A DNA stretch of 64,000 bases from Actinomycetota bacterium (GTDB taxonomy: Bacteria; Actinomycetota; CADDZG01; JAHWKV01): positions 211,510-275,509 of the forward strand of contig JAHWKU010000002.1 of the NCBI GenBank assembly GCA_019347715.1, given 5' to 3'. Every line of letters starts with the position of its first letter. Within the stretch, counting starts at the first letter, position 1. The notes under the pieces were generated by a model that saw only the letters and a program-made list of their open reading frames with translations, did no database searches and had not been told where the DNA came from. The position numbers and the translations under genes were made by a program. Of the stretch, positions 1 through 64,000 are shown in pieces.

Positions 1-7
1 GGAGGAG

Positions 8-640
8 ATGAGCTACGAGCCGAAAACCGAGGACATAGCTCGCCTTCGCGAACAAACGCAGGCAGGCATCATGGATTGCAAGCGGGCCCTCAAGGAGACG
101 GAGGGAGATTTCGAAGCCGCCCGAGACTTATTGCGAGCCCAGGGTCTTGCCGGAATCCAAAAGCGTGCCGCGCGAGTCGCGGCAGAAGGCGGTGTTTTTC
201 ACTACATCCATCAGATTGATCCAGAGCTTCCTGCGAAGGTCGGGGTCCTGATCGAATTGAATTGCGAAACCGACTTTGTTGCAAAGACTCCCGAATTCAA
301 AGAGCTGGGGCGGAATCTGGCGATGCACATTGCGGCTATGGAACCGGCGTGGGTCTCGTCTTCTGACGTACCGGACGACGTGATCGAAAGGGAAAGAAAA
401 ATCATCCTCGAGAGCGACGCGGTTAAGGGTAAGCCGGATGACGTTGTCTCCAAGATCGTAGACGGCAAGATCTCGAGCATCTATTCAGAAAAAGGCGGCG
501 CGCTGCTCGCGCAAAAGTACGTACGGGACGAGAGTGGCAAGCAAACCGTGGAAGGCGTCATCCACGACTACGCCGCCAAGGTGAAGGAAAACGTAATCGT
601 TCGCAGATTTGCCCGGTTCAGAGTGGGCGAAGAGAGCTGA
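8..640 (+). CDS. tsf: Elongation factor Ts
   Basis: [16 protein letters not shown] and [11 protein letters not shown] motifs; GGAGG RBS directly upstream. Confidence 0.97.
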
Positions 641-645
641 CCGTC

Positions 646-1371
646 ATGGCCGGGGAGTCTCTCGAGTACAAGAGAGTCTTGCTCAAGCTCTCGGGCGAAG
701 CCTTTGCGGGGCCGGGCTCTGGTTTCGGTATCGAGGCCGGAGTGGTCAGCTCACTTGCGAAACAGATCGCAGAGGTCCAAGCGTCCGGAGTAGAGATCGC
801 TGTGGTCGTCGGCGGGGGAAACATTTTTCGCGGCACCCAGGCATCGGCTATGGGCATGGAGCGTGCAAGGGCCGACTACATGGGCATGCTCGCGACCGTT
901 ATCAACGCCTTGGCGCTCCAAGATGCGCTCGGACAGATGGGCGCGGACTGCCGCGTGTTGAGCGCTATTTGGATGCAGGAGGTCGCGGAACCCTTTATCA
1001 GAGGCCGCGCACTAAGGCATCTGGAAAAGGGAAGGGTCGTGATCTTCGCCGGAGGGACCGGCAATCCATACTTTTCAACGGACACGGCCGCATCCGTTCG
1101 TGCTTTGGAGGTCGGAGCTCAGGCTCTCCTCAAGGGGACACAGGTCGATGGGGTGTACGACTCGGACCCGCATGTAAACGCGGACGCAAAGCGATTCGAT
1201 CACCTGGAGTACATAGAAGTTCTTCAAAAGGGACTCAAGGTCATGGACTCGACCGCCATCTCTCTGTGCATGGACAACGATCTGCCGATCATCGTTTTCG
1301 ACCTCTCTCTCGACGGAAACATTCGAAGAGTTGTATTGGGCGAATCGGTCGGGACCAAGGTCAGCCGCTAA
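646..1371 (+). CDS. pyrH: UMP kinase
   Basis: [27 protein letters not shown]; lies between tsf and frr. Confidence 0.97.
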
Positions 1372-1385
1372 ATAGGGGAGGGATC

Positions 1386-1946
1386 ATGGCTCTGGAAGGG
1401 CAGCTCCAAGAAGCTGAATCCAAGATGAAGAAGGCGGTACAGGTAGCGAAGGAGGATTTTTCCTCCATACGGACCGGAAGAGCTTCTCCTCTTCTCCTCG
1501 AGAAGATCCAGGTGGATTATTACGGCACTCCAACTCCATTGAACCAATTGGCGGGAATATCGGTCCCCGAAGCCAGGATGATGGTGGTGAGCCCATACGA
1601 CCGGAACGCGCTGAGCGCAATCGAAAAAGCCATCCTTGCTTCGGATCTAGGGATCACTCCAAACAACGACGGAAGCGTGCTTCGCATCGTGTTTCCTCCA
1701 CTGACCGAGGAGAGACGGAAGGAGTTCGTCAAGACGTCTCACCAACGCGGGGAGGATGGCAAGGTTGCGCTTCGCAACGTGAGACGCCACGTGAAAGAGG
1801 AAATGGAGAGTCTCCAAAAAGAAGGGGAGATATCCGAGGACGACTTGATGCGTGGCGAGAAGGAACTCCAGCGGCTAACCGATCACTACGTACATGAGAT
1901 CGACGCGTTGATGGAGCACAAGGAGAAAGAGCTACTGGAGGACTGA
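1386..1946 (+). CDS. frr: Ribosome recycling factor
   Basis: IRTGRASP, PPLTEERRKE; ATG 1386 after GGAGG (the ORF track over-extends the 5' end). Confidence 0.96.
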   Translation: MALEGQLQEAESKMKKAVQVAKEDFSSIRTGRASPLLLEKIQVDYYGTPTPLNQLAGISVPEARMMVVSPYDRNALSAIEKAILASDLGITPNNDGSVLRIVFPPLTEERRKEFVKTSHQRGEDGKVALRNVRRHVKEEMESLQKEGEISEDDLMRGEKELQRLTDHYVHEIDALMEHKEKELLED

Positions 1947-2906
1947 GTGTCCGAGGAACCAAATGGCGAAGTGGATCCTTCGGACCTCCCTGGCGGTGAT
2001 CCTGGCCACTCTGCACCCACGGAACGGCTGGAGGGTCCTGCAACCGAAGTAGTTCCCCCTGCAACGGTAGGGGGACGCAACCTGCGAGTAGCCATCATCA
2101 CCGGAGTTGGCCTCGCGGCGCTCGTCTTGATTCTCATCGCAATCGGGCCTCTGCCGTTCTTCCTGCTCGCACTGGTCGTGCTTCTGATGGCACAAGCGGA
2201 GTTCTATGTGTCCGTTCGGAACGGAAGCTATTCGCCCGCCGCGGCACTCGGACTTGTGGCCGGAGGAGTTCTTCTCGTTGGGACCTATACAAGAGGCGAG
2301 GCCGCGGCGGGATTGGTTTTGTTCCTGACGATCGTCTTCTCATTCGTTTGGTTCCTGGCTCACGAGAAGCGGGGATCGATTCTTGCGGATATCGGTGTGA
2401 CTCTCCTGGGAGTGGCATACGTTCCACTCCTGGGTTCGTTCGTGGGACTGATTCTGCGTCGCGGCCTAAATGAGGGCTGCACGGTTTCGTCCATCACCTG
2501 CGATGGACGCGGGATCGTCATAGCAGTGATAGGTGCGGCTGCGCTATACGACGTGTTCGCGTATGCCGCCGGGTCAAAGTTCGGAAAGCGAGCGATGGCT
2601 CCCAGGATCTCGCCAAGAAAAACTATCGAGGGTGCCCTGATCGCGACAGCAGCGATGTTGATCGTGGGTCCACCGATTGCAGCATGGCTAGGTCCCTGGA
2701 ACTATGGGCAGGCTATGGTCTTCGTGCTGCTGGCATGCGTGGCGGCAACGATGGGGGACCTTGCCGAGTCGATGCTAAAGAGGGATCTCGATATCAAGGA
2801 CATGGGGGCCATATTCCCCGGGCACGGCGGAGCTCTCGACCGACTCGACGCGATCCTGTTTGTTCTGCTCGCCGGATATCTCACACTGAGGCTCTTTGAC
2901 CTGTGA
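1947..2906 (+). CDS. cdsA: Phosphatidate cytidylyltransferase
   Basis: Multiple TM segments; SPRKTIEG, KDMGAIFPGHGGALDRLD. Confidence 0.95.
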   Translation: MSEEPNGEVDPSDLPGGDPGHSAPTERLEGPATEVVPPATVGGRNLRVAIITGVGLAALVLILIAIGPLPFFLLALVVLLMAQAEFYVSVRNGSYSPAAALGLVAGGVLLVGTYTRGEAAAGLVLFLTIVFSFVWFLAHEKRGSILADIGVTLLGVAYVPLLGSFVGLILRRGLNEGCTVSSITCDGRGIVIAVIGAAALYDVFAYAAGSKFGKRAMAPRISPRKTIEGALIATAAMLIVGPPIAAWLGPWNYGQAMVFVLLACVAATMGDLAESMLKRDLDIKDMGAIFPGHGGALDRLDAILFVLLAGYLTLRLFDL

Positions 2907-2946
2907 ACCATTACTTACGCGGTCGAATACTTCATCATGGGTTCCA

Positions 2947-4134
2947 ATGAGCACTACATTCGATCGGGAGGATGTTTCGGGGCTGTTTGACGATCCCGAG
3001 CCGATACGTGTCGTCATCCTCGGGTCGACGGGTTCGGTCGGCGCACAGGCTCTCGAAGTCGTCCGTTCTCATCGGCAGCGCTTCCGAGTTGTGGGTCTTG
3101 CCGCAAGGTCGGATGCTGAGTCGCTCGCCCAGCAGGCCAAGGAGTTCGAAGTCGATCTCGTCGGGATCGTAGAGGGAGAACTCGAACCGCCGCCGGGCGC
3201 GAAGGTAATCACAGGTGAGAGATCAGCGGCAGAGATCGTGGAGGAAGCAACAGCAGAGGTGGTCTTGAATGCCGTGCTCGGAGCTGCCGGTCTCGAGGCC
3301 ACACTCGCAACTCTGAAGACCGGCAAGACCCTTGCCTTAGCAAACAAGGAGAGTCTCGTTGCCGCTGGCGAATACGTCATGGCCAAGGCAGGACCGGGAC
3401 AGATCCGCCCGGTGGACAGCGAACACTCGGCAATGTGGCAGGCTCTCGAAGGTACTTCGCCAGATCGTGTCTCAAAGGTATACCTCACAGCAAGCGGCGG
3501 GCCTTTCAGGGGCCGCTCTCGCAATGAATTGGAGAGAGTCACCGTCGAGGAAGCCGTCGCCCATCCGGTGTGGAACATGGGCAGGAAGATCAGTGTCGAC
3601 TCCGCCACTCTGATGAACAAGGGCTTCGAGGTGATTGAGGCGCACTTTCTTTTCGGGTTCACTTACGACGAGATCGAAGTGGTGATCCACCCAGAGGGAC
3701 TCATTCATGCCATGATCGAAATGGCTGATACATCGGTCTTGGCTGCTGTCTACTATCCCGACATGCGTCTTCCCATCCAGTTAGCGCTTGGCTGGCCCGA
3801 ACGCTTTAGGACGGCGGACATGAATCGGATTTCCTTTTCGGAAGGAACATCTCTCAGTTTCCATGAACCGGATGTGGACACCTTTCGCTGCCTTTCCCTG
3901 GCTTACGACGCAGCCAGGAGAGGAGACACGTATCCTGCCGTTCTCAATGCCGCCAACGAGGTAGCGGTCGCTCACTTCCTGGAGGAAAAGATAGGTTTCC
4001 TCGACATCGAGAGAGTAGTAGAGGAAGTTTTGGATAGTCACTCGCCCGGAGCGGCAGATCTCGAAAACGTGATCGAGCAGGATCAGTGGGCCAGGGATCG
4101 AGCGGCTGAGGTGACCGGAAAGATCGAGCGATGA
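2947..4134 (+). CDS. dxr: 1-deoxy-D-xylulose 5-phosphate reductoisomerase
   Basis: LGSTGSVG, LANKESLV, PVDSEH, MGRKISVDSATLMNKG; start uncertain. Confidence 0.95.
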   Translation: MSTTFDREDVSGLFDDPEPIRVVILGSTGSVGAQALEVVRSHRQRFRVVGLAARSDAESLAQQAKEFEVDLVGIVEGELEPPPGAKVITGERSAAEIVEEATAEVVLNAVLGAAGLEATLATLKTGKTLALANKESLVAAGEYVMAKAGPGQIRPVDSEHSAMWQALEGTSPDRVSKVYLTASGGPFRGRSRNELERVTVEEAVAHPVWNMGRKISVDSATLMNKGFEVIEAHFLFGFTYDEIEVVIHPEGLIHAMIEMADTSVLAAVYYPDMRLPIQLALGWPERFRTADMNRISFSEGTSLSFHEPDVDTFRCLSLAYDAARRGDTYPAVLNAANEVAVAHFLEEKIGFLDIERVVEEVLDSHSPGAADLENVIEQDQWARDRAAEVTGKIER

Positions 4135-5273
4135 CGGCTAATACTCTCGGCATCTGGGCATTCATCATCACGCTTGCAGTGATGATTGTCATTCACGAGC
4201 TTGGTCACTACATCACAGCGAAGAAATTTGGCATGAAGGTGGAGAGCTTTTACTTCGGTTTCGGCCCGCGGCTCGCTTCCTGGAGACGCGGCGAGACGGA
4301 GTTCGGCATAAGGGCCCTTCCGCTTGGAGGCTACGTGAAGATCGCTGGTATGAACCCATTCGTGCCGGTGTCAGACGACGACCGCGAAAGGGTATTCGGA
4401 GCGAAGCCTTCCTGGCAGAGGGCCGTGGTTCTGGCGGCCGGCTCGGCTAGCCATTTCGTCTTTGCCTTTGTGCTGTTGATGGTGCTCTTTTCCGCGATCG
4501 GCGTTCCGCAAACGACGACCACCATCGGTGAAGTCATCCCCGAGGTCAATGGGAGCGAATCTCCTGCCAGTGCTGCCGGTTTCCGCAGTGGAGATCGAAT
4601 CGTTTCGGTGGAAGGACTACCGATCGAGACCTTTGCGGATCTTCAGAAAGTAGTTGGAAGCAGCCCCGGCCGCACTCTGAACGTCGAAATCATGAGGGAT
4701 GGTGAGATTCTTTCACTCCCCGTTACACCTGCAGCGATTGAGGTCCAACTCGATGGCCGGACGCAAACCCGGGGACAGCTGGGGATACTGTCGAAGGTCG
4801 CCTCTAATCGCGAACCCCCTTGGGAGGCGGCCGTCTCGTCGGGACGTGTCGTTGGCGAGATGACAAAGCTCAGCATTGTCGGGGTCGGCACTTTCTTTTC
4901 ACCCAGCACTTTCCGACGGATCTTTGGGGCTCTAGGAGAGACCGGTCAGAGAGAGGTTGCCGGAGACGAACCGATCGGCGCGGTTGGAGGAGCGCGCCTG
5001 GCCGGGCAGTCTGCGGCAGCGGGCGGGTTCGACCGCCTCTTCTTTCTGCTGGCCGGGATTATCATCTTCATTGGGGTAATCAATCTCGCGCCGCTGCCGG
5101 TGCTGGACGGGGGATGGCTGGTGATGCTGGCTTACGAGAAGATCGCCAGAAGAAAGGTTGATCTAAGGAAGATCGTGCCGGCTATGGTTCTGGTGTTCGC
5201 GTTCCTCATCATGTTGCAGCTGCTTCTTCTCTACCTGGATATCACCAGACCGATCGAGAACCCATTCCAGTAG
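4131..5273 (+). CDS. rseP: RIP/M50 intramembrane metalloprotease with PDZ domain
   Basis: HELGH, NLAPLPVLDGG, PDZ-like GFRSGDRIVSV; follows dxr. Confidence 0.93.
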   Translation: MTANTLGIWAFIITLAVMIVIHELGHYITAKKFGMKVESFYFGFGPRLASWRRGETEFGIRALPLGGYVKIAGMNPFVPVSDDDRERVFGAKPSWQRAVVLAAGSASHFVFAFVLLMVLFSAIGVPQTTTTIGEVIPEVNGSESPASAAGFRSGDRIVSVEGLPIETFADLQKVVGSSPGRTLNVEIMRDGEILSLPVTPAAIEVQLDGRTQTRGQLGILSKVASNREPPWEAAVSSGRVVGEMTKLSIVGVGTFFSPSTFRRIFGALGETGQREVAGDEPIGAVGGARLAGQSAAAGGFDRLFFLLAGIIIFIGVINLAPLPVLDGGWLVMLAYEKIARRKVDLRKIVPAMVLVFAFLIMLQLLLLYLDITRPIENPFQ

Positions 5274-5314
5274 AGGTACCGACGGCCGCGCACCTCCTCC
5301 CTTAATATCTCCAC

Positions 5315-6739
5315 ATGTCTCTTCCCGATCAGTCCGTTGACTTTCCCGGCTGGTATCAGGAGGTCGTCAAGCGCGCCGAGATGGCTGAGAACTCGGTTAC
5401 CAGGGGCGCGATGGTCATCAAGCCCTACGGCTATGCGATCTGGGAATTCATGCAGCAAGGGATGGATCGCAGGATCAAAGAGACCGGCCATCAAAACCTG
5501 TACTTCCCGTTGCTGTATCCCCTTCGTCTATTGGAAAAGGAAGCCGATCACGTCGAAGGCTTCACTCCTCAGGTCGCGATAGTCACTCATGCAGGAGGTT
5601 CCAAGCTCGAGGAGCCGCTCGTGATCCGTCCCACATCCGAAGCAGTCATCTGGGCGACTTACAAGAATTGGATCCAGAGCTATCGAGATCTGCCTCTTCT
5701 TTACAACCAGTGGGCAAACGTGCTGCGCTGGGAGATGCGCCCGAGGCTGTTCCTTAGGACAACCGAATTCCTTTGGCAGGAAGGACACACTGCTCACGAA
5801 ACCGAACAAGAAGCGATGGCCGAAAGCAAGATGATCCTTTCCGATGTCTACCGGACTACAGTTGAAGAGGACTTCGCCATGCCGGTCATCCCCGGCAGGA
5901 AGAGCGCATCGGAGAGATTTCCAGGTGCCCAGGAGACATTCACGATCGAGGCGCTCATGCGCGACGGCAAGGCTCTGCAAGCAGGAACATCTCACTACTT
6001 CGGCCAGAACTTTTCGCGGGCATACGATGTGAAGTTCCAAAGCCGCGATGGGACCGAAGAGCATCCGTATTCGACGTCTTGGGGGGCATCCTCCCGTCTC
6101 ATCGGTGGCGTTGTCATGGTTCACGGAGATGAAAAAGGGCTGCGTCTGCCTCCCAAGCTCGCTCCATATCAAGTGGTCGTTGTCCCGATCTACAAGGGAG
6201 ACCAGGACAAGGCGAAGGTGCTGGATGCCTGTAATGCAGTCGCCAAGATGCTCGATGGCCTCCGCGTGAAGATCGATGATCGAGAACACTTTCGGCCCGG
6301 TTACAAGTTCAACGAATGGGAACTCAAGGGAGTGCCCGTGCGGCTTGAAATAGGCGCAAGGGAGGTTGATGCGGACGAGGTTGTGGTCTATCGACGCGAT
6401 CTCGGCGAAAAGCAGACGGAACGGCTCGCGGAAGTGGGTGAGCGTGCTAACTCGCTCATGGCCGAGATTCAAAGCACTCTGTTCGATCAGGCCGAGGTGT
6501 TTCGCGACGAACACACCCATGTACCGGAGTCTTATGAGGAATTCAACGAACTGCTCTCCAGCGCTGCAGGGTTCGTCCGAGCACCCTGGTGCGGAGAGGC
6601 TGCTTGTGAGGAGAAAGTGAAGGCCGAAACAAAGGCTACGAACCGGGCTCTTACGCTCGAGCCCGAAGCGATGACGACGGCGTGCATCGTCTGCAACAAC
6701 GACGCCAAAGAGATGGCCCTATGGGCCCAGGCTTATTAG
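5315..6739 (+). CDS. proS: Prolyl-tRNA synthetase, archaeal/eukaryote-like type
   Basis: IRPTSE, RWEMRPRLFLRTTEFLWQEGHT, QAGTSHYFGQNF, C-terminal Zn-type domain ending in AY; no INS editing domain. Confidence 0.95.
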   Translation: MSLPDQSVDFPGWYQEVVKRAEMAENSVTRGAMVIKPYGYAIWEFMQQGMDRRIKETGHQNLYFPLLYPLRLLEKEADHVEGFTPQVAIVTHAGGSKLEEPLVIRPTSEAVIWATYKNWIQSYRDLPLLYNQWANVLRWEMRPRLFLRTTEFLWQEGHTAHETEQEAMAESKMILSDVYRTTVEEDFAMPVIPGRKSASERFPGAQETFTIEALMRDGKALQAGTSHYFGQNFSRAYDVKFQSRDGTEEHPYSTSWGASSRLIGGVVMVHGDEKGLRLPPKLAPYQVVVVPIYKGDQDKAKVLDACNAVAKMLDGLRVKIDDREHFRPGYKFNEWELKGVPVRLEIGAREVDADEVVVYRRDLGEKQTERLAEVGERANSLMAEIQSTLFDQAEVFRDEHTHVPESYEEFNELLSSAAGFVRAPWCGEAACEEKVKAETKATNRALTLEPEAMTTACIVCNNDAKEMALWAQAY

Positions 6740-6747
6740 CTAATCGG

Positions 6748-7191
6748 CTAATCCGATAGAGGTTCGAAGATATTTATCAGCAGGTTGAAGGCCACGACGA
6801 GCGCGCCGAGCCAAAAAGCTACCTTCAAGATACGAGAGCGATCTTCCGGTTCATCTCTGGCCTCCATGGTTAGGAAGGCGCCGCTCATCCCGAAGACGAT
6901 CCCAAGCCCAGTCCAAAACAATGGGACCGCGAGCAACAAGCCGATCACGCTTGAGGTGAGTGCCAGTTTCGCTCGTTTCGATGCCTCTTGAGCCAGGACC
7001 TTCGGAATGGCCCATCCAAAGATGACTGCCGAGAAGACGAGCGCCGAAGGAATCGTGATCAAAAGAGTTTTGACCTGTTCCCCCTTGGCCCCCTGATCTC
7101 CCAGGACGGGGTAGACCGCGACGAGAGCAGCACCGGACGCCAGGGCCGCAGTGATCAATCCGATCTGAATCCGAAGTGACATGGTCTCCAA
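6748..7191 (-). CDS. Hypothetical membrane protein (about 4-5 TM segments)
   Basis: 147-aa hydrophobic ORF filling the gap after proS; start may be 7182. Confidence 0.7.
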   Translation of the reverse strand: METMSLRIQIGLITAALASGAALVAVYPVLGDQGAKGEQVKTLLITIPSALVFSAVIFGWAIPKVLAQEASKRAKLALTSSVIGLLLAVPLFWTGLGIVFGMSGAFLTMEARDEPEDRSRILKVAFWLGALVVAFNLLINIFEPLSD

Positions 7192-7270
7192 TTTATTGAC
7201 CGGTGAGTGGATAGGTCAACTACAATTCCGAATCTATCGTAAGTGCCGGCGGCAGAAATCGGGGGAACTC

Positions 7271-8800
7271 GTGGGCGAAAACGAAGTCAATCAGGACGTC
7301 ATCGATCGTTTTGGGGCGGTCCAAGCTCGGTTAACGGAGCTATGGAAGTCGATGCGGACCTTCTCGAGCGACGAGCAGACCATCGTGGTGGTTCCATCAA
7401 TGACGCTCGACAAGGTCGAAGACGTTGGATCGATGATGCAGCCTTACGAGGAGCGATTCCTGTTTCTCCTTTTGTTGCTGAGACAACCGCGCGCTCGTCT
7501 TGTCTATGTCACCTCGCAGACGATTCTTCCCAGCATCATCGACTACTATCTCGATCTTCTCCCAGGCGTAATTCCCAGCCATGCCAGGCCCCGTTTGTTC
7601 ACAGTCGCCGTGCACGATTCGACTTCCAGACCGCTCAGCCAGAAGATCCTGGAACGTCCAAGGGTGATCGACAAGATCCGATCGCTTATCCCCGATCCTG
7701 TGCGGGCTCATCTCATTCCTTACAACACGACCGAGCTCGAGAGGGATCTGGCGGTAGCTCTCGGGATTCCGATGTACGGAGCAGATCCGAAATTCTTTCC
7801 GCTGGGAACCAAGAGTGGGTGCAGGAGAATTTTCTCCGAAGAGGGGGTTCGCCATCCGATCGGCTTCGAAGATCTCTATTCGTCCGATCAGGTGGTCACG
7901 GCAATCGCCAAGATGCGCGCAGACAAACCTCGAATACGTGAGGTCCTGGTGAAGCTGAATGAAGGAGTCGCAGGAGAGGGCAATGGCGTCATCGATCTTC
8001 GAGGACTTCCCGAACCAGGGGGGGCCGAGGAGCTGAAACAGATCGATGCTCGGCTATTTGATCTGAAGCTCGAGGACACATCCACCGATCCTGAGACCTA
8101 TTTCCGAAAGCTCGAGGCCAGAGGGGGGATCGTTGAGGAGCGAATCGCCGGAGAAGAGTTCCGATCTCCTAGCGTTCAACTTCGAGTCACTCCCCTCGGA
8201 GAGCTCGAGATCCTCTCGACACACGATCAAGTTCTGGGAGGAGAGTCCGGTCAGACCTATCTAGGCTGCCGATTTCCAGCCGATGAGTCCTATGCGGCTT
8301 CCATAACGAGGGAGGCTGCCAAAGTCGGTGCCAGGCTTGCCCGCGAGGGTGTCATAGGGAGATTCGCTCTCGACTTCGTTGTCGTGAGAAACGAAGACGG
8401 CTGGGATCCGTACGCGATCGAGATCAACCTGAGAAAGGGAGGGACCACTCACCCTTTCCTCACGCTTCAGTTCCTGACCGATGGCACATACGATCCCGAA
8501 TCGGGAGTCTTTACGGCTCCGAGTGGCCGATCCAAGTGTTTCGTCGCGAGCGACCATCTCGCGAACCCTCACTACCGCGGGCTGCTCCCAGACGACCTTT
8601 TCGACATCGTCGTCACTAACGGCCTGCACTTCGATCAGTCCAGGCAGACCGGCGTCGTCTTTCACATGATGAGCGGTCTAACAGAACATGGCTCGATCGG
8701 CCTCACCGCGGTCGGCGACGATCATGAAGAAGCAGAGGCTATCTACAACCGTGCAGTCGAAGTGCTCGATCGGGAAGCTCTCGCGGCTTCGACGCCTTAG
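7271..8800 (+). CDS. PGM1-related ATP-grasp peptide ligase family protein
   Basis: VVVPSM...YEERFLF pre-ATP-grasp region, SPSVQ, STHDQVLGG, EINLRKGGTTHPF; GTG start at 7271 inferred. Confidence 0.8.
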   Translation: MGENEVNQDVIDRFGAVQARLTELWKSMRTFSSDEQTIVVVPSMTLDKVEDVGSMMQPYEERFLFLLLLLRQPRARLVYVTSQTILPSIIDYYLDLLPGVIPSHARPRLFTVAVHDSTSRPLSQKILERPRVIDKIRSLIPDPVRAHLIPYNTTELERDLAVALGIPMYGADPKFFPLGTKSGCRRIFSEEGVRHPIGFEDLYSSDQVVTAIAKMRADKPRIREVLVKLNEGVAGEGNGVIDLRGLPEPGGAEELKQIDARLFDLKLEDTSTDPETYFRKLEARGGIVEERIAGEEFRSPSVQLRVTPLGELEILSTHDQVLGGESGQTYLGCRFPADESYAASITREAAKVGARLAREGVIGRFALDFVVVRNEDGWDPYAIEINLRKGGTTHPFLTLQFLTDGTYDPESGVFTAPSGRSKCFVASDHLANPHYRGLLPDDLFDIVVTNGLHFDQSRQTGVVFHMMSGLTEHGSIGLTAVGDDHEEAEAIYNRAVEVLDREALAASTP

Positions 8801-8810
8801 CCCGCTGCGC

Positions 8811-9533
8811 CTATTTGCCTGAAGCGGCGAGGACAAGCCAGTCGAATAAGGCTTGTTGCGCGGGATCTTCTGCAGCAGTCATCTCTGGGTGCCATTGCAC
8901 ACCGATGATCCTGCCGTCTGCTGTCTCCAGGCCCTCGATCGTGTCGTCCTCCGCACTGGCGGAGATCTCCAGGCCGTCGGCTATTTTGTCGACCGCCTGG
9001 TGGTGATGCGAAGAGCACTTCGCGCTCGTCGCCTGCATCACCTTGGACAACGCTGATCCTTCGAAGATGTTCACCCGATGAGTGCCCCACTGCTGGTTGA
9101 AGCCATGGGTGACCTTCCCTTCAGGCACGATGATGTGCTGATGAAGGGTTCCGCCCAATGCGACGTTCAGGACCTGGATGCCACGGCATATCGCAAGGAC
9201 GGGAATATCGACGGACATGGCTGCCCTGACGAGGGATATCTCGAAGGAATCGCGATCCTGGGACACGCCGTACACCTCGGGCACGCTCTCCTGGCCATAG
9301 ACGGAGGGGTCGATGTCCCCACCCCCGAGCAGCAAGAGGCCTGCGAACCGGGATAGAAGCTCCTTGCCTTCGGCCTCATCGATAGGGACCGGATGCAAGA
9401 CGGCCTCCTGTCCGCCGGCCTTCTTTATTGCGGTGAGATAGGTGAGAGGGGCAGCCACGGCCCCGGTGAATGGCCATCCCTCGACTCCGCCTACAGGCAC
9501 TGGTCTTCCCGGAATAGCAATCAGAGGTCTCAT
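8811..9533 (-). CDS. Gamma-glutamyl-gamma-aminobutyrate hydrolase family (peptidase C26, class I GATase)
   Basis: GGGDIDP, ICRGIQVLNVALGGTL, HHQAV, VQWHPE. Confidence 0.9.
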   Translation of the reverse strand: MRPLIAIPGRPVPVGGVEGWPFTGAVAAPLTYLTAIKKAGGQEAVLHPVPIDEAEGKELLSRFAGLLLLGGGDIDPSVYGQESVPEVYGVSQDRDSFEISLVRAAMSVDIPVLAICRGIQVLNVALGGTLHQHIIVPEGKVTHGFNQQWGTHRVNIFEGSALSKVMQATSAKCSSHHHQAVDKIADGLEISASAEDDTIEGLETADGRIIGVQWHPEMTAAEDPAQQALFDWLVLAASGK

Positions 9534-9565
9534 GTTCTGCCGAGCCTAAAAGAAAGGCCCATCGT

Positions 9566-9594
9566 TTGCCGCCATTTTGGCCCGGTCCTATACT
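9566..9594 (+). promoter_or_regulatory. Sigma70-type promoter of the rimP operon
   Basis: TTGCCG-N17-TATACT. Confidence 0.65.
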
Positions 9595-9634
9595 CGATGC
9601 AGCAACGCGAAAGGCTCTTGGCTCGACATATGAC

Positions 9635-9663
9635 GAAGTGGGCGCCAGGCCCACTTCTTTTTT
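9635..9663 (+). terminator. rimP leader attenuator hairpin
   Basis: GAAGTGGGC-GCCAG-GCCCACTTC followed by TTTTTT; matches the widespread GGGC/GCCC rimP-leader terminator. Confidence 0.8.
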
Positions 9664-9707
9664 GGCCCAGAAGGGCCCCGAAGGCCCGAAGGAATGAGGA
9701 GGTGGAT

Positions 9708-10208
9708 GTGATCCGTGCTGAGACGGTTGAGGCAGTGCGGGCCACCTGCGAGTCCGTCATCGCCTCCCACGATGTCGAGTTGGTGGATTTCGTTCTCACC
9801 AAGAGCGGAAGGGGCCAGCTTTTGAGGATCACGCTGGATCGTCCCGACGGAGCGTTACCTCTTGGAGAGATCGAAGGGATTTCAAGGGAGCTCTCTAGGG
9901 CCCTCGATCTGAAGGATCCGATTGAAGGCCGGTACATCCTCGAGGTTTCGTCGGCCGGGCTGGAGCGCCCGCTGACCAAGCCTTCGGACTTCAGCCGCTT
10001 CGAAGGGAGACTCGCCAAGGTGAAAGTACGAGAGCCCATCGAGGGCGGAAAGGTCTTTCAAGGAGAGATCGTTTCGTCAAACGATGAGACCTTCGTTATC
10101 TCCTCGGAGGATGGGATGCGGGTAGAGATCCCGTATTCATCAATTGTGAAGGCCAATCTTCAGGTCGACTGGAGCAAAGAGCTGAAGGGCATCAGGGAGG
10201 GAAAGTGA
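9708..10208 (+). CDS. rimP: Ribosome maturation factor RimP
   Basis: YILEVSSAGLERPL; GTG 9708 after GGAGG; upstream of nusA. Confidence 0.93.
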   Translation: MIRAETVEAVRATCESVIASHDVELVDFVLTKSGRGQLLRITLDRPDGALPLGEIEGISRELSRALDLKDPIEGRYILEVSSAGLERPLTKPSDFSRFEGRLAKVKVREPIEGGKVFQGEIVSSNDETFVISSEDGMRVEIPYSSIVKANLQVDWSKELKGIREGK

Positions 10209-11404
10209 ATCCGATTGATCTTGATGCGCTTCGCTTGGTGGAGCGCGAGAAGGGCATCTCTTTCGAGAGCGTCGTGTCTGCGCTCGAGCAGGCACTCGCC
10301 GCCGCCTACCGGCGAATGCCGGAGGCCGAGGGCGACGACGCGCGGGTTGAAATAGGCCGGCAGTCAGGCGATGTGAAGGTCTTTGCCCAAGAGGTTGAGG
10401 AGAACGAAGAGACCGAGGAGAGAACGGTCACGAAGGAGTGGGAGGTCTACCCTCAAGATTTTGGACGGATCGCCGCTCAGACTGCAAAGCAAGTGGTCCT
10501 TCAACGGCTCAGGGATGCCGAGCGTGAAGTCACTTATGGAGAGTATTCCGGCAGGGAAGGCGACATAGTCACTGCCATCGTTCAGCAAACGGATCCACGA
10601 TACGTGCTTCTCGATCTCGGCAAAGGAGTCGAGGCACTGTTGCCTCAAGCCGAACAGGTTCCAGGAGAGCGGTACGACCACGGCAGCAGGGTCAAGGCTT
10701 ACATCGTGGAAGTAAGGCGTTCCCCCCGGGGGCCGCAGATCATTTGCTCGCGCACGCACCCCAATCTGATCCGCAAACTGTTCGAGCTCGAGGTTCCGGA
10801 GATCGTCGACGAGATCGTCGAGATTCGCCAGGTTGCCAGAGAGCCGGGACACCGCTCCAAGATCGCCGTGGCCTCCAGTGACGCCAACGTCGATCCGCAG
10901 GGTGCCTGCATCGGGCCGAAGGGAGCGCGGGTCCGGGCCGTGATGAACGAGCTTCGAGGGGAGAAGATCGATATCGTCAAATGGGCGGAGGATCCGGCCG
11001 ATTTCGTCGGCCAGGCGCTTTCACCCGCAAAGGCGAACTCGGTACGTATCGACCCCGAGACCCAGACGGCGGAGGTCATCGTGCCGGACTTCCAGCTTTC
11101 GCTGGCCATTGGAAAAGAGGGTCAAAACGCCCGCCTGGCGGCCCGTTTGACGGGCTGGCGGATCGACATCAAGAGCGAGACTCAGGCAGAGCAGGAATCC
11201 GCGCGGAAGGCCGCAGCAAGAGCCGCGGCAGAGGCGACTGCGAAGCCACCTGCGGCCACCACCGAAGAGTCACCTGCGGCCACCACCGAAGAGTCACCTG
11301 CGGCCACCACCGAAGAGTCACCTGCGGCCACAACCGAAGAGCCACCTGCGGCCACAACCGAAGAGCCAGCTGCCGCGCCGGCAATCTCGGAAGAGTCTTC
11401 TTAG
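10205..11404 (+). CDS. nusA: Transcription factor NusA
   Basis: FGRIAAQTAKQV, AREPGHRSKIAV, SLAIGKEGQNARLAARLTGWRIDIK. Confidence 0.97.
   Translation: MNPIDLDALRLVEREKGISFESVVSALEQALAAAYRRMPEAEGDDARVEIGRQSGDVKVFAQEVEENEETEERTVTKEWEVYPQDFGRIAAQTAKQVVLQRLRDAEREVTYGEYSGREGDIVTAIVQQTDPRYVLLDLGKGVEALLPQAEQVPGERYDHGSRVKAYIVEVRRSPRGPQIICSRTHPNLIRKLFELEVPEIVDEIVEIRQVAREPGHRSKIAVASSDANVDPQGACIGPKGARVRAVMNELRGEKIDIVKWAEDPADFVGQALSPAKANSVRIDPETQTAEVIVPDFQLSLAIGKEGQNARLAARLTGWRIDIKSETQAEQESARKAAARAAAEATAKPPAATTEESPAATTEESPAATTEESPAATTEEPPAATTEEPAAAPAISEESS
11247..11366 (+). repeat. 24-bp tandem repeat x5 encoding PAATTEE(S/P) in the NusA tail
   Basis: CACCTGCGGCCAC(C/A)ACCGAAGAG(T/C) repeated five times. 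Confidence 0.95.
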
Positions 11405-11456
11405 CCTTCCGCCTTTTTATCCTGCCTGCCGCCTGCGTGGGATATCTTTAATGCCC

Positions 11457-13538
11457 ATGGCAAAGATGCGCGTACACGAATTGGCCAAGGAGCTGGGACT
11501 CAGCTCCAAAGAGGCCATAGCCAAGCTGGCTGAACTGGGAGTGGAGGTAAAGAGCCACTCCTCTTCGGTGAGCGAGGCCGAGGCAGACCGTCTGCGGTCA
11601 ACACTGAACGGCGGCGCACCCGCGCCGGCTCCCGCTGCGAAACCTGCGGCACCGCCGCCGGAGCCTAAGAGAGTGCCAGAGGCCGAAGCGCCGCCTCCGG
11701 CACCAAAGAAAACCCCAGAGGCGGAAGCGCCACCCGAAGAACCGGCGGCCGTGGCCGAGCCTGGTCCGGCCGAGCCCGCTGTAGCCGAGGCCATCCACAT
11801 CTCGAGGGGAGCAACGGTTGAGGAGTTTTCCGGAAAGATTGGCCAGCCGCCCAACCAGGTGATCAAGACCCTGTTGTCGATGGGGACCATGAAGACCATC
11901 GCCCAATCGCTGACCGACGAGGAGATCGAACTTCTCGCAATGGAATTCGGCGCTTCTGTCGAGGTTGTGTCGCCAGAAGAGGATACGGAAGTCGAGATCG
12001 ATCTAACCGAAGCGGAGGATCCTTCAACCCTGCTTGCCAGGGCCCCTGTCGTGACGGTGATGGGCCACGTCGACCATGGAAAGAGCTCGATTCTCCAGCA
12101 CTTTCGCAAGCGGGAGATGCTCTCTTTCGAAGCTGGTGGAATCACTCAGGCCATCGGCGCCTATCAAGTTCATTCCAACGGCAAGGAAGTAACTTTCATC
12201 GACACGCCTGGTCATGAGGCTTTCACTCAGATGCGGGCCAGGGGAGCGCAAGTAACCGATCTGGCAGTGCTTGTTGTTGCGGCCGACGACGGGGTGCAGC
12301 CCCAGACGGTTGAAGCGCTGGATCACGCCAGAGCGGCCGGAGTCCCGGTATTGGTGGCGGTCAACAAGATCGATCGCCCTGAAGCCGATCCCACCCGGGT
12401 TCGACAGCAGCTGGCTGAGCTCGGGCTGCAGCCGGAAGAGTGGGGCGGTGACACCGTATACGTTGATGTTTCGGCCAAGAACGGCACGAACATGGATCAG
12501 CTGCTGGAGATGATTCATCTCATCGCCGAACTGCAAGAGCTGAAAGCCAATCCCAACACCTCAGCTCGAGGCGTCGCGATCGAGGCTCACCTCGACAAAG
12601 GGCGGGGGGCAGTCGCAACTCTCATCGTTCAAAGGGGGACCTTGAAGGTCGGGGACCCAGTGGTTTGCGGAAGCGCATGGTGCCGGGTTCGGGCATTGAC
12701 CGACGAGAACGCTCAGCACGTCGAATCCGTTGGCCCATCCGATCCGGTGCAGGTAACTGGATGGTCCAAGGTGCCCCAAGCCGGAGACGACTTCAGAGTT
12801 GCGAAAGACGAACGGGAAGCAAAGCACATCGCCCAGGAAAGAGAAGCGAAGTTTCGGCAGGCCGAACTCGTTGCGGCATCCAAGCCGAGAACCCTCGCAG
12901 ACTTGTTGTCTCTCACCCAGACCGGCGAGATCCCGGGTCTCAACTTGGTCGTAAAAGCAGACACCCAGGGTTCCCTTGAGGCACTCATCGATACTCTGGA
13001 AAAGCTCGACCAGACGGAGGTAAGCATCAATATTCTGCGGCGCGGCGTTGGCGCGATCTCCGAGAACGATGTGACGCTGGCCGCAGCATCGGGGGCCATC
13101 GTGGTTGGTTTCAACGTCAGGGCCGACGCCAGCGCGAGGCAGCTGGCCGAGGCCGATGGAGTCGACGTGAGACCTTACGAGGTCATCTATCAGCTTCTGG
13201 AGGACATTGAGCAAGCCACTAAAGGCCTCCTTGCCCCAGAACAAAGGGAGGTCGTGCTGGGTTCGGCCGAAGTAAGAGCCCTCTTCCGCACTCCCCGCGG
13301 CGTGATCGCCGGCTGCTACGTCACGGAGGGACAGATCATTCGCGGGTCCAAGGCGAGGCTAATCCGGGAGGGTGCCATCGTATATACGGGGGACGTCTCA
13401 TCCCTGCGACGTTTTAGGGACGACGTGAGAGAAGTCGCTTCGGGCTTCGAATGCGGAGTCGGTATCGAGGGCTACAACGACATAAAGGAAGGCGACATCA
13501 TCGAAACCTTCGAGGTTCGAGAGGTCGCACGCACTTAG
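11457..13538 (+). CDS. infB: Translation initiation factor IF-2
   Basis: [38 protein letters not shown]. Confidence 0.97.
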
Positions 13539-13557
13539 TGGGCATTAGCCCAACACC

Positions 13558-13851
13558 ATGTTTATAGGAATAGCCCGTTACGATTTTATTGTTCGAGACT
13601 CGACCTCACTGAAGGACAAGCGGAAAGTCGTAAGAAGCATCGTCGGCACACTGAGGTCGAAGTTCAACGCTTCTATTGCGGAGGTGGACCACGTGGATCT
13701 ACGTCAAAGAGGAGCAATCGGAGTTTCCTGTACTTCCAATTCGGCATTCCATGCCAAGAAGATGCTGATGGAAATGGAGCGTGTGCTGCGCAATCAGTAC
13801 TCGATCGAAATTCTCGATGTTCTGACGGAGGTGGTGACTCCCGATGCCTAA
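13558..13851 (+). CDS. DUF503 (YlxP-like) protein
   Basis: SLKDKRKVV...KFNASIAEV; conserved position between infB and rbfA. Confidence 0.88.
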   Translation: MFIGIARYDFIVRDSTSLKDKRKVVRSIVGTLRSKFNASIAEVDHVDLRQRGAIGVSCTSNSAFHAKKMLMEMERVLRNQYSIEILDVLTEVVTPDA

Positions 13852-14263
13852 GACCTATCCGCGCGGGGACCGAGTCGAGGAGCAGGTACGGCATGTTCTG
13901 TCGGAGGCCGTTGCAGAATTGAAGGATCCACGAGTTGGATTCGTCACTATTACCGCCGTAAAGGTGACTCCAGATCTGAGACACGCCAAGGTATTCGTGA
14001 GTGCGCTCGGATCGAGGGACCAGAGAGATGCTTCGATCGAAGCGGTCCGTCACGCCGCTCCGCATCTCCGTTCGGTCCTGGGTCGGGAGGTCAGACTCAA
14101 GTACCTGCCCTTCTTGGAGATCGTCGAAGACACCACCGCAGATCAGGGAGAGCGGATCGAGTCTCTGCTTCGCGAGGTAGGGGTCTCGAAGCCCCCATCA
14201 GTCGAGAAGCTCGATGATGCGGGCGAACTAGAAGAAAGCGATGAGGCCGACGAGACTTCATGA
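13844..14263 (+). CDS. rbfA: Ribosome-binding factor A
   Basis: LKDPRVGFVTITAVKVTPDLRHAKVF. Confidence 0.95.
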   Translation: MPKTYPRGDRVEEQVRHVLSEAVAELKDPRVGFVTITAVKVTPDLRHAKVFVSALGSRDQRDASIEAVRHAAPHLRSVLGREVRLKYLPFLEIVEDTTADQGERIESLLREVGVSKPPSVEKLDDAGELEESDEADETS

Positions 14264-15222
14264 TCGAAGAATCCGAGTGGAAAGAGGCTGCCAAGGCCCT
14301 GAGTGCAGCGGACGAGGTGGTAGTTGCCTGTCACGTAGCCCCCGACGGGGACGCGCTCGGATCCATGCTCGGTCTCACGAGCTTTCTAGAAAGGCAGGGC
14401 AAGAAGGTCTGGCGGACCTGGGGATCGGGCAAGATTCAAATCCCGCCCCAGTATTTGAGCCTGCCCGGCATCGATTCGATCGTTAATTTCGCAGAAACCC
14501 CAGAGACGCCGGAGGTCTTCGTTGCTATCGACTGCGGGGACCTTCGACGGCTGGAGCTGGTGACCGAACGATTTCTTGGCGCCGGCCTCAAGATCAACAT
14601 AGACCATCACATCTCCAACGATCGCTTCGGGGACATCAACTTGGTCGATCCGAATGCGGCATCGTCATCGGAGGTCGCATACGAACTCATCACGAGGATG
14701 GGTGGAATTCCCGATCGCAATGAGGCTACGTGCTTCTACACGGGCATCGTTACCGACACCGGTCGCTTCCAGTACTCCAACGCTTCGGTCGGGACCCTTC
14801 GGACCGCTGCGGCACTGCGAGAGCTTGGCGTAGATCACGAGCGCGTTGCGATCGATATATTCGAATCCTCATCGTTCGACTATCTGCACGTTCTCGGCAT
14901 TGTCCTCTCGCGCGCCCGCTTGGAAGATGGGATGGTATGGAGCTACCTGGATCAGCAGGACCTGGGGGGAGTTACCCTCGATGAGACCGAGGACTTCATC
15001 GACGTGCTGCGCTCGGTGAGAGAGAGCAAGCTCGCCGTCCTGTTGAAGCAGCTGCCAGACCGAAGCTACAAGGTCTCTCTGCGCTCCCGAGGCGATGTGG
15101 ATGTCTCCGAAATCGCTGCAGCGTTTGGCGGCGGCGGACACAAGAGAGCTGCAGGTTTGAAACTGAGGGGAAAGCCCGAAGAGGTGGTTGCGGCGATCAA
15201 GCAGCATCTGACGTCCGATTGA
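14260..15222 (+). CDS. nrnA: DHH-family oligoribonuclease / PAP phosphatase
   Basis: HVAPDGDALGS, IDHH, TDTGRF, GGGGHKRAAG. Confidence 0.9.
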   Translation: MIEESEWKEAAKALSAADEVVVACHVAPDGDALGSMLGLTSFLERQGKKVWRTWGSGKIQIPPQYLSLPGIDSIVNFAETPETPEVFVAIDCGDLRRLELVTERFLGAGLKINIDHHISNDRFGDINLVDPNAASSSEVAYELITRMGGIPDRNEATCFYTGIVTDTGRFQYSNASVGTLRTAAALRELGVDHERVAIDIFESSSFDYLHVLGIVLSRARLEDGMVWSYLDQQDLGGVTLDETEDFIDVLRSVRESKLAVLLKQLPDRSYKVSLRSRGDVDVSEIAAAFGGGGHKRAAGLKLRGKPEEVVAAIKQHLTSD

Positions 15223-15225
15223 TGA

Positions 15226-16182
15226 ATGGATGAACCGTTAGGGGTACTCGTTGTTGACAAGCCCGAGGGCCCAACTTCCCACGATGTAGTCGACCACATA
15301 AGGCACCTGTACGGCATCAAGCGTGTTGGTCATGCCGGAACATTGGATCCGCCCGCGAGCGGTGTTCTAGTCATGGGATTGGGGAAAGCCACGAGGCTGT
15401 TGAACTTCCTGCAGGGCCTCCCGAAACGCTACCTGGGAAGAGTACGTTTGGGAGTTTCCACGACAACGCAGGACGCGACGGGGCAAACCGTCAGCGAAGA
15501 GAGATGTTCGTTCACTGCCGAGGATCTTCTCCGGGTTGCGGAAGGTTTCGTTGGTGAGATTGCACAGACCCCTCCGATGGTCTCGGCGGTGCGAGTCGAA
15601 GGTAAGAAGCTCTACGAGTCTGCGAGGCGCGGCGAGGAAGTGGACCGACAGCCCCGAAAGGTGAGGATCTATGCCCTCGAGGTGACAGACATCGACCTCG
15701 ATAAATGGGAAGCGTCGATCGAGGTCCTCTGCTCCAGTGGAACTTACGTAAGAACCATTGCGGCCGATATCGGCGAGAAGCTCAATTGCGGGGCTCATCT
15801 CTCATCGCTAAGGCGAACCGCGGTCGGGTCCTTCATTGAGGCTGAGGCGGTCACTCTGGAGTCACTTTCAGCAATGGACGAAGGGGAACGAATGGCTCAG
15901 ATCATCGACCCCGCGATGGCCATGCGCGATTTTCCGGTCGTGGAGGTTTCCGACGAGCTGGAGACCGCCGTGCGACACGGCAGGGCTCTCGATACAGATG
16001 TCTTGCCGGCCAGGGGCGGTGAGCTCCCAATGGTCCTGGAGAGCCGCGGGGGTGATATCGCGCCCCACCAGGCCGGGATGACTGCCGGAATCCCGGTGGC
16101 GGTCGTCGATCGGAGCGGCAACCTGCTCGCCGTATATCGAAGAAGCCGTCAAGGACTGAAACCTGCAACGGTGCTCGTGTGA
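15226..16182 (+). CDS. truB: tRNA pseudouridine(55) synthase
   Basis: DKPEGPTSHDVV, GHAGTLDP, GTYVRT. Confidence 0.96.
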   Translation: MDEPLGVLVVDKPEGPTSHDVVDHIRHLYGIKRVGHAGTLDPPASGVLVMGLGKATRLLNFLQGLPKRYLGRVRLGVSTTTQDATGQTVSEERCSFTAEDLLRVAEGFVGEIAQTPPMVSAVRVEGKKLYESARRGEEVDRQPRKVRIYALEVTDIDLDKWEASIEVLCSSGTYVRTIAADIGEKLNCGAHLSSLRRTAVGSFIEAEAVTLESLSAMDEGERMAQIIDPAMAMRDFPVVEVSDELETAVRHGRALDTDVLPARGGELPMVLESRGGDIAPHQAGMTAGIPVAVVDRSGNLLAVYRRSRQGLKPATVLV

Positions 16183-17102
16183 AGGTTTACCGCGGGTTGG
16201 ATGAACTGCCTTCGCGCGGTGTCGAAACTGCAGTGACCATCGGAAACTTCGACGGAGTTCACCGCGGTCATCTGAAAGTCATAGACAAGTTGAGGGATCA
16301 GGCGCTCAGGAAAGATGCCTTACCGGCCGCGATCACGTTCGACCCGCATCCACAGAAGCTGTTTAGAGGTGAAGCTCCGCCTGCTCTCGTCAGCCAAGAG
16401 CGGAAGCTCGAGCTCATGGATGAGGCCGGGATCGAGCGGGTTTTGATCCTGAAGTTCGATCGGAAGCTGTCTCTGGTCGAACCAGAGGACTTTATCGAGC
16501 AGGTGCTGGTGAAAGAGATGAAGGCTAAGGCGGTAGTGGTTGGGACTGCATTTCGGTTTGGCCATAAAGCCCGCGGCGACGTCACGATGCTGAGGACCTA
16601 CGGCCGCAGGCTCGGGTTCTCATTCGAAGGGGTACGCCTCGCCAAGCTCGGCGGGAAGTCCGTCTCCAGTACCGAGGTTCGTCACGCCATCGCTCATGGG
16701 GATGTCGAGTGGGCGGCGCGAGCCCTCGGCCGGCCGCATGCGATTGGGGGACGCATCGTCAAAGGAAAGAAGAGGGGCAAAGGGCTCGGTTTTCCTACGG
16801 CCAACCTCGCCCCCGAGCCGGGAATCTGTCTTCCCGGCATCGGCATCTATGCGGGGCGGGTGATAGTCGAGGGCGAGAAAATGACCGCGGCGCTGAGCGT
16901 AGGGACCAGCCCAACTTTCGGCGAGGGGCACCCTCTTAGCATCGAAGCGCACATCCTCGACTTCGACGGCGACCTTTACGGCATTCAGGTGCAGTTCGAG
17001 TTTCTTCGCCACCTGAGAGGCGAGAAGACATTCGACTCGCCTGAGGCACTCTCCGCTCAGATCGAACGGGACGTGGCACTGACCCGAGAGTTGATCCGGT
17101 GA
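16179..17102 (+). CDS. ribF: Bifunctional riboflavin kinase / FAD synthetase
   Basis: GNFDGVHRGH, SSTEVR, LGFPTAN. Confidence 0.96.
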   Translation: MKVYRGLDELPSRGVETAVTIGNFDGVHRGHLKVIDKLRDQALRKDALPAAITFDPHPQKLFRGEAPPALVSQERKLELMDEAGIERVLILKFDRKLSLVEPEDFIEQVLVKEMKAKAVVVGTAFRFGHKARGDVTMLRTYGRRLGFSFEGVRLAKLGGKSVSSTEVRHAIAHGDVEWAARALGRPHAIGGRIVKGKKRGKGLGFPTANLAPEPGICLPGIGIYAGRVIVEGEKMTAALSVGTSPTFGEGHPLSIEAHILDFDGDLYGIQVQFEFLRHLRGEKTFDSPEALSAQIERDVALTRELIR

Positions 17103-17374
17103 TTTCCGTTGAGATTCAAGGCAGTGAGGGCAAGGTGCCGATACAAAGGGGAGTCCAGGGAGGGAACTTGTACCGTAACTGTCCTAGTTGTGAATCGAAG
17201 AACGTGGTCATCTACGAGCGCGGGGAGGATGACTCCTACTGCCTGGACTGCTCGTTTACCTGGCGGCAGTCTGAAAATTACATAACCGTCTCACGGCAGG
17301 TCCTCGAGGAGATCGTCGGCCTAAAGGATGAAAAAGAGCCCGAGCCTGAGACTGAGGCCACCGAGGCCAAATAG
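17099..17374 (+). CDS. Small zinc-ribbon protein
   Basis: CPSC...CLDC; GTGA overlap with the ribF stop. Confidence 0.65.
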   Translation: MISVEIQGSEGKVPIQRGVQGGNLYRNCPSCESKNVVIYERGEDDSYCLDCSFTWRQSENYITVSRQVLEEIVGLKDEKEPEPETEATEAK

Positions 17375-17470
17375 GAGGGCCGACACCCAGCGAGGTCCCG
17401 ATTTTGGGGAGTGAGTGGGTGTCGCGCCGAGCCCCCGTGGTAGCATTTCTGAGATTAACTTCTCTTAACT

Positions 17471-17740
17471 ATGGCAGTCGAATCCGAACGCAAAGCTCAG
17501 ATCATCGCGGATAACGCCAGAGGCGACCGCGATACCGGCTCTCCCGAAGTCCAGGTGGCCATCCTCAACGCGCGCATAAAGGAGATCAACGAGCATCTCA
17601 ACATGCACAAGGCGGATCACGCCTCCAGGCGTGGCCTGCTGCAGTTGAGAGGCAAGCAGAGACGCCTGCTGGAGTATCTGCGCAAGGAAGACATAGAAAG
17701 ATACCGGGCCCTCATCGAAAAGCTGGGGATCCGCCGCTAG
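17471..17740 (+). CDS. rpsO: 30S ribosomal protein S15
   Basis: [21 protein letters not shown]. Confidence 0.97.
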
Positions 17741-17773
17741 AGAAGATCGAAAGGAGAAAACTAGAGTTCAAGA

Positions 17774-17857
17774 GGAGGTCCTGTCAGTTATCAGTTGCGA
17801 GTGCTTTTGGCAACGTGAGCCCTCACCACTGAGAACTGACGCCAATCGGCGGCCTCC
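17774..17857 (+). ncRNA. pnp leader stem-loop (Actino-pnp-like, putative RNase III site)
   Basis: GGAGGTC/GGCCTCC and GTCAGTTATCAGT/ACTGAGAACTGAC form a long stem between rpsO and pnp. Confidence 0.7.
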
Positions 17858-17877
17858 GAAATTACTAGGAGGTTGAA

Positions 17878-20202
17878 ATGGAATACACGTCTCATTCTGT
17901 CGAGCGCAAGATTGGAGAAGCGCTCTTCCGGTACGAAACTGGCAAATATGCCAGCCAGGCCGACGGAGCCGTCATGGCGCAAGTCGGCGAAAGCGCGGTG
18001 TTGGTAACCGCTACTGCGTCGAAGAAGCCAAGGGAAGGCACAGACTTTCTTCCGCTTACCATCGACGTCGAAGAGCGGATGTATGCCGCAGGCAAGATCC
18101 CAGGCGGATGGTTCCGCCGGGAGGGGAGAGCCGGAGAGAAGGCCACCCTCACCGCTCGGTTGATCGATCGTCCTCTTCGTCCGTGCTTTCCCGATGGATT
18201 TCGAAACGACGTTCACGTCGTGGCCATCATCAAGTCAGCGGATCTGATCAATCAGACCGACATAGCCGCGATCAACGGAGCATCGACGGCGCTGATGCTT
18301 TCCGGCATCCCGTTTGAAGGGCCCGTCGGTGCGGTTCGCCTTGCCCACATCAACGGTTCATGGGTCGCCAACCCCACTTTCCAGCAGGTCGAAGAAGCAA
18401 CCTTCGAGATGATTGTCGTCGGCCGAAGCGATGGAAAGGGCGGAGCAGACGTCCTCATGGTAGAGGCAGGCGCGACTGAGAAGGCATTCGAGATGATCGA
18501 TCGCGGTGCCCCCGAGGTAACCGAGGCGGTAGCCGGGCAAGGTCTGGAGGAATCGAAGCAGTGGATCCTCGAAGCCATCTCGGTACAGGAGGAACTAGTT
18601 CGCGAAGCGGGGGTCAAGGAGAATCGAAAGACATTCCCTCTTCAAAAGGACTACGGCGACGACGTCTTCGCCAGAGTATCTGAACTTGCAAAGGACCGGC
18701 TTCCCCAAGCGATCGCCGTGCAGGACAAGCAGGAGCGCGAGTTCGCTCTCGACGAGATCTCGGACTGGCTGGATGAAAAGCTGGGTGAAGAGTTTCCCGA
18801 TCGCGAGGTCGAAGTTCACGCCGCCTTCGGCTCGTACATCAAGAAGGTCATGCGGGCGAAAGTCATCGATGAGGGCATACGGCTTGACGGCCGTGGACCC
18901 AAGGACATCCGTCCGATCTCGGCCGAGGTCTCGCTGCTACCGAGGGTGCACGGAAGCGGACTTTTCAACCGTGGCCAGACCCAGGTCTTATCCGCGTGCA
19001 CGCTGGGGATGCTCAAGATGGAGCAGATCCTCGACGACATCGGAATAGCCGAGTCAAAACGGTACATGCATCATTACAACGACCCGCCGTTCTCCTATGG
19101 AGAGGCGCGTTTCATGAGGGGGCCGGGACGCAGAGCGATCGGCCATGGAGCTTTGGCCGAAAAAGCGCTTTTGCCGGTCATCCCTTCTGAAGACGACTTC
19201 CCATACGCGATCCGGATTGTCAGCGAGGTTCTTTCTTCCAACGGATCCACTTCGATGGCGAGTGTGTGCGGTTCGACACTGTGTCTTATGGATGCGGGCG
19301 TGCCCGTCCGGGCCCCGGTTGGGGGCATCGCGATGGGGCTCATCAACGAGGGTGACAAGTTCATCACGCTCACCGACATCATCGGCGCAGAGGATGCTCT
19401 CGGCGACATGGACTTCAAGGTGGCGGGAACCGAAACGATGATCACCGCTCTGCAGCTCGACACCAAGATCTCGGGCGTCCCATCGGAGGTCCTATCCGCC
19501 GCTTTGGAACAGGCTAAGGAAGCCAGGCTATTCATCCTTCAGAGGATGGCCGAGAGCCTGCCGGGTCCACGTCCCGAGCTGAATGCGAACGCACCAAGGA
19601 TCATCGCTTTCAAGATCCCGATCGACAAGATCGGTGAGGTGATAGGTCCCAAGGGCAAGAGGATCAACGAAATCATCGCCGAAACCGGAGTTGAGATCGA
19701 CATCGAGGACGATGGAACGGTACGCATCGGAGCAAGAGAGGGTGGCCCGGCCGACGACGCGAAGCGCAGGATCGAGGAGATCGCCAATCCCAAGATGCCC
19801 GAGATCGGGGAGCGCTTCAACGGCAAGGTCGTGAAGATCGCTGCGTTTGGAGCTTTCGTCAACATCACCCCTGCGAAGGATGGCCTGGTTCATATCTCCA
19901 AGCTCGGTGGCGACATCCGTATCGCTCGAGTCGAAGACGTTCTTGCCGAAGGCGATGAGCTGGAGGTTGAGGTCGTCGATATCGACCCGATGGGCAAGAT
20001 CTCGCTGGTGCCGGTAAATCCGCCACCGCGAGTCGCCGAACTTCCGCCGGACTATGAGGCCAAAAACCGAGATCGAGGCGATAGAGGCCGTGACGGAAGA
20101 GATCGCGGCCGGGGTGAGCGTGGAGACAGAGATCGGGGAGACAGAGGTCGTCGCGACGGCAGACCGGGCAGGCCGCGTCATCGCGATCAGCCCGAGGGCT
20201 GA
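17878..20202 (+). CDS. pnp: Polyribonucleotide nucleotidyltransferase
   Basis: DFLPLTIDVEER, SNGSTSMAS, GDMDFKVAG, KH and S1 domains, RG/RD-rich tail. Confidence 0.97.
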   Translation: MEYTSHSVERKIGEALFRYETGKYASQADGAVMAQVGESAVLVTATASKKPREGTDFLPLTIDVEERMYAAGKIPGGWFRREGRAGEKATLTARLIDRPLRPCFPDGFRNDVHVVAIIKSADLINQTDIAAINGASTALMLSGIPFEGPVGAVRLAHINGSWVANPTFQQVEEATFEMIVVGRSDGKGGADVLMVEAGATEKAFEMIDRGAPEVTEAVAGQGLEESKQWILEAISVQEELVREAGVKENRKTFPLQKDYGDDVFARVSELAKDRLPQAIAVQDKQEREFALDEISDWLDEKLGEEFPDREVEVHAAFGSYIKKVMRAKVIDEGIRLDGRGPKDIRPISAEVSLLPRVHGSGLFNRGQTQVLSACTLGMLKMEQILDDIGIAESKRYMHHYNDPPFSYGEARFMRGPGRRAIGHGALAEKALLPVIPSEDDFPYAIRIVSEVLSSNGSTSMASVCGSTLCLMDAGVPVRAPVGGIAMGLINEGDKFITLTDIIGAEDALGDMDFKVAGTETMITALQLDTKISGVPSEVLSAALEQAKEARLFILQRMAESLPGPRPELNANAPRIIAFKIPIDKIGEVIGPKGKRINEIIAETGVEIDIEDDGTVRIGAREGGPADDAKRRIEEIANPKMPEIGERFNGKVVKIAAFGAFVNITPAKDGLVHISKLGGDIRIARVEDVLAEGDELEVEVVDIDPMGKISLVPVNPPPRVAELPPDYEAKNRDRGDRGRDGRDRGRGERGDRDRGDRGRRDGRPGRPRHRDQPEG

Positions 20203-20207
20203 GCTCT

Positions 20208-21458
20208 TTGCTGTACTCGACCACTCAGCTTCAAAACGGCGTCCGCGTCCTTTCCGAAAAGATGCCCTCTATCCGCTCGGTCACTGTCGGGCTTTGGATC
20301 GCGGTCGGCTCGCGCGACGAAGAAGACTCGATGCAGGGATCGAGTCACTTCCTCGAGCACCTTCTCTTCAAGGGAACCGCAACTAGAAACGCCCGGGACA
20401 TCGCTGAGACCTTTGATGCGATGGGTGGCGATGCCAACGCTTTCTCGGCCAAGGAATACACCTGCCTTTATTGCAAAGTCATCGACGAAGACCTGCCGGC
20501 GGCTATGGAGTGCTTAGCCGACATGTTGAGCCGGCCACAAATGAGGCCAGATGATGTCGAGAGCGAACGCAGGGTGATCCTCGAGGAGATCGCCATGCAC
20601 GAGGATTCCCCAGACGATCTCGTGCACGATCTCTTTACAGCCAATTTGCTCGGATCCCATCCGCTCGGCCGCGAGGTGATGGGAACCACCGAGACCATCT
20701 GGGCCGTTACTCGGGATCAGCTGGCCAGCTTCCATGACACTCATTACCTCCCGCGAAACCTGGTGGTCGCGGCCGCCGGAAACGTGGATCACGAGGCACT
20801 GGTGGAGCTGGTTCAATCCGCTTTCAGCGAAGACGATCGATCTTCGCCGGCCCGCGTGCTCTCAGCACCGGTGCCGGCGCAAAGGCTTGTGGTCGCCGAT
20901 CGCAAGACAGAGCAGACGCACATCGTCCTTGGGGGCCCGGGGCTTCCACGGGATCACCCAGACCGCTTCTCCTGGGGTGTCCTCGACACTCTTCTTGGAG
21001 GCGGCATGAGCTCGCGCCTGTTCCAGGAGATCAGGGAGACCAGAGGGCTGGCGTACGCGGTTTATTCGTATCGCAATCTGTTTTCCGAGACCGGCCTGTG
21101 GGGGGTGTACGCCGGGGTCACTCCTCCGAATGCCGTCGAGGTCGTAAAGATCATTCAGAACGAGCTCGACCGCGTCGTGGAGGAAGGCATATCCGAAGCT
21201 GAGGTCGACAGGGCCAAGGGGCACCTGAAGGGGGCCATGGTCATCGGCCTGGAAGATCCCTCATCGCGCATGACGCGCCTGGGCAAAAGTGAACTTCTTC
21301 ATACCGAGATCCTCTCCATCGAGCAGATCATGGATCGAATCGATGGAGTTACGCTCGAAGACCTGAACCGAGTGGCCCGCGATCTTCTGAGTCGCGAAAC
21401 GCGCACGCTCGCAGTGATCGGCCCGTTCACGGAAGACCCCTTCTCCGACCTCCTGTAG
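20208..21458 (+). CDS. M16 (pitrilysin) family zinc peptidase
   Basis: HFLEH inverzincin motif, SSRLFQEIRE; usual position after pnp. Confidence 0.93.
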   Translation: MLYSTTQLQNGVRVLSEKMPSIRSVTVGLWIAVGSRDEEDSMQGSSHFLEHLLFKGTATRNARDIAETFDAMGGDANAFSAKEYTCLYCKVIDEDLPAAMECLADMLSRPQMRPDDVESERRVILEEIAMHEDSPDDLVHDLFTANLLGSHPLGREVMGTTETIWAVTRDQLASFHDTHYLPRNLVVAAAGNVDHEALVELVQSAFSEDDRSSPARVLSAPVPAQRLVVADRKTEQTHIVLGGPGLPRDHPDRFSWGVLDTLLGGGMSSRLFQEIRETRGLAYAVYSYRNLFSETGLWGVYAGVTPPNAVEVVKIIQNELDRVVEEGISEAEVDRAKGHLKGAMVIGLEDPSSRMTRLGKSELLHTEILSIEQIMDRIDGVTLEDLNRVARDLLSRETRTLAVIGPFTEDPFSDLL

Positions 21459-21480
21459 GGGATATGGGACAAGGTCTCCC

Positions 21481-21966
21481 ATGAATTCTCGCATTGCCCT
21501 AGCCGCCGGAATCTTTGCTGGAATTCTGTCCGGGCTCATCTTCCATTTCGCGTTTCAGTTCGATCGCTTGCCTTCTGTTGTCATTGCTTTGGCCATTGCG
21601 CTAGCTAGTACCGCGCTAACTCTTCTGAACTCGAGGAGGCAGGCCGATGGAGGATCGAGGAAATTGGATTGGAAGCTACTGGTTGTCCTCGCTCCGCTTG
21701 CCTTCTTGGTCTTCACCGAATGGGTTGAAGAGAAGAATGAAAACAGACGGGCCGGATTTAGCGAGGCCCACAAGCTATGTACCGAGGCCTCTGCTCGCAT
21801 CGAGAGCGATGAAGAGTTCCAGGATTTCCTCTCGCGTAACAACCTCAGGGCCGACCCTCCTCCCAGATCCGCCACAGAAGAGGGCTGCCAGGCCGCCATC
21901 CGCTGGAGAAACAAGCACGGTGATGTCACGCCGACTCCCGAAATTGTGAGTTCCCCAAATCCTTAG
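21481..21966 (+). CDS. Hypothetical membrane protein
   Basis: Three hydrophobic segments then a soluble domain with two Cys; fills the gap. Confidence 0.6.
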   Translation: MNSRIALAAGIFAGILSGLIFHFAFQFDRLPSVVIALAIALASTALTLLNSRRQADGGSRKLDWKLLVVLAPLAFLVFTEWVEEKNENRRAGFSEAHKLCTEASARIESDEEFQDFLSRNNLRADPPPRSATEEGCQAAIRWRNKHGDVTPTPEIVSSPNP

Positions 21967-21984
21967 GGCATAGGCTTACTGGAG

Positions 21985-22785
21985 ATGATCAAAGTCGGTG
22001 TGTTTGGCGCGGGCGGCCGGATGGGGGCCGAGGTCTGCCGTGCGGTCATGGCGGACGAAGAGGTGGAACTGGTTGGCGCCGTCGATCCGACGTTCTCTGG
22101 ACAGGATCTCGATTCCATCGCCGGGATTTCAGGCAGCGGCCTCGTGGTCGCGGGAGAGCCGGAAGCTCTCACCAAGTCGGGGGCGGAGGTGGCAGTCGAT
22201 TTCACCGTAGCCGAGGCTGCATTGGCGAACATCGAATGGTGCCTGTCAAACGCAGTGCACGCCGTGGTCGGCACGACCGGCATCACCTCAGCACAGCTCG
22301 ACGCGCTTCGGGCCAAGCAGTCAAAGGAATCGAAGAGCAATCTCTTAATTGCGCCGAACTTTGCGATCGGTGCGGTATTGATGATGGAGTTTGCTCGCCA
22401 GGCCGCTCGTTTTCTGCCGGATGCCGAGATCATCGAGCTTCACCACCCCGGCAAGAAAGACGCGCCTTCCGGGACTGCGATCAAGACTGTCGAAGGCATC
22501 TCAGAGGTCAGGAAGTCGAAAGGTATTTCCGACGAGTCTTCAGAAGTTCTGCCCGGCGCGAGGGGGGCGGAGAAGGACGGAGTTCACATTCACAGCGTCA
22601 GATTGCCTGGATTGGTTGCGCATCAGGAGGTCATCTTTGGTGGAACCGGCCAGACGCTTTCGATCCGTCATGATTCGACCGACCGAACTTCTTTTATGCC
22701 GGGTGTCTTGCTCGCGATCAAGAAGATCGGTTCGCTGGATGGAGTGACGATCGGTCTCGAGCACGTGCTCGATCTCGGCCTGTGA
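21985..22785 (+). CDS. dapB: 4-hydroxy-tetrahydrodipicolinate reductase
   Basis: GAGGRMG, VGTTG, ELHHPGKKDAPSGTA. Confidence 0.96.
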   Translation: MIKVGVFGAGGRMGAEVCRAVMADEEVELVGAVDPTFSGQDLDSIAGISGSGLVVAGEPEALTKSGAEVAVDFTVAEAALANIEWCLSNAVHAVVGTTGITSAQLDALRAKQSKESKSNLLIAPNFAIGAVLMMEFARQAARFLPDAEIIELHHPGKKDAPSGTAIKTVEGISEVRKSKGISDESSEVLPGARGAEKDGVHIHSVRLPGLVAHQEVIFGGTGQTLSIRHDSTDRTSFMPGVLLAIKKIGSLDGVTIGLEHVLDLGL

Positions 22786-22833
22786 CGGATGTTAACCAAT
22801 GTTAAGATCGCCTCCCTGGGAAAGGAGCTCTAG

Positions 22834-23721
22834 ATGAGAGGCCGATTCGGCGACCTCATAACCGCGATGGTCACCCCATTCGACGGAAAGGGCAAGGTCA
22901 ACCTGAAAGAGGCGGCCCGCCTTACCTCCCATCTCGCCGATCACGGCTCCGACGGATTCGTCCTTGCGGGGTCCACAGGCGAAGGGCCGACGGTCACCGA
23001 CGAGGAAAAGACCCAGCTGATCGAGACGGTTAAGGAAGCAGTAGGCGACCGCGCGACGGTCATCGCCAACACCGGCACCTACGACACGGCTCACTCCATC
23101 CATCTCACGAAACAAGCGGAAAAAGCCGGAGCCGATGCGGTCCTCGTCGTCACCCCTTATTACAACCGGCCTCCGCAGAATGGGCTTCTCGCGCATTTCC
23201 GTGCGATTGCAGAATCGACGAAGCTTCCACTCATCCTCTACGACATCCCCGCTCGCTCCGCGCGAAAGATCGAGCACGAGACGCTGGTCGAGCTTTCCCG
23301 AGTCGAGAACATCGTCGCGGTGAAAGATGCGTGTGGAGACGTTCAGGGGGCTGCGCTACTCGTTGCGGACTCTGCAGAGGGATTCGAGGTCTATTCCGGA
23401 AACGATGGCGACACCCTTCCGTGGCTCTCCGTCGGCGCGGTCGGGGTTATTGCTGTCGCTTCTCACGTCGTCGGCCCCCAGATGGCCGAGATGATCTCCC
23501 TTTTCAAATCGGGAGACGCAGAGGCGGCCAGGAAGATCCATCTCGACCTGATGCCCGTATTCGACATGCTCGGAACGCTCACCACCAACCCGATCCCCGT
23601 CAAGGCCGCGCTGGTGGAGATGGGATTCGATGTTGGAGAACCGAGGCTTCCGCTCGTGCCGGCCACGCCGGATCAGCTGAAAGTTATCCGAGAGATCCTG
23701 AAGAAGGCCGGAGCCTTGTGA
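22834..23721 (+). CDS. dapA: 4-hydroxy-tetrahydrodipicolinate synthase
   Basis: TAMVTPF, GSTGE, PYYNRP, NPIPVKAA. Confidence 0.96.
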   Translation: MRGRFGDLITAMVTPFDGKGKVNLKEAARLTSHLADHGSDGFVLAGSTGEGPTVTDEEKTQLIETVKEAVGDRATVIANTGTYDTAHSIHLTKQAEKAGADAVLVVTPYYNRPPQNGLLAHFRAIAESTKLPLILYDIPARSARKIEHETLVELSRVENIVAVKDACGDVQGAALLVADSAEGFEVYSGNDGDTLPWLSVGAVGVIAVASHVVGPQMAEMISLFKSGDAEAARKIHLDLMPVFDMLGTLTTNPIPVKAALVEMGFDVGEPRLPLVPATPDQLKVIREILKKAGAL

Positions 23722-23856
23722 CACGCGGCCGCTTCCTTATATCGGCCCAAGAGGGGAGCGGCCGGAAGAGCCAAAGAGTCATCCCAGGCGATTGCCGCGC
23801 GGAAATTCGCGATTTCCCGCCTTCTTTAAAGGAAGATGGACTACCGGGAGACACAA

Positions 23857-26268
23857 ATGGCCACTAAAACGCGCGGTCGCAAGCCCGCAAAGAAAAAGCA
23901 AACGTCGCAGGCGCGAATGGCTGCGGCCATCGGCCGCGCCATGGATGGTCAGCGCGGAGACGTCGGCGGCATCCTCTTATTGTTCTTCGCGATCTTGAGC
24001 GGGATGGGGCTCTACGGCGATTGGGCCGGATGGGCGGGGCGCGGTATCGAGTGGGTCCTGCGCGTCGCGCTTGGCGCGATCGCGCTCGGTGTTCCTCCGG
24101 TGCTCGGGTATGTCGGGTTCCTAGCGCTTCGGCAGAGGGAAGACGACGAGCCCGGCAGGGTGGCCGTCGGGTCGCTGCTGACGCTCCTTGGAGTCGCGGC
24201 TTTCGTACATCTCGTCGGCGCCGATGGAGGGTCCGTCCTTACGGTTGAAGAGCTGCCCCAGCTCGGAGGCGTCTTTGGTGCCGGAGTCGCCTGGCCGCTC
24301 GAGATGGCTCTTTCGGTTTGGGGGGCCGGGCTCTTCATCACCACTCTCACCGGAGTCGGCCTGTTGATCACCACGAAAACCCCCGTGTCCAAGGTCGTCG
24401 AGTGGATCCAGATCGTGGGGCAATTCAGCGGGCGAATGCTGAGATCTGGCTGGGATCAGCTGAAACCGTCGGTGGCAAGCGCGTTCGAGAAGTTGCGCGA
24501 CCTGCGGCCACCCCCGCTTCCTCCGGGGGCGCTCGATGAAGTCGAGGAGGAGGAGGAAGACGAGGAAGACGAGCCCATCCCGCGGCGGCGCTGGAAGAGA
24601 AGAGGTTCGACTGCCGCCGAAGAGGCCGAGCTTGAAGAGGAGGAAGAAACTCAGGAGGAGGACGACCTCGTCATCTCCCTCGAACCGTCGGTTGTGGCTC
24701 CCAAATCCTCCGGAAAGGACGGCTACCGGCTTCCTTCCATGGAGCTGCTCGAAACCGCACCGCTGAAGAGCGTTTCGGAGCAGTCCATCAAGAACACGAT
24801 CTCGCTTCTCGAGGGAACCCTCCAGGAGTTTCAGGTTGATGCCAGGGTCACGGGATACACACCGGGGCCGACGGTCACGAGATATGAGATCGAGCTGGGG
24901 GCCGCGGTCAAGGTAAACCGGGTCGTCAGCCTGCAAAACGAGATCCGTTACAAGCTGGGTTCCGGCGAGCTTCGGATCCTCGCTCCCATCCCGGGGCGGT
25001 CGGCTATCGGCATCGAGGTTCCAAACCACGACCGGCAGCTCGTCACCCTTGGCGATGTGCTCGGAAGCCCAGAAGGAGTCGCCGGTGATCATCCACTTGT
25101 TGTCGGGTTGGGCAAAGACATCTCGGGGGCATCGGTCGTGGTGAACCTTGCCGAGATGCCTCACCTCCTCATCGCCGGAGCGACCGGCGCAGGAAAATCC
25201 TCATGCGTAAACGCGATGCTGATCTCGGTGCTGATGAAGGCCCGTCCAGACCAGGTCCGCTTGTTGCTAATAGACCCCAAGCGCGTCGAGCTGTCTCACT
25301 ACAACGGCGTCCCGCACCTTCTGACGCCGGTCGTGACCTCGCCCAAGAAGGCCGCCGAGGCTCTGCACTGGGTGGTGGGCGAGATGGAGGCGCGTTACAA
25401 GCTGCTCGAACTGGCAGGGATGCGTCATGCCGAGATGTACAACGAGGCCGTTCGCGGCGGGGCCCTGCCGCCATACGAGGACGGTACCCAGCGCTATCCG
25501 TTCCCTTATTACCTCGTGGTGATCGACGAGCTGGCCGATCTCATGATGGTTGCTCCGAGAGACGTCGAAGACTCAATCATGCGAATCGCCCAGATGGCGA
25601 GGGCCGTGAACATCCACCTGATCGTGGCGACTCAGCGGCCCTCGGTCGACGTGGTCACCGGAGTCATCAAAGCGAATATCCCTTCGCGGCTGGCGTTTCT
25701 CACCTCCAGCGCCACCGACTCCAGAGTGATCCTCGACGAAGGCGGCGCCGACCGGCTGATAGGAAGAGGCGACATGCTCTACAAACATGCCTCCGCCCCC
25801 AGGCCGCGCCGCATCCAGGGGGCATGGGTATCTCAGCCCGAGATTGAACGGGTGATCGCCTGGAGCCGAAGACAGAAAAATGTCGAGTACGTCGAGGGGA
25901 TCCTCAAAGAGAACCAGCCCGGGGCCTCGGGGGCCGGCGATTACGGGGACGAAGACGACGACGAGGTTTTGTGCCGCCAGGCGATGGAGCTGGTTGTTCG
26001 GTCACAGCTGGGCTCCACCTCGATGCTTCAGCGCAAGCTGAAGATCGGCTTCGCCCGGGCGGGAAGGATCATGGACCTGCTCGAACAGCGTGGCGTCGTG
26101 GGCCCCTCCCAGGGTTCGAAGCCCCGCGAGGTGCTTATGACTGTCGAGGAGCTCGAGGAGAAAGCCACCATGGCTGGCCCTCCAGATACCGGGCCTTCGC
26201 CACAGCAGCCTCGGCAACCCGGTTCGGGAGAGGACGACCCCCCGATCCGCTCCTACTGGAACGACTGA
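23857..26268 (+). CDS. ftsK: DNA translocase FtsK
   Basis: N-terminal TMs, GATGAGKS, IDELADLMM, gamma domain STSMLQRKLKIGFARAGR. Confidence 0.96.
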   Translation: MATKTRGRKPAKKKQTSQARMAAAIGRAMDGQRGDVGGILLLFFAILSGMGLYGDWAGWAGRGIEWVLRVALGAIALGVPPVLGYVGFLALRQREDDEPGRVAVGSLLTLLGVAAFVHLVGADGGSVLTVEELPQLGGVFGAGVAWPLEMALSVWGAGLFITTLTGVGLLITTKTPVSKVVEWIQIVGQFSGRMLRSGWDQLKPSVASAFEKLRDLRPPPLPPGALDEVEEEEEDEEDEPIPRRRWKRRGSTAAEEAELEEEEETQEEDDLVISLEPSVVAPKSSGKDGYRLPSMELLETAPLKSVSEQSIKNTISLLEGTLQEFQVDARVTGYTPGPTVTRYEIELGAAVKVNRVVSLQNEIRYKLGSGELRILAPIPGRSAIGIEVPNHDRQLVTLGDVLGSPEGVAGDHPLVVGLGKDISGASVVVNLAEMPHLLIAGATGAGKSSCVNAMLISVLMKARPDQVRLLLIDPKRVELSHYNGVPHLLTPVVTSPKKAAEALHWVVGEMEARYKLLELAGMRHAEMYNEAVRGGALPPYEDGTQRYPFPYYLVVIDELADLMMVAPRDVEDSIMRIAQMARAVNIHLIVATQRPSVDVVTGVIKANIPSRLAFLTSSATDSRVILDEGGADRLIGRGDMLYKHASAPRPRRIQGAWVSQPEIERVIAWSRRQKNVEYVEGILKENQPGASGAGDYGDEDDDEVLCRQAMELVVRSQLGSTSMLQRKLKIGFARAGRIMDLLEQRGVVGPSQGSKPREVLMTVEELEEKATMAGPPDTGPSPQQPRQPGSGEDDPPIRSYWND

Positions 26269-26294
26269 CTACCTCGGCAACTACACTTCCCTGA

Positions 26295-28349
26295 ATGCAG
26301 ACCGAATCCGTCGCGCCCCCAGTAGCAAAGGTCAGCCCCGTCAAGGAAACCCTCCACGGCGAGGAGCGCGTGGACGAGTTTGCCTGGATGAAGAGTCGGG
26401 AGGACCCGGAGGTCATTTCCTATTTAGAGGCCGAAAACGATTACACCAAGTCGGTGATGCAAGACACCGAGGAACTTCAGGAAAGCCTGTACCGGGAGAT
26501 GCTGGCGCGGATCAAAGAAACCGATCTGTCGGTTCCGGTTCGGATTGACGACTTCTTTTACTACCTGCGGACTGAGGAGGGAAAGCAGTATCCGATCTAT
26601 TGCAGAAAGTTCCAAAGCCTCGATGCTGTCGAAGAGATCATCCTCGATCAGAACGACCTTGCCGAAGGGAACGAGTACTTCGCCTTTGGCACGCTGGCGG
26701 TGAGTCCCGACCACCGCATTCTTGCCTACTCGTCCGACACGCTGGGAAGAGAGATCTACACCCTTCACTTCAAGGACCTCACAAGTGGAGCCCTCCTGCC
26801 CGACCAGATTGAAAACATCGAGTATTCGGTGGCTTGGGCAAACGACAATCGCAGTGTTTTCTACAGCGTCCCCGATGAGGCCAAGCGCCCATACCGTCTG
26901 ATGCGTCATATCCTGGGAACTAACCCGGCTTCCGATGCGCTCATTTACGAGGAGACGGATGCTGCCTATTACTTGGGCGCAGTCAGATCGAAGACCAAAG
27001 CATTCATATTCATGAGTCTTGGAAGTCTCACAACTTCCGAGGTCTGGTATCTAGATGCGAATCGCCCAGAAGACGAATTCAAGGTGATCCATCCCAGGGA
27101 GCAGGGAGTCCGCTATGAGGTCGCGCACCAGGGGGACGTATTCGTCATCACTACCGACGATGACGCCAAGAACTTCAAGGTCGTCGAGGCCCCTATCGAC
27201 GCTCCAGGAAAAGAAAACTGGCGTACGGTCGTTCCTCACAATCGGGATATCAAGATCGACCACGTAGAGGTTTTCGCCGACCACCGCGTGTTTTTCGAAC
27301 GCCGAGGGGGGTTTACAACCGCAAGGATTCAGAACATCCGGACCGGCGAAGACCATCCCATCGATTTTCCGGAACCCGTCTACTGGGTCAGGCCGGGGCC
27401 GAATCCCCAATACAACACTCACATTCTGCGTTTCAGCTATACGTCGCTCATCACGCCCGATTCGGTTTACGACTACGACATGCAGACGCGGGATCGAGAA
27501 CTCCTGAAGCGCCAAGAGGTCTTGGGAGGATACGATCCGGCTCAATATGCTTCGGAACGCATCTCGGCCACCGCTTCGGACGGGACCGAGGTTCCTATCT
27601 CGTTGGTATATCGCAAGGACTTCTCCAAAGACGGGACCCATCCGGCCCTTCTCTACGGATACGGTTCTTACGGCGCCAGCATCGATCCCTTCTTCAACTC
27701 GAATCTCCTCTCCTTACTGGATCGCGGCTTCGTCTACGCCGTAGCTCATGTCCGTGGGGGTGGAGAATTGGGCGAATACTGGAAGGAAGATGGAAAGTTG
27801 CTGCAGAAGCGAAACACCTTCACAGACTTCATCGCCTGCGCGGAGCACCTCATCGAGCAGGATTACGCCCATCCCAAGAGACTGGCGATTATGGGAGGAA
27901 GTGCGGGCGGTCTGTTGATGGGAGCCGTAGTCAATTTACGACCGGAACTCTTCCAGGCAGTGATCGCCAAGGTACCGTTCGTGGACGTCATCAACACGAT
28001 CCGTGATCCCAAGCTGCTGTACAGCGTTCTCGAGTACGAGGAGTGGGGGAACCCTGACGATCCTGGGTTCTACGAATACATCCGCACCTACGCGCCCTAC
28101 GACAACGTGGAGGCGAAGGAATATCCGAACATGCTGGTCACCGCCTCCTTCCACGACCCCAGGGTGAACTTCTGGGAGCCGGCAAAGTGGGTTGCCCGGC
28201 TCCGGAGGATAAAAAGAGGCGACGAGCTGCTGTTGCTCAAGACGAAGATGGTCGCCGGCCACGGCGGTGCCTCCGGCCGCTATGACCGGCTGCGGGACAC
28301 GGCCTTCGAGTTCGCATTCCTGTTCAAGGTCCTCGAAGTGCAGGCGTAG
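26295..28349 (+). CDS. ptrB: Oligopeptidase B (S9A)
   Basis: GGSAGG nucleophile, YEEWGNP, DPRV, AGHGGASGRY. Confidence 0.92.
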   Translation: MQTESVAPPVAKVSPVKETLHGEERVDEFAWMKSREDPEVISYLEAENDYTKSVMQDTEELQESLYREMLARIKETDLSVPVRIDDFFYYLRTEEGKQYPIYCRKFQSLDAVEEIILDQNDLAEGNEYFAFGTLAVSPDHRILAYSSDTLGREIYTLHFKDLTSGALLPDQIENIEYSVAWANDNRSVFYSVPDEAKRPYRLMRHILGTNPASDALIYEETDAAYYLGAVRSKTKAFIFMSLGSLTTSEVWYLDANRPEDEFKVIHPREQGVRYEVAHQGDVFVITTDDDAKNFKVVEAPIDAPGKENWRTVVPHNRDIKIDHVEVFADHRVFFERRGGFTTARIQNIRTGEDHPIDFPEPVYWVRPGPNPQYNTHILRFSYTSLITPDSVYDYDMQTRDRELLKRQEVLGGYDPAQYASERISATASDGTEVPISLVYRKDFSKDGTHPALLYGYGSYGASIDPFFNSNLLSLLDRGFVYAVAHVRGGGELGEYWKEDGKLLQKRNTFTDFIACAEHLIEQDYAHPKRLAIMGGSAGGLLMGAVVNLRPELFQAVIAKVPFVDVINTIRDPKLLYSVLEYEEWGNPDDPGFYEYIRTYAPYDNVEAKEYPNMLVTASFHDPRVNFWEPAKWVARLRRIKRGDELLLLKTKMVAGHGGASGRYDRLRDTAFEFAFLFKVLEVQA

Positions 28350-28478
28350 GGACGTCTAAGGTCACTCCAAGTAGACAAATAGTCACGATTGACCCACCCT
28401 GGGGCCGCCGATAGTATCGCTTTAGCTTGGGGTGGGCGGGGGCCCGTCCGAGCTCATCTACAACCTCCCACGAGACTT

Positions 28479-29246
28479 ATGGCTGAACTCACCATCGGCG
28501 AGAGGCTTCGGCAGGCGAGGGAGGCGATTCCGGCCTCTCTTTACCAGGCCTCTCGAGAAACGAAGATCCGGGTCGACTTCCTGGAGTACATGGAGCGCGA
28601 CAACTTTCGGTTCATGTCCGGTGGCGCCTACATTCGGGGCTTGCTCAGAGGGTACGCGCGGTGGCTGAGACTCGACGAGGAGGCGCTGTCGAGCGAGTTC
28701 GAGAGTCTCTTCGACCGGCAGCGGCCCCCGACCGTCAAGCAGATCTTCAAGGAGCCTGCGGTTAGGGGCAAGTCGAAGCGGCCCCACTGGGTGATCGCAG
28801 CAGCTGTAGCGGCTCTCATCCTCATGTCTTTTTCGCTGGTTGGCCTGCTCGGGAGTCCCGATCAAAACGTGGCGAGTCCTCCGACCGATACCGAAGAGAG
28901 AGTCATCGCGCCGACCTCCGACCCGGTTGCCGAGGATGGATCTCAACAGGTCGCGGAGGCGCCGGTAACCCAAGGGGTAGAGGTGCTCATCGATGTCACT
29001 GGGTCAAGGTCGTGGATGCGAATCCAGGCCGATGGCGCTGAGGAGCCGGTCTTCGAAGGAACGATGACGGCCGGACAGTCGAGAACGTTCGAGGCTTCGG
29101 ATCAGCTGATCGTGCTGTTCGGAAACCTCGGCGCGGTCAATGTCACCGTAAACGGCAAGGACCTTGGGGTCCCGGGCAATGCGGGACAAACCGGCAGGCT
29201 CGTGTTTACACCCGACACCACGTCACTTCCCCAACGTCCTTCTTAG
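28479..29246 (+). CDS. RodZ-like HTH_25 + TM + DUF4115 protein
   Basis: IGERLRQARE...YIRGLLRGYARWL, one TM, GNLGAVNVTVNG. Confidence 0.85.
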   Translation: MAELTIGERLRQAREAIPASLYQASRETKIRVDFLEYMERDNFRFMSGGAYIRGLLRGYARWLRLDEEALSSEFESLFDRQRPPTVKQIFKEPAVRGKSKRPHWVIAAAVAALILMSFSLVGLLGSPDQNVASPPTDTEERVIAPTSDPVAEDGSQQVAEAPVTQGVEVLIDVTGSRSWMRIQADGAEEPVFEGTMTAGQSRTFEASDQLIVLFGNLGAVNVTVNGKDLGVPGNAGQTGRLVFTPDTTSLPQRPS

Positions 29247-29282
29247 AACCGACTCCTTTCCCAACCAGGTAGGCTCGTTACG

Positions 29283-29858
29283 GTGAGCTGGGCCAACTTC
29301 GTCACCATGGTTCGGATCCTCTTGATCCCGGTATTCGTGGTCCTCATGTTCGTAGCAGGGCCTTCCCTGCCCGAAGAGCCGGCAGTTCATGCGGCCTCCT
29401 ATTTTGCTTTCATCGTCTTTAGCGTGGCCGCGATGAGCGACTCCCTGGACGGCTACCTTGCGAGAAGGTTCAACCGGGTGACTCGCCTGGGCCAATTCCT
29501 TGATCCGCTCGCAGACAAGCTGCTCATAGGCGCGGCGCTCGTCACCTTGGTGATGCTGAGGGGCTTCCCGGCCTGGGCGGCGATCGTCATCGTCACGAGA
29601 GAGGTGGCGGTTTCGGTTCTTCGATCGATGGCTCTTCGCCGGGGCCGGGACTTGCCCGCAAGCAGGACGGGCAAGATCAAGACCGCGCTTCAGATCCCAA
29701 CGGTGATGCTATGGCTGCTGCCAAGAGCGGGCTGGATCTCAATTGCCCAAGACCTCTCGGTGATCGTCGCGGTCATACTCACGCTTCTATCGGGTATCCA
29801 GTACTTCATGAGAACTCGTGAACTCCTGCGACCACGTGACGACGTGACTGCAATTTGA
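29283..29858 (+). CDS. pgsA: CDP-diacylglycerol--glycerol-3-phosphate 3-phosphatidyltransferase
   Basis: DSLDGYLARR...GQFLDPLADK. Confidence 0.93.
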   Translation: MSWANFVTMVRILLIPVFVVLMFVAGPSLPEEPAVHAASYFAFIVFSVAAMSDSLDGYLARRFNRVTRLGQFLDPLADKLLIGAALVTLVMLRGFPAWAAIVIVTREVAVSVLRSMALRRGRDLPASRTGKIKTALQIPTVMLWLLPRAGWISIAQDLSVIVAVILTLLSGIQYFMRTRELLRPRDDVTAI

Positions 29859-31114
29859 AAGCGGAGGTCATCGCCGTCGGCACCGAGCTGTTGCTCGGCG
29901 AGATCATCAATTCGAATGCGCAGTACATCTCTACCGAGCTGTCGCGGATTGGAATCGATGTCATGTATCAGACGGTGGTCGGCGACAACGAGCAACGCAT
30001 CGCGGACGAGATCTCGCGGGCACTCGATCGCTCTGATGTTGTGATCATCACCGGGGGCCTTGGTCCGACCCACGACGATCTGACGCGCGAAGCGATCACC
30101 CGCGCGACCGGACGGAAGCTCGAGCGGAGGCCGGAGCTCGAACAATGGCTTCGAGAACGTTTTGCTGCGATGGGAAGAGAGATGGCAGACAATAATCTTC
30201 GTCAGGCTGACCAGCCCGAAACGGCAGTTGCGATCGGAAACCCGCGCGGAAGCGCGCCGGGTGTGGACCTCGCGCACAACGGAAAGCGCATCTTCGCAGT
30301 GCCGGGAGTGCCGGTTGAGATGAAGGGCATGTTGAGTGACCACGTAATCCCGGAGCTGAGCGGGGCCGCCGGGGAGAACACACTTCTCTCCCGCTATTTG
30401 AAAGTCGCTGGCATGGGTGAATCGGATGTCGCGCAGCGCATCAAACACATGATCGACGACTTGGACCGCCAGCACATCGTCACGATCGCGTTGCTGGCTT
30501 CGGCTGGGGAAGTGAGAGTCCGCATAACGGCGAAGGCTCGAAACGAGAAGGAAGCTCTGGAACTCATCGCTCCGACGGAGGAGCGCGTTCGAGGTGAGCT
30601 GGGCGTCGCGGTCTATGGGACGGACGGCGACACTATCGAGGGTGCGGCCGCCGGTGTTCTGAAGGGAAGGGGGCTCAAGCTGGCGATAGCGGAGTCGGTC
30701 ACCGGCGGGCTTGTCGTCTCGAGAATGATCTCGATACCGGGCACTTCTGAATTTCTCGACACCGGCTTCGTCACCTACGCCATCGAATCAAAGATCCGCC
30801 AGCTCGGCGTGGATCCCAAGATCATCGAGGAGCACGGGGCGGTCTCGAAGGAAACTGCGATCGCCATGGCCGAAGGGGCACGCCGAAGCGCGGGATCAGA
30901 CGTTGGCCTGGCAACCACAGGCGAAGCGGGCCCCGATCCTGCAGAGGCTCCCGTCGGGACCATCTTCATCGCCGTCTCATGGGAGCAAGCAAGCGCGCAT
31001 CGCAAGTTCATAGCGCCAGGAGACAGGGATGCGATCCGGCGATGGGCTTCCGCTGGAGCTCTCAACTTCTTACGTCTGTGGGCCATGGGCGAGGTGAAGC
31101 CGGACCCACAGTGA
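29855..31114 (+). CDS. cinA: Competence/damage-inducible protein CinA
   Basis: VGTELLLG, GGLGPTHDDLT, AESVTGG, HGAVS. Confidence 0.93.
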   Translation: MKAEVIAVGTELLLGEIINSNAQYISTELSRIGIDVMYQTVVGDNEQRIADEISRALDRSDVVIITGGLGPTHDDLTREAITRATGRKLERRPELEQWLRERFAAMGREMADNNLRQADQPETAVAIGNPRGSAPGVDLAHNGKRIFAVPGVPVEMKGMLSDHVIPELSGAAGENTLLSRYLKVAGMGESDVAQRIKHMIDDLDRQHIVTIALLASAGEVRVRITAKARNEKEALELIAPTEERVRGELGVAVYGTDGDTIEGAAAGVLKGRGLKLAIAESVTGGLVVSRMISIPGTSEFLDTGFVTYAIESKIRQLGVDPKIIEEHGAVSKETAIAMAEGARRSAGSDVGLATTGEAGPDPAEAPVGTIFIAVSWEQASAHRKFIAPGDRDAIRRWASAGALNFLRLWAMGEVKPDPQ

Positions 31115-31668
31115 GGCTGTTCGTCGGCATCGAAGTCCCCGAAGCCCAGAAGCGGTCGATCGAAAAGGCAATCCAAGAGCTTCGAAAGGCTCTGCCCGCC
31201 GCCCGCTGGGTGCCGAGGGAGAACTGGCACGTGACTCTCAAATTTCTGGGCGAGGTTTCCGACGAGCGCGTTGCCGAGGTGACCGAGATAGGCGTGGCAT
31301 CGGCCGGGAGATCGGCCGCCCTGGTGACTCATCTCACCGACATCGGAAGCTTCCCGAGCCGCACCAGGACCAGGGTGCTTTGGGTGGGCCTGGATGATCC
31401 CGAGGACGAGATGGCGCATCTCGCAGCTCGACTGGAAAAGAAGCTGGGCAAGGCTGGTTTTCGTCAGGAATCCCGCAAACTCCATCCGCATCTCACGCTT
31501 GCCCGGTTCCGGGTCCCCGAGCGGATCGCAGACGTGATCGAGTCCAGCGGGCCATACGACCTCGACCGGGCTCCATTCGAGGTGAGCGAGGTGGTCCTTT
31601 TTCGCAGCCGCCTCAGCCGGGCCGGAGCGAGCTATGAAGTCATCGAACGCTGGCGCCTTGGCAAATAG
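31111..31668 (+). CDS. thpR: RNA 2',3'-cyclic phosphodiesterase (2H family)
   Basis: RLFVGI, HVTLKFLG, HPHLTLAR; GTG overlaps the cinA stop. Confidence 0.9.
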   Translation: MRLFVGIEVPEAQKRSIEKAIQELRKALPAARWVPRENWHVTLKFLGEVSDERVAEVTEIGVASAGRSAALVTHLTDIGSFPSRTRTRVLWVGLDDPEDEMAHLAARLEKKLGKAGFRQESRKLHPHLTLARFRVPERIADVIESSGPYDLDRAPFEVSEVVLFRSRLSRAGASYEVIERWRLGK

Positions 31669-31746
31669 ATGGACTCTGAGGTAGGGCGGAGGCATATAAT
31701 CACATCGGCGTAATTCACAACTGTGTAATTCTCTGGGGAAAAGTCC

Positions 31747-31775
31747 TTGAATCGAACAGTTGTTCGGTCTAATCT
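31747..31775 (+). promoter_or_regulatory. recA SigA promoter with a LexA box in its spacer
   Basis: TTGAAT-N17-TAATCT enclosing TCGAAC-AGTT-GTTCGG (31752-31767). Confidence 0.85.
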
Positions 31776-31794
31776 AAGCCCTCAGGCGAAAGAG

Positions 31795-31816
31795 TGTCAT
31801 ACCCCCTCGCTACGCT
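31795..31816 (+). promoter_or_regulatory. Putative RecA-NDp / PafBC-type promoter
   Basis: TGTCAT-N10-TACGCT resembles TGTCRG-N10-TAnnnT. Confidence 0.55.
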
Positions 31817-31871
31817 CATGCCGGATGTCAATCATCCGGCTGAGCGGGCCGGGGAAAGCAAGGAGGAGGAA

Positions 31872-32969
31872 ATGAGCCGAGGAAGCGAGAACGGAAACGG
31901 TTCGGCCAATGGATCGAACGGTTCGAAGGACAAAGCTCTCGACATGGCGGTCAACCAGATCGAGAAGCAGTTCGGCAAGGGCGCAATCATGCGCCTCGGG
32001 GAGTCTCCCCAGGTGGCTGTGGACGTCATCCCAACCGGGTCCCTTGGACTCGACGTGGCGCTTGGAATCGGCGGTCTCCCCAAGGGCCGGATCGTGGAGA
32101 TATACGGACCTGAGAGTAGCGGCAAAACGTCGCTGTGCCTTCACGTAGTTGCGGAGGCCCAGAAGCTCGGAGGCATAGCTGCATTCATCGATGCCGAGCA
32201 CGCCCTTGACGTTGGGTACGCCCGCAACCTTGGAGTCGACGTCGAGCAACTCCTCGTGTCTCAGCCGGACACCGGGGAGCAGGGCCTCGAGATCGCAGAC
32301 ATGCTGGTGCGATCGGGTGCCGTCGACATCATCGTGGTCGACTCGGTGGCCGCGCTCACGCCGAGGGCCGAGATCGAAGGTGAGATGGGTGACACCCACG
32401 TCGGGCTCCAGGCCCGATTGATGAGCCAGGCCCTGCGGAAGCTAGCAGGCAACGTTTCGCGCTCGAACTGCATGATCGTCTTCATCAATCAACTGCGGGA
32501 AAAAATTGGAGTCATGTTCGGTTCGCCCGAAACCACTCCGGGTGGTCGAGCACTCAAGTTCTACTCCTCTGTGCGGTTGGACATTCGCAAGATCGAAAAC
32601 CTGAAGCAGGGTGACGAGGTAGTCGGTTCCAGGGTCAGGGTGAAGGTCGTCAAGAGCAAGGTCTCGGCCCCCTTCCGCCAGACCGAGTTCGACATCCAGT
32701 ACGGCCACGGGATCTCGAAGGAGGGTTCCCTTCTCGATACCGCAGTCGATCTCGGGATCGTCAACAAGTCGGGGGCCTGGTATCTGTTCGAGGGTGACCA
32801 GATCGGCCAGGGGAGGGAAAACACCAAGGCCTTTCTGTCGGAGCACACCGATGTATTTGGAGAGATCGAGATTCTCGTAAAAAAGGCGATGGGGCTGTTG
32901 CCCTCGGACGAGAAGGATGAGCCGGCCGCGGTCAAGGAGGAAAGCGACGAGGTCGTCCTGCCGTCCTGA
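31872..32969 (+). CDS. recA: Recombinase RecA
   Basis: [22 protein letters not shown]-like [11 protein letters not shown]; ATG 31872 after GGAGGAGG. Confidence 0.98.
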
Positions 32970-33000
32970 TCATCTTCTCGGACACCGAAGGAGGCTAGGC

Positions 33001-33510
33001 ATGGCCGCTTCCGAACCTGCCCCTGCCGACGACGAAGTTGCTTATGACCAAGCTCTCGACAAGGCGCTCAAGCTCCTAGCGCGCCGAGCCCGCTCCAAAA
33101 GAGAGCTGAGGGCCCTTCTCACAAGGATGGGGTTCGCCGACGCGGTGGTCTCGAGAGTTGAGTCGAGGCTCGTTGAGGTCGAGGTTTTGGACGACGCTTC
33201 TTTCGCCTACGCCGCAACTGAGTACTACGGCCGGAATCGTGGAGAGTCGAGGCGTGCGATCCGGTCGCGACTCGCGGCAGAACAGGTTCCGGACGTGGTG
33301 ATCGCCGAGGCGATCTCCGAATTGTTGGGCGAAGAAAGCGACTTTGACAGGGCCCTGGTACTTGCAACGAGAAGAGCTCGCAGGTACGGGCGACTGAGCC
33401 CCGACGCCGCAGCGGGGAGGCTGGCGCGATACCTCGCCCAGCGTGGCTACGACTACGAGGTCGTGGAAGAGGTATGCAGGCGTGTGTTTCGCCTGACGGA
33501 AGTGGAATAG
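33001..33510 (+). CDS. recX: Regulatory protein RecX
   Basis: ALKLLARRARSKRELR, LDDASFA, YLAQRGY; follows recA. Confidence 0.9.
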   Translation: MAASEPAPADDEVAYDQALDKALKLLARRARSKRELRALLTRMGFADAVVSRVESRLVEVEVLDDASFAYAATEYYGRNRGESRRAIRSRLAAEQVPDVVIAEAISELLGEESDFDRALVLATRRARRYGRLSPDAAAGRLARYLAQRGYDYEVVEEVCRRVFRLTEVE

Positions 33511-33542
33511 GGTCTCTGACCTGCACTTTCGGCCGGCATTGA

Positions 33543-33571
33543 TTGACCCAGTTTCTGGGCGGTCTTAATAT
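33543..33571 (+). promoter_or_regulatory. Sigma70-type promoter upstream of the rny leader
   Basis: TTGACC-N17-TAATAT. Confidence 0.75.
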
Positions 33572-33748
33572 GGACTCGAGCCGGCCTGAGAAGGTCCGTA
33601 TCTAACAACGGTGCACATCTACCTATTTCCAAACAACCGCTGTAAGAGACGAGAAAACTAAGTTGAAGACGAAACCCAGAGTGCTGAGGCCCCCTAGAGG
33701 GCTCATGTAGTTCAGGGTACGCCTAAAACTTAAATAGATCTCTCCCAG

Positions 33749-33777
33749 GCCGAGGCTCAGCTCGGCTTTTCTTATTT
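33749..33777 (+). terminator. Intrinsic terminator-like hairpin just before the rny RBS
   Basis: GCCGAG-N6-CTCGGC followed by TTTTCTTATTT. Confidence 0.65.
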
Positions 33778-33791
33778 CAAGGAGGCACCCA

Positions 33792-35339
33792 GTGGAAGTT
33801 TTGATAGCACTTTTGGGGGTCCTCGCCGGGTTCGCGATCGGTTATTTCGTCTCCAGGAAGCTGGCCGAAACCAGGGCAGATTCCGCGGAAGCGAGAGCTA
33901 AGGACCTGCTCGAGGATGCCAAACGTGAAGCAGAGGCACTCAAGAGAGAAGCTCTCGTCGATGCAAAGGATGAAGCGATCCGGATCCGCGCCGAGGCAGA
34001 AACCGAGGCAAAGCAGCGCACGGCCGAAGTCCAGCAACGAGCGGGAGAGCTCCAGAAGCGGGAGTCGAGGCTCGACCAGCGGGAGGAGACCCTGGAGCAG
34101 ACCAACCGGCGCATGGAGGCTAAGGAAAGATCGATCGCCGATCGAGAGAGCAATGTCGAGAGACTGAAGGGCGAACTGGAATCGAGCGTTGAGCGGCATC
34201 GCGCCGAGCTGGAACGGGTTGCAGGGATGTCCGTTTCCGAGGCGAAGGAGATGCTCATCGGCCAGATCGAAAACGATGCCAAGCGAGATGCCATGGCATC
34301 GGTGCGCGAGATCGAGACCCAAGCCCGGGAGGAAGCAGACCGCAGAGCGAGGAAGATCGTCGCGATAGCGGTCCAGCGAGTGGCGTCTGAGGAGACCTCT
34401 GAGACATCTCAGTCCGTCGTGACTCTTCCTGACGAGATGAAGGGACGCGTCATCGGCCGGGAGGGCCGCAACATCAGGGCCTTCGAGGCCGCAACTGGAA
34501 CCAACCTTCTCATCGACGACACCCCCGATACCGTCGTCCTCTCGTGCTTCGACCCCATCCGCCGCGAGATCGCCAGGCTGACCCTGGAAAAGCTGATTTC
34601 CGATGGCAGGATTCAGCCCGCAAGAATCGAGGAGATGTATGAGAAGTCGAAAGGTGAAGTCGACAAGGCCGTGAGAGAGGCTGGGGAGTGGGCTCTTCTC
34701 GAGCTTGGACTCACCGAAGTTCATCCGGAGATGGTCAAGGTCCTCGGCCGTCTCAACTACCGAACCTCATACGGACAGAACGTGCTCAAGCACCTCGTTG
34801 AAGCCGGCCACATCGCCGGTGTGATCGCGGCAGAGCTTGCCACCGACATCCAGCTCGCCAAGCGCGGCACCCTGATGCACGACATCGGAAAGGCCATCAC
34901 CCACGAGGTGGAGGGCTCGCATGCGCTGATCGGTGCCGAGCTGGCACGAAGGCTGAAGGAGTCTCCTGCTGTCTGTCATGCGATCGAGGCCCACCACAAC
35001 GAAGTCGAGCCGAGGACGATAGAAGCGATCATCGTCCAGACCGCCGATGCGATCTCCGGATCCCGACCGGGAGCAAGACGTGAAACTCTCGAGACCTACG
35101 TAAAGAGACTCGAGCGCCTCGAGGCCATAGCCGAATCCTTCCCGGGGGTCGAGAAGTGCTACGCGATGCAGGGGGGCCGCGAGGTCCGGGTCATGGTTCA
35201 GCCCAAGGACATCGACGACGTGCAGGCCGATGTGATTGCTCGTGATATCGCCAAGAAGATCGAGGAGGAGCTGCAGTATCCGGGACAGATCAAAGTGATG
35301 GTGATCCGGGAACATCGCGCCGTCGAATATGCAAAGTAA
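33792..35339 (+). CDS. rny: Ribonuclease Y
   Basis: N-terminal TM, coiled coil, KH domain KGRVIGREGRNIR, HD domain HDIGK. Confidence 0.97.
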   Translation: MEVLIALLGVLAGFAIGYFVSRKLAETRADSAEARAKDLLEDAKREAEALKREALVDAKDEAIRIRAEAETEAKQRTAEVQQRAGELQKRESRLDQREETLEQTNRRMEAKERSIADRESNVERLKGELESSVERHRAELERVAGMSVSEAKEMLIGQIENDAKRDAMASVREIETQAREEADRRARKIVAIAVQRVASEETSETSQSVVTLPDEMKGRVIGREGRNIRAFEAATGTNLLIDDTPDTVVLSCFDPIRREIARLTLEKLISDGRIQPARIEEMYEKSKGEVDKAVREAGEWALLELGLTEVHPEMVKVLGRLNYRTSYGQNVLKHLVEAGHIAGVIAAELATDIQLAKRGTLMHDIGKAITHEVEGSHALIGAELARRLKESPAVCHAIEAHHNEVEPRTIEAIIVQTADAISGSRPGARRETLETYVKRLERLEAIAESFPGVEKCYAMQGGREVRVMVQPKDIDDVQADVIARDIAKKIEEELQYPGQIKVMVIREHRAVEYAK

Positions 35340-35348
35340 GGTCTAGAG

Positions 35349-36650
35349 ATGTCCAAGACCTACTTCATCCGTACCTTCGGGTGCCAGATGAACGAGCACG
35401 ATTCGGAGCGAATGGCCGGTCTGCTGGAAGTCCAGGGCTATCGCCCTGCATCTGCGGTCGAGAAGGCGGACGTCGTGATTCTCAATACCTGCGCGATCCG
35501 GGAGAACGCGGACAACCGTCTTTACGGCAACCTCGGGTGGCTCAAGCCTGCCAAGGAGGACCGTCCCGATATGAAGATCGTCGTCGGAGGATGCCTCGCA
35601 GAAAAAGACAGGGACTTGATCGTCGAGAAGGCTCCCTGGGTGGACGTTGTCTTCGGCACGCGCAACATCGAAGCTCTGCCCCAGCTTCTCAGGCAAGTCG
35701 AGGCCCAAGGGATACCGGTCGTCGAGTTCCATGAAACCCTGGAGATGTTTCCTTCGGCTTTGCCGGCACGGCGCGGGTCTAAGTTTCACGCTTGGATCGC
35801 CGTGCAGTACGGATGCAATAACTCTTGCACGTTTTGCATCGTCCCCAGTGTGCGAGGCGTAGAGGTCTCCCGTCCCATCGAGCACATCCTCGAAGAGGTG
35901 TCCGACGTCGCCGCCGATGGAGTGGTTGAGGTGACGCTTCTCGGACAAAACGTCAACTCTTACGGCCGCGACATCTATCGCACGCCGAAGTTCGCCGAAC
36001 TGTTGCGAGCGATGGACGAGGTGTCAGGGCTGAGACGAGTTCGCTACACATCCCCGCATCCAAAGGACTTTCGCGAACCGGTGGCTCGCGCCATGGCCGA
36101 AACCTCGGTGGTCTGCGAGCATCTTCATCTTCCGGTGCAGTCGGGTTCGTCTCGCGTTCTCAAGTCAATGAAGCGCTCCTACAACCGAGACCGGTATCTG
36201 GCGAAGGTCTCGATGGCCCGGGACCTCATCCCCGGTCTTGCGATCACCACCGACATCATCGTCGGGTTTCCAGGCGAGACCGAAGAAGACTTCCTCGAGA
36301 CTCTTTCGCTGGTGGAGGAGGTGGGGTACGACTCCTCTTACATGTTCCAGTACTCGCCGAGGCCCGGAACCGAAGCAGCGGTGATGGACGACCAGGTTCC
36401 AAAGGACGTGGTTCAGGAACGTTTCGAGCGCCTGACGGCGGTTCAGGAGCAGATCTCGCACCGCAAAAACCAGGACTCCATCGGGTCTGAGGTCGAGGTC
36501 CTTGTCGAGGGCCCTTCCAAGAAGGACCCAGGCAAAGTTACCGGCCGAACAAGAACAAACAAGCTCGTTCATTTCGCCGGTCCGGCCGAGCCTGGAGAGT
36601 TCAGGCAGGTTCGCATCAAGCAGGCCGCGCCCCACCACCTCGAGGCTTAG
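35349..36650 (+). CDS. miaB: tRNA-2-methylthio-N6-dimethylallyladenosine synthase
   Basis: TFGCQMNEHDSE, CNNSCTFC radical SAM motif, TRAM domain. Confidence 0.96.
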   Translation: MSKTYFIRTFGCQMNEHDSERMAGLLEVQGYRPASAVEKADVVILNTCAIRENADNRLYGNLGWLKPAKEDRPDMKIVVGGCLAEKDRDLIVEKAPWVDVVFGTRNIEALPQLLRQVEAQGIPVVEFHETLEMFPSALPARRGSKFHAWIAVQYGCNNSCTFCIVPSVRGVEVSRPIEHILEEVSDVAADGVVEVTLLGQNVNSYGRDIYRTPKFAELLRAMDEVSGLRRVRYTSPHPKDFREPVARAMAETSVVCEHLHLPVQSGSSRVLKSMKRSYNRDRYLAKVSMARDLIPGLAITTDIIVGFPGETEEDFLETLSLVEEVGYDSSYMFQYSPRPGTEAAVMDDQVPKDVVQERFERLTAVQEQISHRKNQDSIGSEVEVLVEGPSKKDPGKVTGRTRTNKLVHFAGPAEPGEFRQVRIKQAAPHHLEA

Positions 36651-36655
36651 CTGTT

Positions 36656-37591
36656 TTGAAGAACCTCGTCCTTGCCATCGTCGGTCCGACCGCAGTCGGC
36701 AAGAGCGAACTGGCGCTCGAGGTGGCAGAGGAGATTCCTACCGAGATCGTGAGCATCGATTCCGTTCAGATATACCGGCAGATGGACATCGGCTCGGCCA
36801 AGCCCCCTGCCGAAGCGCTTGCGAGAGTGCCCCATCACATGATCGATGTCGCCGACCCGGCAGAAACGATGTCGGTCGCGGAATTTCGTCAGATGGCACG
36901 CAATGCGATCGCAGACATCTTGCAGCGCCAAAAAGTTCCCCTTTTGGTTGGTGGGTCGGGGCTTTACTTCCGTTCGGTGGTGGACCCCCTCGACTTTCCT
37001 GCAACCGATCCGCATGTGCGCGCCATAGTCCAGCAGCAGGCCGATGACGAAGGCGCAGAGACACTCCACGAACGGCTCAAGCAGCTGGACCCGGCCGCCG
37101 CGCTTCGCATCGAACCTGAGAATGTGAGGCGGACCGTAAGGGCTCTCGAGGTGATCGAGCTGACCGGCAGAAAGTTCTCGGAGTTCAGGGCAGCGTGGGA
37201 CGAATACGAGTCGATCTACTTTCTGAAGGTGGCGGGATTGACCCTTCCCAAAGAAGAGCTCAACCGCAGAATCGACGAAAGGGTGGACGAACTGATCGCA
37301 TCCGGACTGGTGAATGAAGTCGAGACACTGATTGGGGCCGGGCTTAGGGACTCTTTAACTTCGCGGCAGGCGCTCGGCTATGCTCAATTGCTCGATCATC
37401 TCGAAGGCAAGATCTCTCTGGAAGAGGCGATCGCTGAGATCAAACGAAAGACGCGGCGATTTGCAAGGCGCCAATTGAACTGGTTCAAAGCCGATCCGAG
37501 GGTGCGCTGGTTTGAAGGAGATTCTCAGAGCGCCAAGAGATTCCTTGTCGAGGAACTCGTCGGAGCGATGAGCTTTAAGGGGAATGGATGA
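36656..37591 (+). CDS. miaA: tRNA dimethylallyltransferase
   Basis: GPTAVGKS, DSVQIYRQMDIGSAKP, ARRQLNWF. Confidence 0.96.
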   Translation: MKNLVLAIVGPTAVGKSELALEVAEEIPTEIVSIDSVQIYRQMDIGSAKPPAEALARVPHHMIDVADPAETMSVAEFRQMARNAIADILQRQKVPLLVGGSGLYFRSVVDPLDFPATDPHVRAIVQQQADDEGAETLHERLKQLDPAAALRIEPENVRRTVRALEVIELTGRKFSEFRAAWDEYESIYFLKVAGLTLPKEELNRRIDERVDELIASGLVNEVETLIGAGLRDSLTSRQALGYAQLLDHLEGKISLEEAIAEIKRKTRRFARRQLNWFKADPRVRWFEGDSQSAKRFLVEELVGAMSFKGNG

Positions 37592-38340
37592 GTCTGGAGT
37601 TTTCCAAGTACCACGGTTTAGGAAACGATTTCCTGATCGCCTACGGCCAGAAGGTGACCGGCGAAGAGGCGATCAGAATCCTCGACCGTAACTTCGGGGT
37701 TGGAGCCGATGGTCTAATCCTCGTCCAGCCGTCCGACACCGCCGACTTCTCCTTTCGCCTTCTGCAACCCGATGGCAGCGAGGCAGAGGTGTCAGGCAAC
37801 GGTCTCAGATGCGTAGGCAAATTCTTATTCGAGAAAAAACACTTCTCCGAGTCAACCGTAAAAGTCGAGGCCGGAGGTGAGATCAAGGTCCTCGAACTCG
37901 TGATCGACGGCGACCAAGTCTCCAGCGTCCGGGTGGATATGGGCATTCCCATCGAAGAGGGGACCGTCGAACTGCAAGGTCGAATTTGGAAGAAGATCTC
38001 GACAGGGAATCCTCATGCCGTGACGATCGTTGACGACATCGATCAGGCGCCGGTGACCGAGCTCGGCCCACTGGTCGAAAACGACCCACACTTCCCGAAT
38101 AGAACCAACGTCGAGTTCATCCAGGTGGAGGGTTCGATCGTGCATGCGCGTTTCTGGGAGCGCGGAGTCGGGGTCACCCTGGCTTCGGGGACCGGGTCTT
38201 GCGCTTCGCTGGTCGCAAGCGGCCTGACCGCAGGAATCGTCAGGACTCCCGGCGGGGACCTCGAAATCGCTAGAGACGATGAAGGACGGCTGTTCAAGAC
38301 CGGCCCGGCAGTTCACGTATTCGACGGACGGATCCCGTGA
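37588..38340 (+). CDS. dapF: Diaminopimelate epimerase (Ser/Ser active-site variant)
   Basis: KYHGLGNDF, GVGADG, GNPH, NVEF, ERGVG; located between miaA and hflX. Confidence 0.88.
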   Translation: MSLEFSKYHGLGNDFLIAYGQKVTGEEAIRILDRNFGVGADGLILVQPSDTADFSFRLLQPDGSEAEVSGNGLRCVGKFLFEKKHFSESTVKVEAGGEIKVLELVIDGDQVSSVRVDMGIPIEEGTVELQGRIWKKISTGNPHAVTIVDDIDQAPVTELGPLVENDPHFPNRTNVEFIQVEGSIVHARFWERGVGVTLASGTGSCASLVASGLTAGIVRTPGGDLEIARDDEGRLFKTGPAVHVFDGRIP

Positions 38341-39503
38341 GGACCGCCAAGCGCATCGACCGGCTGCCGCAATATCTGTTTGCATCTCTGGACAAGAAGG
38401 TCTCTAACGCGCGGGCTCGAGGTATCGATGTCATCTCTTTTGGGGTGGGGGATCCCGATCGACCAACTCCAAACCACATCGTCGAAGCCGGTGCCAGAGC
38501 GCTCAAGGATCCGGGAACCCATCGTTATCCCTCTTATTACGGAATGCCGGAATTCAGGGCCGCAGTCGCCGCGTACTACGAACGCCGCTTCTCAGTAACG
38601 CTTGATCCAGACACCCAGATCCTTCCCGTCATCGGTTCTAAGGAGGGGATAGCTCACCTTGCAACGGCATTCATCGATCCAGGCGACGCGGCTTTGGTTC
38701 CGGATCCGGGCTATCCCGTCTACGAGACCTCGGCCATTCTTTCCGGCGGCGAATGCGTCTACCTTCCGCTAACCGAGAAGAACCAGTACCTCCCGCGATT
38801 CGAGGAGATCCCCGAAGATCATCGGACGAAGTCCAAGTTGATGTGGCTGTGCTATCCGAACAATCCGACGGCCGCCACGTGCGAGACGGGTCTCTTCCAA
38901 AAGGCCGTGGACTTTTCCCGCGAGAACGATCTGCTGTTAGCCCACGACGCTGCATATGTCGAGATCACCTTCGACGGATACACGGCCCCAAGCGTTTTGC
39001 AGGCTCCAGGGGCCCTCGATGTTGCGATCGAATTTGGATCGCTGTCGAAGACGTTCAACATGACCGGCTGGAGAGTTGGCTGGGTAGCCGGAGCCGAGAA
39101 GGCAATCGAAGCCCTAGGACGAGTCAAGACCAACATCGACTCAGGGATATTCGACGCTCTTCAACGGGCAGGAATCGCCGCGCTGGAAGGTCCCCAGGAC
39201 AGTCTCGAGGAGACTCTAAGTGTCTATGCGAAACGCCGCGACGCGCTGGTGGATGCTCTCAACACCGCAGGATGGGTGCTGCAAAAGCCAAAGGGATCCA
39301 TATATCTGTGGGTCCCCGTCCCCGAGGGGGATACCTCCCTCGATTTCACCGAATTCCTTCTCGAGAAAGCCGGTGTCGTTGTTGCGCCCGGCTCGGGATA
39401 CGGGCCGACCGGCGAAGGCTACGTTCGATTCTCTCTGACACTTCCTGACGATCGTTTGGAAGAGGGCGCGGCACGCATCGCTCAGGCTCTGAAGGAGAGA
39501 TAA
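38337..39503 (+). CDS. dapL: LL-diaminopimelate aminotransferase-like PLP enzyme
   Basis: GSKEGIAH, YPNNPT, SLSKTFNMTGWRVG, KTNIDSG; coupled to dapF. Confidence 0.75.
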   Translation: MRTAKRIDRLPQYLFASLDKKVSNARARGIDVISFGVGDPDRPTPNHIVEAGARALKDPGTHRYPSYYGMPEFRAAVAAYYERRFSVTLDPDTQILPVIGSKEGIAHLATAFIDPGDAALVPDPGYPVYETSAILSGGECVYLPLTEKNQYLPRFEEIPEDHRTKSKLMWLCYPNNPTAATCETGLFQKAVDFSRENDLLLAHDAAYVEITFDGYTAPSVLQAPGALDVAIEFGSLSKTFNMTGWRVGWVAGAEKAIEALGRVKTNIDSGIFDALQRAGIAALEGPQDSLEETLSVYAKRRDALVDALNTAGWVLQKPKGSIYLWVPVPEGDTSLDFTEFLLEKAGVVVAPGSGYGPTGEGYVRFSLTLPDDRLEEGAARIAQALKER

Positions 39504-39517
39504 GAGGGAACCTTCTG

Positions 39518-40864
39518 ATGCCGCGGGCACTGCAGGATCGACGAGAGAGAGTTCTTCTGGTCGGCTTGGCGCGATCATCTTCCGAGACGTCCTCGGCCGA
39601 GTCGTCTCTCGACGAGCTCGAGGCCCTCGCAGATACGGCCGGAGCAGACACCGTCGAACGGGTGCTCCAGGTCCGGGGTACTCCCGACCCCGCCACCTAC
39701 ATCGGAAAAGGCAAGGCCAAAGAAGTGGTCGAGCTCGCTCGTATGCTCGAAGCGGATGCCATCATCTTCGACGACGAGCTCTCACCGGCACAGGGCAGAA
39801 ACTTAGAAGACGTTGCTGCGGTGAACCCTCTTGCTCCAAACGCTCTCAAGATCCTGGACCGCACCGGCCTGATACTCGACGTTTTCTCGCAGCATGCCCA
39901 CTCCGCAGAAGGGAAGCTCCAAGTCGAGCTTGCGCAAATCGACTACATGGTCCCAAGGCTAAGAGGATGGGGCGAGGTCCTCAGCAGGATCGGAGGCGCG
40001 ACCGGGGGCGGGGGGGGAAGGGCCCCAATCGGCACCCGGGGGCCGGGAGAAACCCAACTCGAGGTAGACCGTCGAAGGATCCAACGTCGTCTCAAGAGCC
40101 TCAAGAAGGATTTGGCAGACCTCGAGCGGACGAGGAAGGTGAAGCGCAGAGGACGGGACAGGTCGGGTGTGGCACAGATATCTCTTGTGGGCTATACGAA
40201 TGCCGGTAAGTCGACGCTGCTGAACGCTCTCACCGGTGCCGGTGTGCTGGTCGAGGATCGTCTCTTCTCGACTCTAGATCCTGTAACGAGAAAGCTGAGC
40301 CTTCCTGACGGCAGCGAAGCGGTGCTGACCGACACGGTTGGTTTCGTCAGGAAGCTTCCTCACCAACTTGTTCAGGCGTTTCGCTCAACGCTCGAGGAAA
40401 CCGTCGAAGCAGATCTATTGCTGCACGTCGTGGACTCGAGCGCGGATGATCCCCAGGCCCAGGTGGCTGCCGTTGAGAGCGTTCTGACCGAGATCGGGGC
40501 GGACCGCATCACAAGGGTCATAGCTTTGAACAAGGCCGACCGAATCTCCGAGGAGGAAAGGGATCGCATCGAAAAGATGTTTCCCGAGGGAGTCTTTGTC
40601 TCTGCAATCAACAAAGAAGGGTCATCAGAGCTGCTGGATGTGATCCGTGCGCGTCTCGATGCCGCCCGGCGGATAGCAGTGTTCGAGATCCCGTTTGACC
40701 GCGGCGATGTAAGAAGTGCCCTTCACGATGGAAGCGAAATACTGCAGGAAACTTTCGGCGAGGACCGGATGAGAGTCGTCGTGAAGGCAACGGGGCCCGT
40801 CGTAGCGCGCTTCAAGGAGTTTCTGAGCACGGAGCCGGAGTTAATGGAGAACGACGCCGGCTGA
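39518..40864 (+). CDS. hflX: GTPase HflX
   Basis: GTRGPGETQLEVDRR, GYTNAGKS, DTVGF. Confidence 0.96.
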   Translation: MPRALQDRRERVLLVGLARSSSETSSAESSLDELEALADTAGADTVERVLQVRGTPDPATYIGKGKAKEVVELARMLEADAIIFDDELSPAQGRNLEDVAAVNPLAPNALKILDRTGLILDVFSQHAHSAEGKLQVELAQIDYMVPRLRGWGEVLSRIGGATGGGGGRAPIGTRGPGETQLEVDRRRIQRRLKSLKKDLADLERTRKVKRRGRDRSGVAQISLVGYTNAGKSTLLNALTGAGVLVEDRLFSTLDPVTRKLSLPDGSEAVLTDTVGFVRKLPHQLVQAFRSTLEETVEADLLLHVVDSSADDPQAQVAAVESVLTEIGADRITRVIALNKADRISEEERDRIEKMFPEGVFVSAINKEGSSELLDVIRARLDAARRIAVFEIPFDRGDVRSALHDGSEILQETFGEDRMRVVVKATGPVVARFKEFLSTEPELMENDAG

Positions 40865-42140
40865 TCAGCGGACCTGACGCTCGATCCACTCGCGAACCTG
40901 AATGTCGAGTTCGTATTCCGTCAGACCGAAGATCCTTTGGAGGGCTTCGACCGTGACTTCGGATGACAATCCCTGAAGCGCGTCGCGGCTCTGTGCATTG
41001 GTAGCTCCTTCCGGAATCTGCGCGTAGATTCGTTCGGCGGGCACGTCGGCGTATGAGCGATAGAAGCTCCAATACGCATCAGCCCCGAATTTCTCCACGA
41101 GGTGATACGCGGCGGCTGCTGCATACGCGTATTCCAGAGAGGCAGTCCGGCCGGTTACATCGTGACCGCCCAGACTTCCCGTTCGGCTCAACTGTGCGAA
41201 TGAAAGGGTGTCGAATCTTCCATTCCTTACTCCGAACCGCCAGGTGTCTCGTGGCCTGGAATCCGAAAGGAACAACGCCGCGGATTCGCTCACCCAAGTT
41301 GGAGTGAACGGCCTCGTATCTCTGGATAGAGCCAGATGCCCGAGTTCGTGCTGCAGGGTCTCGAGCGCAGACCCGGTCGAATGCAGTGCCTGGAGGTTAA
41401 CGACTATGTGCCGGCTTCTAACTGCAATTGAATCGGGTGTGATCTGGTATGTGGTCTCGGCCTGTGCTATCGATGAGACGGGGGAGTCGCTAGCCGCCAG
41501 CACGTCGTATTCCGCTCGATCTCTGGCCAGGACGATCAGGTATGAGGCTTCCAGCGGATAAGTCACTTTTGGAGCGAGCTGGTCCCGTGCCCTCTTTGCG
41601 ATTTCGAAAGTCCTCGTGGGATTTGGCAATCCCGGGCGAAACATCGCCAGAAAGACGTCGAATCGAGTGTGTTCTATCGGACCGGTCAACCACGGTGGCT
41701 TCGGTGCATCCGCCTGCACCTGGGCGGCGGAGATAACCCAGCTTCCACCCTGTTTCACGATGTCATAGGCAAGCGCTAGGTTGAAAACATTGTCGTCGGG
41801 GAGTCCGTCATATAGGTAGGCGAGGTCCACGCTCGCACCTGTGAACTGGCCGTCAACCGGTGCGGCCGAGGGACGCAGCCTCAGCGAGAAGCCCCGGCTC
41901 GGAACCGAGAGAATCGATTGAGCGAGATGTCTTTCTGCCTCGCGCGCCTCCGGGGTCATGGGGGAAAGAAACGCTTCGACATCTCTTTGTTCCAAGGCGG
42001 CTGCTCTTGCATGCAGCATCTGCTGAACCTCCGAGCGCGGGGTCGGGACGGAAGTCCTCGGCTGCTCCGGAGCGATGACCGCGCATGCCTGAAGGGCTAA
42101 CGCGACAAGAAGAAATGCGATTCGAAGATGAAGCCTTGGG
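40865..42140 (-). CDS. Putative lipoprotein with gluzincin/peptidase-MA-like domain; start unresolved
   Basis: Signal-like RIAFLLVALALQAC, HELGH...PTWVSES; no canonical start near the signal peptide. Confidence 0.7.
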
Positions 42141-42791
42141 TTACAGCTGTCGGAGTATCGCGACGACCTTGCCGAGGATCCTGAGATCTTCGGGCGCTTC
42201 GATGGGCTCCATGGTTGGATTCTGTGGGACGAGGAGAATCCTTCCGTTGTCTCTCTTGAGGGTCTTGACAGTTGCTTCAGCCTCTCCGGTCGGCCCCCCG
42301 ATCTGAGCGGCCACGACATCTCCGTTGCCCGCATCAGGCTGCGCACGGATCACGGCGAGATCGCCTTCAAGGATACCGGCCTCGATCATGCTGTCGCCTT
42401 TTATCTTCAACACAAAGTGTGGAGTGTCATCGACGAACTCACTCGGGAAAGGAAGTATCCCTTCATGCATCTGCTCGGCCAGTGAGGTGGGCCCTGCCGC
42501 GATCTGGCCGTAGACGGGGAGGTTGCGAACGGCCGGGCGATCCTCTGCAACTCCGGCATCTCTCATCCATCGAACTTCAATGGCTCTTGGCTTTGTTGGG
42601 TCCCTTCGCAGATATCCCTTTTCCTCGAGGGTCTGGAGATGGGCGTGCACGGTGCTCGGTGAATGCAGGCCGACCGCCTCGCCAATCTCGCGAACTGCCG
42701 GGGGATACCCCCTGCCCTCGACGGTCTGAAGGATGAAGTCGAGGATGTCCTTTTGCCGCTGGGAGAGGTCGGAGCCGTCCATAGGTGTCAT
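42141..42791 (-). CDS. lexA: SOS repressor LexA
   Basis: GYPPAVREIG, RDPTKPRAI, IAAG cleavage site, GDSM, EATVK. Confidence 0.96.
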   Translation of the reverse strand: MTPMDGSDLSQRQKDILDFILQTVEGRGYPPAVREIGEAVGLHSPSTVHAHLQTLEEKGYLRRDPTKPRAIEVRWMRDAGVAEDRPAVRNLPVYGQIAAGPTSLAEQMHEGILPFPSEFVDDTPHFVLKIKGDSMIEAGILEGDLAVIRAQPDAGNGDVVAAQIGGPTGEAEATVKTLKRDNGRILLVPQNPTMEPIEAPEDLRILGKVVAILRQL

Positions 42792-42803
42792 GGTCTTTGC
42801 CTT

Positions 42804-42928
42804 TCGAACTCTTGTACGGGGCAGTGTAGGCGAGGGGGAGTAAAAATACAAACACCTGTTCGATTTAAAGTTGACTTTCGAACATGCGTTCCCTAATATC
42901 GGGCGTATGGCTCCAAACGTACGTTCGA
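42804..42928. promoter_or_regulatory. Cluster of LexA boxes and a SigA promoter between divergent lexA and the LysM gene
   Basis: Boxes at 42804-19 (degenerate), 42848-63, 42878-93, 42913-28; TTGACT(42871)-N17-TAATAT(42894). Confidence 0.85.
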
Positions 42929-43179
42929 CCCTACGGCTGACCGTGGTTGTGCTGCTGGCCGGGATCCTCCTAGGCCTGCTCGCCCCGACTCTGTTCGCCT
43001 CGAGCGAAGTCGCACCTGCACGTACCCACGAGGTGAAGGCCGGAGATACCCTGTGGCAGCTCGCAGCTACCTACGCTCCAGACGAGGATCCGAGACGATT
43101 CGTGTTCGAGGTCCAAGAACTGAACGGGCTAGACGGGGGCCCCCTCCTGCCCGGACAGAAGCTCATCGTCCCCAGCTGA
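42907..43179 (+). CDS. LysM membrane protein, probable SOS division inhibitor (YneA/ChiZ-like)
   Basis: TM segment then LysM HEVKAGDTLWQLA...PGQKLIVP; divergent from lexA and probably leaderless. Confidence 0.85.
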   Translation: MAPNVRSTLRLTVVVLLAGILLGLLAPTLFASSEVAPARTHEVKAGDTLWQLAATYAPDEDPRRFVFEVQELNGLDGGPLLPGQKLIVPS

Positions 43180-43261
43180 GGGGACCTGGGGAAACTTTTC
43201 TTCCCTTTCTCCCATAAGTCGCTTGACAGCAGGGGGTAACAGCGGTGTAATTTATCAACCC

Positions 43262-43308
43262 ACCCAAGATGTGGTCTTTCCCCGAGTCTGTACCACTATA
43301 TCTTGTGG
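43262..43308 (+). promoter_or_regulatory. Tandem NrdR boxes
   Basis: ACCCAAGATGTGGTCT (43262) and CCACTATATCTTGTGG (43293), 31 bp apart, downstream of TTGACA at 43223. Confidence 0.85.
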
Positions 43309-43367
43309 TTCGGGTCATTTTAGGGGTTCCCAGCCCTGGTGGTTGAGGACAGACAAGGAGGGCTTCC

Positions 43368-46112
43368 GTGGCAAAAACCAGGTCAGAGATCTCGCGAGCG
43401 ACCGGCGAAAGACTCCGCGTTGAGCGCTTCTTCACTTCATCTGGGGTCGACCCATACGACCTTATCGAGTGGGAGTCGCGCCACGCCCTCATAGGAACCC
43501 CCGAAAAGATCGCCTTCGAGCAGAAGGATGTGGAGTTTCCGAAGACCTGGTCCCAAAACGCCACCAACATCGTTGCCCAGAAATACTTCCGCGGCCCCCA
43601 GGGCACGCCGCAGAGGGAGGGCTCGGTCAAGCAGATGATCGATCGGGTGGTCAATTGGTACACCGACAAGGGGATCGCGGACGGCTACTTCGTTGAATCG
43701 GAAGGTGTCGATGCATTTCGAAGCGAGCTCAAGCATCTCCTCGTGAACCAGTTCATGGCTTTCAACTCACCGGTCTGGTTCAACGTTGGCCTGGTGGAGC
43801 CGCCTCGAGTAAGTGCCTGTTTCATCCTCGACGTCGCAGACGACATGCGTTCGATACTCAACTGGTACGTTGAGGAAGGGCTCATCTTCAAGGCCGGCAG
43901 CGGCGCCGGAATCAATCTCTCCAGGCTGCGTTCGTCAAAGGAGCAGCTCTCATCCGGAGGCCAGGCCTCCGGCCCCGTGTCGTTCATGAGGGGGGCCGAC
44001 GCCTCCGCCGGCACCATCAAATCTGGAGGCTCAACACGCAGGGCCGCAAAGATGGTGGTTCTCGATGCAGATCATCCTGACGTCGAGGAGTTCATCTGGT
44101 GCAAGGTCCGGGAGGAGCAGAAGGCGCGCGCACTTCGCGAAGCGGGATTCGACATGGATCTCGACGGGGCAGACTCCAACTCCCTGCAATACCAAAACGC
44201 CAATAACTCCGTCGGTCTGAATGATGAGTTCATCAAAGCCTTCACCGAAGACGGCGACTGGGAACTAAAGGCGGTCAAGGACGGTCGTACCGTCAAGACC
44301 TTGAGGGCGAAAGACCTCATGCGCCAGATCGCTCAGGCTGCTTGGGAATGCGCCGACCCGGGCGTGTTTTATCTGGACACCATGAACAAGTGGCACACAT
44401 CACCGGCGGAGGGGCCCATTCGAGCCACTAACCCCTGCGGTGAATTCGTTCGCCCCGCGAACACGAGTTGCAATCTCGCCTCGCTTCGTTTGACCAAGTT
44501 CATCGATGGCCAAGGGGACTTCGATGTGGAAGCGTTCGCGGCTGCAGTCGAGACCACACTCACCGCGATGGACGTCTCGGTGACGAATGCTGAATATCCG
44601 ACGGACCAAATCCGAGAGATGGTCTCGCAGTATCGCGAATTGGGGCTCGGATACACCGATCTCGGGGCCCTGCTGATGGACAACGGCATTCCATACGACT
44701 CCGACAAGGGCCGCGCATGGTCGGCGGCAATAACAGCGCTTATGGGGGGAGTGGCCTATCGCAGATCGGCCGAGATCGCTGCGGCAGTGGGCCCGTACCC
44801 GGGATGGACAAAGGAAGGAAATGCGGAGGCGCACCTGGATGTGATCCGCAAACACATCGAGGCTCTCGACGGCATCGATGAAGGGTTGGTCCCGCCCGAG
44901 ATACTGGAGGCAGCCCGGCGTGCATGGGCTGAGGCACTGGAGCTGGGAGAGGCCAATGGGTATCGAAACGCCCAGGTCACTCTGATTGCCCCTACTGGGA
45001 CCATCTCATTTTTGATGGATGCAGATACCACCGGCATCGAGCCAGATCTTGGGCTCGTGAAGACGAAGAAGCTCGTCGGCGGAGGGACGATGAAGATCGT
45101 CAACCAGCGAGTCCCCAGTGCTCTGAAGCGCCTTGGGTACCAGCCTGAAGAGATTTCAGAGATCGTCTCTTACATAAGCGAGAACAACCATGTCGAAGGA
45201 GCTCCATTCCTAAATCCGGAGCACTACGCAGTATTCGACTGCGCAATGGGGGAGCGCGTCATCCACTACATGGGGCACGTGAAGATGATGGCAGCCGTCC
45301 AGCCGTTCTTGAGTGGGGCGATCTCGAAGACCGTCAACATGCCAGAGGACGTGTCGGTCGAAGACATCGAGAAGCTCTACGTGGACAGCTGGGCCATGGG
45401 GCTAAAGAACCTCGCCATCTATCGTGACAACTGCAAGGTTGGTCAGCCCCTTTCTGTCGAGAAGAAGAAGTCGGCAGCCGCCGCAGGCCCCGGGGGCCAG
45501 GTGACGCCGCAGCGTCGCAGGCTTCCTCGTAAGCGACCTGCGCAGACGATGTCGTTCAAGGTGGCGGATTGCGAGGGCTACGTGCAGCCAGGGGAGTACC
45601 CCGAGTCGGGCGAGCTGGGTGAGATCTTTCTCAAGGTCTCGAAGCAGGGAAGCACGCTGTCGGGAGTGATGGATGCCTTTGCCATCGCAATTTCGATAGC
45701 GCTGCAATACGGAGTCCCACTAAAGGCGTTCGTGGATAAGTTCATCAACATGCGCTTCGAGCCGTCGGGTATCACCGATGATCCGGACTTCCGCTTCGCA
45801 ACTTCTATCGTCGATTACATCTTCCGGAGATTGGCTGCCGATTACCTGACGGATGAGGAAAGGGAATCGCTCAACATCAAAACCACCGAAGAGCGCCAGG
45901 CTGTCCTCGACGGTGGCGTGGTTCCTCAAGGCAATGGGCATGGGAATGGCAATGGAAATGGTCATGGTGAAGGGGAGATGCTTACTGTCGGGAAAGGGCC
46001 GGAGCTCGCCAACAGAGATGCCCCTCTTTGCTACACATGCGGCATCTCCATGCAGCCCGCCGGCAGCTGCTTCGTATGCAACTCTTGCGGAACCACCAGC
46101 GGCTGCTCCTGA
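43368..46112 (+). CDS. nrdJ: Class II (B12-dependent) ribonucleotide reductase
   Basis: FNSPVWFNVG, SACFI, TNPCGE, APTGTIS, C-terminal TSCPD and Zn-ribbon region. Confidence 0.95.
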   Translation: MAKTRSEISRATGERLRVERFFTSSGVDPYDLIEWESRHALIGTPEKIAFEQKDVEFPKTWSQNATNIVAQKYFRGPQGTPQREGSVKQMIDRVVNWYTDKGIADGYFVESEGVDAFRSELKHLLVNQFMAFNSPVWFNVGLVEPPRVSACFILDVADDMRSILNWYVEEGLIFKAGSGAGINLSRLRSSKEQLSSGGQASGPVSFMRGADASAGTIKSGGSTRRAAKMVVLDADHPDVEEFIWCKVREEQKARALREAGFDMDLDGADSNSLQYQNANNSVGLNDEFIKAFTEDGDWELKAVKDGRTVKTLRAKDLMRQIAQAAWECADPGVFYLDTMNKWHTSPAEGPIRATNPCGEFVRPANTSCNLASLRLTKFIDGQGDFDVEAFAAAVETTLTAMDVSVTNAEYPTDQIREMVSQYRELGLGYTDLGALLMDNGIPYDSDKGRAWSAAITALMGGVAYRRSAEIAAAVGPYPGWTKEGNAEAHLDVIRKHIEALDGIDEGLVPPEILEAARRAWAEALELGEANGYRNAQVTLIAPTGTISFLMDADTTGIEPDLGLVKTKKLVGGGTMKIVNQRVPSALKRLGYQPEEISEIVSYISENNHVEGAPFLNPEHYAVFDCAMGERVIHYMGHVKMMAAVQPFLSGAISKTVNMPEDVSVEDIEKLYVDSWAMGLKNLAIYRDNCKVGQPLSVEKKKSAAAAGPGGQVTPQRRRLPRKRPAQTMSFKVADCEGYVQPGEYPESGELGEIFLKVSKQGSTLSGVMDAFAIAISIALQYGVPLKAFVDKFINMRFEPSGITDDPDFRFATSIVDYIFRRLAADYLTDEERESLNIKTTEERQAVLDGGVVPQGNGHGNGNGNGHGEGEMLTVGKGPELANRDAPLCYTCGISMQPAGSCFVCNSCGTTSGCS

Positions 46113-46156
46113 TCTAGAACCAGCACCCGCTTAGGATGAGGGCGGAGGTGTAGGCA

Positions 46157-46645
46157 GTGCGATGTCCGTTCTGTGGTCACGATGATGACAGGGTCGTGGA
46201 CTCGCGCACTGCCGAGGATGGACGCGCCATCCGAAGAAGGCGCGAGTGCGAGTCCTGCGGCCGCCGTTACACGACCTACGAGAGACTCGACGAGGTGCCT
46301 TTGATGGTAGAGAAGCGAAACGGCGTCTCGGAGACCTTCGACAAGGAAAAGCTGACGGATGGGATTCGAAAGGCCTGTAAAAACCGGCCCGTCTCGGAAG
46401 AGGACATCGAACGGCTCGCGGATGATGTGGTGGAATCCCTGCTCGCCGATGGCGGCAACGTCGTGACCACCGCCGACCTCGGGAAGGAAGTCCTGGAGCG
46501 ACTGCGCGGACTCGACGAGGTGGCATACCTTCGTTTTGCCAGCGTCTACAAGGACTTCAAGGAGCTCACCGACTTCGAGCGTGAGCTCGGCATGCTCCAG
46601 AAGAAATATCCTCCGAAACCTCGCGCGGAGGCCCCCAACGCATGA
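46157..46645 (+). CDS. nrdR: Transcriptional repressor NrdR
   Basis: CPFC...[13 protein letters not shown] cone, YLRFASVY. Confidence 0.96.
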
Positions 46646-47106
46646 TGGGCCCAGGTAAGGATCGTGATAAGGCGATCGAAGCTTTGATAACCCGGTTGGA
46701 TAAGGATCTGCCGCTTCCCTCTCACGCGCATGAAGGCGACGCCGGCTTGGATCTGTTCTCCGCAGAGGACGTTTCACTCAAGCCTGGCGAGAGAGCTCTC
46801 GTTTCGACCGGCATTGCCTTGGCGATCCCGGAGGGTTTCGCAGGTTACGTTCAACCACGTTCGGGGCGAGCGATCAAAGAGGGGCTTGGGATCGTCAACA
46901 CTCCCGGCCTGATTGATTCCGGGTACCGGGGAGAGGTGCGGATAGCAACGATCAATCTCGATCTCGAGAGCCCTATCCACATCCGGCGCGGAGAAAAGAT
47001 TGCTCAGCTCGTCATCCTTCCCGTGCCGAAAGTGACCCTGAGGGAGGTTGCGGACCTCCCCAGCTCGGAGCGCGGAACCGGAGGATTCGGGTCCTCGGGG
47101 GCCTGA
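46642..47106 (+). CDS. dut: dUTP diphosphatase
   Basis: [28 protein letters not shown]. Confidence 0.95.
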
Positions 47107-47152
47107 CCCTCCCTCCTCAGATCCTCGCCCGGCTGGTAGGATTTTGGTTCAC

Positions 47153-47225
47153 GCGGACGTGGCTCAGTTGGTAGAGCACAACCTTGCCAAGGTTGGGGTC
47201 GCCGGTTCGAATCCGGTCGTCCGCT
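47153..47225 (+). tRNA. tRNA-Gly(GCC)
   Basis: GCGGACG acceptor stem, CAACC-TTGCCAA-GGTTG anticodon arm, GGTTCGAATCC. Confidence 0.96.
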
Positions 47226-47333
47226 CTCAACAGAATTGGAGAACTTCTCTAACGGAATTAGGTGGGAGCCTCCAAAAGGGTGCATTTCTCGCATATCGGC
47301 TTTTTTGCCACGGAGGAGTAGGCTACCGCCCGG

Positions 47334-48011
47334 ATGTGGGCACTACTGAGGGACATCCCTGAACCGGAAGTCAAAGAACTGCTCGCGTCCGCCGAGCGCA
47401 GGAAGTTCAGGCGCGATGAGGTCATCTTCCACGAAGGAGATCCGGCGGGATCCGTTCATCTCATCGACGCCGGCCGTGTGGCAATCAGATCGACTACGCC
47501 CGTGGGGGATGTCGCAACCGTCCATGTCTTTGGCAGCAAGGACTACTTTGGCGAAATGGCCCTGCTTTCAGAAGGAGGGGTAAGGAGCGCCTCGGCGATA
47601 GCCCTCGAGCCCACCCAGACCATTGCAATTTCGAGGACAGACTTCGACCGGCTTCGCTCCAAATATCCCCAGGTCACCGATGTTCTCGTCCGTTTGCTTG
47701 CCGACCGAGTCAGGGCTCTTACCACTAACCTGATGGAGGCCTTATACGTCCCAGCCGATCTGCGGGTTCTTCGGCGTGTGGTCGATCTGACTCAGGAATA
47801 TCGCACCGACCAAGACGGGATAGATGTCGTGATCCCAATGAAGCAGGAAGTGATTGCAGGGTTGGCCGGAACCTCTCGAGCGACTGTCAATAGGATCCTT
47901 CGGGAAGAGGAGAAGCGGGGCTCTCTCAAGCTCGATAGAGGCAGAGTGACGATCCGCGACCCGCACGCCATCTCCAAGCGCGCCTACCGTCATGGAGTGT
48001 CACGGGTTTGA
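47334..48011 (+). CDS. Crp/Fnr family transcriptional regulator
   Basis: cNMP domain FGEMALL...RSASA and HTH QEVIAGLAGTSRATVNR. Confidence 0.92.
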   Translation: MWALLRDIPEPEVKELLASAERRKFRRDEVIFHEGDPAGSVHLIDAGRVAIRSTTPVGDVATVHVFGSKDYFGEMALLSEGGVRSASAIALEPTQTIAISRTDFDRLRSKYPQVTDVLVRLLADRVRALTTNLMEALYVPADLRVLRRVVDLTQEYRTDQDGIDVVIPMKQEVIAGLAGTSRATVNRILREEEKRGSLKLDRGRVTIRDPHAISKRAYRHGVSRV

Positions 48012-48198
48012 CGTACCGGGAGTAATCTCCGTGAAAGAAAGATCCTTGCCGATCGCGTATGTTGAGCGCGGGGTTGGCGTCCGGGCTAGACGGTGACCCT
48101 TCGAGATGAGGGCCGGGGGTGAAAACCTCCCTGGCAAGCGGTTCGTCCTCCCGGCCACCTCATCTTGACGAACACCAGTGACTGCTATCCTTTTCAAC

Positions 48199-48279
48199 AT
48201 GACTGTCTTCTTTGAGTCACTCGAGCGCCGCATGGCGATGCCATCGCCCGGTCTCCGGGCACAAAAACGGCGTCCTTGA
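48199..48279 (+). CDS. Putative 26-aa metG leader peptide MTVFFESLERRMAMPSPGLRAQKRRP
   Basis: ATG lies 7 nt after extended -10 TGcTATCCT; internal Met-Ala-Met; followed by a terminator. Confidence 0.6.
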   Translation: MTVFFESLERRMAMPSPGLRAQKRRP

Positions 48280-48302
48280 TCTGATCTGAGTGATTCATCC
48301 AC

Positions 48303-48324
48303 GGCCGCCATAGGCGGCCTTTTT
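48303..48324 (+). terminator. Attenuator terminator before metG
   Basis: GGCCGCC-ATA-GGCGGCC-TTTTT immediately before the AAGGAGG RBS. Confidence 0.8.
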
Positions 48325-48338
48325 CATAAGGAGGCATC

Positions 48339-49901
48339 ATGACCAATCCCGCGCGATGGTTTATCTCGAGCTCTATCCCGTATGTGAACGCACGTCCTCA
48401 TCTTGGTTTCGCTCTCGAAATCGTTCAGGCAGATGCGCTGGCGAGATTCAGGAGGACGCAGGGATCGGAAGTCCACTTCCTCACGGGCACCGACGACAAC
48501 AGCCTGTCGAATGTTCGCGCCGCTGAGAACAACGGCATACCCACTCGGGAGTTGGTAGAGCGACATTCCGCAGCCTTTTTCGAGCTCCGTCAAGTTCTCG
48601 ATCTCTCATTCGATGACTTCATAAAAACTAGCTCGGATCCTCGTCATGCTCCGGCTGTTCATCGGTTGTGGCAGCTCTGTGAAGCCAATGGCGACATCTA
48701 TAAGCAGGCTTATCGGGGTCTCTACTGTGTGGGTTGCGAGGTCTTTTACAAAGAGTCCGAAGTTGACGAAGGTCGCTGTCCCGTCCATTTCTCCCAACTG
48801 GAGGCAGTGGAGGAGGAGAACTATTTCTTTCGCCTCTCCCGCTATCAAGACGCGCTGGAGAAGGCTCTCGAGTCAGATCGAGTTCGGATCGAGCCGTTGG
48901 AGCGCAGAAACGAGGCTCTTGGCTTCTTAAAGGCCGGGCTCGAGGACATAAGTATCTCCAGATCGAGTCAAAGGGCGCGCGGCTGGGGTATTCCGGTGCC
49001 GAGAGACGAAAGTCAGATCATCTATGTCTGGTTCGATGCTCTTGCCAATTACATCAGCGCGCTGGGTTATGCCGAGGACGCAGAGGCATTCGAGCGGTTC
49101 TGGCTCTCGAGTGATGTTCGAGCTCATGTCATAGGAAAGGACATCGTGCGCCAGCATGCCGTTTACTGGCCCGCGTTTCTCCTGTCTGCAGGGTTGCCTC
49201 TCCCGACCGTGATCTACGTCCATGGCTTTCTTTCGATCTCCGGACGCAAGATAAGCAAGTCCGTCGGAAGCGGTGTCGATCCGGTTGAGCTGGCTCGTGC
49301 GTATGGGTCCGATGCCGTTCGCTACTACCTGTTGGCTAAGGTTCCCTCACTCAAGGACAGTGACTTCTCCCTGCAAACCTTCGATCGCGTCTACCGATCG
49401 GATCTCGCCGACCAGCTCGGCAACCTAGTTTCGAGAGCAGTTGCGCTCGCGCGTAAGGAAGGCGGGATTGCTTCGTCCGACAGAGGGTTTCCCGAAGGTG
49501 CCGATCTGTTGGTTGAAGTGGCGCTGAATCTGCCCCAGGACATCGAGAGCTTCGTCGACGCCTTCGACTTCTCAGCAGCATTGGGCGCGATTTGGGCCTT
49601 GGTCAGGGAAGCCAACCGATTCGTCGTTGAGGCAAAGCCATGGGAGCGACCGCCTCAGTCCGAAGAGAGATCGGCCGTTGTCTATCTCCTCCTGGAAACT
49701 TTGCGCTGGGTAGCTATCCACCTCGCCCCGTTTCTCCCGGGGACGGCGACCGAGATTGCCGGAAGGCTTGGTCTGATCTCTCCCGGGGCCGAGGGGTTCG
49801 GCGAGGGGGCCTTTCAGGTTAGGGAAGCTGCGGTCGCTCTGTTCCCCAAAACAGGGACTCGTGCTCACATAGCGGAAGGAAGTGCCACTAACCGTGTTTA
49901 A
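48339..49901 (+). CDS. metG: Methionyl-tRNA synthetase (short form, divergent motifs)
   Basis: PYVNARPHLGF, GTDD, CVGC...CPVH knuckle, YVWFDAL, GKDI, KISKS. Confidence 0.9.
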   Translation: MTNPARWFISSSIPYVNARPHLGFALEIVQADALARFRRTQGSEVHFLTGTDDNSLSNVRAAENNGIPTRELVERHSAAFFELRQVLDLSFDDFIKTSSDPRHAPAVHRLWQLCEANGDIYKQAYRGLYCVGCEVFYKESEVDEGRCPVHFSQLEAVEEENYFFRLSRYQDALEKALESDRVRIEPLERRNEALGFLKAGLEDISISRSSQRARGWGIPVPRDESQIIYVWFDALANYISALGYAEDAEAFERFWLSSDVRAHVIGKDIVRQHAVYWPAFLLSAGLPLPTVIYVHGFLSISGRKISKSVGSGVDPVELARAYGSDAVRYYLLAKVPSLKDSDFSLQTFDRVYRSDLADQLGNLVSRAVALARKEGGIASSDRGFPEGADLLVEVALNLPQDIESFVDAFDFSAALGAIWALVREANRFVVEAKPWERPPQSEERSAVVYLLLETLRWVAIHLAPFLPGTATEIAGRLGLISPGAEGFGEGAFQVREAAVALFPKTGTRAHIAEGSATNRV

Positions 49902-50003
49902 CCTGCCCAAATGGCGGGAAAAGGGTGCGAAGAAAACCTAGTCCTCCCTGATTGTCCAGGGCGGAATCAGATCGGTGGGGCCGGCCGATCGAGAGGAGGA
50001 AAG

Positions 50004-50681
50004 ATGTTGAGACGTGGCCGAATCATCGTATCGATGCTGTTAGTGCTCGTACTCTTGGTTGTGCCTGCGGCCGTCGCGCATGCCCACGACGAACAGCAGA
50101 CTTGCCCGGATGCGGAGGGCGATACAGACAACAGACACCCATCAGGCAACGACAGACACTGCGAGTCCGGAGATTCATTCCCCCAGGGCAACGCGCAGAG
50201 TGATCCGGACGGGACCAGCAACGGTGGCGTTGATCAGCCGGGAGGACAAGGCGGCGATGATCACGCCGATCAGGACGCAAACAACGGCTGCGGCAACGAC
50301 GACGATTTCGAGGACGACAATAATGGCCGCTGCTTGGGTCGCCAGCCTGGGCAAACGCTTTCCCAAGAGCAAACTGAATCCAATAACGGCTCCGTCGTTG
50401 AAATCCCGAGAAAGAGTGCAGTGCTCGGGGCCGACAAGAAGCGCTCTGTTGTGGAGGAGGCGGCAGTCCTGGGCGAAACAGACAAAGCAGAAACATCAGT
50501 GCTTGGAGCTGGGTTTGCGAGACCCTCGTCGCCCCCTACGGCCGTTCTCGGAGTGGAATTCGTGAGAGGACAGGTCCTGGCAGCAACCGGTGCTCCCTTG
50601 ATCGTGCTGGGCCTGTTGAGCCTGGGTCTTATCACTTCCGGGATGGTCGTAAGGCGGACCGCCCGGAGGCGTACACGGTAG
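50004..50681 (+). CDS. Secreted Cys/Asp-rich surface protein with VLG repeats and LAATG sorting-like signal (paralog A)
   Basis: Signal peptide ending AHA, four-Cys acidic domain, 4 VLG repeats, LAATG + TM + RRTARRRTR. Confidence 0.8.
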   Translation: MLRRGRIIVSMLLVLVLLVVPAAVAHAHDEQQTCPDAEGDTDNRHPSGNDRHCESGDSFPQGNAQSDPDGTSNGGVDQPGGQGGDDHADQDANNGCGNDDDFEDDNNGRCLGRQPGQTLSQEQTESNNGSVVEIPRKSAVLGADKKRSVVEEAAVLGETDKAETSVLGAGFARPSSPPTAVLGVEFVRGQVLAATGAPLIVLGLLSLGLITSGMVVRRTARRRTR

Positions 50682-50755
50682 GACGCAAGGTCTCACCCAG
50701 AGCTGGCGTTCATGCAAGCTCTGGCGGCCCACGCTAACCTGCATTGTTCTCACCA

Positions 50756-50829
50756 GGCGGCGTGGCCGAGTGGTTAGGCAGGGGTCTGCAAAACCCCGTA
50801 CCGCGGTTCAATTCCGCGCGCCGCCTCCA
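50756..50829 (+). tRNA. tRNA-Cys(GCA)
   Basis: GGCGGCG acceptor stem, GGGGT-CTGCAAA-ACCCC, encoded CCA. Confidence 0.96.
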
Positions 50830-50862
50830 ATCCTGGCGTTCTATACTCGGCGAACCCGAAAC

Positions 50863-50934
50863 GGGCGCATAGCTCAGGGGGAGAGCGCTACCTTGACACG
50901 GTAGAGGTCCGAGGTTCAAATCCTCGTGCGCCCA
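50863..50934 (+). tRNA. tRNA-Val(GAC)
   Basis: GGGCGCA acceptor stem, CTACC-TTGACAC-GGTAG. Confidence 0.96.
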
Positions 50935-51138
50935 CGAAGCCCCGCAGGTGGAAGGCGTTTTCTGTCATTTGGGAAGAGGGTTCGAGTCCGCCTCGGCCAC
51001 AAACTTGCCATAAACGAGGATCAGGCATTCGACTTAGAAGCTTGAGTCGCTTGGGGCTTTCGATTTAGCCGACAAGCCAGAGTCGCCGAATGCATCCAAA
51101 CGTTAATCCGGAAGTGCCGTCGTCATCACTAGACGCTA

Positions 51139-52524
51139 CTACTCCGCCGCACTTCCAAAGAAGGGGATACTGCCGAAGGTGAAGACGCCCCCATCCTCCC
51201 CGTTGAGCCAATAGCCGTCACCGCTGGGGTGGGCCGCGATCCCAACCACAGGGGCGCGCAGCTGGAAGTTCGCCGCGCTGCCGTAAAAGGGGATGTCCCC
51301 GAAGGTGAAGATGCCGCCGTCGGCCGCAACCAGCCAGTAGCCCTGGCCGCTGGGGTGCGCCGCGATCCCAACCACCGGGGCGCGCAGCGGGAAGTTCGCC
51401 GCGCTGCCGTAAAAGGGGATGTCCCCGAAGGTGAAGATGCCGCCGTCGGCCGCAACCAGCCAGTAGCCCTGTCCGCTGGGGTGCGCCGCCATCCCCATCA
51501 CGGGCGCACGCAACTGATAGTTCGCCGCGCTGCCGTGGAACGCTGCGTCCCAAGAGAACACTGCCCCGTCGGACGCTACCTGCCAGTATCCAGTGCCGTC
51601 GAGGTCCGGCCTCACTCCGACCACAGGGGCGTTCAGCCTTATCCCACTGGCGGATCCCCTCTCCTCATCGATGTCACGGTTACCTGAAGAGAGGGCATAG
51701 AGTTCTCCCCCAAACGCCGACGCCAGCACGCCGCTACCATCCGGATCGGCTGCGAATCCGATGACTCCAGTGTCTATCGAATAGTGCTGCTCGATTTTGC
51801 CCTGAGCCTGCGCCTGGCCGAACGACCAGGTCTCTCCTATGGGCGAGATGAGCCAGTAGCCGTCTCCGGCCACGGTCACTGCCATGCGGGGGCCGGGCAT
51901 GGCCGAGGGGATGTTTCGCAGCACCCTTCCGCTCTGAAGCCTCGCCAGCTGTTGTCGCTCGTGATCCAGGGGGATGCCGTTGGGGTGGCAGGAACCCGTT
52001 CCTTTGGACTGCTGCATCATGAGCGGAGCGGGCCCTCCCCCAGGACACTCGGCGTGATCCATCCCAAGCCAGTGGGCCATCTCATGCCTAAGCAGGTACT
52101 TGCGATACACCTCAACCGATCCGCCGAACTGCGGAGTGGTGTTTCTCCAGTTCTCGTCGTTGATCAGAATCTCGTTCCCGACTCTGCACGAATAACTCTC
52201 GTCACACACCCCTGCGCTCCTGCCGATCTCCTCGGGGGACGCAAGGACTATTCGCAGGTCTTCTCCTGACGCAACAATCTGGAAACGCAGGCTGCCGCCC
52301 AGCGAGAGTCCTCTGAGATCAGCGAAGATCGTTCGGACATCGTGACGGAAGGACCCGAGGGCGTAGTGGGTCTCGCCGCGACTCGTCACTCGATAGCGAT
52401 AGGTACGGTCCCCCTCGCCTGCCGAGACGGGAAGGCCCAAGAGAAGGCTAGCCATGACGGCGCAGGCTGCTGCGAGGGCGTATCGCCGGAGTTTGTATCC
52501 ATGGAAGGAGCCCATAAGGATCAT
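51139..52524 (-). CDS. Secreted DUF3152-like zinc metallopeptidase with C-terminal GYWLVAADGG repeats
   Basis: Signal peptide, YSCR...INDENW...HEMAHWLG...APLMMQQS, then 42-aa repeats. Confidence 0.82.
   Translation of the reverse strand: MILMGSFHGYKLRRYALAAACAVMASLLLGLPVSAGEGDRTYRYRVTSRGETHYALGSFRHDVRTIFADLRGLSLGGSLRFQIVASGEDLRIVLASPEEIGRSAGVCDESYSCRVGNEILINDENWRNTTPQFGGSVEVYRKYLLRHEMAHWLGMDHAECPGGGPAPLMMQQSKGTGSCHPNGIPLDHERQQLARLQSGRVLRNIPSAMPGPRMAVTVAGDGYWLISPIGETWSFGQAQAQGKIEQHYSIDTGVIGFAADPDGSGVLASAFGGELYALSSGNRDIDEERGSASGIRLNAPVVGVRPDLDGTGYWQVASDGAVFSWDAAFHGSAANYQLRAPVMGMAAHPSGQGYWLVAADGGIFTFGDIPFYGSAANFPLRAPVVGIAAHPSGQGYWLVAADGGIFTFGDIPFYGSAANFQLRAPVVGIAAHPSGDGYWLNGEDGGVFTFGSIPFFGSAAE
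51142..51640 (-). repeat. 126-bp intragenic tandem repeats (about 4 copies)
   Basis: GAAGGTGAAGA recurs at 51175, 51301 and 51427; central copies nearly identical. Confidence 0.9.
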
Positions 52525-52614
52525 CTACCCGAGGTGCGTTAGACCATACTGGTCCTCGGCGCGCCCTCGAATTCGTGACGGCGTCAGCCCCTTCCGTGAT
52601 CCGCGTCGATGTCG

Positions 52615-52637
52615 TACACTTCCGAACATATGTTCGA
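52615..52637 (+). promoter_or_regulatory. -10 element and LexA box overlapping the helicase start
   Basis: TACACT (52615) then CCGAAC-ATAT-GTTCGA (52622-37) containing ATG 52630. Confidence 0.8.
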
Positions 52638-54678
52638 AAGAGAGCTCGACTCACGCTTGAACCGCTTGCAGATCCAGGCAGTGCAGCACCGTGGCTCGCC
52701 TCTCATGATCCTCGCCGGGGCAGGAAGCGGGAAGACTCGCGTCCTCGCTTACCGAGTCGCCTCTCTGATCGAGTCCGGTGTTCCCCCCAACCGGATACTG
52801 CTTCTCACGTTCACGCGTCGGGCTGCTAGAGAGATGCTGACGCGTGCCCGGCGCCTCACGGATCGATCGGTATCGGGACAGGTTGTGGGCGGCACCTTCC
52901 ATTCGGTAGCCAATCGGCTTCTTAGAAGTTATGGGCCGGCCCTCGGCGTGTCCTCGAATTTCACCGTCATGGACAGCGCGGACAGCGCTGATCTAATGCG
53001 TCTCGTTTCGCAGGAGCTCGGTGTCATCACCGAAAGAAGGTTTCCGAAGAAAGAGACGCTCGCCGCCATCTATTCACGGACAGTGAACACGGGGACGCGG
53101 ATGGATGAAGTGCTTCAGCAGTACTTCCCGTGGTGTGTTCCCGAAGCAGACGGAATACGGGAAGTGTGCGAGGCATACACCGCGCGTAAACGCGAACACG
53201 CTGTTCTCGATTTAGACGATCTCCTTCTCTACTGGGCCGCTGCACTGAATGCTCCAGGAGTTGGAGAAACCATTGCAGGTCTCTATGACCACGTTCTCGT
53301 GGATGAATATCAGGATACGAACACGACCCAGGCCGACATAATTTCAGGGCTTGCACGAAAGACTGGCAACGTAACGGTCGTCGGTGACGACTTTCAGGCC
53401 ATCTACTCTTTCAGAGCAGCGAGCGTCAAGAATCTCTATGAGTTCCCAGAGCGTTTTCCGAGCGCGACTGTCCTCACGCTCGATCAGAACTATCGATCCA
53501 CATCCCCAATTCTTTCGGTTGCCAATAGCGTCATGGCCGAGGCGGATGAAGGATTCAAGAAGGAACTCTGGTCAGATAGGCCGGGTAGTGAGAAACCGAG
53601 GCTTGTTATTTGCTCCGATGAGGACGCTCAATCGGATGCCGTCTGTAAAAGGGTTCTCGAGCTTCGCGACGAAGGATTGATGCTGCGTCATCAAGCCGTT
53701 CTTTTTCGAGCGGCTTATCACAGCGACCGGCTGGAACTGGAGCTGACACGCCGCAATATCCCATTCGTGAAGTACGGAGGCATCGTTCTTTTGGAGCGAG
53801 CGCACGTCAAGGACACTCTCGCCACACTACGCGTCCTCGTGAACCCACACGACGAGCTCGCGTGGCTTCGAGTGTTGTCGCTGCTTGAAGGGGTTGGGCC
53901 GGCTACCGCGCGCAACATAATCGAGTGGATCGGGGTCAGAGGCAGCCCAGAGAAAGATGAGAAGTCTCCGCTCCGCAAACTCGTCGATGAGCCTCCTCGA
54001 GTGCCGAAGGCTGCGGCTGAGGGCATGGACTCGCTTCGGCGCCTCGTCGAAGGGTCCCTCAATGCTGAGTCGGCGAGAGCAGCCGACGAGCTAGAACGAG
54101 CTGGATCGTTCTTGGAGAAGGTCTTCTTGAGAAAGTACGACGATGCACCAGCGAGGATCGACGACGTCCGCCAGCTAGCTCGCGTCGCAGAACAGTATCC
54201 GAGCCTTTCGCGTTTCCTCACAGAACTGACGCTTGATCCCCCGCTTGCCACTCAGGATCTGGCCCGTCCTCCAACGCGCGATGACGACTGGCTCATCCTC
54301 AGCACAATCCATTCCGCGAAGGGGGATGAGTGGGAGGCGGTACATCTCATATCTGCGGCCGACGGAGCGATTCCGTCTGACATGTCTGCCGACAAGGAAG
54401 GTATCGATGAGGAAAGAAGGCTTTTCTACGTGGCGATAACCCGCGCAAAGAGGTGGCTTTCGATCTACTTTCCGCTGCGGTGGTTTCGCAGACGGGGAGG
54501 CGTTGACGACAGGCACGACTATGCGCAGCTGACCAGGTTCTTGCCGGATTCGATCCGGCCCCTGTTCGACGAGGAAGTGGTGGAACACGAGATGAGCCCC
54601 GACATCGAACACGCGCAGGCGGAAGGCAAACCTGCCGAGACCGTCGACCGTCTTTTGACGTCGCTGTTCTCAAAGTAG
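52630..54678 (+). CDS. UvrD/Rep-family ATP-dependent helicase
   Basis: AGAGSGKT, VDEYQD, GDDFQAIYSFR, NYRS, STIHSAKG, EERRLFYVAITRA. Confidence 0.93.
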   Translation: MFERELDSRLNRLQIQAVQHRGSPLMILAGAGSGKTRVLAYRVASLIESGVPPNRILLLTFTRRAAREMLTRARRLTDRSVSGQVVGGTFHSVANRLLRSYGPALGVSSNFTVMDSADSADLMRLVSQELGVITERRFPKKETLAAIYSRTVNTGTRMDEVLQQYFPWCVPEADGIREVCEAYTARKREHAVLDLDDLLLYWAAALNAPGVGETIAGLYDHVLVDEYQDTNTTQADIISGLARKTGNVTVVGDDFQAIYSFRAASVKNLYEFPERFPSATVLTLDQNYRSTSPILSVANSVMAEADEGFKKELWSDRPGSEKPRLVICSDEDAQSDAVCKRVLELRDEGLMLRHQAVLFRAAYHSDRLELELTRRNIPFVKYGGIVLLERAHVKDTLATLRVLVNPHDELAWLRVLSLLEGVGPATARNIIEWIGVRGSPEKDEKSPLRKLVDEPPRVPKAAAEGMDSLRRLVEGSLNAESARAADELERAGSFLEKVFLRKYDDAPARIDDVRQLARVAEQYPSLSRFLTELTLDPPLATQDLARPPTRDDDWLILSTIHSAKGDEWEAVHLISAADGAIPSDMSADKEGIDEERRLFYVAITRAKRWLSIYFPLRWFRRRGGVDDRHDYAQLTRFLPDSIRPLFDEEVVEHEMSPDIEHAQAEGKPAETVDRLLTSLFSK

Positions 54679-54696
54679 GTCTTTGAGGTCAGCCTG

Positions 54697-55518
54697 CTAT
54701 TTTTCTTGCTTTGGTAGCTTGTATTGGGTGACTGGGACTTTTGCCTTATAGCCGCTCAGCAGAGACATGATCTTCTCTCTGAGCAACGGCTCTGTGACAC
54801 CAAACTTTTGCAGGACCTGGGCACCCACGCCGTCACCCTCCTGGAACAGAGCCAGTGCGATGTGTTCGGTGCCGATGTAGTTGTCTCCCAGGTTACTAGC
54901 CTCCCTCAGGGACATCTCGAGGACCTTCCTAGCCCTGGCCGTAAACGGGAGGTGTCCAGTTGGCTTGGTCGACCCAGTGCCGATCATCTCTTTGACTTCC
55001 TTGCGCGCTTCCTTCAGAGGAACCCCGAGATTGGATAGAGCGAGCGCACCTACTCCCTGTCCCTCGGAGATGAGTCCCAAAAGGATGTGCTCGGTGCCGA
55101 TGTAATTGTGTTGCAAGCCCCTCGCTTCTTCCTGCGACAGCACGATTACTCTTCTGGCCCTGTCGGTGAATCTTTCGAACATGCCCTTACTTCCGGTCGG
55201 AGGCCTTACCTCGGTTAACCACTTGACGAACTCCCTGAGCGAAGCCTCCGAAACGCGCCAGCCCCCGCCGAGCTGGATGGCTTGCAGCTTTCCATCACGG
55301 ATGTATTCGCCGACTGTCCGGGGATGGACCTCGAGGATCTCGGCCACCTCGGCAGCGGTCAGCATCTCCCCAAAGAGCTCCTCTTTCAGGGTCTGGAGTT
55401 TTTGCTTACGAGCGTCGGCCGACAGGGAGGCCTTCTTGACGGGTTTTGACCTTGCCCGAGAACTCTTGGAATTGCGCGGGCTCTTGGCCTTCGGGGAAGA
55501 CTTCTTACGTGGCGGCAT
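54697..55518 (-). CDS. HTH_17 (excisionase/MerR-like) domain fused to a ClpC N-terminal domain
   Basis: LTAAEVAEILEVHPRTV...GGGWRV then MFERFTDRARRVIVLSQEEAR...IGTEHILLGL; no AAA+ module. Confidence 0.88.
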   Translation of the reverse strand: MPPRKKSSPKAKSPRNSKSSRARSKPVKKASLSADARKQKLQTLKEELFGEMLTAAEVAEILEVHPRTVGEYIRDGKLQAIQLGGGWRVSEASLREFVKWLTEVRPPTGSKGMFERFTDRARRVIVLSQEEARGLQHNYIGTEHILLGLISEGQGVGALALSNLGVPLKEARKEVKEMIGTGSTKPTGHLPFTARARKVLEMSLREASNLGDNYIGTEHIALALFQEGDGVGAQVLQKFGVTEPLLREKIMSLLSGYKAKVPVTQYKLPKQEK

Positions 55519-55751
55519 ACTGAAGTAGGTAGAGGATGATCCGGATGCTAACGCAGTGTGCGGAGAAAAGCAAACGCGACTCGACTGACCGCAAAGTGTC
55601 GTGGGCGGTTCGATCGGGTGAAACCTATGTCCCCTTTACGGGCCTCGGTGTTCCCGTGATGACACGGCTCCGACTGAGGGAACGCTCGCTGTTGGACGGT
55701 GCGGGCGAAAGGCCCACGAGAAGGCAAGGAATCTCCGAACCATCCAAATAG

Positions 55752-55781
55752 AAACGGGCCCCCCGTTGGGGGCCCGTTTTG
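55752..55781. terminator. Bidirectional intrinsic terminator
   Basis: AAACGGGCCCCC-CGTT-GGGGGCCCGTTTT. Confidence 0.85.
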
Positions 55782-55800
55782 TTCGCCTAACCTTACCCGT

Positions 55801-56565
55801 TTACTCCCAGATGATTCCTGTGGGCGCAACCGCTTCCGACTGCGTCTTCGACATCCGGACCATGATCAGCCCGGCGATGGCGAGGAGCAGGCCTGCCAGC
55901 AGAAGAGTTGAGCTGTCGATCCCAGTTGCGGCCAGTGCCTGGCCTCGAACCCACTGTTCTCCGAGAACCGCAGTTCCCTTCGGTCCTGTCGACCTTACGA
56001 ATCCTGCTCCGAGAACCTCGGTGGTCTTGGGGGCCAGAGTTGCGCCACCAGACAGAACCTCGATCATCGGGCTTGCAGTCGTGGCCGATCCTGACCCAAG
56101 GACTTCTGTAGGACCATTGGTGACTGATCCTGATCCAAGGACTTCTGAAGGGCTACTGGTGGAGCCATTGCTGTCTCCAGCAATCTCTTCTACCTTGGCG
56201 CTGCGGGCCTTCGGGTTCTTGCCGCACCAACCTTCGTTGTCGTCCTCAAAGTCGTCGTCGTTTCCGCAGCCGTTATTTCCGTCCTGGTCGGCATGGTCGA
56301 CTCCACCGGTTTCCCCGGCCTGATCCATCCCACCGTTGGTGCGATCGGGACCACGCCCGTCGTCGTCTGGATCCGACTTCGCCTTACCCTGAGTTCCGGA
56401 TCCTCCGGATTCGCAATGCCTATCCTTGCCGGACGGATGCTGGTTGTCTGTATCTCCGAGCAAGTCTGGGCAGGTCTGGTCCTCGTGGTGGGCCAGGGCC
56501 GGAAGGGCCATGAGACTCAGTGCTACTGCAACTATCGTGAAAAAGACACCTATACGTCTAAACAT
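55801..56565 (-). CDS. Secreted Cys/Asp-rich surface protein with VLG repeats and LAATG sorting-like signal (paralog B)
   Basis: Signal peptide ending ALA, same four-Cys domain as paralog A, 5 VLG/VLS repeats, LAATG + TM. Confidence 0.8.
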   Translation of the reverse strand: MFRRIGVFFTIVAVALSLMALPALAHHEDQTCPDLLGDTDNQHPSGKDRHCESGGSGTQGKAKSDPDDDGRGPDRTNGGMDQAGETGGVDHADQDGNNGCGNDDDFEDDNEGWCGKNPKARSAKVEEIAGDSNGSTSSPSEVLGSGSVTNGPTEVLGSGSATTASPMIEVLSGGATLAPKTTEVLGAGFVRSTGPKGTAVLGEQWVRGQALAATGIDSSTLLLAGLLLAIAGLIMVRMSKTQSEAVAPTGIIWE

Positions 56566-56602
56566 TTGCTGCTTCCCGTCCTCGTCCGTTCCCCGAACGA
56601 AG

Positions 56603-56682
56603 GGCGGGTCGGTCTCGCCATTAGCTCCCCCGGTCCACAAGGCGACCGTATAAGTGATCCGGGATCAAAGCTCCCCTCTACT
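56603..56682 (-). ncRNA. Cyclic di-GMP-II riboswitch
   Basis: GGGGAGC-UUUGAU-CCCGGAUCAC..GGUCGCCUU-GUGGACCGGG-GGAGCUAAUGGCGAGACCGACCC; pseudoknot UCGCC/GGCGA; lies in the 5' UTR. Confidence 0.8.
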
Positions 56683-56770
56683 CAGACCTGGGACGGTTCC
56701 TCCTTTCGCTCATTAGTGGTTCAGGTCCGAGACCAGCTCTAATCTTTTGTGACTAGTCACTGTTAGTTAT

Positions 56771-56797
56771 CTATCGACACTAAGAGTAGGCGCTTGA
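56771..56797 (-). promoter_or_regulatory. Putative sigma28 (FliA/WhiG)-type promoter
   Basis: TCAA-N15-GTCGATAG versus consensus TAAA-N15-GCCGATAA. Confidence 0.55.
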
Positions 56798-56913
56798 GCC
56801 TGACCCCCAAGTATTTCTTCGCGCTGGGAGTGTTGTTTCTGTAAACAACTGTGGCGAAAAGGACAAGTCGGTCACCGTTTGCTCGAAATCGGGCCCGATG
56901 CCAGACTCCGGCC

Positions 56914-57543
56914 ATGAACTTTCTCGACGCGGCGGTATCCGACTACATGGCCGACCTGTGCAAACGCTTCGAGCATCCCGTCCTGGTCGAGATGGAAAAG
57001 CAGGCCTCAGAGGAGGGGTTCCCTATCGTGGGAAGGACCGTTGGAGCAGCCCTTTTGACCTTTGCCTCGGCAGTCGGCGCCAGACGAGTCATGGAGCTTG
57101 GTTCAGGATTCGGCTACTCCGCCTATTGGTTCGCTCAGGCGGTCGGGCAACAAGGGGAGGTCATATTGACGGATGGTGATTCAGCGAACCAGGAGAAGGC
57201 TACCGACTATCTCTCTCGGCTCGGCGTAGGCGATCGGTGTCGGTTCGTCGTAGGGGATGCTTTGGAGTCTTTGGGAAACGAACAAGGTGAGTTCGACATC
57301 GTCTACTGCGACATCGACAAGCACGACTACCCGCGGGCATTTGCTTCAGCCAGGCAACGGATCCGTTCTGGCGGCTTGTATATGTGCGACAACGTCCTTT
57401 GGTCGGGACGAGTAGCTACCGATGACGCCGATGAGTGGACTCAGGCGATCCGAACCCACAATGAGGCGGTCTACGGAGCGGACGACTTTCTCCCCGTTAT
57501 AGTGCCCATCCGCGACGGGGTGGTTGTTGCCCTGAAGAAGTAG
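56914..57543 (+). CDS. O-methyltransferase (Methyltransf_3 family)
   Basis: ELGSGFGYS, DIDKHDY, DNVLWSG, PIRDG. Confidence 0.88.
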   Translation: MNFLDAAVSDYMADLCKRFEHPVLVEMEKQASEEGFPIVGRTVGAALLTFASAVGARRVMELGSGFGYSAYWFAQAVGQQGEVILTDGDSANQEKATDYLSRLGVGDRCRFVVGDALESLGNEQGEFDIVYCDIDKHDYPRAFASARQRIRSGGLYMCDNVLWSGRVATDDADEWTQAIRTHNEAVYGADDFLPVIVPIRDGVVVALKK

Positions 57544-57556
57544 GAAGCTGTTCGGC

Positions 57557-58183
57557 TCAGACCGGTGTCAGATGAATCTGCAGATCCGATTCCTGCAATT
57601 CGATTTTCAGGGCTTTGAGTGCCCGATACTGCAGGACTCTGACTGCCCCTTCGCTGCGCTCCATAGCTTCAGCTACTTGGCTGCCTGAATCGCCCTTCAA
57701 GAATCGCCTCTCGAGGACCTCTCGGTGTTCCGGGCGAAGCCGTGTCATGGCTCCTCTTACGTTTTCCGCGTCGAGGGAGGATAAAACGGTGTGTTCCAAC
57801 AGATCCTCGTCGGCAAGTTCCGGAGTGGCGTGGTGCAGGACCTCACGCCTGTGCTGGGCGCTCTTCAGCTGATCCAGAAGGATGTTTCGAGCGATCCTGA
57901 TGAGCCAGGCTGAAACCTCCTGGCCTCTGAACTCGTATCGGTTGATGTTCTTGAGCGCCCGCACGAATACTTCCGCCACCACGTCTTCCACCCTGGAAGA
58001 TTCGACTCGGTTGGCTACAAAACGATGAACGCACGAGACATATGCTCGATAGAGGGCTGCAAATGCCTGGGAGTCGCCTAACTTCACACGCTGGACAAGG
58101 TCCTCAGTCTCGGAGATCGAAAGAGAGCCACACCAGCGCGATGGGATCGGTGAAGCGTCCTGCAGTTCTGTGGCTGCGAACAT
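57557..58183 (-). CDS. ECF sigma factor, BldN-like
   Basis: AFAALY, EDVVAEVFVRAL, AWLIRIARN, SEGAVRVLQYRAL. Confidence 0.88.
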   Translation of the reverse strand: MFAATELQDASPIPSRWCGSLSISETEDLVQRVKLGDSQAFAALYRAYVSCVHRFVANRVESSRVEDVVAEVFVRALKNINRYEFRGQEVSAWLIRIARNILLDQLKSAQHRREVLHHATPELADEDLLEHTVLSSLDAENVRGAMTRLRPEHREVLERRFLKGDSGSQVAEAMERSEGAVRVLQYRALKALKIELQESDLQIHLTPV

Positions 58184-58370
58184 AACTCTCCCCCGACGAA
58201 TAAAAGACTAGCCCAAAAGTACTAGTTCTTTCGACCAAAAGGATAGCTACTAAAGCAAGTTGAGCCATCCGACTGACAAGTTGATCTCACTAGCTCATGG
58301 GAATGAGCCTCTCAGCTCACCAAAGCAAGCTTACAGCCGTTACGAGATGCGATGGGATAATTTCCCGGAA

Positions 58371-59012
58371 ATGGCGCAGGCCGAAATTGCAGGGGATGAG
58401 ATCAGGATCGTAATCGCAGACGATCACCCCTCCTATGCCAGAGGCGTCGGCCTCCTTTTGAATTCAATGGCCCCGGAGATCGAGCTAGTGGGAACCGCCG
58501 GAAGCGCCGCCGAGGCGATCAAGCTCGTCGAGAAGTCCGTGCCGGACCTGATCCTCATGGATATTCAGATGCCGGGTGGAGGCATTGAAGCGACCAGACA
58601 GATCTCCGAAGAGTTTCCTGCCGTGAAGGTTGTGATGCTAACGGTGTCCGAGGACGACGAGGACATCTTCGATGCGATGAAAGCAGGAGCGAGCGGATTC
58701 TTGCCAAAGCAAGTCGAAGTCGACGAGCTCGTTGCTGCAATTAGAGCGGTCCATCGTGGCCAGGTCGTCGTGTCCCCGCTGGTGGCAGACAAGCTTCTGA
58801 GATCGGCGCCAGATGAAAGAGTTGGGCTACTGGACGTCGAGCGTTCGCTGCTCAAGTTGGTGGCGGAGGGCCGTGACAATCCCGATATCGGCAGGGAGAT
58901 GGGCATGAGCGAAGCAACCGTGAAGAGGGTCCTCAAGAACGTCGTCCAGAAACTTCACCTACACAATCGCGTGCAAGCCGCGGTCTATGCGGCCAAGAAG
59001 GGCTGGGTCTGA
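58371..59012 (+). CDS. NarL/LuxR-family response regulator (orphan)
   Basis: IADDH, LMDIQMP, MLT, GFLPK; C-terminal HTH with NRVQAAVYA. Confidence 0.92.
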   Translation: MAQAEIAGDEIRIVIADDHPSYARGVGLLLNSMAPEIELVGTAGSAAEAIKLVEKSVPDLILMDIQMPGGGIEATRQISEEFPAVKVVMLTVSEDDEDIFDAMKAGASGFLPKQVEVDELVAAIRAVHRGQVVVSPLVADKLLRSAPDERVGLLDVERSLLKLVAEGRDNPDIGREMGMSEATVKRVLKNVVQKLHLHNRVQAAVYAAKKGWV

Positions 59013-59035
59013 CGCTCGTATACTTGGCCATTCAC

Positions 59036-59107
59036 GGGCGCATGGCTCAGGGGTAGAGCGCTGCCTTCACACGGCAGAGGTCCGAGGTTCAAATCCTCGT
59101 GCGCCCA
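59036..59107 (+). tRNA. tRNA-Val(CAC)
   Basis: GGGCGCA acceptor stem, CTGCC-TTCACAC-GGCAG. Confidence 0.96.
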
Positions 59108-59125
59108 CAAATTTTATTTTGCAGA

Positions 59126-59302
59126 TTATTTTGCAGATCCAGCCTTCTCCAGACGTTCTTTCGCCTTCTTCTGTCCGTCTTCGGGGAGGTCCTCGATCTT
59201 TTGTCCTTCCGGCTGGCAGCAGTGGCCATCGGCGTGCGCGTGCTCAGTGTAGGTACGCCCGTCGCAGCACCATCCCTTGCTTGTGTCTAGATCATCAGCC
59301 AT
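59126..59302 (-). CDS. 58-aa Cys/His-rich small protein, below the ORF-track cutoff
   Basis: AAAGGAGAAGG RBS; MADDLDTSKGWCCDGRTYTEHAHADGHCCQPEGQKIEDLPEDGQKKAKERLEKAGSAK. Confidence 0.75.
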   Translation of the reverse strand: MADDLDTSKGWCCDGRTYTEHAHADGHCCQPEGQKIEDLPEDGQKKAKERLEKAGSAK

Positions 59303-59402
59303 GACCTTCTCCTTTCTCGGTTGGTCTTGTGCGTACCCTCATCTGGCGAACTTTATTCGCGGGTAGGCTTTGGCTGAAAACGAGGAATTAGCAGGAGGAA
59401 AT

Positions 59403-60425
59403 ATGGCTGCCACGGAACTGAACGAGATAGCAAAGCAGATGGTCGCTCCCGGAAAGGGGATCCTTGCCGCCGATGAGAGCGATGGAACCATCCAAAAGAG
59501 GTTCAAGAGCATTAACGTCGAATCCACGGAAGAAAATCGCAGAGCCTACCGTCAGATGTTGTTCACCACACAGGGAGCCGAAGAGTTCGTCAGCGGAGTG
59601 ATCCTCTTCGACGAGACCATTCGTCAGAACGGCGACGATGGGACTCCCCTTAGGGAGGTCCTGACCAAGAAAGGAATCCTTCCGGGGATCAAAGTCGACA
59701 AGGGCGCCAAGGATCTCGCGGGGGCTCCCGGGGAGCAGGTGACCGAGGGTCTCGACGGTTTGAGAGAGCGCCTTAGCGAATACCGGGAGTTGGGTGCCAA
59801 GTTCACTAAGTGGCGCGCGGTGATAGCCATCGGTGAAGGACTTCCCTCACGTTATTGCATCGAGACCAATGCCCATGCCCTGGCACGATATGCAGCGCTT
59901 AGCCAGGATGCAGGTCTGGTCCCAATTGTGGAGCCAGAGGTCCTAATAGACGGTTCCCATTCGATTGAACAATGTTATGAGGCCACCGAAGCGACCTTGA
60001 AGGAGGTGTATCACCAGCTGTTCCACCATCGAGTAGTTCTCGAGGGAACCGTCCTTAAGCCGAACATGGTTGTGAGCGGCAAGAGCGCGGGGAAGCAGGC
60101 AGGTAGTGAGCAGGTTGCCGAGTTGACCGTCAAGTGCCTCCGAAACTGTGTGCCGGCAGCCGTGCCGGGCATCGTCTTTCTCTCAGGTGGTCTAAGTGAG
60201 GAAGTCGCAACCGCCCATCTGAATGCCATGAATCAGATCGGCCCCCATCCTTGGGAGCTCTCCTTTTCGTACGGGCGGGCCCTTCAAGCTTCAGCACTCG
60301 AGGCTTGGAAGGGTGAGGCCTCCAATCTTCAAGCCGGCCAGGAGGCATTTCTTCACCGGGCGAAGATGAACGGGGCCGCGCGGTTCGGCAAATACTCCGA
60401 CGAAATGGAGAGGGGAGCAGCCTAG
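59403..60425 (+). CDS. Class I (eukaryote-like) fructose-bisphosphate aldolase
   Basis: GKGILAADES, KWR, VPIVEPEV, LKPNMV, FLSGG, FSYGRALQ. Confidence 0.95.
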   Translation: MAATELNEIAKQMVAPGKGILAADESDGTIQKRFKSINVESTEENRRAYRQMLFTTQGAEEFVSGVILFDETIRQNGDDGTPLREVLTKKGILPGIKVDKGAKDLAGAPGEQVTEGLDGLRERLSEYRELGAKFTKWRAVIAIGEGLPSRYCIETNAHALARYAALSQDAGLVPIVEPEVLIDGSHSIEQCYEATEATLKEVYHQLFHHRVVLEGTVLKPNMVVSGKSAGKQAGSEQVAELTVKCLRNCVPAAVPGIVFLSGGLSEEVATAHLNAMNQIGPHPWELSFSYGRALQASALEAWKGEASNLQAGQEAFLHRAKMNGAARFGKYSDEMERGAA

Positions 60426-61510
60426 AGGCGTTCGATCGCCGGAGCATTCTTGCTGGCGATCATCACCCTTAGGTCCCCGAGACCGCCGGAGCGATAAAGA
60501 GCAGTAAGCGCAGAGCGCTCGGCCATAAGACGAACGGCTTCTGCACCAAGGCCCTGCTCCTGTGCGGAATGCTGCGCTTGCCTCAGTTGCTCTTCGACAT
60601 CGGCTGCTCCGAGTTCAATCAACATCTGCCGCTGGGTTCGCACCGGGCTCACATTCCATCCCAGGCCTTCGAGTGATCGGCCGAGATGCGAAAAGTTAAC
60701 GTGAGCCGTTATGTCTCTGCGGCCGGGCTGGCGAAGGACCTCTAGATGCAGACCGTCCGTCCCATAGGAGACAAGTGATCCTGCAGGACGGCGAGTCCAC
60801 AGATCCGGTTCCACGTCGCCATAGTCGATTATCAGTAGATAGCCCCGGCCGATCACGGCCGACGCATCCTCTGCGAATTCGTCGGCGGCTAGGTTCACCT
60901 CGAATCGATCGCCGATCTCGAGGTGGCCCATTGCATTCGAAGCATGGGCTTTGAGCCTCGGGTCGCTCGGGGGGCCAAGCTCCTCTGCTAAAGATCCATC
61001 GGTCGCCCGGACATAGATTTCCGCAACTCCGCCCTCGACGACCTCGAGCAGGTGAACTGGGAAGTTATCCAGGACCTCGTTCGCAAAGATGCAGCCATCT
61101 CCGGGTGAGACTTCTCTCAAGGAGGGTGCCCATTCAACTCCATTGTGCTCTCGCAGTGCCTCCCTCTGGCGAGTTGCGATTTCCTTGAATCGTTCGACCA
61201 CCGCCCAGCGAGTCGACGAAGCTGCATCGATCGATTCCAGAACGGATGCAGCGAGGCTTGCGGACCCGGCCCCCAACTCCACCACCCTGAACTCACTGGA
61301 TCCCCCCATCGCGTGCTGCATGGCGACGAACAGCTTGACTAAGAGTCTTCCGAACCAGGGGGAGAGAGACGGGGAAGTCCGATAGTCATCGTCGGGTCCG
61401 GGAATGTGATGGGCGTAGTAGCCGTGGTGCGGATCGTAGAGCGCGAGGCCCATGTATTCGGCGAAGGTGATCGGGCCCCGTTTCTCGATCAGTTCAACGA
61501 TCGAGCCCAC
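60422..61510 (-). CDS. MidA/NDUFAF7-family SAM-dependent methyltransferase
   Basis: FAEYMGLALY...GYY, ELGAG, ANEVLDNFP, IDYG, DITAHVNF; GTG 61510. Confidence 0.9.
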   Translation of the reverse strand: MGSIVELIEKRGPITFAEYMGLALYDPHHGYYAHHIPGPDDDYRTSPSLSPWFGRLLVKLFVAMQHAMGGSSEFRVVELGAGSASLAASVLESIDAASSTRWAVVERFKEIATRQREALREHNGVEWAPSLREVSPGDGCIFANEVLDNFPVHLLEVVEGGVAEIYVRATDGSLAEELGPPSDPRLKAHASNAMGHLEIGDRFEVNLAADEFAEDASAVIGRGYLLIIDYGDVEPDLWTRRPAGSLVSYGTDGLHLEVLRQPGRRDITAHVNFSHLGRSLEGLGWNVSPVRTQRQMLIELGAADVEEQLRQAQHSAQEQGLGAEAVRLMAERSALTALYRSGGLGDLRVMIASKNAPAIERL

Positions 61511-61512
61511 TG

Positions 61513-61857
61513 TTACAGCGGCTTGGGGGCGGAGCGCGCTTCTTTTTCGGCTTCCTCGATCCGAGTCTCGTACCACTTGCTTTTCTCGGGGTAAGTCCGA
61601 ACGGAGGCTAGAGAGGCCCTCGCCACACGGATCACATCTTGGTGCTGCCGCCGGCCCTGATAGATGAATATGAGCCTGTCGTATGGACCTGCAGCATCGA
61701 ACTTCGCCGTCACCGCTTGCTCGTATAGCGCGATGGCCTCATCGATCCTGCCGACCTGCTCTAGGTTTTGGCCCCGGAGAAAGTCTCGAACGATCTGGTC
61801 CGTCGAAGGTGAATCCGAAGGCGCGGTCTCATCGCTATTTCGGGAGAAGATACCCAT
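61513..61857 (-). CDS. Small TPR-like protein
   Basis: GQNLEQVGRIDEAIALYE...PYDRLIFIY helical repeat. Confidence 0.7.
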   Translation of the reverse strand: MGIFSRNSDETAPSDSPSTDQIVRDFLRGQNLEQVGRIDEAIALYEQAVTAKFDAAGPYDRLIFIYQGRRQHQDVIRVARASLASVRTYPEKSKWYETRIEEAEKEARSAPKPL

Positions 61858-61881
61858 GACAAGTAGGCTAACCTGAAGAGC

Positions 61882-63141
61882 ATGCTTGCGAAGGCCATCA
61901 AGGCGTTCTTGATTGTTTTGCTCTTCCAGCTTCCTGGTCCACCCGCTGCGGGGGCCGAAGCCGATCCGTTCCTCACTCTAGATGAAGAGCTGCAAGCCGT
62001 AGCTGATGCTCGTGCCGAAGCAGTGAACTCCCGCGATCGAGCCGCCTTCTTGAGGTCTGTGGATCCGTCTTCCCCCGAATACCGTTCCCGGCAGGCCGAC
62101 TGGTTCGACAGCCTCACTTCAACGCCAGTGGTCGACTATTCCCTGACCGTGGATTTCGATCTCTACGGGAGTCATGCCCGTGCCCAAGATCGTGAGCGTT
62201 ATGGCGCGCCGGTCATCGTTACCAGCGTTGAGCAGAGGTTCGCTTTTGAGGGTTACCAGGAGGAGCCTGCCCTCTCGGAGCTGATGGTGACCTTTGTTAA
62301 GCGGGAGGCCGGCTGGGTCTTTGCGTCCGACTCGGACCTCGACGATCTTGGTTTCTTCTCGGAAAGATACCCATGGGACTTCGGACCGGTCCAAGTCAGT
62401 ACGAGTGCCAGCTTCATCATCCTTTCCCACCCGAGCCAGGCAGAATTCGCGGCAGCTCTGTTGCCTCTGGCCGAAGCAGCCATCCCTCAAGTGGATGCAA
62501 TCTGGCTCAAGCCTTGGACGAAAAAGATCCCAATCATCGTGCCTTCGAACAGCGATGAGCTGGCGAAGATACTTGCCACTACGATCGACGTTTCCAAATT
62601 CGTAGCATTCGCCGTTAGAGGAGTGGACAATGAAGAAGATTGGGAATTCACTCCTAGGTTCATCATTATCAACCGGGAACGGTTCGACAGGTACTCTCCC
62701 GAATTGAGGCAGTCCATATTTGCTCACGAACTACTCCATATAGCTACGGCGGAATACCTAGGGCCATTCACTTCGGTTTGGATCGAGGAAGGACTCGGTC
62801 GCCTGGCGGAAACCCCCCGTCCGGGCGACGCTCAGTTCTTCCAGCGCCGTGTTCAGTCGGGACGATTCGACGATCGCATCCCCGACGACCTGGAGTTCGT
62901 TTCAGGAAGCGCCACCGACATATTCGCCGTATATCAGGAGTCTCAATCCGTGGTTGCTTATCTTCAGAAGAGATTCGGTACGGAGAAGCTGAATGACTTC
63001 TATGTGAGGCTGGGTGAGGCAAGAAACGAAATCGGAACCATGCACTTTCATGTCGACCAGGCTATGCGGGAAGTACTCCTTATCAGCTTTGAGGACTTTC
63101 AGCGGGACTGGGTCCAAGCTGTGAGAAATGGCGGAGCCTGA
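61882..63141 (+). CDS. Secreted gluzincin/peptidase-MA-like protein
   Basis: Signal peptide, HELLH...WIEEG; same architecture as 40865-42140. Confidence 0.75.
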   Translation: MLAKAIKAFLIVLLFQLPGPPAAGAEADPFLTLDEELQAVADARAEAVNSRDRAAFLRSVDPSSPEYRSRQADWFDSLTSTPVVDYSLTVDFDLYGSHARAQDRERYGAPVIVTSVEQRFAFEGYQEEPALSELMVTFVKREAGWVFASDSDLDDLGFFSERYPWDFGPVQVSTSASFIILSHPSQAEFAAALLPLAEAAIPQVDAIWLKPWTKKIPIIVPSNSDELAKILATTIDVSKFVAFAVRGVDNEEDWEFTPRFIIINRERFDRYSPELRQSIFAHELLHIATAEYLGPFTSVWIEEGLGRLAETPRPGDAQFFQRRVQSGRFDDRIPDDLEFVSGSATDIFAVYQESQSVVAYLQKRFGTEKLNDFYVRLGEARNEIGTMHFHVDQAMREVLLISFEDFQRDWVQAVRNGGA

Positions 63142-63190
63142 TCCGAGCCGCAGCGCACCGTCGTTCGATCCTGCTTGATAATGTGCGCCC

Positions 63191-64000
63191 ATGACGAATC
63201 CGGAAGCAGTCTCAGAAGGCGCCTGTTACCGATTGCCGGACGGCTCTTTGGTGGACGTGGCTTCCTCGCCTTCCTCGGGTGAGCTGATAAGCCAGAGCGA
63301 TCCGGTCGGACGCGAGGTCGTAAGGCATTCGACGGCCCACGTCTTGGCTCAAGCCGTACTTTCCTTGTATCCGGGGGCGAAGTACGCGATCGGCCCGCCG
63401 GTTTCCGATCCCCCCGGCTTCTATTACGACTTCGACATCGGCAGGCCTTTCACTCCAGAAGACCTGGAACAGATAGAAGCGAAGATGCGCGAGATCATCG
63501 AGGCCGACCAACCCTTTACTCGGGAGGAAGTCACTATCACCGTGGCTCTCGACCTTTTCGCGGATCAGCCCTATAAGCGAGAGATTCTGGAAGGCATCGG
63601 CGAGGAATCGGCAAGCGAGGGAGTAGCCGGCGACAAGGTGTCCCTTTACCGCAACGATGGCTTCGTCGATCTCTGCCGGGGGCCCCACCTTCCATCAACC
63701 GGACGAATCCACGCGTTCCAGCTGCTCAAGACCTCAGGCGCATATTGGCGAGGTGACGAGAAGCGCCAGATGCTGCAGCGGATCTACGGGACCGCATGGG
63801 AATCGCAGGAGGCACTGGATGATTACCTTCAACGCAAAGATGAAGCCGAGCAAAGAGACCACGTAAGGCTCGGTCGCCAGCTCGAGATCTTTGCGAATTT
63901 CAGCCAGCTCCCGGCGGGCTTTCCGGTGTGGCTGCCCAAGGGCGCAACCATCAGGAGGTTGTTGGAAGAGTTCATCCTCGAGGAGGAGAGGCGCGCCGGC
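63191..64000 (+). CDS. thrS: Threonyl-tRNA synthetase (runs off the window end)
   Basis: RHSTAHVLAQAV, GFYYDFD, DLCRGPH, SGAYWRG, LQRIYGT, RDH read from ATG 63191. Confidence 0.95.
   Translation, partial: MTNPEAVSEGACYRLPDGSLVDVASSPSSGELISQSDPVGREVVRHSTAHVLAQAVLSLYPGAKYAIGPPVSDPPGFYYDFDIGRPFTPEDLEQIEAKMREIIEADQPFTREEVTITVALDLFADQPYKREILEGIGEESASEGVAGDKVSLYRNDGFVDLCRGPHLPSTGRIHAFQLLKTSGAYWRGDEKRQMLQRIYGTAWESQEALDDYLQRKDEAEQRDHVRLGRQLEIFANFSQLPAGFPVWLPKGATIRRLLEEFILEEERRAG

Follow-up and report, generated by a model that had tools for sequence, protein, structure and literature searches.

An apparent methionine-sensing leader-peptide attenuator upstream of a Chloroflexota/CPR-like metG in an Actinomycetota genome

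Analysis of the region preceding metG in a 64,000-nt stretch of DNA (the window, whose numbering is used throughout) revealed a leader that is probably a ribosome-mediated leader-peptide transcription attenuator, sensing charged elongator Met-tRNA and controlling metG. The leader apparently belongs to a widespread, undescribed family of methionine-sensing control elements. Its parts are the following.

48165..48191, + strand: putative promoter, TTGACG (48165-48170), a 15-nt spacer and an extended -10, TGcTATCCT (TGCTATCCT, 48183-48191)
48199..48279, + strand: candidate leader-peptide uORF, ATG at 48199, 26 sense codons and TGA at 48277-48279 (MTVFFESLERRMAMPSPGLRAQKRRP)
48213..48230, + strand: segment 1, comprising the P1 5' strand (48213-22) and GCGCCG (48225-30), from the MFE fold
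48232..48242, + strand: control core ATG GCG ATG CC (Met12-Ala-Met14-Pro), with internal ATGs at 48232 and 48238
48246..48260, + strand: conserved hairpin GCCCGG-TCT-CCGGGC, beginning 5 nt past Met14
48268..48297, + strand: segment 2, comprising CGGCGTCC (48268-75) over the last uORF codons and the P1 3' strand (48288-97)
48303..48324, + strand: intrinsic terminator GGCCGCC-ATA-GGCGGCC + TTTTT, with seven G-C pairs (48303-48319) and T5 (48320-24)
48328..49901, + strand: SD AAGGAGG (48328-34) and metG (48339-49901; ATG at 48339, 520 aa)

The extended -10, the 26-codon uORF, its stop at 48277-79 and the Met codons at 48232 and 48238, from which an earlier note had proposed an attenuator of this kind, were all located as claimed by direct reading. 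The uORF has no SD and its ATG lies 7 nt past the end of the putative -10, a spacing with which it would be leaderless or nearly so; further TGA stops close the remaining two frames at 48282 and 48287. The putative promoter was absent from the list returned by a promoter scan because its 15-nt spacer falls outside the 16-18 rule of that scan. Regarding the gene itself, the metG product matches Pfam tRNA-synt_1g (2.3e-96) and is a MetRS of the Chloroflexota/CPR-like type, with nearest relatives at 50-58% identity. A second MetRS, 42% identical, is encoded on another contig of the same genome, and the leader is present only on the window's copy.

The proposed mechanism would begin with a transcript starting at or adjoining the ATG at 48199 and with translation of the 26-codon uORF. 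When Met-tRNA is scarce, the ribosome would wait at Met12/Met14, covering segment 1 and opening the base of the hairpin at 48246-60; segment 2 (48268-75), left free, would then pair with the emerging 5' arm of the terminator and RNA polymerase would enter metG. When Met-tRNA is plentiful, the ribosome would reach the stop at 48277 and cover segment 2, the terminator would form, and transcription would stop 15 nt 5' of the metG start.

The three pairings that the earlier note had named for this switch are present in the sequence. For the 1:2 pairing, GCGCCG (48225-30) is complementary to CGGCGT (48268-73); for the 2:3 pairing, GGCGTCC (48269-75) faces GGCCGCC (48303-09) with one mismatch; and the 3:4 terminator (48303-24, -13.7 kcal/mol) was also picked up by the terminator scan. 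CGGCGTCC (48268-75) therefore has segment 1 or the terminator 5' arm as alternative partners. The fold of 48195-48330 has an energy of -53 kcal/mol (z = -4.4, with 0/200 shuffles as stable), and its MFE structure includes both the 1:2 pairing and the terminator. Two further elements lie outside the model of the earlier note, the P1 helix (48213-22/48288-97) and the conserved hairpin at 48246-60; as modelled, the latter is likely a pause or '1:2-like' hairpin whose melting would be begun by a ribosome at the Met codons.

Regarding the alternative folding, the modelled 2:3 pairing differs between the two control codons: in a nascent transcript ending before the 3' arm, 48269-75 is paired with 48303-09 at p 0.97-1.00 when the A site is on Met12, while with the A site on Met14 the 2:3 pairing is weak (p 0.18). 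Placing the A site on Met12 stabilises the antiterminator of the window by 8.6 kcal/mol, compared with 3.7 in the free transcript and 3.8 for a ribosome at the stop; by the same measure the E. coli trp control gave 1.7 versus 0.2. In G022, a genome of a sister family (unpublished), moving the ribosome from an A-site position on the second core Met to the stop raises the probability of the terminator from 0.016 to 0.996. At equilibrium, the terminator of the window has P of at least 0.86 whatever the ribosome position, and that of the proven E. coli trp attenuator 0.976 in all states; since this control is equally flat, equilibrium values carry no information here and do not speak against the switch. 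Relatives differ by the nascent-transcript measure, which favours stalling only in L257, L260, L261, L262, L277 and L032-34 and is flat or reversed in L031, L035, L040, L258, L259, L267, L268, L271 and L273. The folding results are mixed across relatives and leave the switch a proposed one.

The check for a conserved uORF and Met codons at homologous loci, named in the earlier note, favours the attenuator, both being conserved in close relatives. G022 and L204, a metagenome contig with an 87% identical MetRS and the same leader but for a few substitutions, both retain the uORF, the Met-Ala-Met-Pro core, the adjacent hairpin and the terminator. L204 has TGCTATTCT as its putative -10, at an unchanged distance to the uORF, and in G022 the sequence TATACT lies 8 nt 5' of the uORF ATG. 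Among metG loci of the same MetRS type in related genomes, G022 alone (1/5) has the 26-codon uORF, identical core, hairpin and terminator, and the other four lack the leader. The core at 48232-48242 is identical in L204, in G022 and in 12 metagenome contigs of a second kind (type T, below).

At the strain level, contigs from three soil runs carry variants at 48211, 48216, 48229, 48231, 48244, 48254 and 48262, together with indels in the uORF tail; the Met codons are invariant, and the covering contigs of these runs have no variant in 48232-43, in the hairpin stem or in the terminator stem. The sole variant within the hairpin (48246-60) is at the loop position 48254, and the T-run that follows the invariant terminator stem is T6 in L204 and in the soil contigs. 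Regarding P1, a G>A change at 48216, found in L204 and in all three soil runs, replaces a G.U pair by A-U, and one soil contig has two changes in the P1 3' strand that break pairs. The leader peptide itself is not conserved among these strains, which have non-synonymous changes and a frameshifted tail, with R11G, S16T and L19P flanking Met-Ala-Met-Pro.

The interpretation as an attenuator is further supported by the closest relatives of the window's MetRS, which are found in the Chloroflexota and are preceded by homologous leader peptides with three to seven Met codons and a terminator; the earlier note's count of only two control codons is right for the window, and its relatives carry more. 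An unbiased sample of 46 genomes was drawn from the class to which the Ktedonobacterales MAG of L032 belongs; metG matches were present in 22, and a short uORF with at least three internal Met codons was detected at 18 of these 22 loci versus 5/22 on the reverse complement; in each of the 18, a GC hairpin and a T-rich tract lie 3' of the uORF. In genomes of this kind, 0/10 regions preceding ThrC homologues had at least two Met, and no Met uORF was detected at the ThrC homologues of five Chloroflexota/Myxococcota genomes. Short uORFs with at least four Met per 7-codon window were present at 5/108 metG loci versus 0/108 reverse-complement and 0/540 shuffled regions, and at six of the ten best-scoring relatives.

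The window peptide aligns along its length with the Chloroflexota leaders, through FF(E/S)S, M-x-M and the G-L inside the hairpin, and its core aligns with their ATGG-NN-ATGC cores. A hairpin, mostly GCGCGG-N4-CCGCGC, begins 0-5 nt past the aligned second Met in 18/18 window-type leaders; its third pair is C-G in the window versus G-C in the other leaders, both sides having changed.

The type-T leaders place the identical 11-nt core inside a uORF 5' of a ThrC-like/ThiS-like gene pair (12 metagenome contigs), probably MetM-MetO, of Met biosynthesis; at one such locus, L176, TACGCT lies 9 nt 5' of the uORF ATG. These leaders bear on the unlikely alternative that control is translational, in that the leader would mask the ribosome-binding site of metG until a ribosome pausing on the uORF exposes it. 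In 11/12 type-T MFE folds the partner of the core is the SD and start codon of the following gene, and RNAalifold retains a 14-pair helix in essentially all 12. The window could be read in the same way, its core GATGCC being complementary to a GGCATC between the SD and the metG ATG and its full-leader MFE fold pairing the 5' end of the uORF (codons 1-5) with AAGGAGGCATCATG, but this latter pairing is kept just loosely in L204, and a strong hairpin with a T-run is kept in the window, in L204 and in the Chloroflexota metG leaders, whereas type-T leaders have no T-run. The transcriptional and translational levels could also act together.

A further observation counts against the attenuator: the invariance of the core extends to synonymous positions, across the window, G022, L204 and the 12 type-T contigs, so codon sensing alone is not a sufficient explanation. 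An RNA-only switch, riboswitch-like or binding a protein or tRNA, would account for this if the ATGGCGATGCC core and hairpin were the ligand site and the reading frame incidental, and the hairpin is indeed retained in both metG and type-T leaders although its reading frame is one base off between them. Such a switch is nevertheless quite improbable, given that the Chloroflexota leaders vary around and between their ATGs yet hold them in one short-ORF frame (43 in frame versus 1 out of frame in 10 leaders, the uORFs having been picked by in-frame Met count), that the number of Met codons ranges from two to seven, and that the leader has no family match in Rfam 15 at E<=10, <=1 or <=0.1.

It is very unlikely that the nascent peptide is the sensor, with Met-Ala-Met-Pro...Gly-Leu stalling the ribosome on a small molecule such as Met or SAM independently of tRNA charging. 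Distant lineages do share an M-(A/V/G)-M core with Pro/Arg and Gly-Leu after it, but Gly-Leu corresponds to the loop of the conserved RNA hairpin, which type-T leaders read in a different frame, and the strain variants R11G, S16T and L19P alter residues on either side of Met-Ala-Met-Pro.

A chance arrangement, in which a spurious short ORF lies beside the constitutive terminator of an upstream transcript, is hardly credible: two-Met short uORFs occur in about one region in nine and the terminator scan shows no enrichment, but the full arrangement is kept in L204 and G022 and is homologous to the Met-rich leaders found at 18 of the 22 sampled metG loci, and the upstream gene stops 290 nt ahead of the terminator. 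The counts behind the first of these points are 13/108 forward, 13/108 reverse-complement and 61/540 shuffled regions with two Met in seven codons of a short uORF; by itself a two-Met uORF is thus not unusual (about 11-12% of control regions) and exceeds chance only via its conservation. Similarly, the terminator scan of the region returned 3 terminator-like sites versus 2.9 +/- 1.8 in shuffles, which is not significant alone.

Regarding the distribution of the core, an exact scan of 401 genomes of the phylum returned the window's own copy only, and a scan of the class with one mismatch allowed gave matches in 13/113 genomes, of which, G000 and G022 apart, the ones inspected fall in coding DNA. 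One class-scan match, L125, is not counted among these, as the end of its contig is 128 nt away. Of the 80 metagenome loci, most were likewise dismissed as chance matches in coding DNA. The search for other Met-containing uORFs in the whole G000 genome returned noise only, the two candidates that were followed up preceding a glycosyltransferase and guaA; the strict filter of this search also dropped the true uORF, which is overlapped by a spurious 103-aa frame.

The attenuator proposed for the window may be one instance of something broader. Tentatively, a Met-x-Met core and a GC hairpin starting 0-5 nt further on could together form the fixed module of undescribed, multi-phylum, Met-sensing, ribosome-dependent attenuators, a 'Met ribulon', wired either to terminators (metG, of two types of MetRS) or to a helix that masks the SD (the MetM/MetO-like homocysteine synthase pair). 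As translation of the sensor ORF itself needs Met-tRNAfMet for its start, the element may compare the elongator with the initiator Met-tRNA pool. Such a family would explain the T-box-free regulation of metG in Chloroflexota and in some lineages with a Chloroflexota-type MetRS, and would give a small part that responds to Met and has two output modes.

Among known systems, leader-peptide attenuation is textbook knowledge for Trp, His, Phe, Leu, Thr and Ile/Val, and more recent for Cys. Methionine stands apart: its sole codon doubles as the start codon, and the regulated enzyme charges the elongator tRNA as well as the initiator tRNA. At the RNA level, metG and Met genes are known to be controlled by Met-specific T-boxes and SAM riboswitches, whereas the window leader contains neither T-box sequence nor aptamer: a T-box covariance model had no match in 47500-48900 at E<=10, and Rfam models of SAM/SAH riboswitch aptamers had none in the leader at E<=10. 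By design only, the leader can be likened to the E. coli pheST attenuator, in which a leader ORF rich in cognate codons (the pheM leader peptide) and then a terminator precede a synthetase gene; pheST is a proteobacterial system for Phe with an SD-led leader, while the candidate of the window would be for Met and has no SD.

A described Met-codon attenuator was not found in Rfam 15 or by full-text literature searches, the D. deserti leader list (PMC4007540, Table S9) lying outside this coverage, and methionine operons had no conserved RNA regulatory structure in the available part of one survey (PMC1262725). That same part places classical attenuators upstream of Streptomyces trpS and leuS, which resemble the element proposed for the window in being leader-peptide attenuation of aaRS genes in Actinobacteria, for other amino acids. 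The hisS paralogues of bacilli, as far as the available text of PMC2965389 describes them, have upstream histidine leader peptides and are likewise a case of one paralogous aaRS copy with a leader, differing in their His codons and in belonging to Firmicutes. For translational output, the accessible portion of a study of mycobacterial poly-Cys leaderless sORFs (bioRxiv 10.1101/834739) has stalled ribosomes blocking a structure that sequesters the downstream ribosome-binding site, a design as in the type-T leaders with Cys in place of Met, and one from which the window's element differs in having a terminator instead of masking of the ribosome-binding site alone. The design proposed for the window, with a transcript starting at the peptide AUG, two control codons and an aaRS target, is that of the leaderless leader peptides of Deinococcus deserti, to which it is likened by description: the available part of PMC4007540 gives 14 cases, including one with two Cys before cysS.

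A Crp/Fnr-like gene and metG are separated by 328 nt, and the putative promoter, short upstream open reading frame (uORF), Met codons, complementary segments and terminator from which an earlier note had proposed Met-sensing attenuation of metG are all present there, at the coordinates which that note gave:

47334-48011, Crp/Fnr-like gene, upstream neighbour of the metG leader
48165-48191, + strand, putative promoter (TTGACG, 15-nt spacer, TGcTATCCT)
48199 (ATG) to 48277 (TGA), + strand, uORF of 26 codons, its ATG 7 nt past the -10
48232 and 48238, + strand, internal Met codons of the uORF
48303-48324, + strand, predicted terminator, a hairpin with 7 G-C pairs and T5
48339-49901, + strand, metG (Pfam tRNA-synt_1g, 2.3e-96)

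AAGGAGG lies 4 nt and the metG ATG 15 nt downstream of the terminator. The uORF is probably leaderless and has, as the earlier note remarked, only two control codons, a very short control run. Each reading frame meets a TGA within 13 nt past the uORF (48277, 48282 and 48287; window 48277-48293, + strand), so that translation still ends nearby in a strain whose uORF tail has gained one base. The predicted fold of 48195-48330 (-53 kcal/mol, z = -4.4; 0 of 200 shuffles equally good) comprises a long outer helix (48213-22/48288-97), the proposed pairing of segments 1 and 2, two small internal hairpins and the terminator. An Rfam search of the leader at E<=10 gave neither a T-box nor a SAM riboswitch nor another credible family. 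At gathering thresholds, four tRNAs and one c-di-GMP-II riboswitch away from the leader are the only matches in the window; the riboswitch (GAG variant, 56598-56684, - strand) scores 66.6 bits against a gathering score of 40. A long imperfect hairpin (GAGATGAGG...CCTCATCTT; 48103-48166, + strand) ends in the putative -35 and is present, with an A-U to G.U change, in the metagenome contig L204; 3' structure of the upstream transcript and part of the metG control region are both candidate roles for it.

Taken alone, the window uORF is weak evidence, since two Met codons within 7 codons of a short uORF are as common in controls (13/108 reverse complements, 61/540 shuffles) as in metG upstream regions (13/108). 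Regarding the synthetase itself, two MetRS are encoded in the window's genome (2.4 Mb, 55 contigs). The one in the window has its nearest relatives, at 50-58% identity, in a few related genomes and, outside these, in MAGs labelled Chloroflexota, Patescibacteria and DPANN. The second MetRS (contig C55:66893-68308), 42% identical to it and of the type carried by most relatives, adjoins a divergent AbrB-like gene, and neither uORF nor terminator was found in its leader of about 55 nt; by sequence, only the window's Chloroflexota-type copy is predicted to be leader-controlled.

Five loci of the window-type MetRS were compared in related genomes. At four of them the gap is short and has no leader (G003, one such case, is an unpublished genome); the fifth, in G022, a likewise unpublished genome of a different family in the same order, has the leader. 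Its 26-codon uORF starts 8 nt past TATACT, a 13-nt stretch around Met-Ala-Met-Pro is identical to the window, and a CCCGG-loop-CCGGG hairpin, a strong hairpin with T-rich tail and metG follow the core. A pattern scan of metagenome contigs returned at least 120 stretches; among the matches listed (80 loci) is L204, with the same leader and a MetRS 87% identical to the window's. The two leaders differ in the promoter spacer and -10 (TATCCT to TATTCT), in codons 4-6 and 22-23 of the uORF (synonymous and non-synonymous changes), in the terminator tail (T5 to T6) and by a G>A at the position of 48216, which turns an outer-helix G.U pair into A-U. The window was also compared over 48020-48520 with contigs from three soil runs (90-99% alike; depth 2-10, such that single differences may be errors). 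These vary at 48211, 48216, 48229, 48231, 48244, 48254 (hairpin loop) and 48262, have one-base insertions behind 48262/48264 which put the uORF tail in another frame, and carry further changes immediately before the terminator; across these contigs 48232-43 and the stems of both hairpin and terminator are free of variants. The soil contigs can be aligned with the window only from 48052 onward. The uORF and its Met codons, for which the earlier note looked to homologs, are thus kept in G022 and L204, with the core free of variants in the soil contigs. Control codons and RNA stems are constant and the peptide sequence free, which a sensing leader would predict and a functional small protein would not.

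Met-rich leaders are found in distant relatives. Scanning 400 nt upstream of metG at 108 loci detected at least four Met within seven consecutive codons of a short uORF at 5/108 loci (0/108 reverse complements, 0/540 shuffles) and at least three at 7/108 (2/108 and 4/540, respectively), in MAGs labelled Ktedonobacterales, Anaerolineae, Caldilineaceae, Rokubacteria and Myxococcota. Among the ten relatives that score best against the window's MetRS, six have a Met-rich uORF; a GC hairpin follows every such uORF, mostly with a T-run. In a motif-independent sample of 46 genomes of the class holding one Ktedonobacterales MAG (L032), metG matched at E<=1e-80 in 22 (12 window type, 10 other type), and at 18 of these 22 (11/12 and 7/10) a short uORF contains 3-7 internal Met, against 5/22 in the reverse complement, a figure inflated because CATGGCCATG-like cores are palindromic. 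All 18 have a GC hairpin and T-rich tract past the uORF, and upstream of 10 ThrC homologues of similar genomes no Met-rich uORF was found (at most one Met). Seven loci of this Ktedonobacteria-containing class (L269, L271, L273, L275-L278) have Met-rich uORF and terminator before the other MetRS type, which shares about 40% identity with that of the window, and their leader peptides differ (runs like MPMSM or MMMIM); the device thus extends beyond a single MetRS lineage. The window peptide aligns lengthwise with Chloroflexota leaders (FF(E/S)S-like start, M-x-M at codons 8-14, Pro/Arg, Gly-Leu), and in 18/18 window-type leaders examined Gly-Leu corresponds to the loop of an RNA hairpin starting 0-5 nt past the second core Met. 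The window has GCCCGG-TCT-CCGGGC for this hairpin and most Chloroflexota leaders have GCGCGG-N4-CCGCGC, so that its third pair is altered on both strands. Internal ATGs in ten leaders are in frame in 43 cases and out of frame in one, of which only the scarcity out of frame is informative, the uORFs having been picked by in-frame Met count.

Regarding switching, the model represents the ribosome by 28 bases barred from pairing (A-site codon -15 to +12). The window terminator wins at equilibrium at every ribosome position (P 0.86-0.999), and the proven E. coli trp attenuator is flat too in this model (0.976 in all states), so that this measure is uninformative either way for the window; the G022 terminator (unpublished genome) falls to 0.016 at the second core Met from 0.996 at the stop. 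In nascent transcripts that end ahead of the terminator's 3' arm, its 5' arm pairs with 48269-75 (p 0.97-1.0) when Met12 is in the A site; pairing of this arm then contributes a stabilisation of 8.6 kcal/mol, compared with 3.7 for the free transcript and 3.8 for a ribosome at the stop (trp control, 1.7 against 0.2). Of the alternative pairings proposed earlier, 1:2 occurs in the predicted fold and 2:3 in this model with Met12 in the A site; with Met14 there the effect is weak. As the measure is mixed across the wider family of leaders, the switching step is inferred. The conserved hairpin sits where a Met14-waiting ribosome would begin opening it and probably acts as a pause or as the 1:2-type hairpin of classical attenuators. 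The uORF 5' end is predicted to mask the metG ribosome-binding site to some extent, which may add a translational layer.

A second leader type (type-T) was detected in 12 of the 80 metagenome loci among the matches listed:

L133, L144, L154, L168, L176, L182, L189, L198, L199, L202, L209 and L211, metagenome contigs with type-T leaders

These have a promoter (TTGACA-17-TACGMT), a 5' hairpin and GGAG (missing from L176, whose ATG comes 9 nt past the -10), and a uORF of 21 codons (M and four variable codons before MAMPLPRESRGALPG) with the same 11-nt core, followed by two hairpins lacking a T-run, AGGAGG, a ThrC homologue with zinc ribbon and a ThiS/MoaD-like gene (pair confirmed in 2/2 loci checked). 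The pair probably matches the thiocarboxylate pathway of MetM and MetO, which leads from O-phosphohomoserine to homocysteine, MetM often being misannotated as threonine synthase (bioRxiv 10.1101/2024.10.14.618325). The core thus stands in frame, within a uORF, before a candidate methionine-synthesis gene. In the MFE fold of 11/12 leaders the core ATGGCGATGCCTCT pairs with GGAGGTACGCC(ATG), where the ThrC-like gene has its ribosome-binding site and start codon, and the RNAalifold consensus of all 12 keeps a 14-pair helix in essentially all, without covariation because both strands are invariant; no Rfam family matched. Stalling of a ribosome at the Met codons would release this ribosome-binding site, and type-T is a candidate translational Met attenuator of the design shown for poly-Cys sORFs of mycobacteria (bioRxiv 10.1101/834739). 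Being related and found via the motif, the 12 loci count as one independent observation. A short ORF starting with the near-core ATGGCGATGG behind GGAG occurs in L125 (G001:C115:5254-5282), 128 nt from the contig end, and a core-like match in the unpublished genome G035 was rejected as a chance match.

Attenuators are known before genes of aminoacyl-tRNA synthetases, among them pheST in E. coli. Leader-peptide attenuators are further described before trpS and leuS in Streptomyces (PMC1262725) and hisS paralogues in bacilli (PMC2965389), and in Deinococcus deserti such genes can be preceded by leaderless leader peptides, that of cysS having two Cys (PMC4007540). The 2005 actinobacterial survey (PMC1262725) gave nothing for methionine, and a full-text literature search found no report of a Met-codon leader peptide or metG attenuation, although the D. 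deserti list could include metG; with no matching family in Rfam 15 either, this agrees with the earlier note, which knew of no Met-codon attenuator. The proposed metG attenuator combines classical attenuation logic with a new amino acid, a uORF that is probably leaderless and, in the window, a very short control run, and shares its module, as far as sequence indicates, with the translational type-T version.

Follow-up and report, generated by a model that had tools for sequence, protein, structure and literature searches.

A variant c-di-GMP-II riboswitch behind a candidate WhiG-type promoter precedes a predicted sortase substrate gene in an actinobacterium

We suggest that positions 56798-55745 (minus strand) of the window, as we call the whole 64,000-nucleotide stretch of Actinomycetota DNA analysed here, hold a self-contained unit composed of a WhiG-type promoter, a ~190-nt leader, one surface protein gene and a terminator, and we consider it reasonably probable that a dinucleotide signal is read twice along it. 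WhiG-RNA polymerase would start the transcript near a palindrome, GTGACTAGTCAC. As RsiG loaded with c-di-GMP holds WhiG, according to the literature, transcription of the surface gene would require low c-di-GMP. An aptamer in the leader would then bind c-di-GMP or a close relative and change the access to a GGACGGG ribosome-binding box, so that the signal would be read at the start of transcription and again on the mRNA, and a class E sortase would link the protein product to the wall.

Results

The surface protein gene (55801..56565, minus strand; ATG at 56565, stop codon at 55803-55801) encodes 254 aa, arranged as a signal peptide, an Asp/Gly/Asn-rich domain with four Cys residues (…DQDGNNGCGNDDDFEDDNEGWCG), (T)EVLG repeats, LAATG, a membrane helix and a basic tail. 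The N-terminal hydrophobic signal sequence, MFRRIGVFFTIVAVALSLMALPALA, for which we infer a cleavage site, forms a helix at residues 2-22 of an AlphaFold2 model, while the sorting signal consists of LAATG (encoded at 55935-55921), a hydrophobic helix (model residues 221-246) and the tail VRMSK. All elements of the LAATG-anchored secreted protein predicted in the initial annotation can therefore be read in the gene, and the LAxTG motif, hydrophobic span, basic tail and signal peptide, with class-E-like sortases in the genome, make its product a predicted class E sortase substrate. No Pfam or NCBIfam family, the chaplin domain included, was found for it (Pfam at E up to 0.01), in agreement with its earlier description as a non-chaplin protein, and a search of a protein atlas gave no usable match. 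It has at least 914 relatives; modelling with 77 aligned sequences returned only two terminal helices and no fold (mean pLDDT 57.7, pTM 0.24). The protein is highly acidic, would serve as a coat or adhesion protein and is probably either disordered or dependent on metal. Past the stop codon, a terminator-like G+C hairpin with a T-run (55745..55777, minus strand; ACGGGCCCCC…GGGGGCCCGT TTTCTATTT, inner stem 55767-55753) closes the unit, which contains this single gene. A paralog with 50% identity and LAATG (50004..50681, plus strand) is located directly after metG, and neither an Rfam match nor a WhiG-type site was found ahead of it.

WhiG is encoded in the same genome (NF004935, 407 bits; cut-off 343), in the context dprA-whiG-rpsB-tsf, and so is RsiG (PF22802, 80 bits against 27), which carries two E(X)3S(X)2R(X)3Q(X)3D motifs; among related genomes, WhiG is present in 41/41 and RsiG in 38/41. 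Both of the two PF04203 sortases have class E as their best NCBIfam match, with scores (125 and 114.6 bits) that come from the catalytic part alone and are under the full-length cut-off of 160. The sigma28 factor and the sortases on which the initial proposal depended are thus present, along with five GGDEF matches and HD-GYP proteins. A pilin gene and a NarL-type regulator are among the predicted targets of WhiG. A search for flagellin was negative in the genome, which is 90% complete.

The WhiG (sigma-28)-type promoter candidate occupies 56771..56798 (minus strand) and can be read as CTCAAG-N15-GTCGATAG or CTCA-N16-GTCGATAG, with CTCA(AG) as the -35 and GTCGATAG as the -10 element. We searched with a published-style WhiG query (-35 T(A/C)AA or CTCA, spacer 16-17, -10 GCCGA with CGA intact, at most one mismatch), which CTCA-N16-GTCGA (56798-56774) matches as CTCA-N16-GCCGA, the single mismatch lying outside the central CGA; the sigma28/WhiG-like promoter of the earlier reading thus stands as a candidate by sequence. 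Taken alone, this match is ordinary. It is one of 883 to the query in the genome, and when scored as TAAA/GCCGATAA the candidate shows three mismatches, a level which TAAA-N15/16-GCCGATAA sites reach 2073 times genome-wide and 1772 times in a Markov-1 simulation, i.e., at chance level. Chance occurrence of the WhiG-like words would leave the riboswitch as the sole c-di-GMP input, with a housekeeping or other promoter driving an ordinary adhesin as in Firmicutes, and we see this simpler arrangement as possible, though on the unlikely side. It agrees with the absence of the strict site at 7 of 11 related type-II loci, including the closest ones (L165, where the spacer is one shorter, G006 and G002). 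Loci with the GAG variant of the aptamer, to which that of the window belongs (see below), likewise show no enrichment of WhiG sites phylum-wide (4/79, with 2.3% expected), and those in Frankiales and Mycobacteriales share different upstream words (AGTTGCNCCG…, CTAGTCAC). The k-mers enriched upstream of 78 phylum-wide GAG loci are mostly the aptamer's own 5' part and the words AGTCAC and AGTTGC, with no sigma-28 words among them.

The distribution of WhiG-type sites speaks against the simpler arrangement. Three of the four c-di-GMP riboswitch loci in the genome have one close to the aptamer, compared with 90 of 2196 gene starts (4.1%; binomial P 2.7e-4), the locus without it being C7/C28. At the c-di-GMP-I loci of relatives, sampled once per genome (29 loci out of about 90 matches) from genomes that are not independent of one another, the strict query finds sites at 7/29 (5/22 minus unpublished genomes) against a background of 4.7%, and spacers of 15-16 within 100 nt, a relaxation picked after inspection of the data, raise this to 12/29 (8/22) against 2.6%. 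Further to that, the -35 word is kept across diverged loci: GCTCAAG is retained in L187, L199 and G023, with GCTAAAG as its counterpart in L165, and the window has in common with the distant locus L187 both GCTCAAG and the spacer word CTACTCT-AGT. A simple scan of 55400-58400 found no E. coli-type sigma-70 match that could serve instead. The enrichment at c-di-GMP riboswitch loci makes serial control by RsiG-WhiG and a riboswitch plausible.

The palindrome reported previously is present as a perfect 12-nt repeat, GTGACTAGTCAC, at 56749..56760 (no strand assigned), 10 nt past the -10 element, and may serve as an operator or mark where the transcript begins. The copy of TGACTAGTCA found here is the only one in the genome, the core ACTAGTCA is retained in L165 and L187, and GTGACTAGT is found on C7 too, behind the sole perfect WhiG consensus in the genome. 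Contigs from relatives' RNA libraries cover the aptamer and extend no further than the bin 56712-56755, while DNA contigs continue, which is a weak hint as to the transcript start, both RNA runs being from one study and RNA libraries being able to contain DNA. Most of the sequencing runs that hold the locus carry ~9% of the sampled words, and stretches lacking RNA contigs are not evidence of silence.

The aptamer (56598..56684, minus strand; pocket GGCGAGACCG) matches the c-di-GMP-II-GAG variant model of Rfam, RF03169, with 66.6 bits (gathering score 40; E 4e-11 across the whole window) over model positions 1-86 of 86. We assign it to this variant because the GCG variant model (58.7 bits) and the canonical c-di-GMP-II model RF01786 (47.3 bits, under its cut-off of 53.5) score lower on the same stretch; the initial label of c-di-GMP-II riboswitch is right for the clan and has to be given up for the canonical class. 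The P1, P2, P3 fold and the pseudoknot (loop CGGUCGCC with GGCGA..CCG) are common to both. Besides the sub-cut-off score, the difference from the canonical class is in the pocket, where G-A-G takes the place of G-C-A ahead of A-C-C-G (UGGCGAGACCGA compared with the consensus GUGCAACCG). In the numbering of the published structure description of the canonical class, A69 is changed to G, A70 and G73 are kept, and C68 is replaced by A, for which a U in the loop compensates. According to the same description, A69 contacts one guanine of c-di-GMP; a 2026 structure paper deals with an engineered Bacillus variant and not with the GAG class.

Since the nucleotide that is changed contacts guanine in the canonical class, the pocket may read another cyclic dinucleotide or a related nucleotide, and the unit would then join two signals, an alternative compatible with serial reading by WhiG and aptamer but, in our judgement, rather unlikely. 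The genome also has a second type-II riboswitch, whose pocket is GGUGAACCCG, and two type-I aptamers that keep the canonical A at the diagnostic position, so that several pockets coexist in it. Such variants reportedly 'might recognize different bacterial signaling molecules', as the abstract of the paper defining the variant classes is said to put it. On the other hand, the genes behind 85 GAG aptamer matches across the phylum have the make-up expected of a c-di-GMP regulon: a sortase signal is present in 14 of the 39 downstream frames that are complete, and GT2 or cellulose-synthase-like proteins and one GGDEF protein were found as well. The inferred ligand of the window aptamer is c-di-GMP or, given the A69G pocket, a close relative of it. 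The double c-di-GMP control proposed at the outset is backed by the enrichment of WhiG sites described above, with c-di-GMP itself a candidate ligand of the aptamer.

In the minimum-energy fold, the aptamer is preceded by a leader hairpin (56681..56731, minus strand; arms 56731-56722 and 56690-56681, 10 nt, 90% complementary), whose 3' arm shares 4 nt with the beginning of stem P1 and whose loop contains AAGGAGG (56705-56699) as well as a CCGTCC box (56696-56691) that is kept in G006, G002 and G021. The expression platform between aptamer and ATG (56566..56597, minus strand; 32 nt) carries the G-rich ribosome-binding box GGACGGG (56581-56575), 9 nt ahead of the ATG, which can pair with the P1 3' strand or alternatively with the 5' CCGTCC box. 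As this platform is short and a scan found no terminator between aptamer and ATG, control would be exerted at the start of translation. The helix of the P1 3' strand with the ribosome-binding box keeps its pairing through differing sequences in G000, G006, G021 and G002, and complementarity of the 5' box to GGACGG is maintained by wobble changes. Should the ligand close the CCGUCC:GGACGG helix, both tiers would shut the gene at high c-di-GMP; should it instead release the box from pairing with the P1 3' strand, expression would be confined to intermediate signal levels or to a rising signal. Forcing the aptamer fold changed the accessibility of the ribosome site by small amounts and in mixed directions (from 0.39 to 0.44, 0.64 to 0.51, 0.59 to 0.47 and 0.28 to 0.27). 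In the type-I leader on C11, terminator and anti-terminator are of near-equal energy (-85.1 and -84.3).

Relation to known systems

Riboswitch-controlled surface proteins include CD2831 and CD3246 of Clostridioides difficile and the collagen adhesins Cap/CbpA of Bacillus thuringiensis. In these Firmicutes, a c-di-GMP-clan riboswitch lies in the 5' leader of a single wall-anchored surface protein gene, as reported (PMC4591827, PMC4933901, PMC7423583). The unit studied here is similar in combining a riboswitch leader with a single sortase substrate gene, and differs in its Actinomycetota host, in LAxTG with a class E sortase, in a platform predicted to be translational, in the A69G pocket, in the unnamed protein family and in the WhiG-type promoter in front. 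Riboswitch control of wall-anchored adhesins is thus already known, and what is new is the placement of the riboswitch behind a candidate promoter of the type read by a sigma factor that c-di-GMP-loaded RsiG sequesters.

Both the mechanism of the RsiG-(c-di-GMP)-WhiG switch and the WhiG promoter consensus have been published for Streptomyces and Rubrobacter; the targets named there include type IV pili and response regulators. The window's genome is alike in possessing WhiG, a two-motif RsiG and the predicted pilin and NarL-type regulator targets, whereas the c-di-GMP riboswitch behind the WhiG-type promoter would add a second reading of the signal. The word 'riboswitch' does not occur in the two RsiG-WhiG papers searched for it, and serial control by RsiG-WhiG and a riboswitch was not found in the literature searched, which was partly covered by title and abstract. 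If it operates, such control would either keep the gene doubly locked when the signal is high or produce a band-pass or pulse response, and the WhiG regulon of non-sporulating actinobacteria would widen from pili to sortase substrates. More tentatively, RsiG-WhiG and c-di-GMP riboswitches might act in series at many surface-structure genes of this bacterial class (pilin, secreted proteins, sortase substrates), with the A69G aptamer of the window perhaps sensing another dinucleotide and so forming a two-signal gate. The locus also offers short natural RNAs for probing the ligand of the GAG pocket variant, and it supplies a regulatory context for a widespread, unnamed Asp/Cys-rich surface domain.

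Genomic neighbourhood and recurrence in relatives

Divergent from the riboswitch gene is an O-methyltransferase gene (PF01596; 56851..57543, plus strand), beyond which lie the genes for an ECF sigma factor (57557..58183, minus strand) and a NarL-type response regulator (58260..59012, plus strand; upstream word CCCAAAAGTACTAGTTC). The sigma factor had been called BldN-like, and the BldN family TIGR02952 is indeed its best NCBIfam match, but the score of 116.5 bits is far below the cut-off of 206.45; on its strand side it is followed by the convergent methyltransferase gene. Similarity to the BldN-chaplin system of Streptomyces consists in an ECF sigma factor with BldN as best match 1 kb from an LAxTG protein gene, and is offset by the sub-cut-off score, the protein having no chaplin domain and the linkage not being conserved. 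The regulator has a receiver and a GerE domain (PF00072, PF00196) and an intact acidic pocket (DD, D, T, K); it is adjoined by the ECF sigma gene and a tRNA with no kinase gene beside it, so its designation as a divergent orphan is accurate.

It seems improbable to us that the sigma factor and/or the regulator drive the surface gene or gate its expression, for example through binding of the regulator to the palindrome. Such control is suggested by proximity, by the palindrome, which we take to resemble the inverted repeats bound by NarL-family dimers, and by ACTAGT-containing words ahead of both this NarL-type gene (58208-58230) and a second one on C7, the latter sitting behind the genome's one perfect WhiG consensus. 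However, methyltransferase, sigma factor and regulator are kept together in three relatives (G004:C95, G007:C166 and G006:C10, with no kinase match there), where the riboswitch gene or its homolog is on other contigs (G004:C74, G007:C44 and G006:C35), and the 13-mer word AAGTGACTAGTTC has only seven genome matches at up to two mismatches, with no evident regulon. Because the linkage is not conserved, the functional connection to sigma factor and regulator that had been proposed is not supported; the three genes appear to be a conserved housekeeping-like trio and chance neighbours of the riboswitch gene.

The riboswitch and the surface protein gene themselves recur together. Four of the six relatives with an RF03169-type match have it directly ahead of a homolog of the surface protein (G002:C37; G006:C35, with two aptamers in tandem; G021:C6; G004:C74). 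An aptamer was found at 4/80 metagenomic homolog loci by the covariance model R1 and at 3/74 by an aptamer-core regex, and at 0/8 class-level loci by R1. Behind the 85 phylum-wide GAG matches, an HMM of the Asp/Cys domain detects this domain only twice, so the protein family is not a general target of the GAG variant. The imperfect outer P1 pairs could suggest an aptamer in decay that no longer has a regulatory role, but this is very hard to reconcile with the aptamer's high score and complete set of core positions, with a leader in L165 that is 93% identical and has a single change within the aptamer while the flank farther upstream has diverged, and with the occurrence of the arrangement in several genera.

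A GAG-variant aptamer ahead of a sortase-substrate gene

The window (C22:211510–275509) belongs to a 2.43-Mb assembly in 55 contigs (58.8% G+C, 90% complete). On its minus strand a c-di-GMP-II-GAG aptamer (56684–56598) is followed, 32 bases downstream, by the ATG of a gene for a 254-residue surface protein (ATG at 56565, end at 55801; residue numbers in the alignments are 3 too high, the reference 55801–56574 carrying three extra residues). A G+C-rich hairpin with a T-run lies after the stop codon, so that this is a one-gene unit. C-di-GMP riboswitches 5' of sortase substrates have been reported in Clostridioides difficile and Bacillus thuringiensis (PMC4591827, PMC4933901 and PMC7423583), an arrangement which the present locus resembles.

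The aptamer matches the GAG model of Rfam (RF03169) at 66.6 bits (gathering score 40), as against 58.7 bits with the GCG variant model and 47.3 bits, under the cut-off of 53.5, with the canonical c-di-GMP-II model, and by sequence we class it as a GAG pocket variant. Its pocket reads G-A-G-A-C-C-G versus canonical G-C-A-A-C-C-G, the canonical consensus being taken from its alignment to the second type-II element of the genome. In the solved structure A69 is the adenine contacting one guanine of c-di-GMP (PMC13715770); in that numbering the locus has G at the A69 place, A70 and G73 are unchanged, and C68 is replaced by A, a change to which a U in the pseudoknot loop corresponds.

GAG aptamers across the phylum were collected in a scan that returned at least 121 stretches, with 80 loci holding 85 aptamer matches analysed; 39 of the downstream frames are complete and the other 46 run off the locus end. 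The paper that defined the variant reportedly suggests, in its abstract, that variants of this kind might sense other signalling molecules. The kinds of genes that follow other GAG aptamers favour c-di-GMP, or something closely related to it, as the candidate ligand: among the matches listed, 14 of the 39 complete frames carry a sortase signal, and others encode GT2 or cellulose-synthase-like proteins and one GGDEF protein. Upstream of many GAG aptamers of Frankiales and Mycobacteriales (loci L044–L123) the words AGTTGCNCCGNNCGG and CTAGTCAC recur, with AGTCAC seen 11 times versus 0.8 expected; they may represent a promoter or operator type other than that of the source lineage.

The second type-II aptamer of the source genome, located by the tmRNA gene, has the pocket GGUGAACCCG (C at the A70 place) and is seen on two contigs, at C7:4327–4410 (−) and C28:238–322 (+) (loci L002 and L003). 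Two different large surface proteins follow, one with LPRTG at its end; the two placements represent a strain fork or else a break in the assembly where a surface-protein locus varies.

The surface protein and recurrence of the pairing

The surface protein starts with a hydrophobic signal sequence. Its C-terminal end shows the signature of sortase substrates: LAATG, then a predicted helix, then VRMSK. It matched no Pfam or NCBIfam family; at least 914 relatives were found among 8000 candidates scored. Common to them is an Asp/Gly/Asn-rich stretch that contains four cysteines and closes with …DQDGNNGCGNDDDFEDDNEGWCG; a variable linker, (T)EVLG repeats and LAxTG follow. AlphaFold2, run with 77 aligned sequences, predicted only two terminal helices (mean pLDDT 57.7), and the mature part may be disordered or dependent on metal ions. 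A paralog with 50% identity lies at 50004–50681, after metG; an Rfam search of the window found no riboswitch with it. Records named Saccharimonadales and Woykebacteria occur among the relatives of the Asp/Cys domain. The stretch encoding …DQDGNNGCGNDDDFEDDNEGWCG (56228–56315, minus strand) has a very high summed depth, with contigs of many related organisms, coming from two metatranscriptome runs and one soil DNA run.

Among the source genome and 40 relatives, a homolog of the protein is present in 14 of 41 and an RF03169-type match in 7 of 41, counts resting partly on genomes flagged unpublished. The aptamer stands immediately 5' of the homolog in G002:C37, G006:C35, G004:C74 and G021:C6, the last from a genome flagged unpublished whose adjacency also enters the platform comparison and R1, the covariance model built here. 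By covariance model, the aptamer precedes the gene in 4/80 metagenomic homolog loci (L165, L187, L194 and L199) and in 0/8 class-level homolog loci, and among the matches listed the Asp/Cys domain was found by HMM behind just 2 of 85 phylum-wide GAG matches. On these recurrence counts the pairing of riboswitch and gene is real, yet within the protein family it is limited to one sub-lineage. At G006:C35:5461–5673 (−) (locus L037) a tandem pair of GAG aptamers stands 5' of the homolog, and a short hairpin upstream of the first overlaps P1 of that aptamer.

Two candidate switch pairings

No terminator was found in the stretch from the aptamer to the start codon. At 9 nt 5' of the ATG stands a G-rich box, GGACGGG, which has two conserved pairing partners. 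One is the 3' strand of P1, whose helix with the box stays paired through differing sequences in the source genome, G006, G021 and G002; the other is a 5' box, CCGUCC, placed after AAGGAGG and just before the aptamer, whose complementarity to GGACGGG is kept through wobble changes. Pairing with the P1 strand would predict an ON switch and pairing with CCGUCC an OFF switch; folds computed with a forced aptamer did not separate the two.

Candidate WhiG-type promoters at c-di-GMP riboswitch loci

The initial annotation had placed a WhiG-type promoter ahead of the riboswitch, and whiG and rsiG, for which it proposed a search, are both present in the genome. The whiG gene sits between dprA and rpsB, 1.1 kb ahead of the window (407 bits versus an equivalog cut-off of 343), and RsiG has both c-di-GMP motifs, its gene adjoining an HD-GYP gene. 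Counts that include genomes flagged unpublished give WhiG in all 41 related genomes and RsiG in 38 of them. No flagellin was found in the source genome, which is 90% complete. The two-motif rsiG (C11:52422–52983, minus strand; locus L253, 1921–2484) is flanked by genes for an HD-GYP phosphodiesterase and a coiled-coil M23 peptidase.

The promoter candidate, CTCAAG-N15-GTCGATAG, was found by sequence match at 56798–56771 (−). Genome-wide counting of TAAA/GCCGATAA puts it at chance level. The WhiG consensus in a 2026 preprint (10.64898/2026.01.14.699351) is T(A/C)AA-N16 or CTCA-N16–17, then GCCGA, with the −35 and the central CGA conserved and one mismatch allowed in the query; the candidate passes this query as given there. 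Such a site lies within 200 nt at 3 of the 4 c-di-GMP riboswitch loci of the source genome versus 90 of 2196 gene starts (P 2.7e-4), namely the locus under study and two type-I loci, at C11 (secreted protein) and C54 (type IV pilin); the C7/C28 locus has none within 200 nt by the published query.

The strict query finds a site at 7/29 c-di-GMP-I loci of relatives versus a 4.7% background (P 3.3e-4), or at 5/22 (P 3.2e-3) when unpublished genomes are left out, counting the best locus per genome only, in relatives that are not independent. With spacers of 15–16 within 100 nt, a relaxation chosen after seeing the data, the counts rise to 12/29 versus 2.6% (P 4e-12) and 8/22 (P 5e-8), respectively. 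Related type-II loci have a strict site in 4 of 11 cases; phylum-wide GAG loci show no enrichment (4/79 versus 2.3% expected). L187, a distant locus, has GCTCAAG and some of the spacer in common with the window. The RsiG–WhiG papers covered by the search make no mention of riboswitches, and titles and abstracts among the matches listed for 'WhiG' with 'riboswitch' point to no such arrangement.

The type-I aptamers, at C11:26450–26700 (+) and C54:55031–55112 (−) (loci L246, L245 and L255), each have the WhiG-type site before them; one is followed by a strong terminator and the secreted protein, the other by the pilin. The Rfam clan choice for both is the GGC variant, yet at the diagnostic position both have the canonical A.

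A palindrome, GTGACTAGTCAC, lies at 56760–56749, 10 nt 3' of the −10, and its core ACTAGTCA is conserved in L165 and L187; it may be a transcript-start mark or an operator. Contigs from relatives' RNA libraries span the aptamer and end within 56712–56755, where DNA contigs continue, which is a weak hint on the transcript start, both RNA runs coming from one study and RNA libraries being able to hold DNA. The sole perfect WhiG consensus of the source genome, TAAA-N16-GCCGATAA, is found at C7 ~21271 (−) (locus L254), before a NarL-type regulator gene (C7:21167–20502) upstream of secA, with GTGACTAGT 8 nt after its −10. A similar word, CCCAAAAGTACTAGTTC, occurs at 58208–58230, upstream of the window's own regulator.

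Neighbouring genes

The initial annotation also drew a nearby BldN-like ECF sigma and a NarL regulator into the same module. BldN is indeed the best family for the sigma, at a score (116.5 bits) below the cut-off of 206.45, and the regulator is of typical NarL type with its phosphorylation pocket intact, as read from sequence. The methyltransferase–sigma–regulator trio is kept in three relatives (G004:C95, G007:C166 and G006:C10), with the riboswitch gene or its homolog on other contigs in each, and a functional link based on proximity is thus unsupported.

Two short frames at 55536–55911 (+) are remnants of a 182-residue gene intact in the close relative L165 (1202–1750); judged by sequence, the window copy looks decayed, with its N-terminal part lost and a frame change. 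A DUF3152 protein encoded at 51139–52524 (−) contains four tandem repeats of ~35 residues each.
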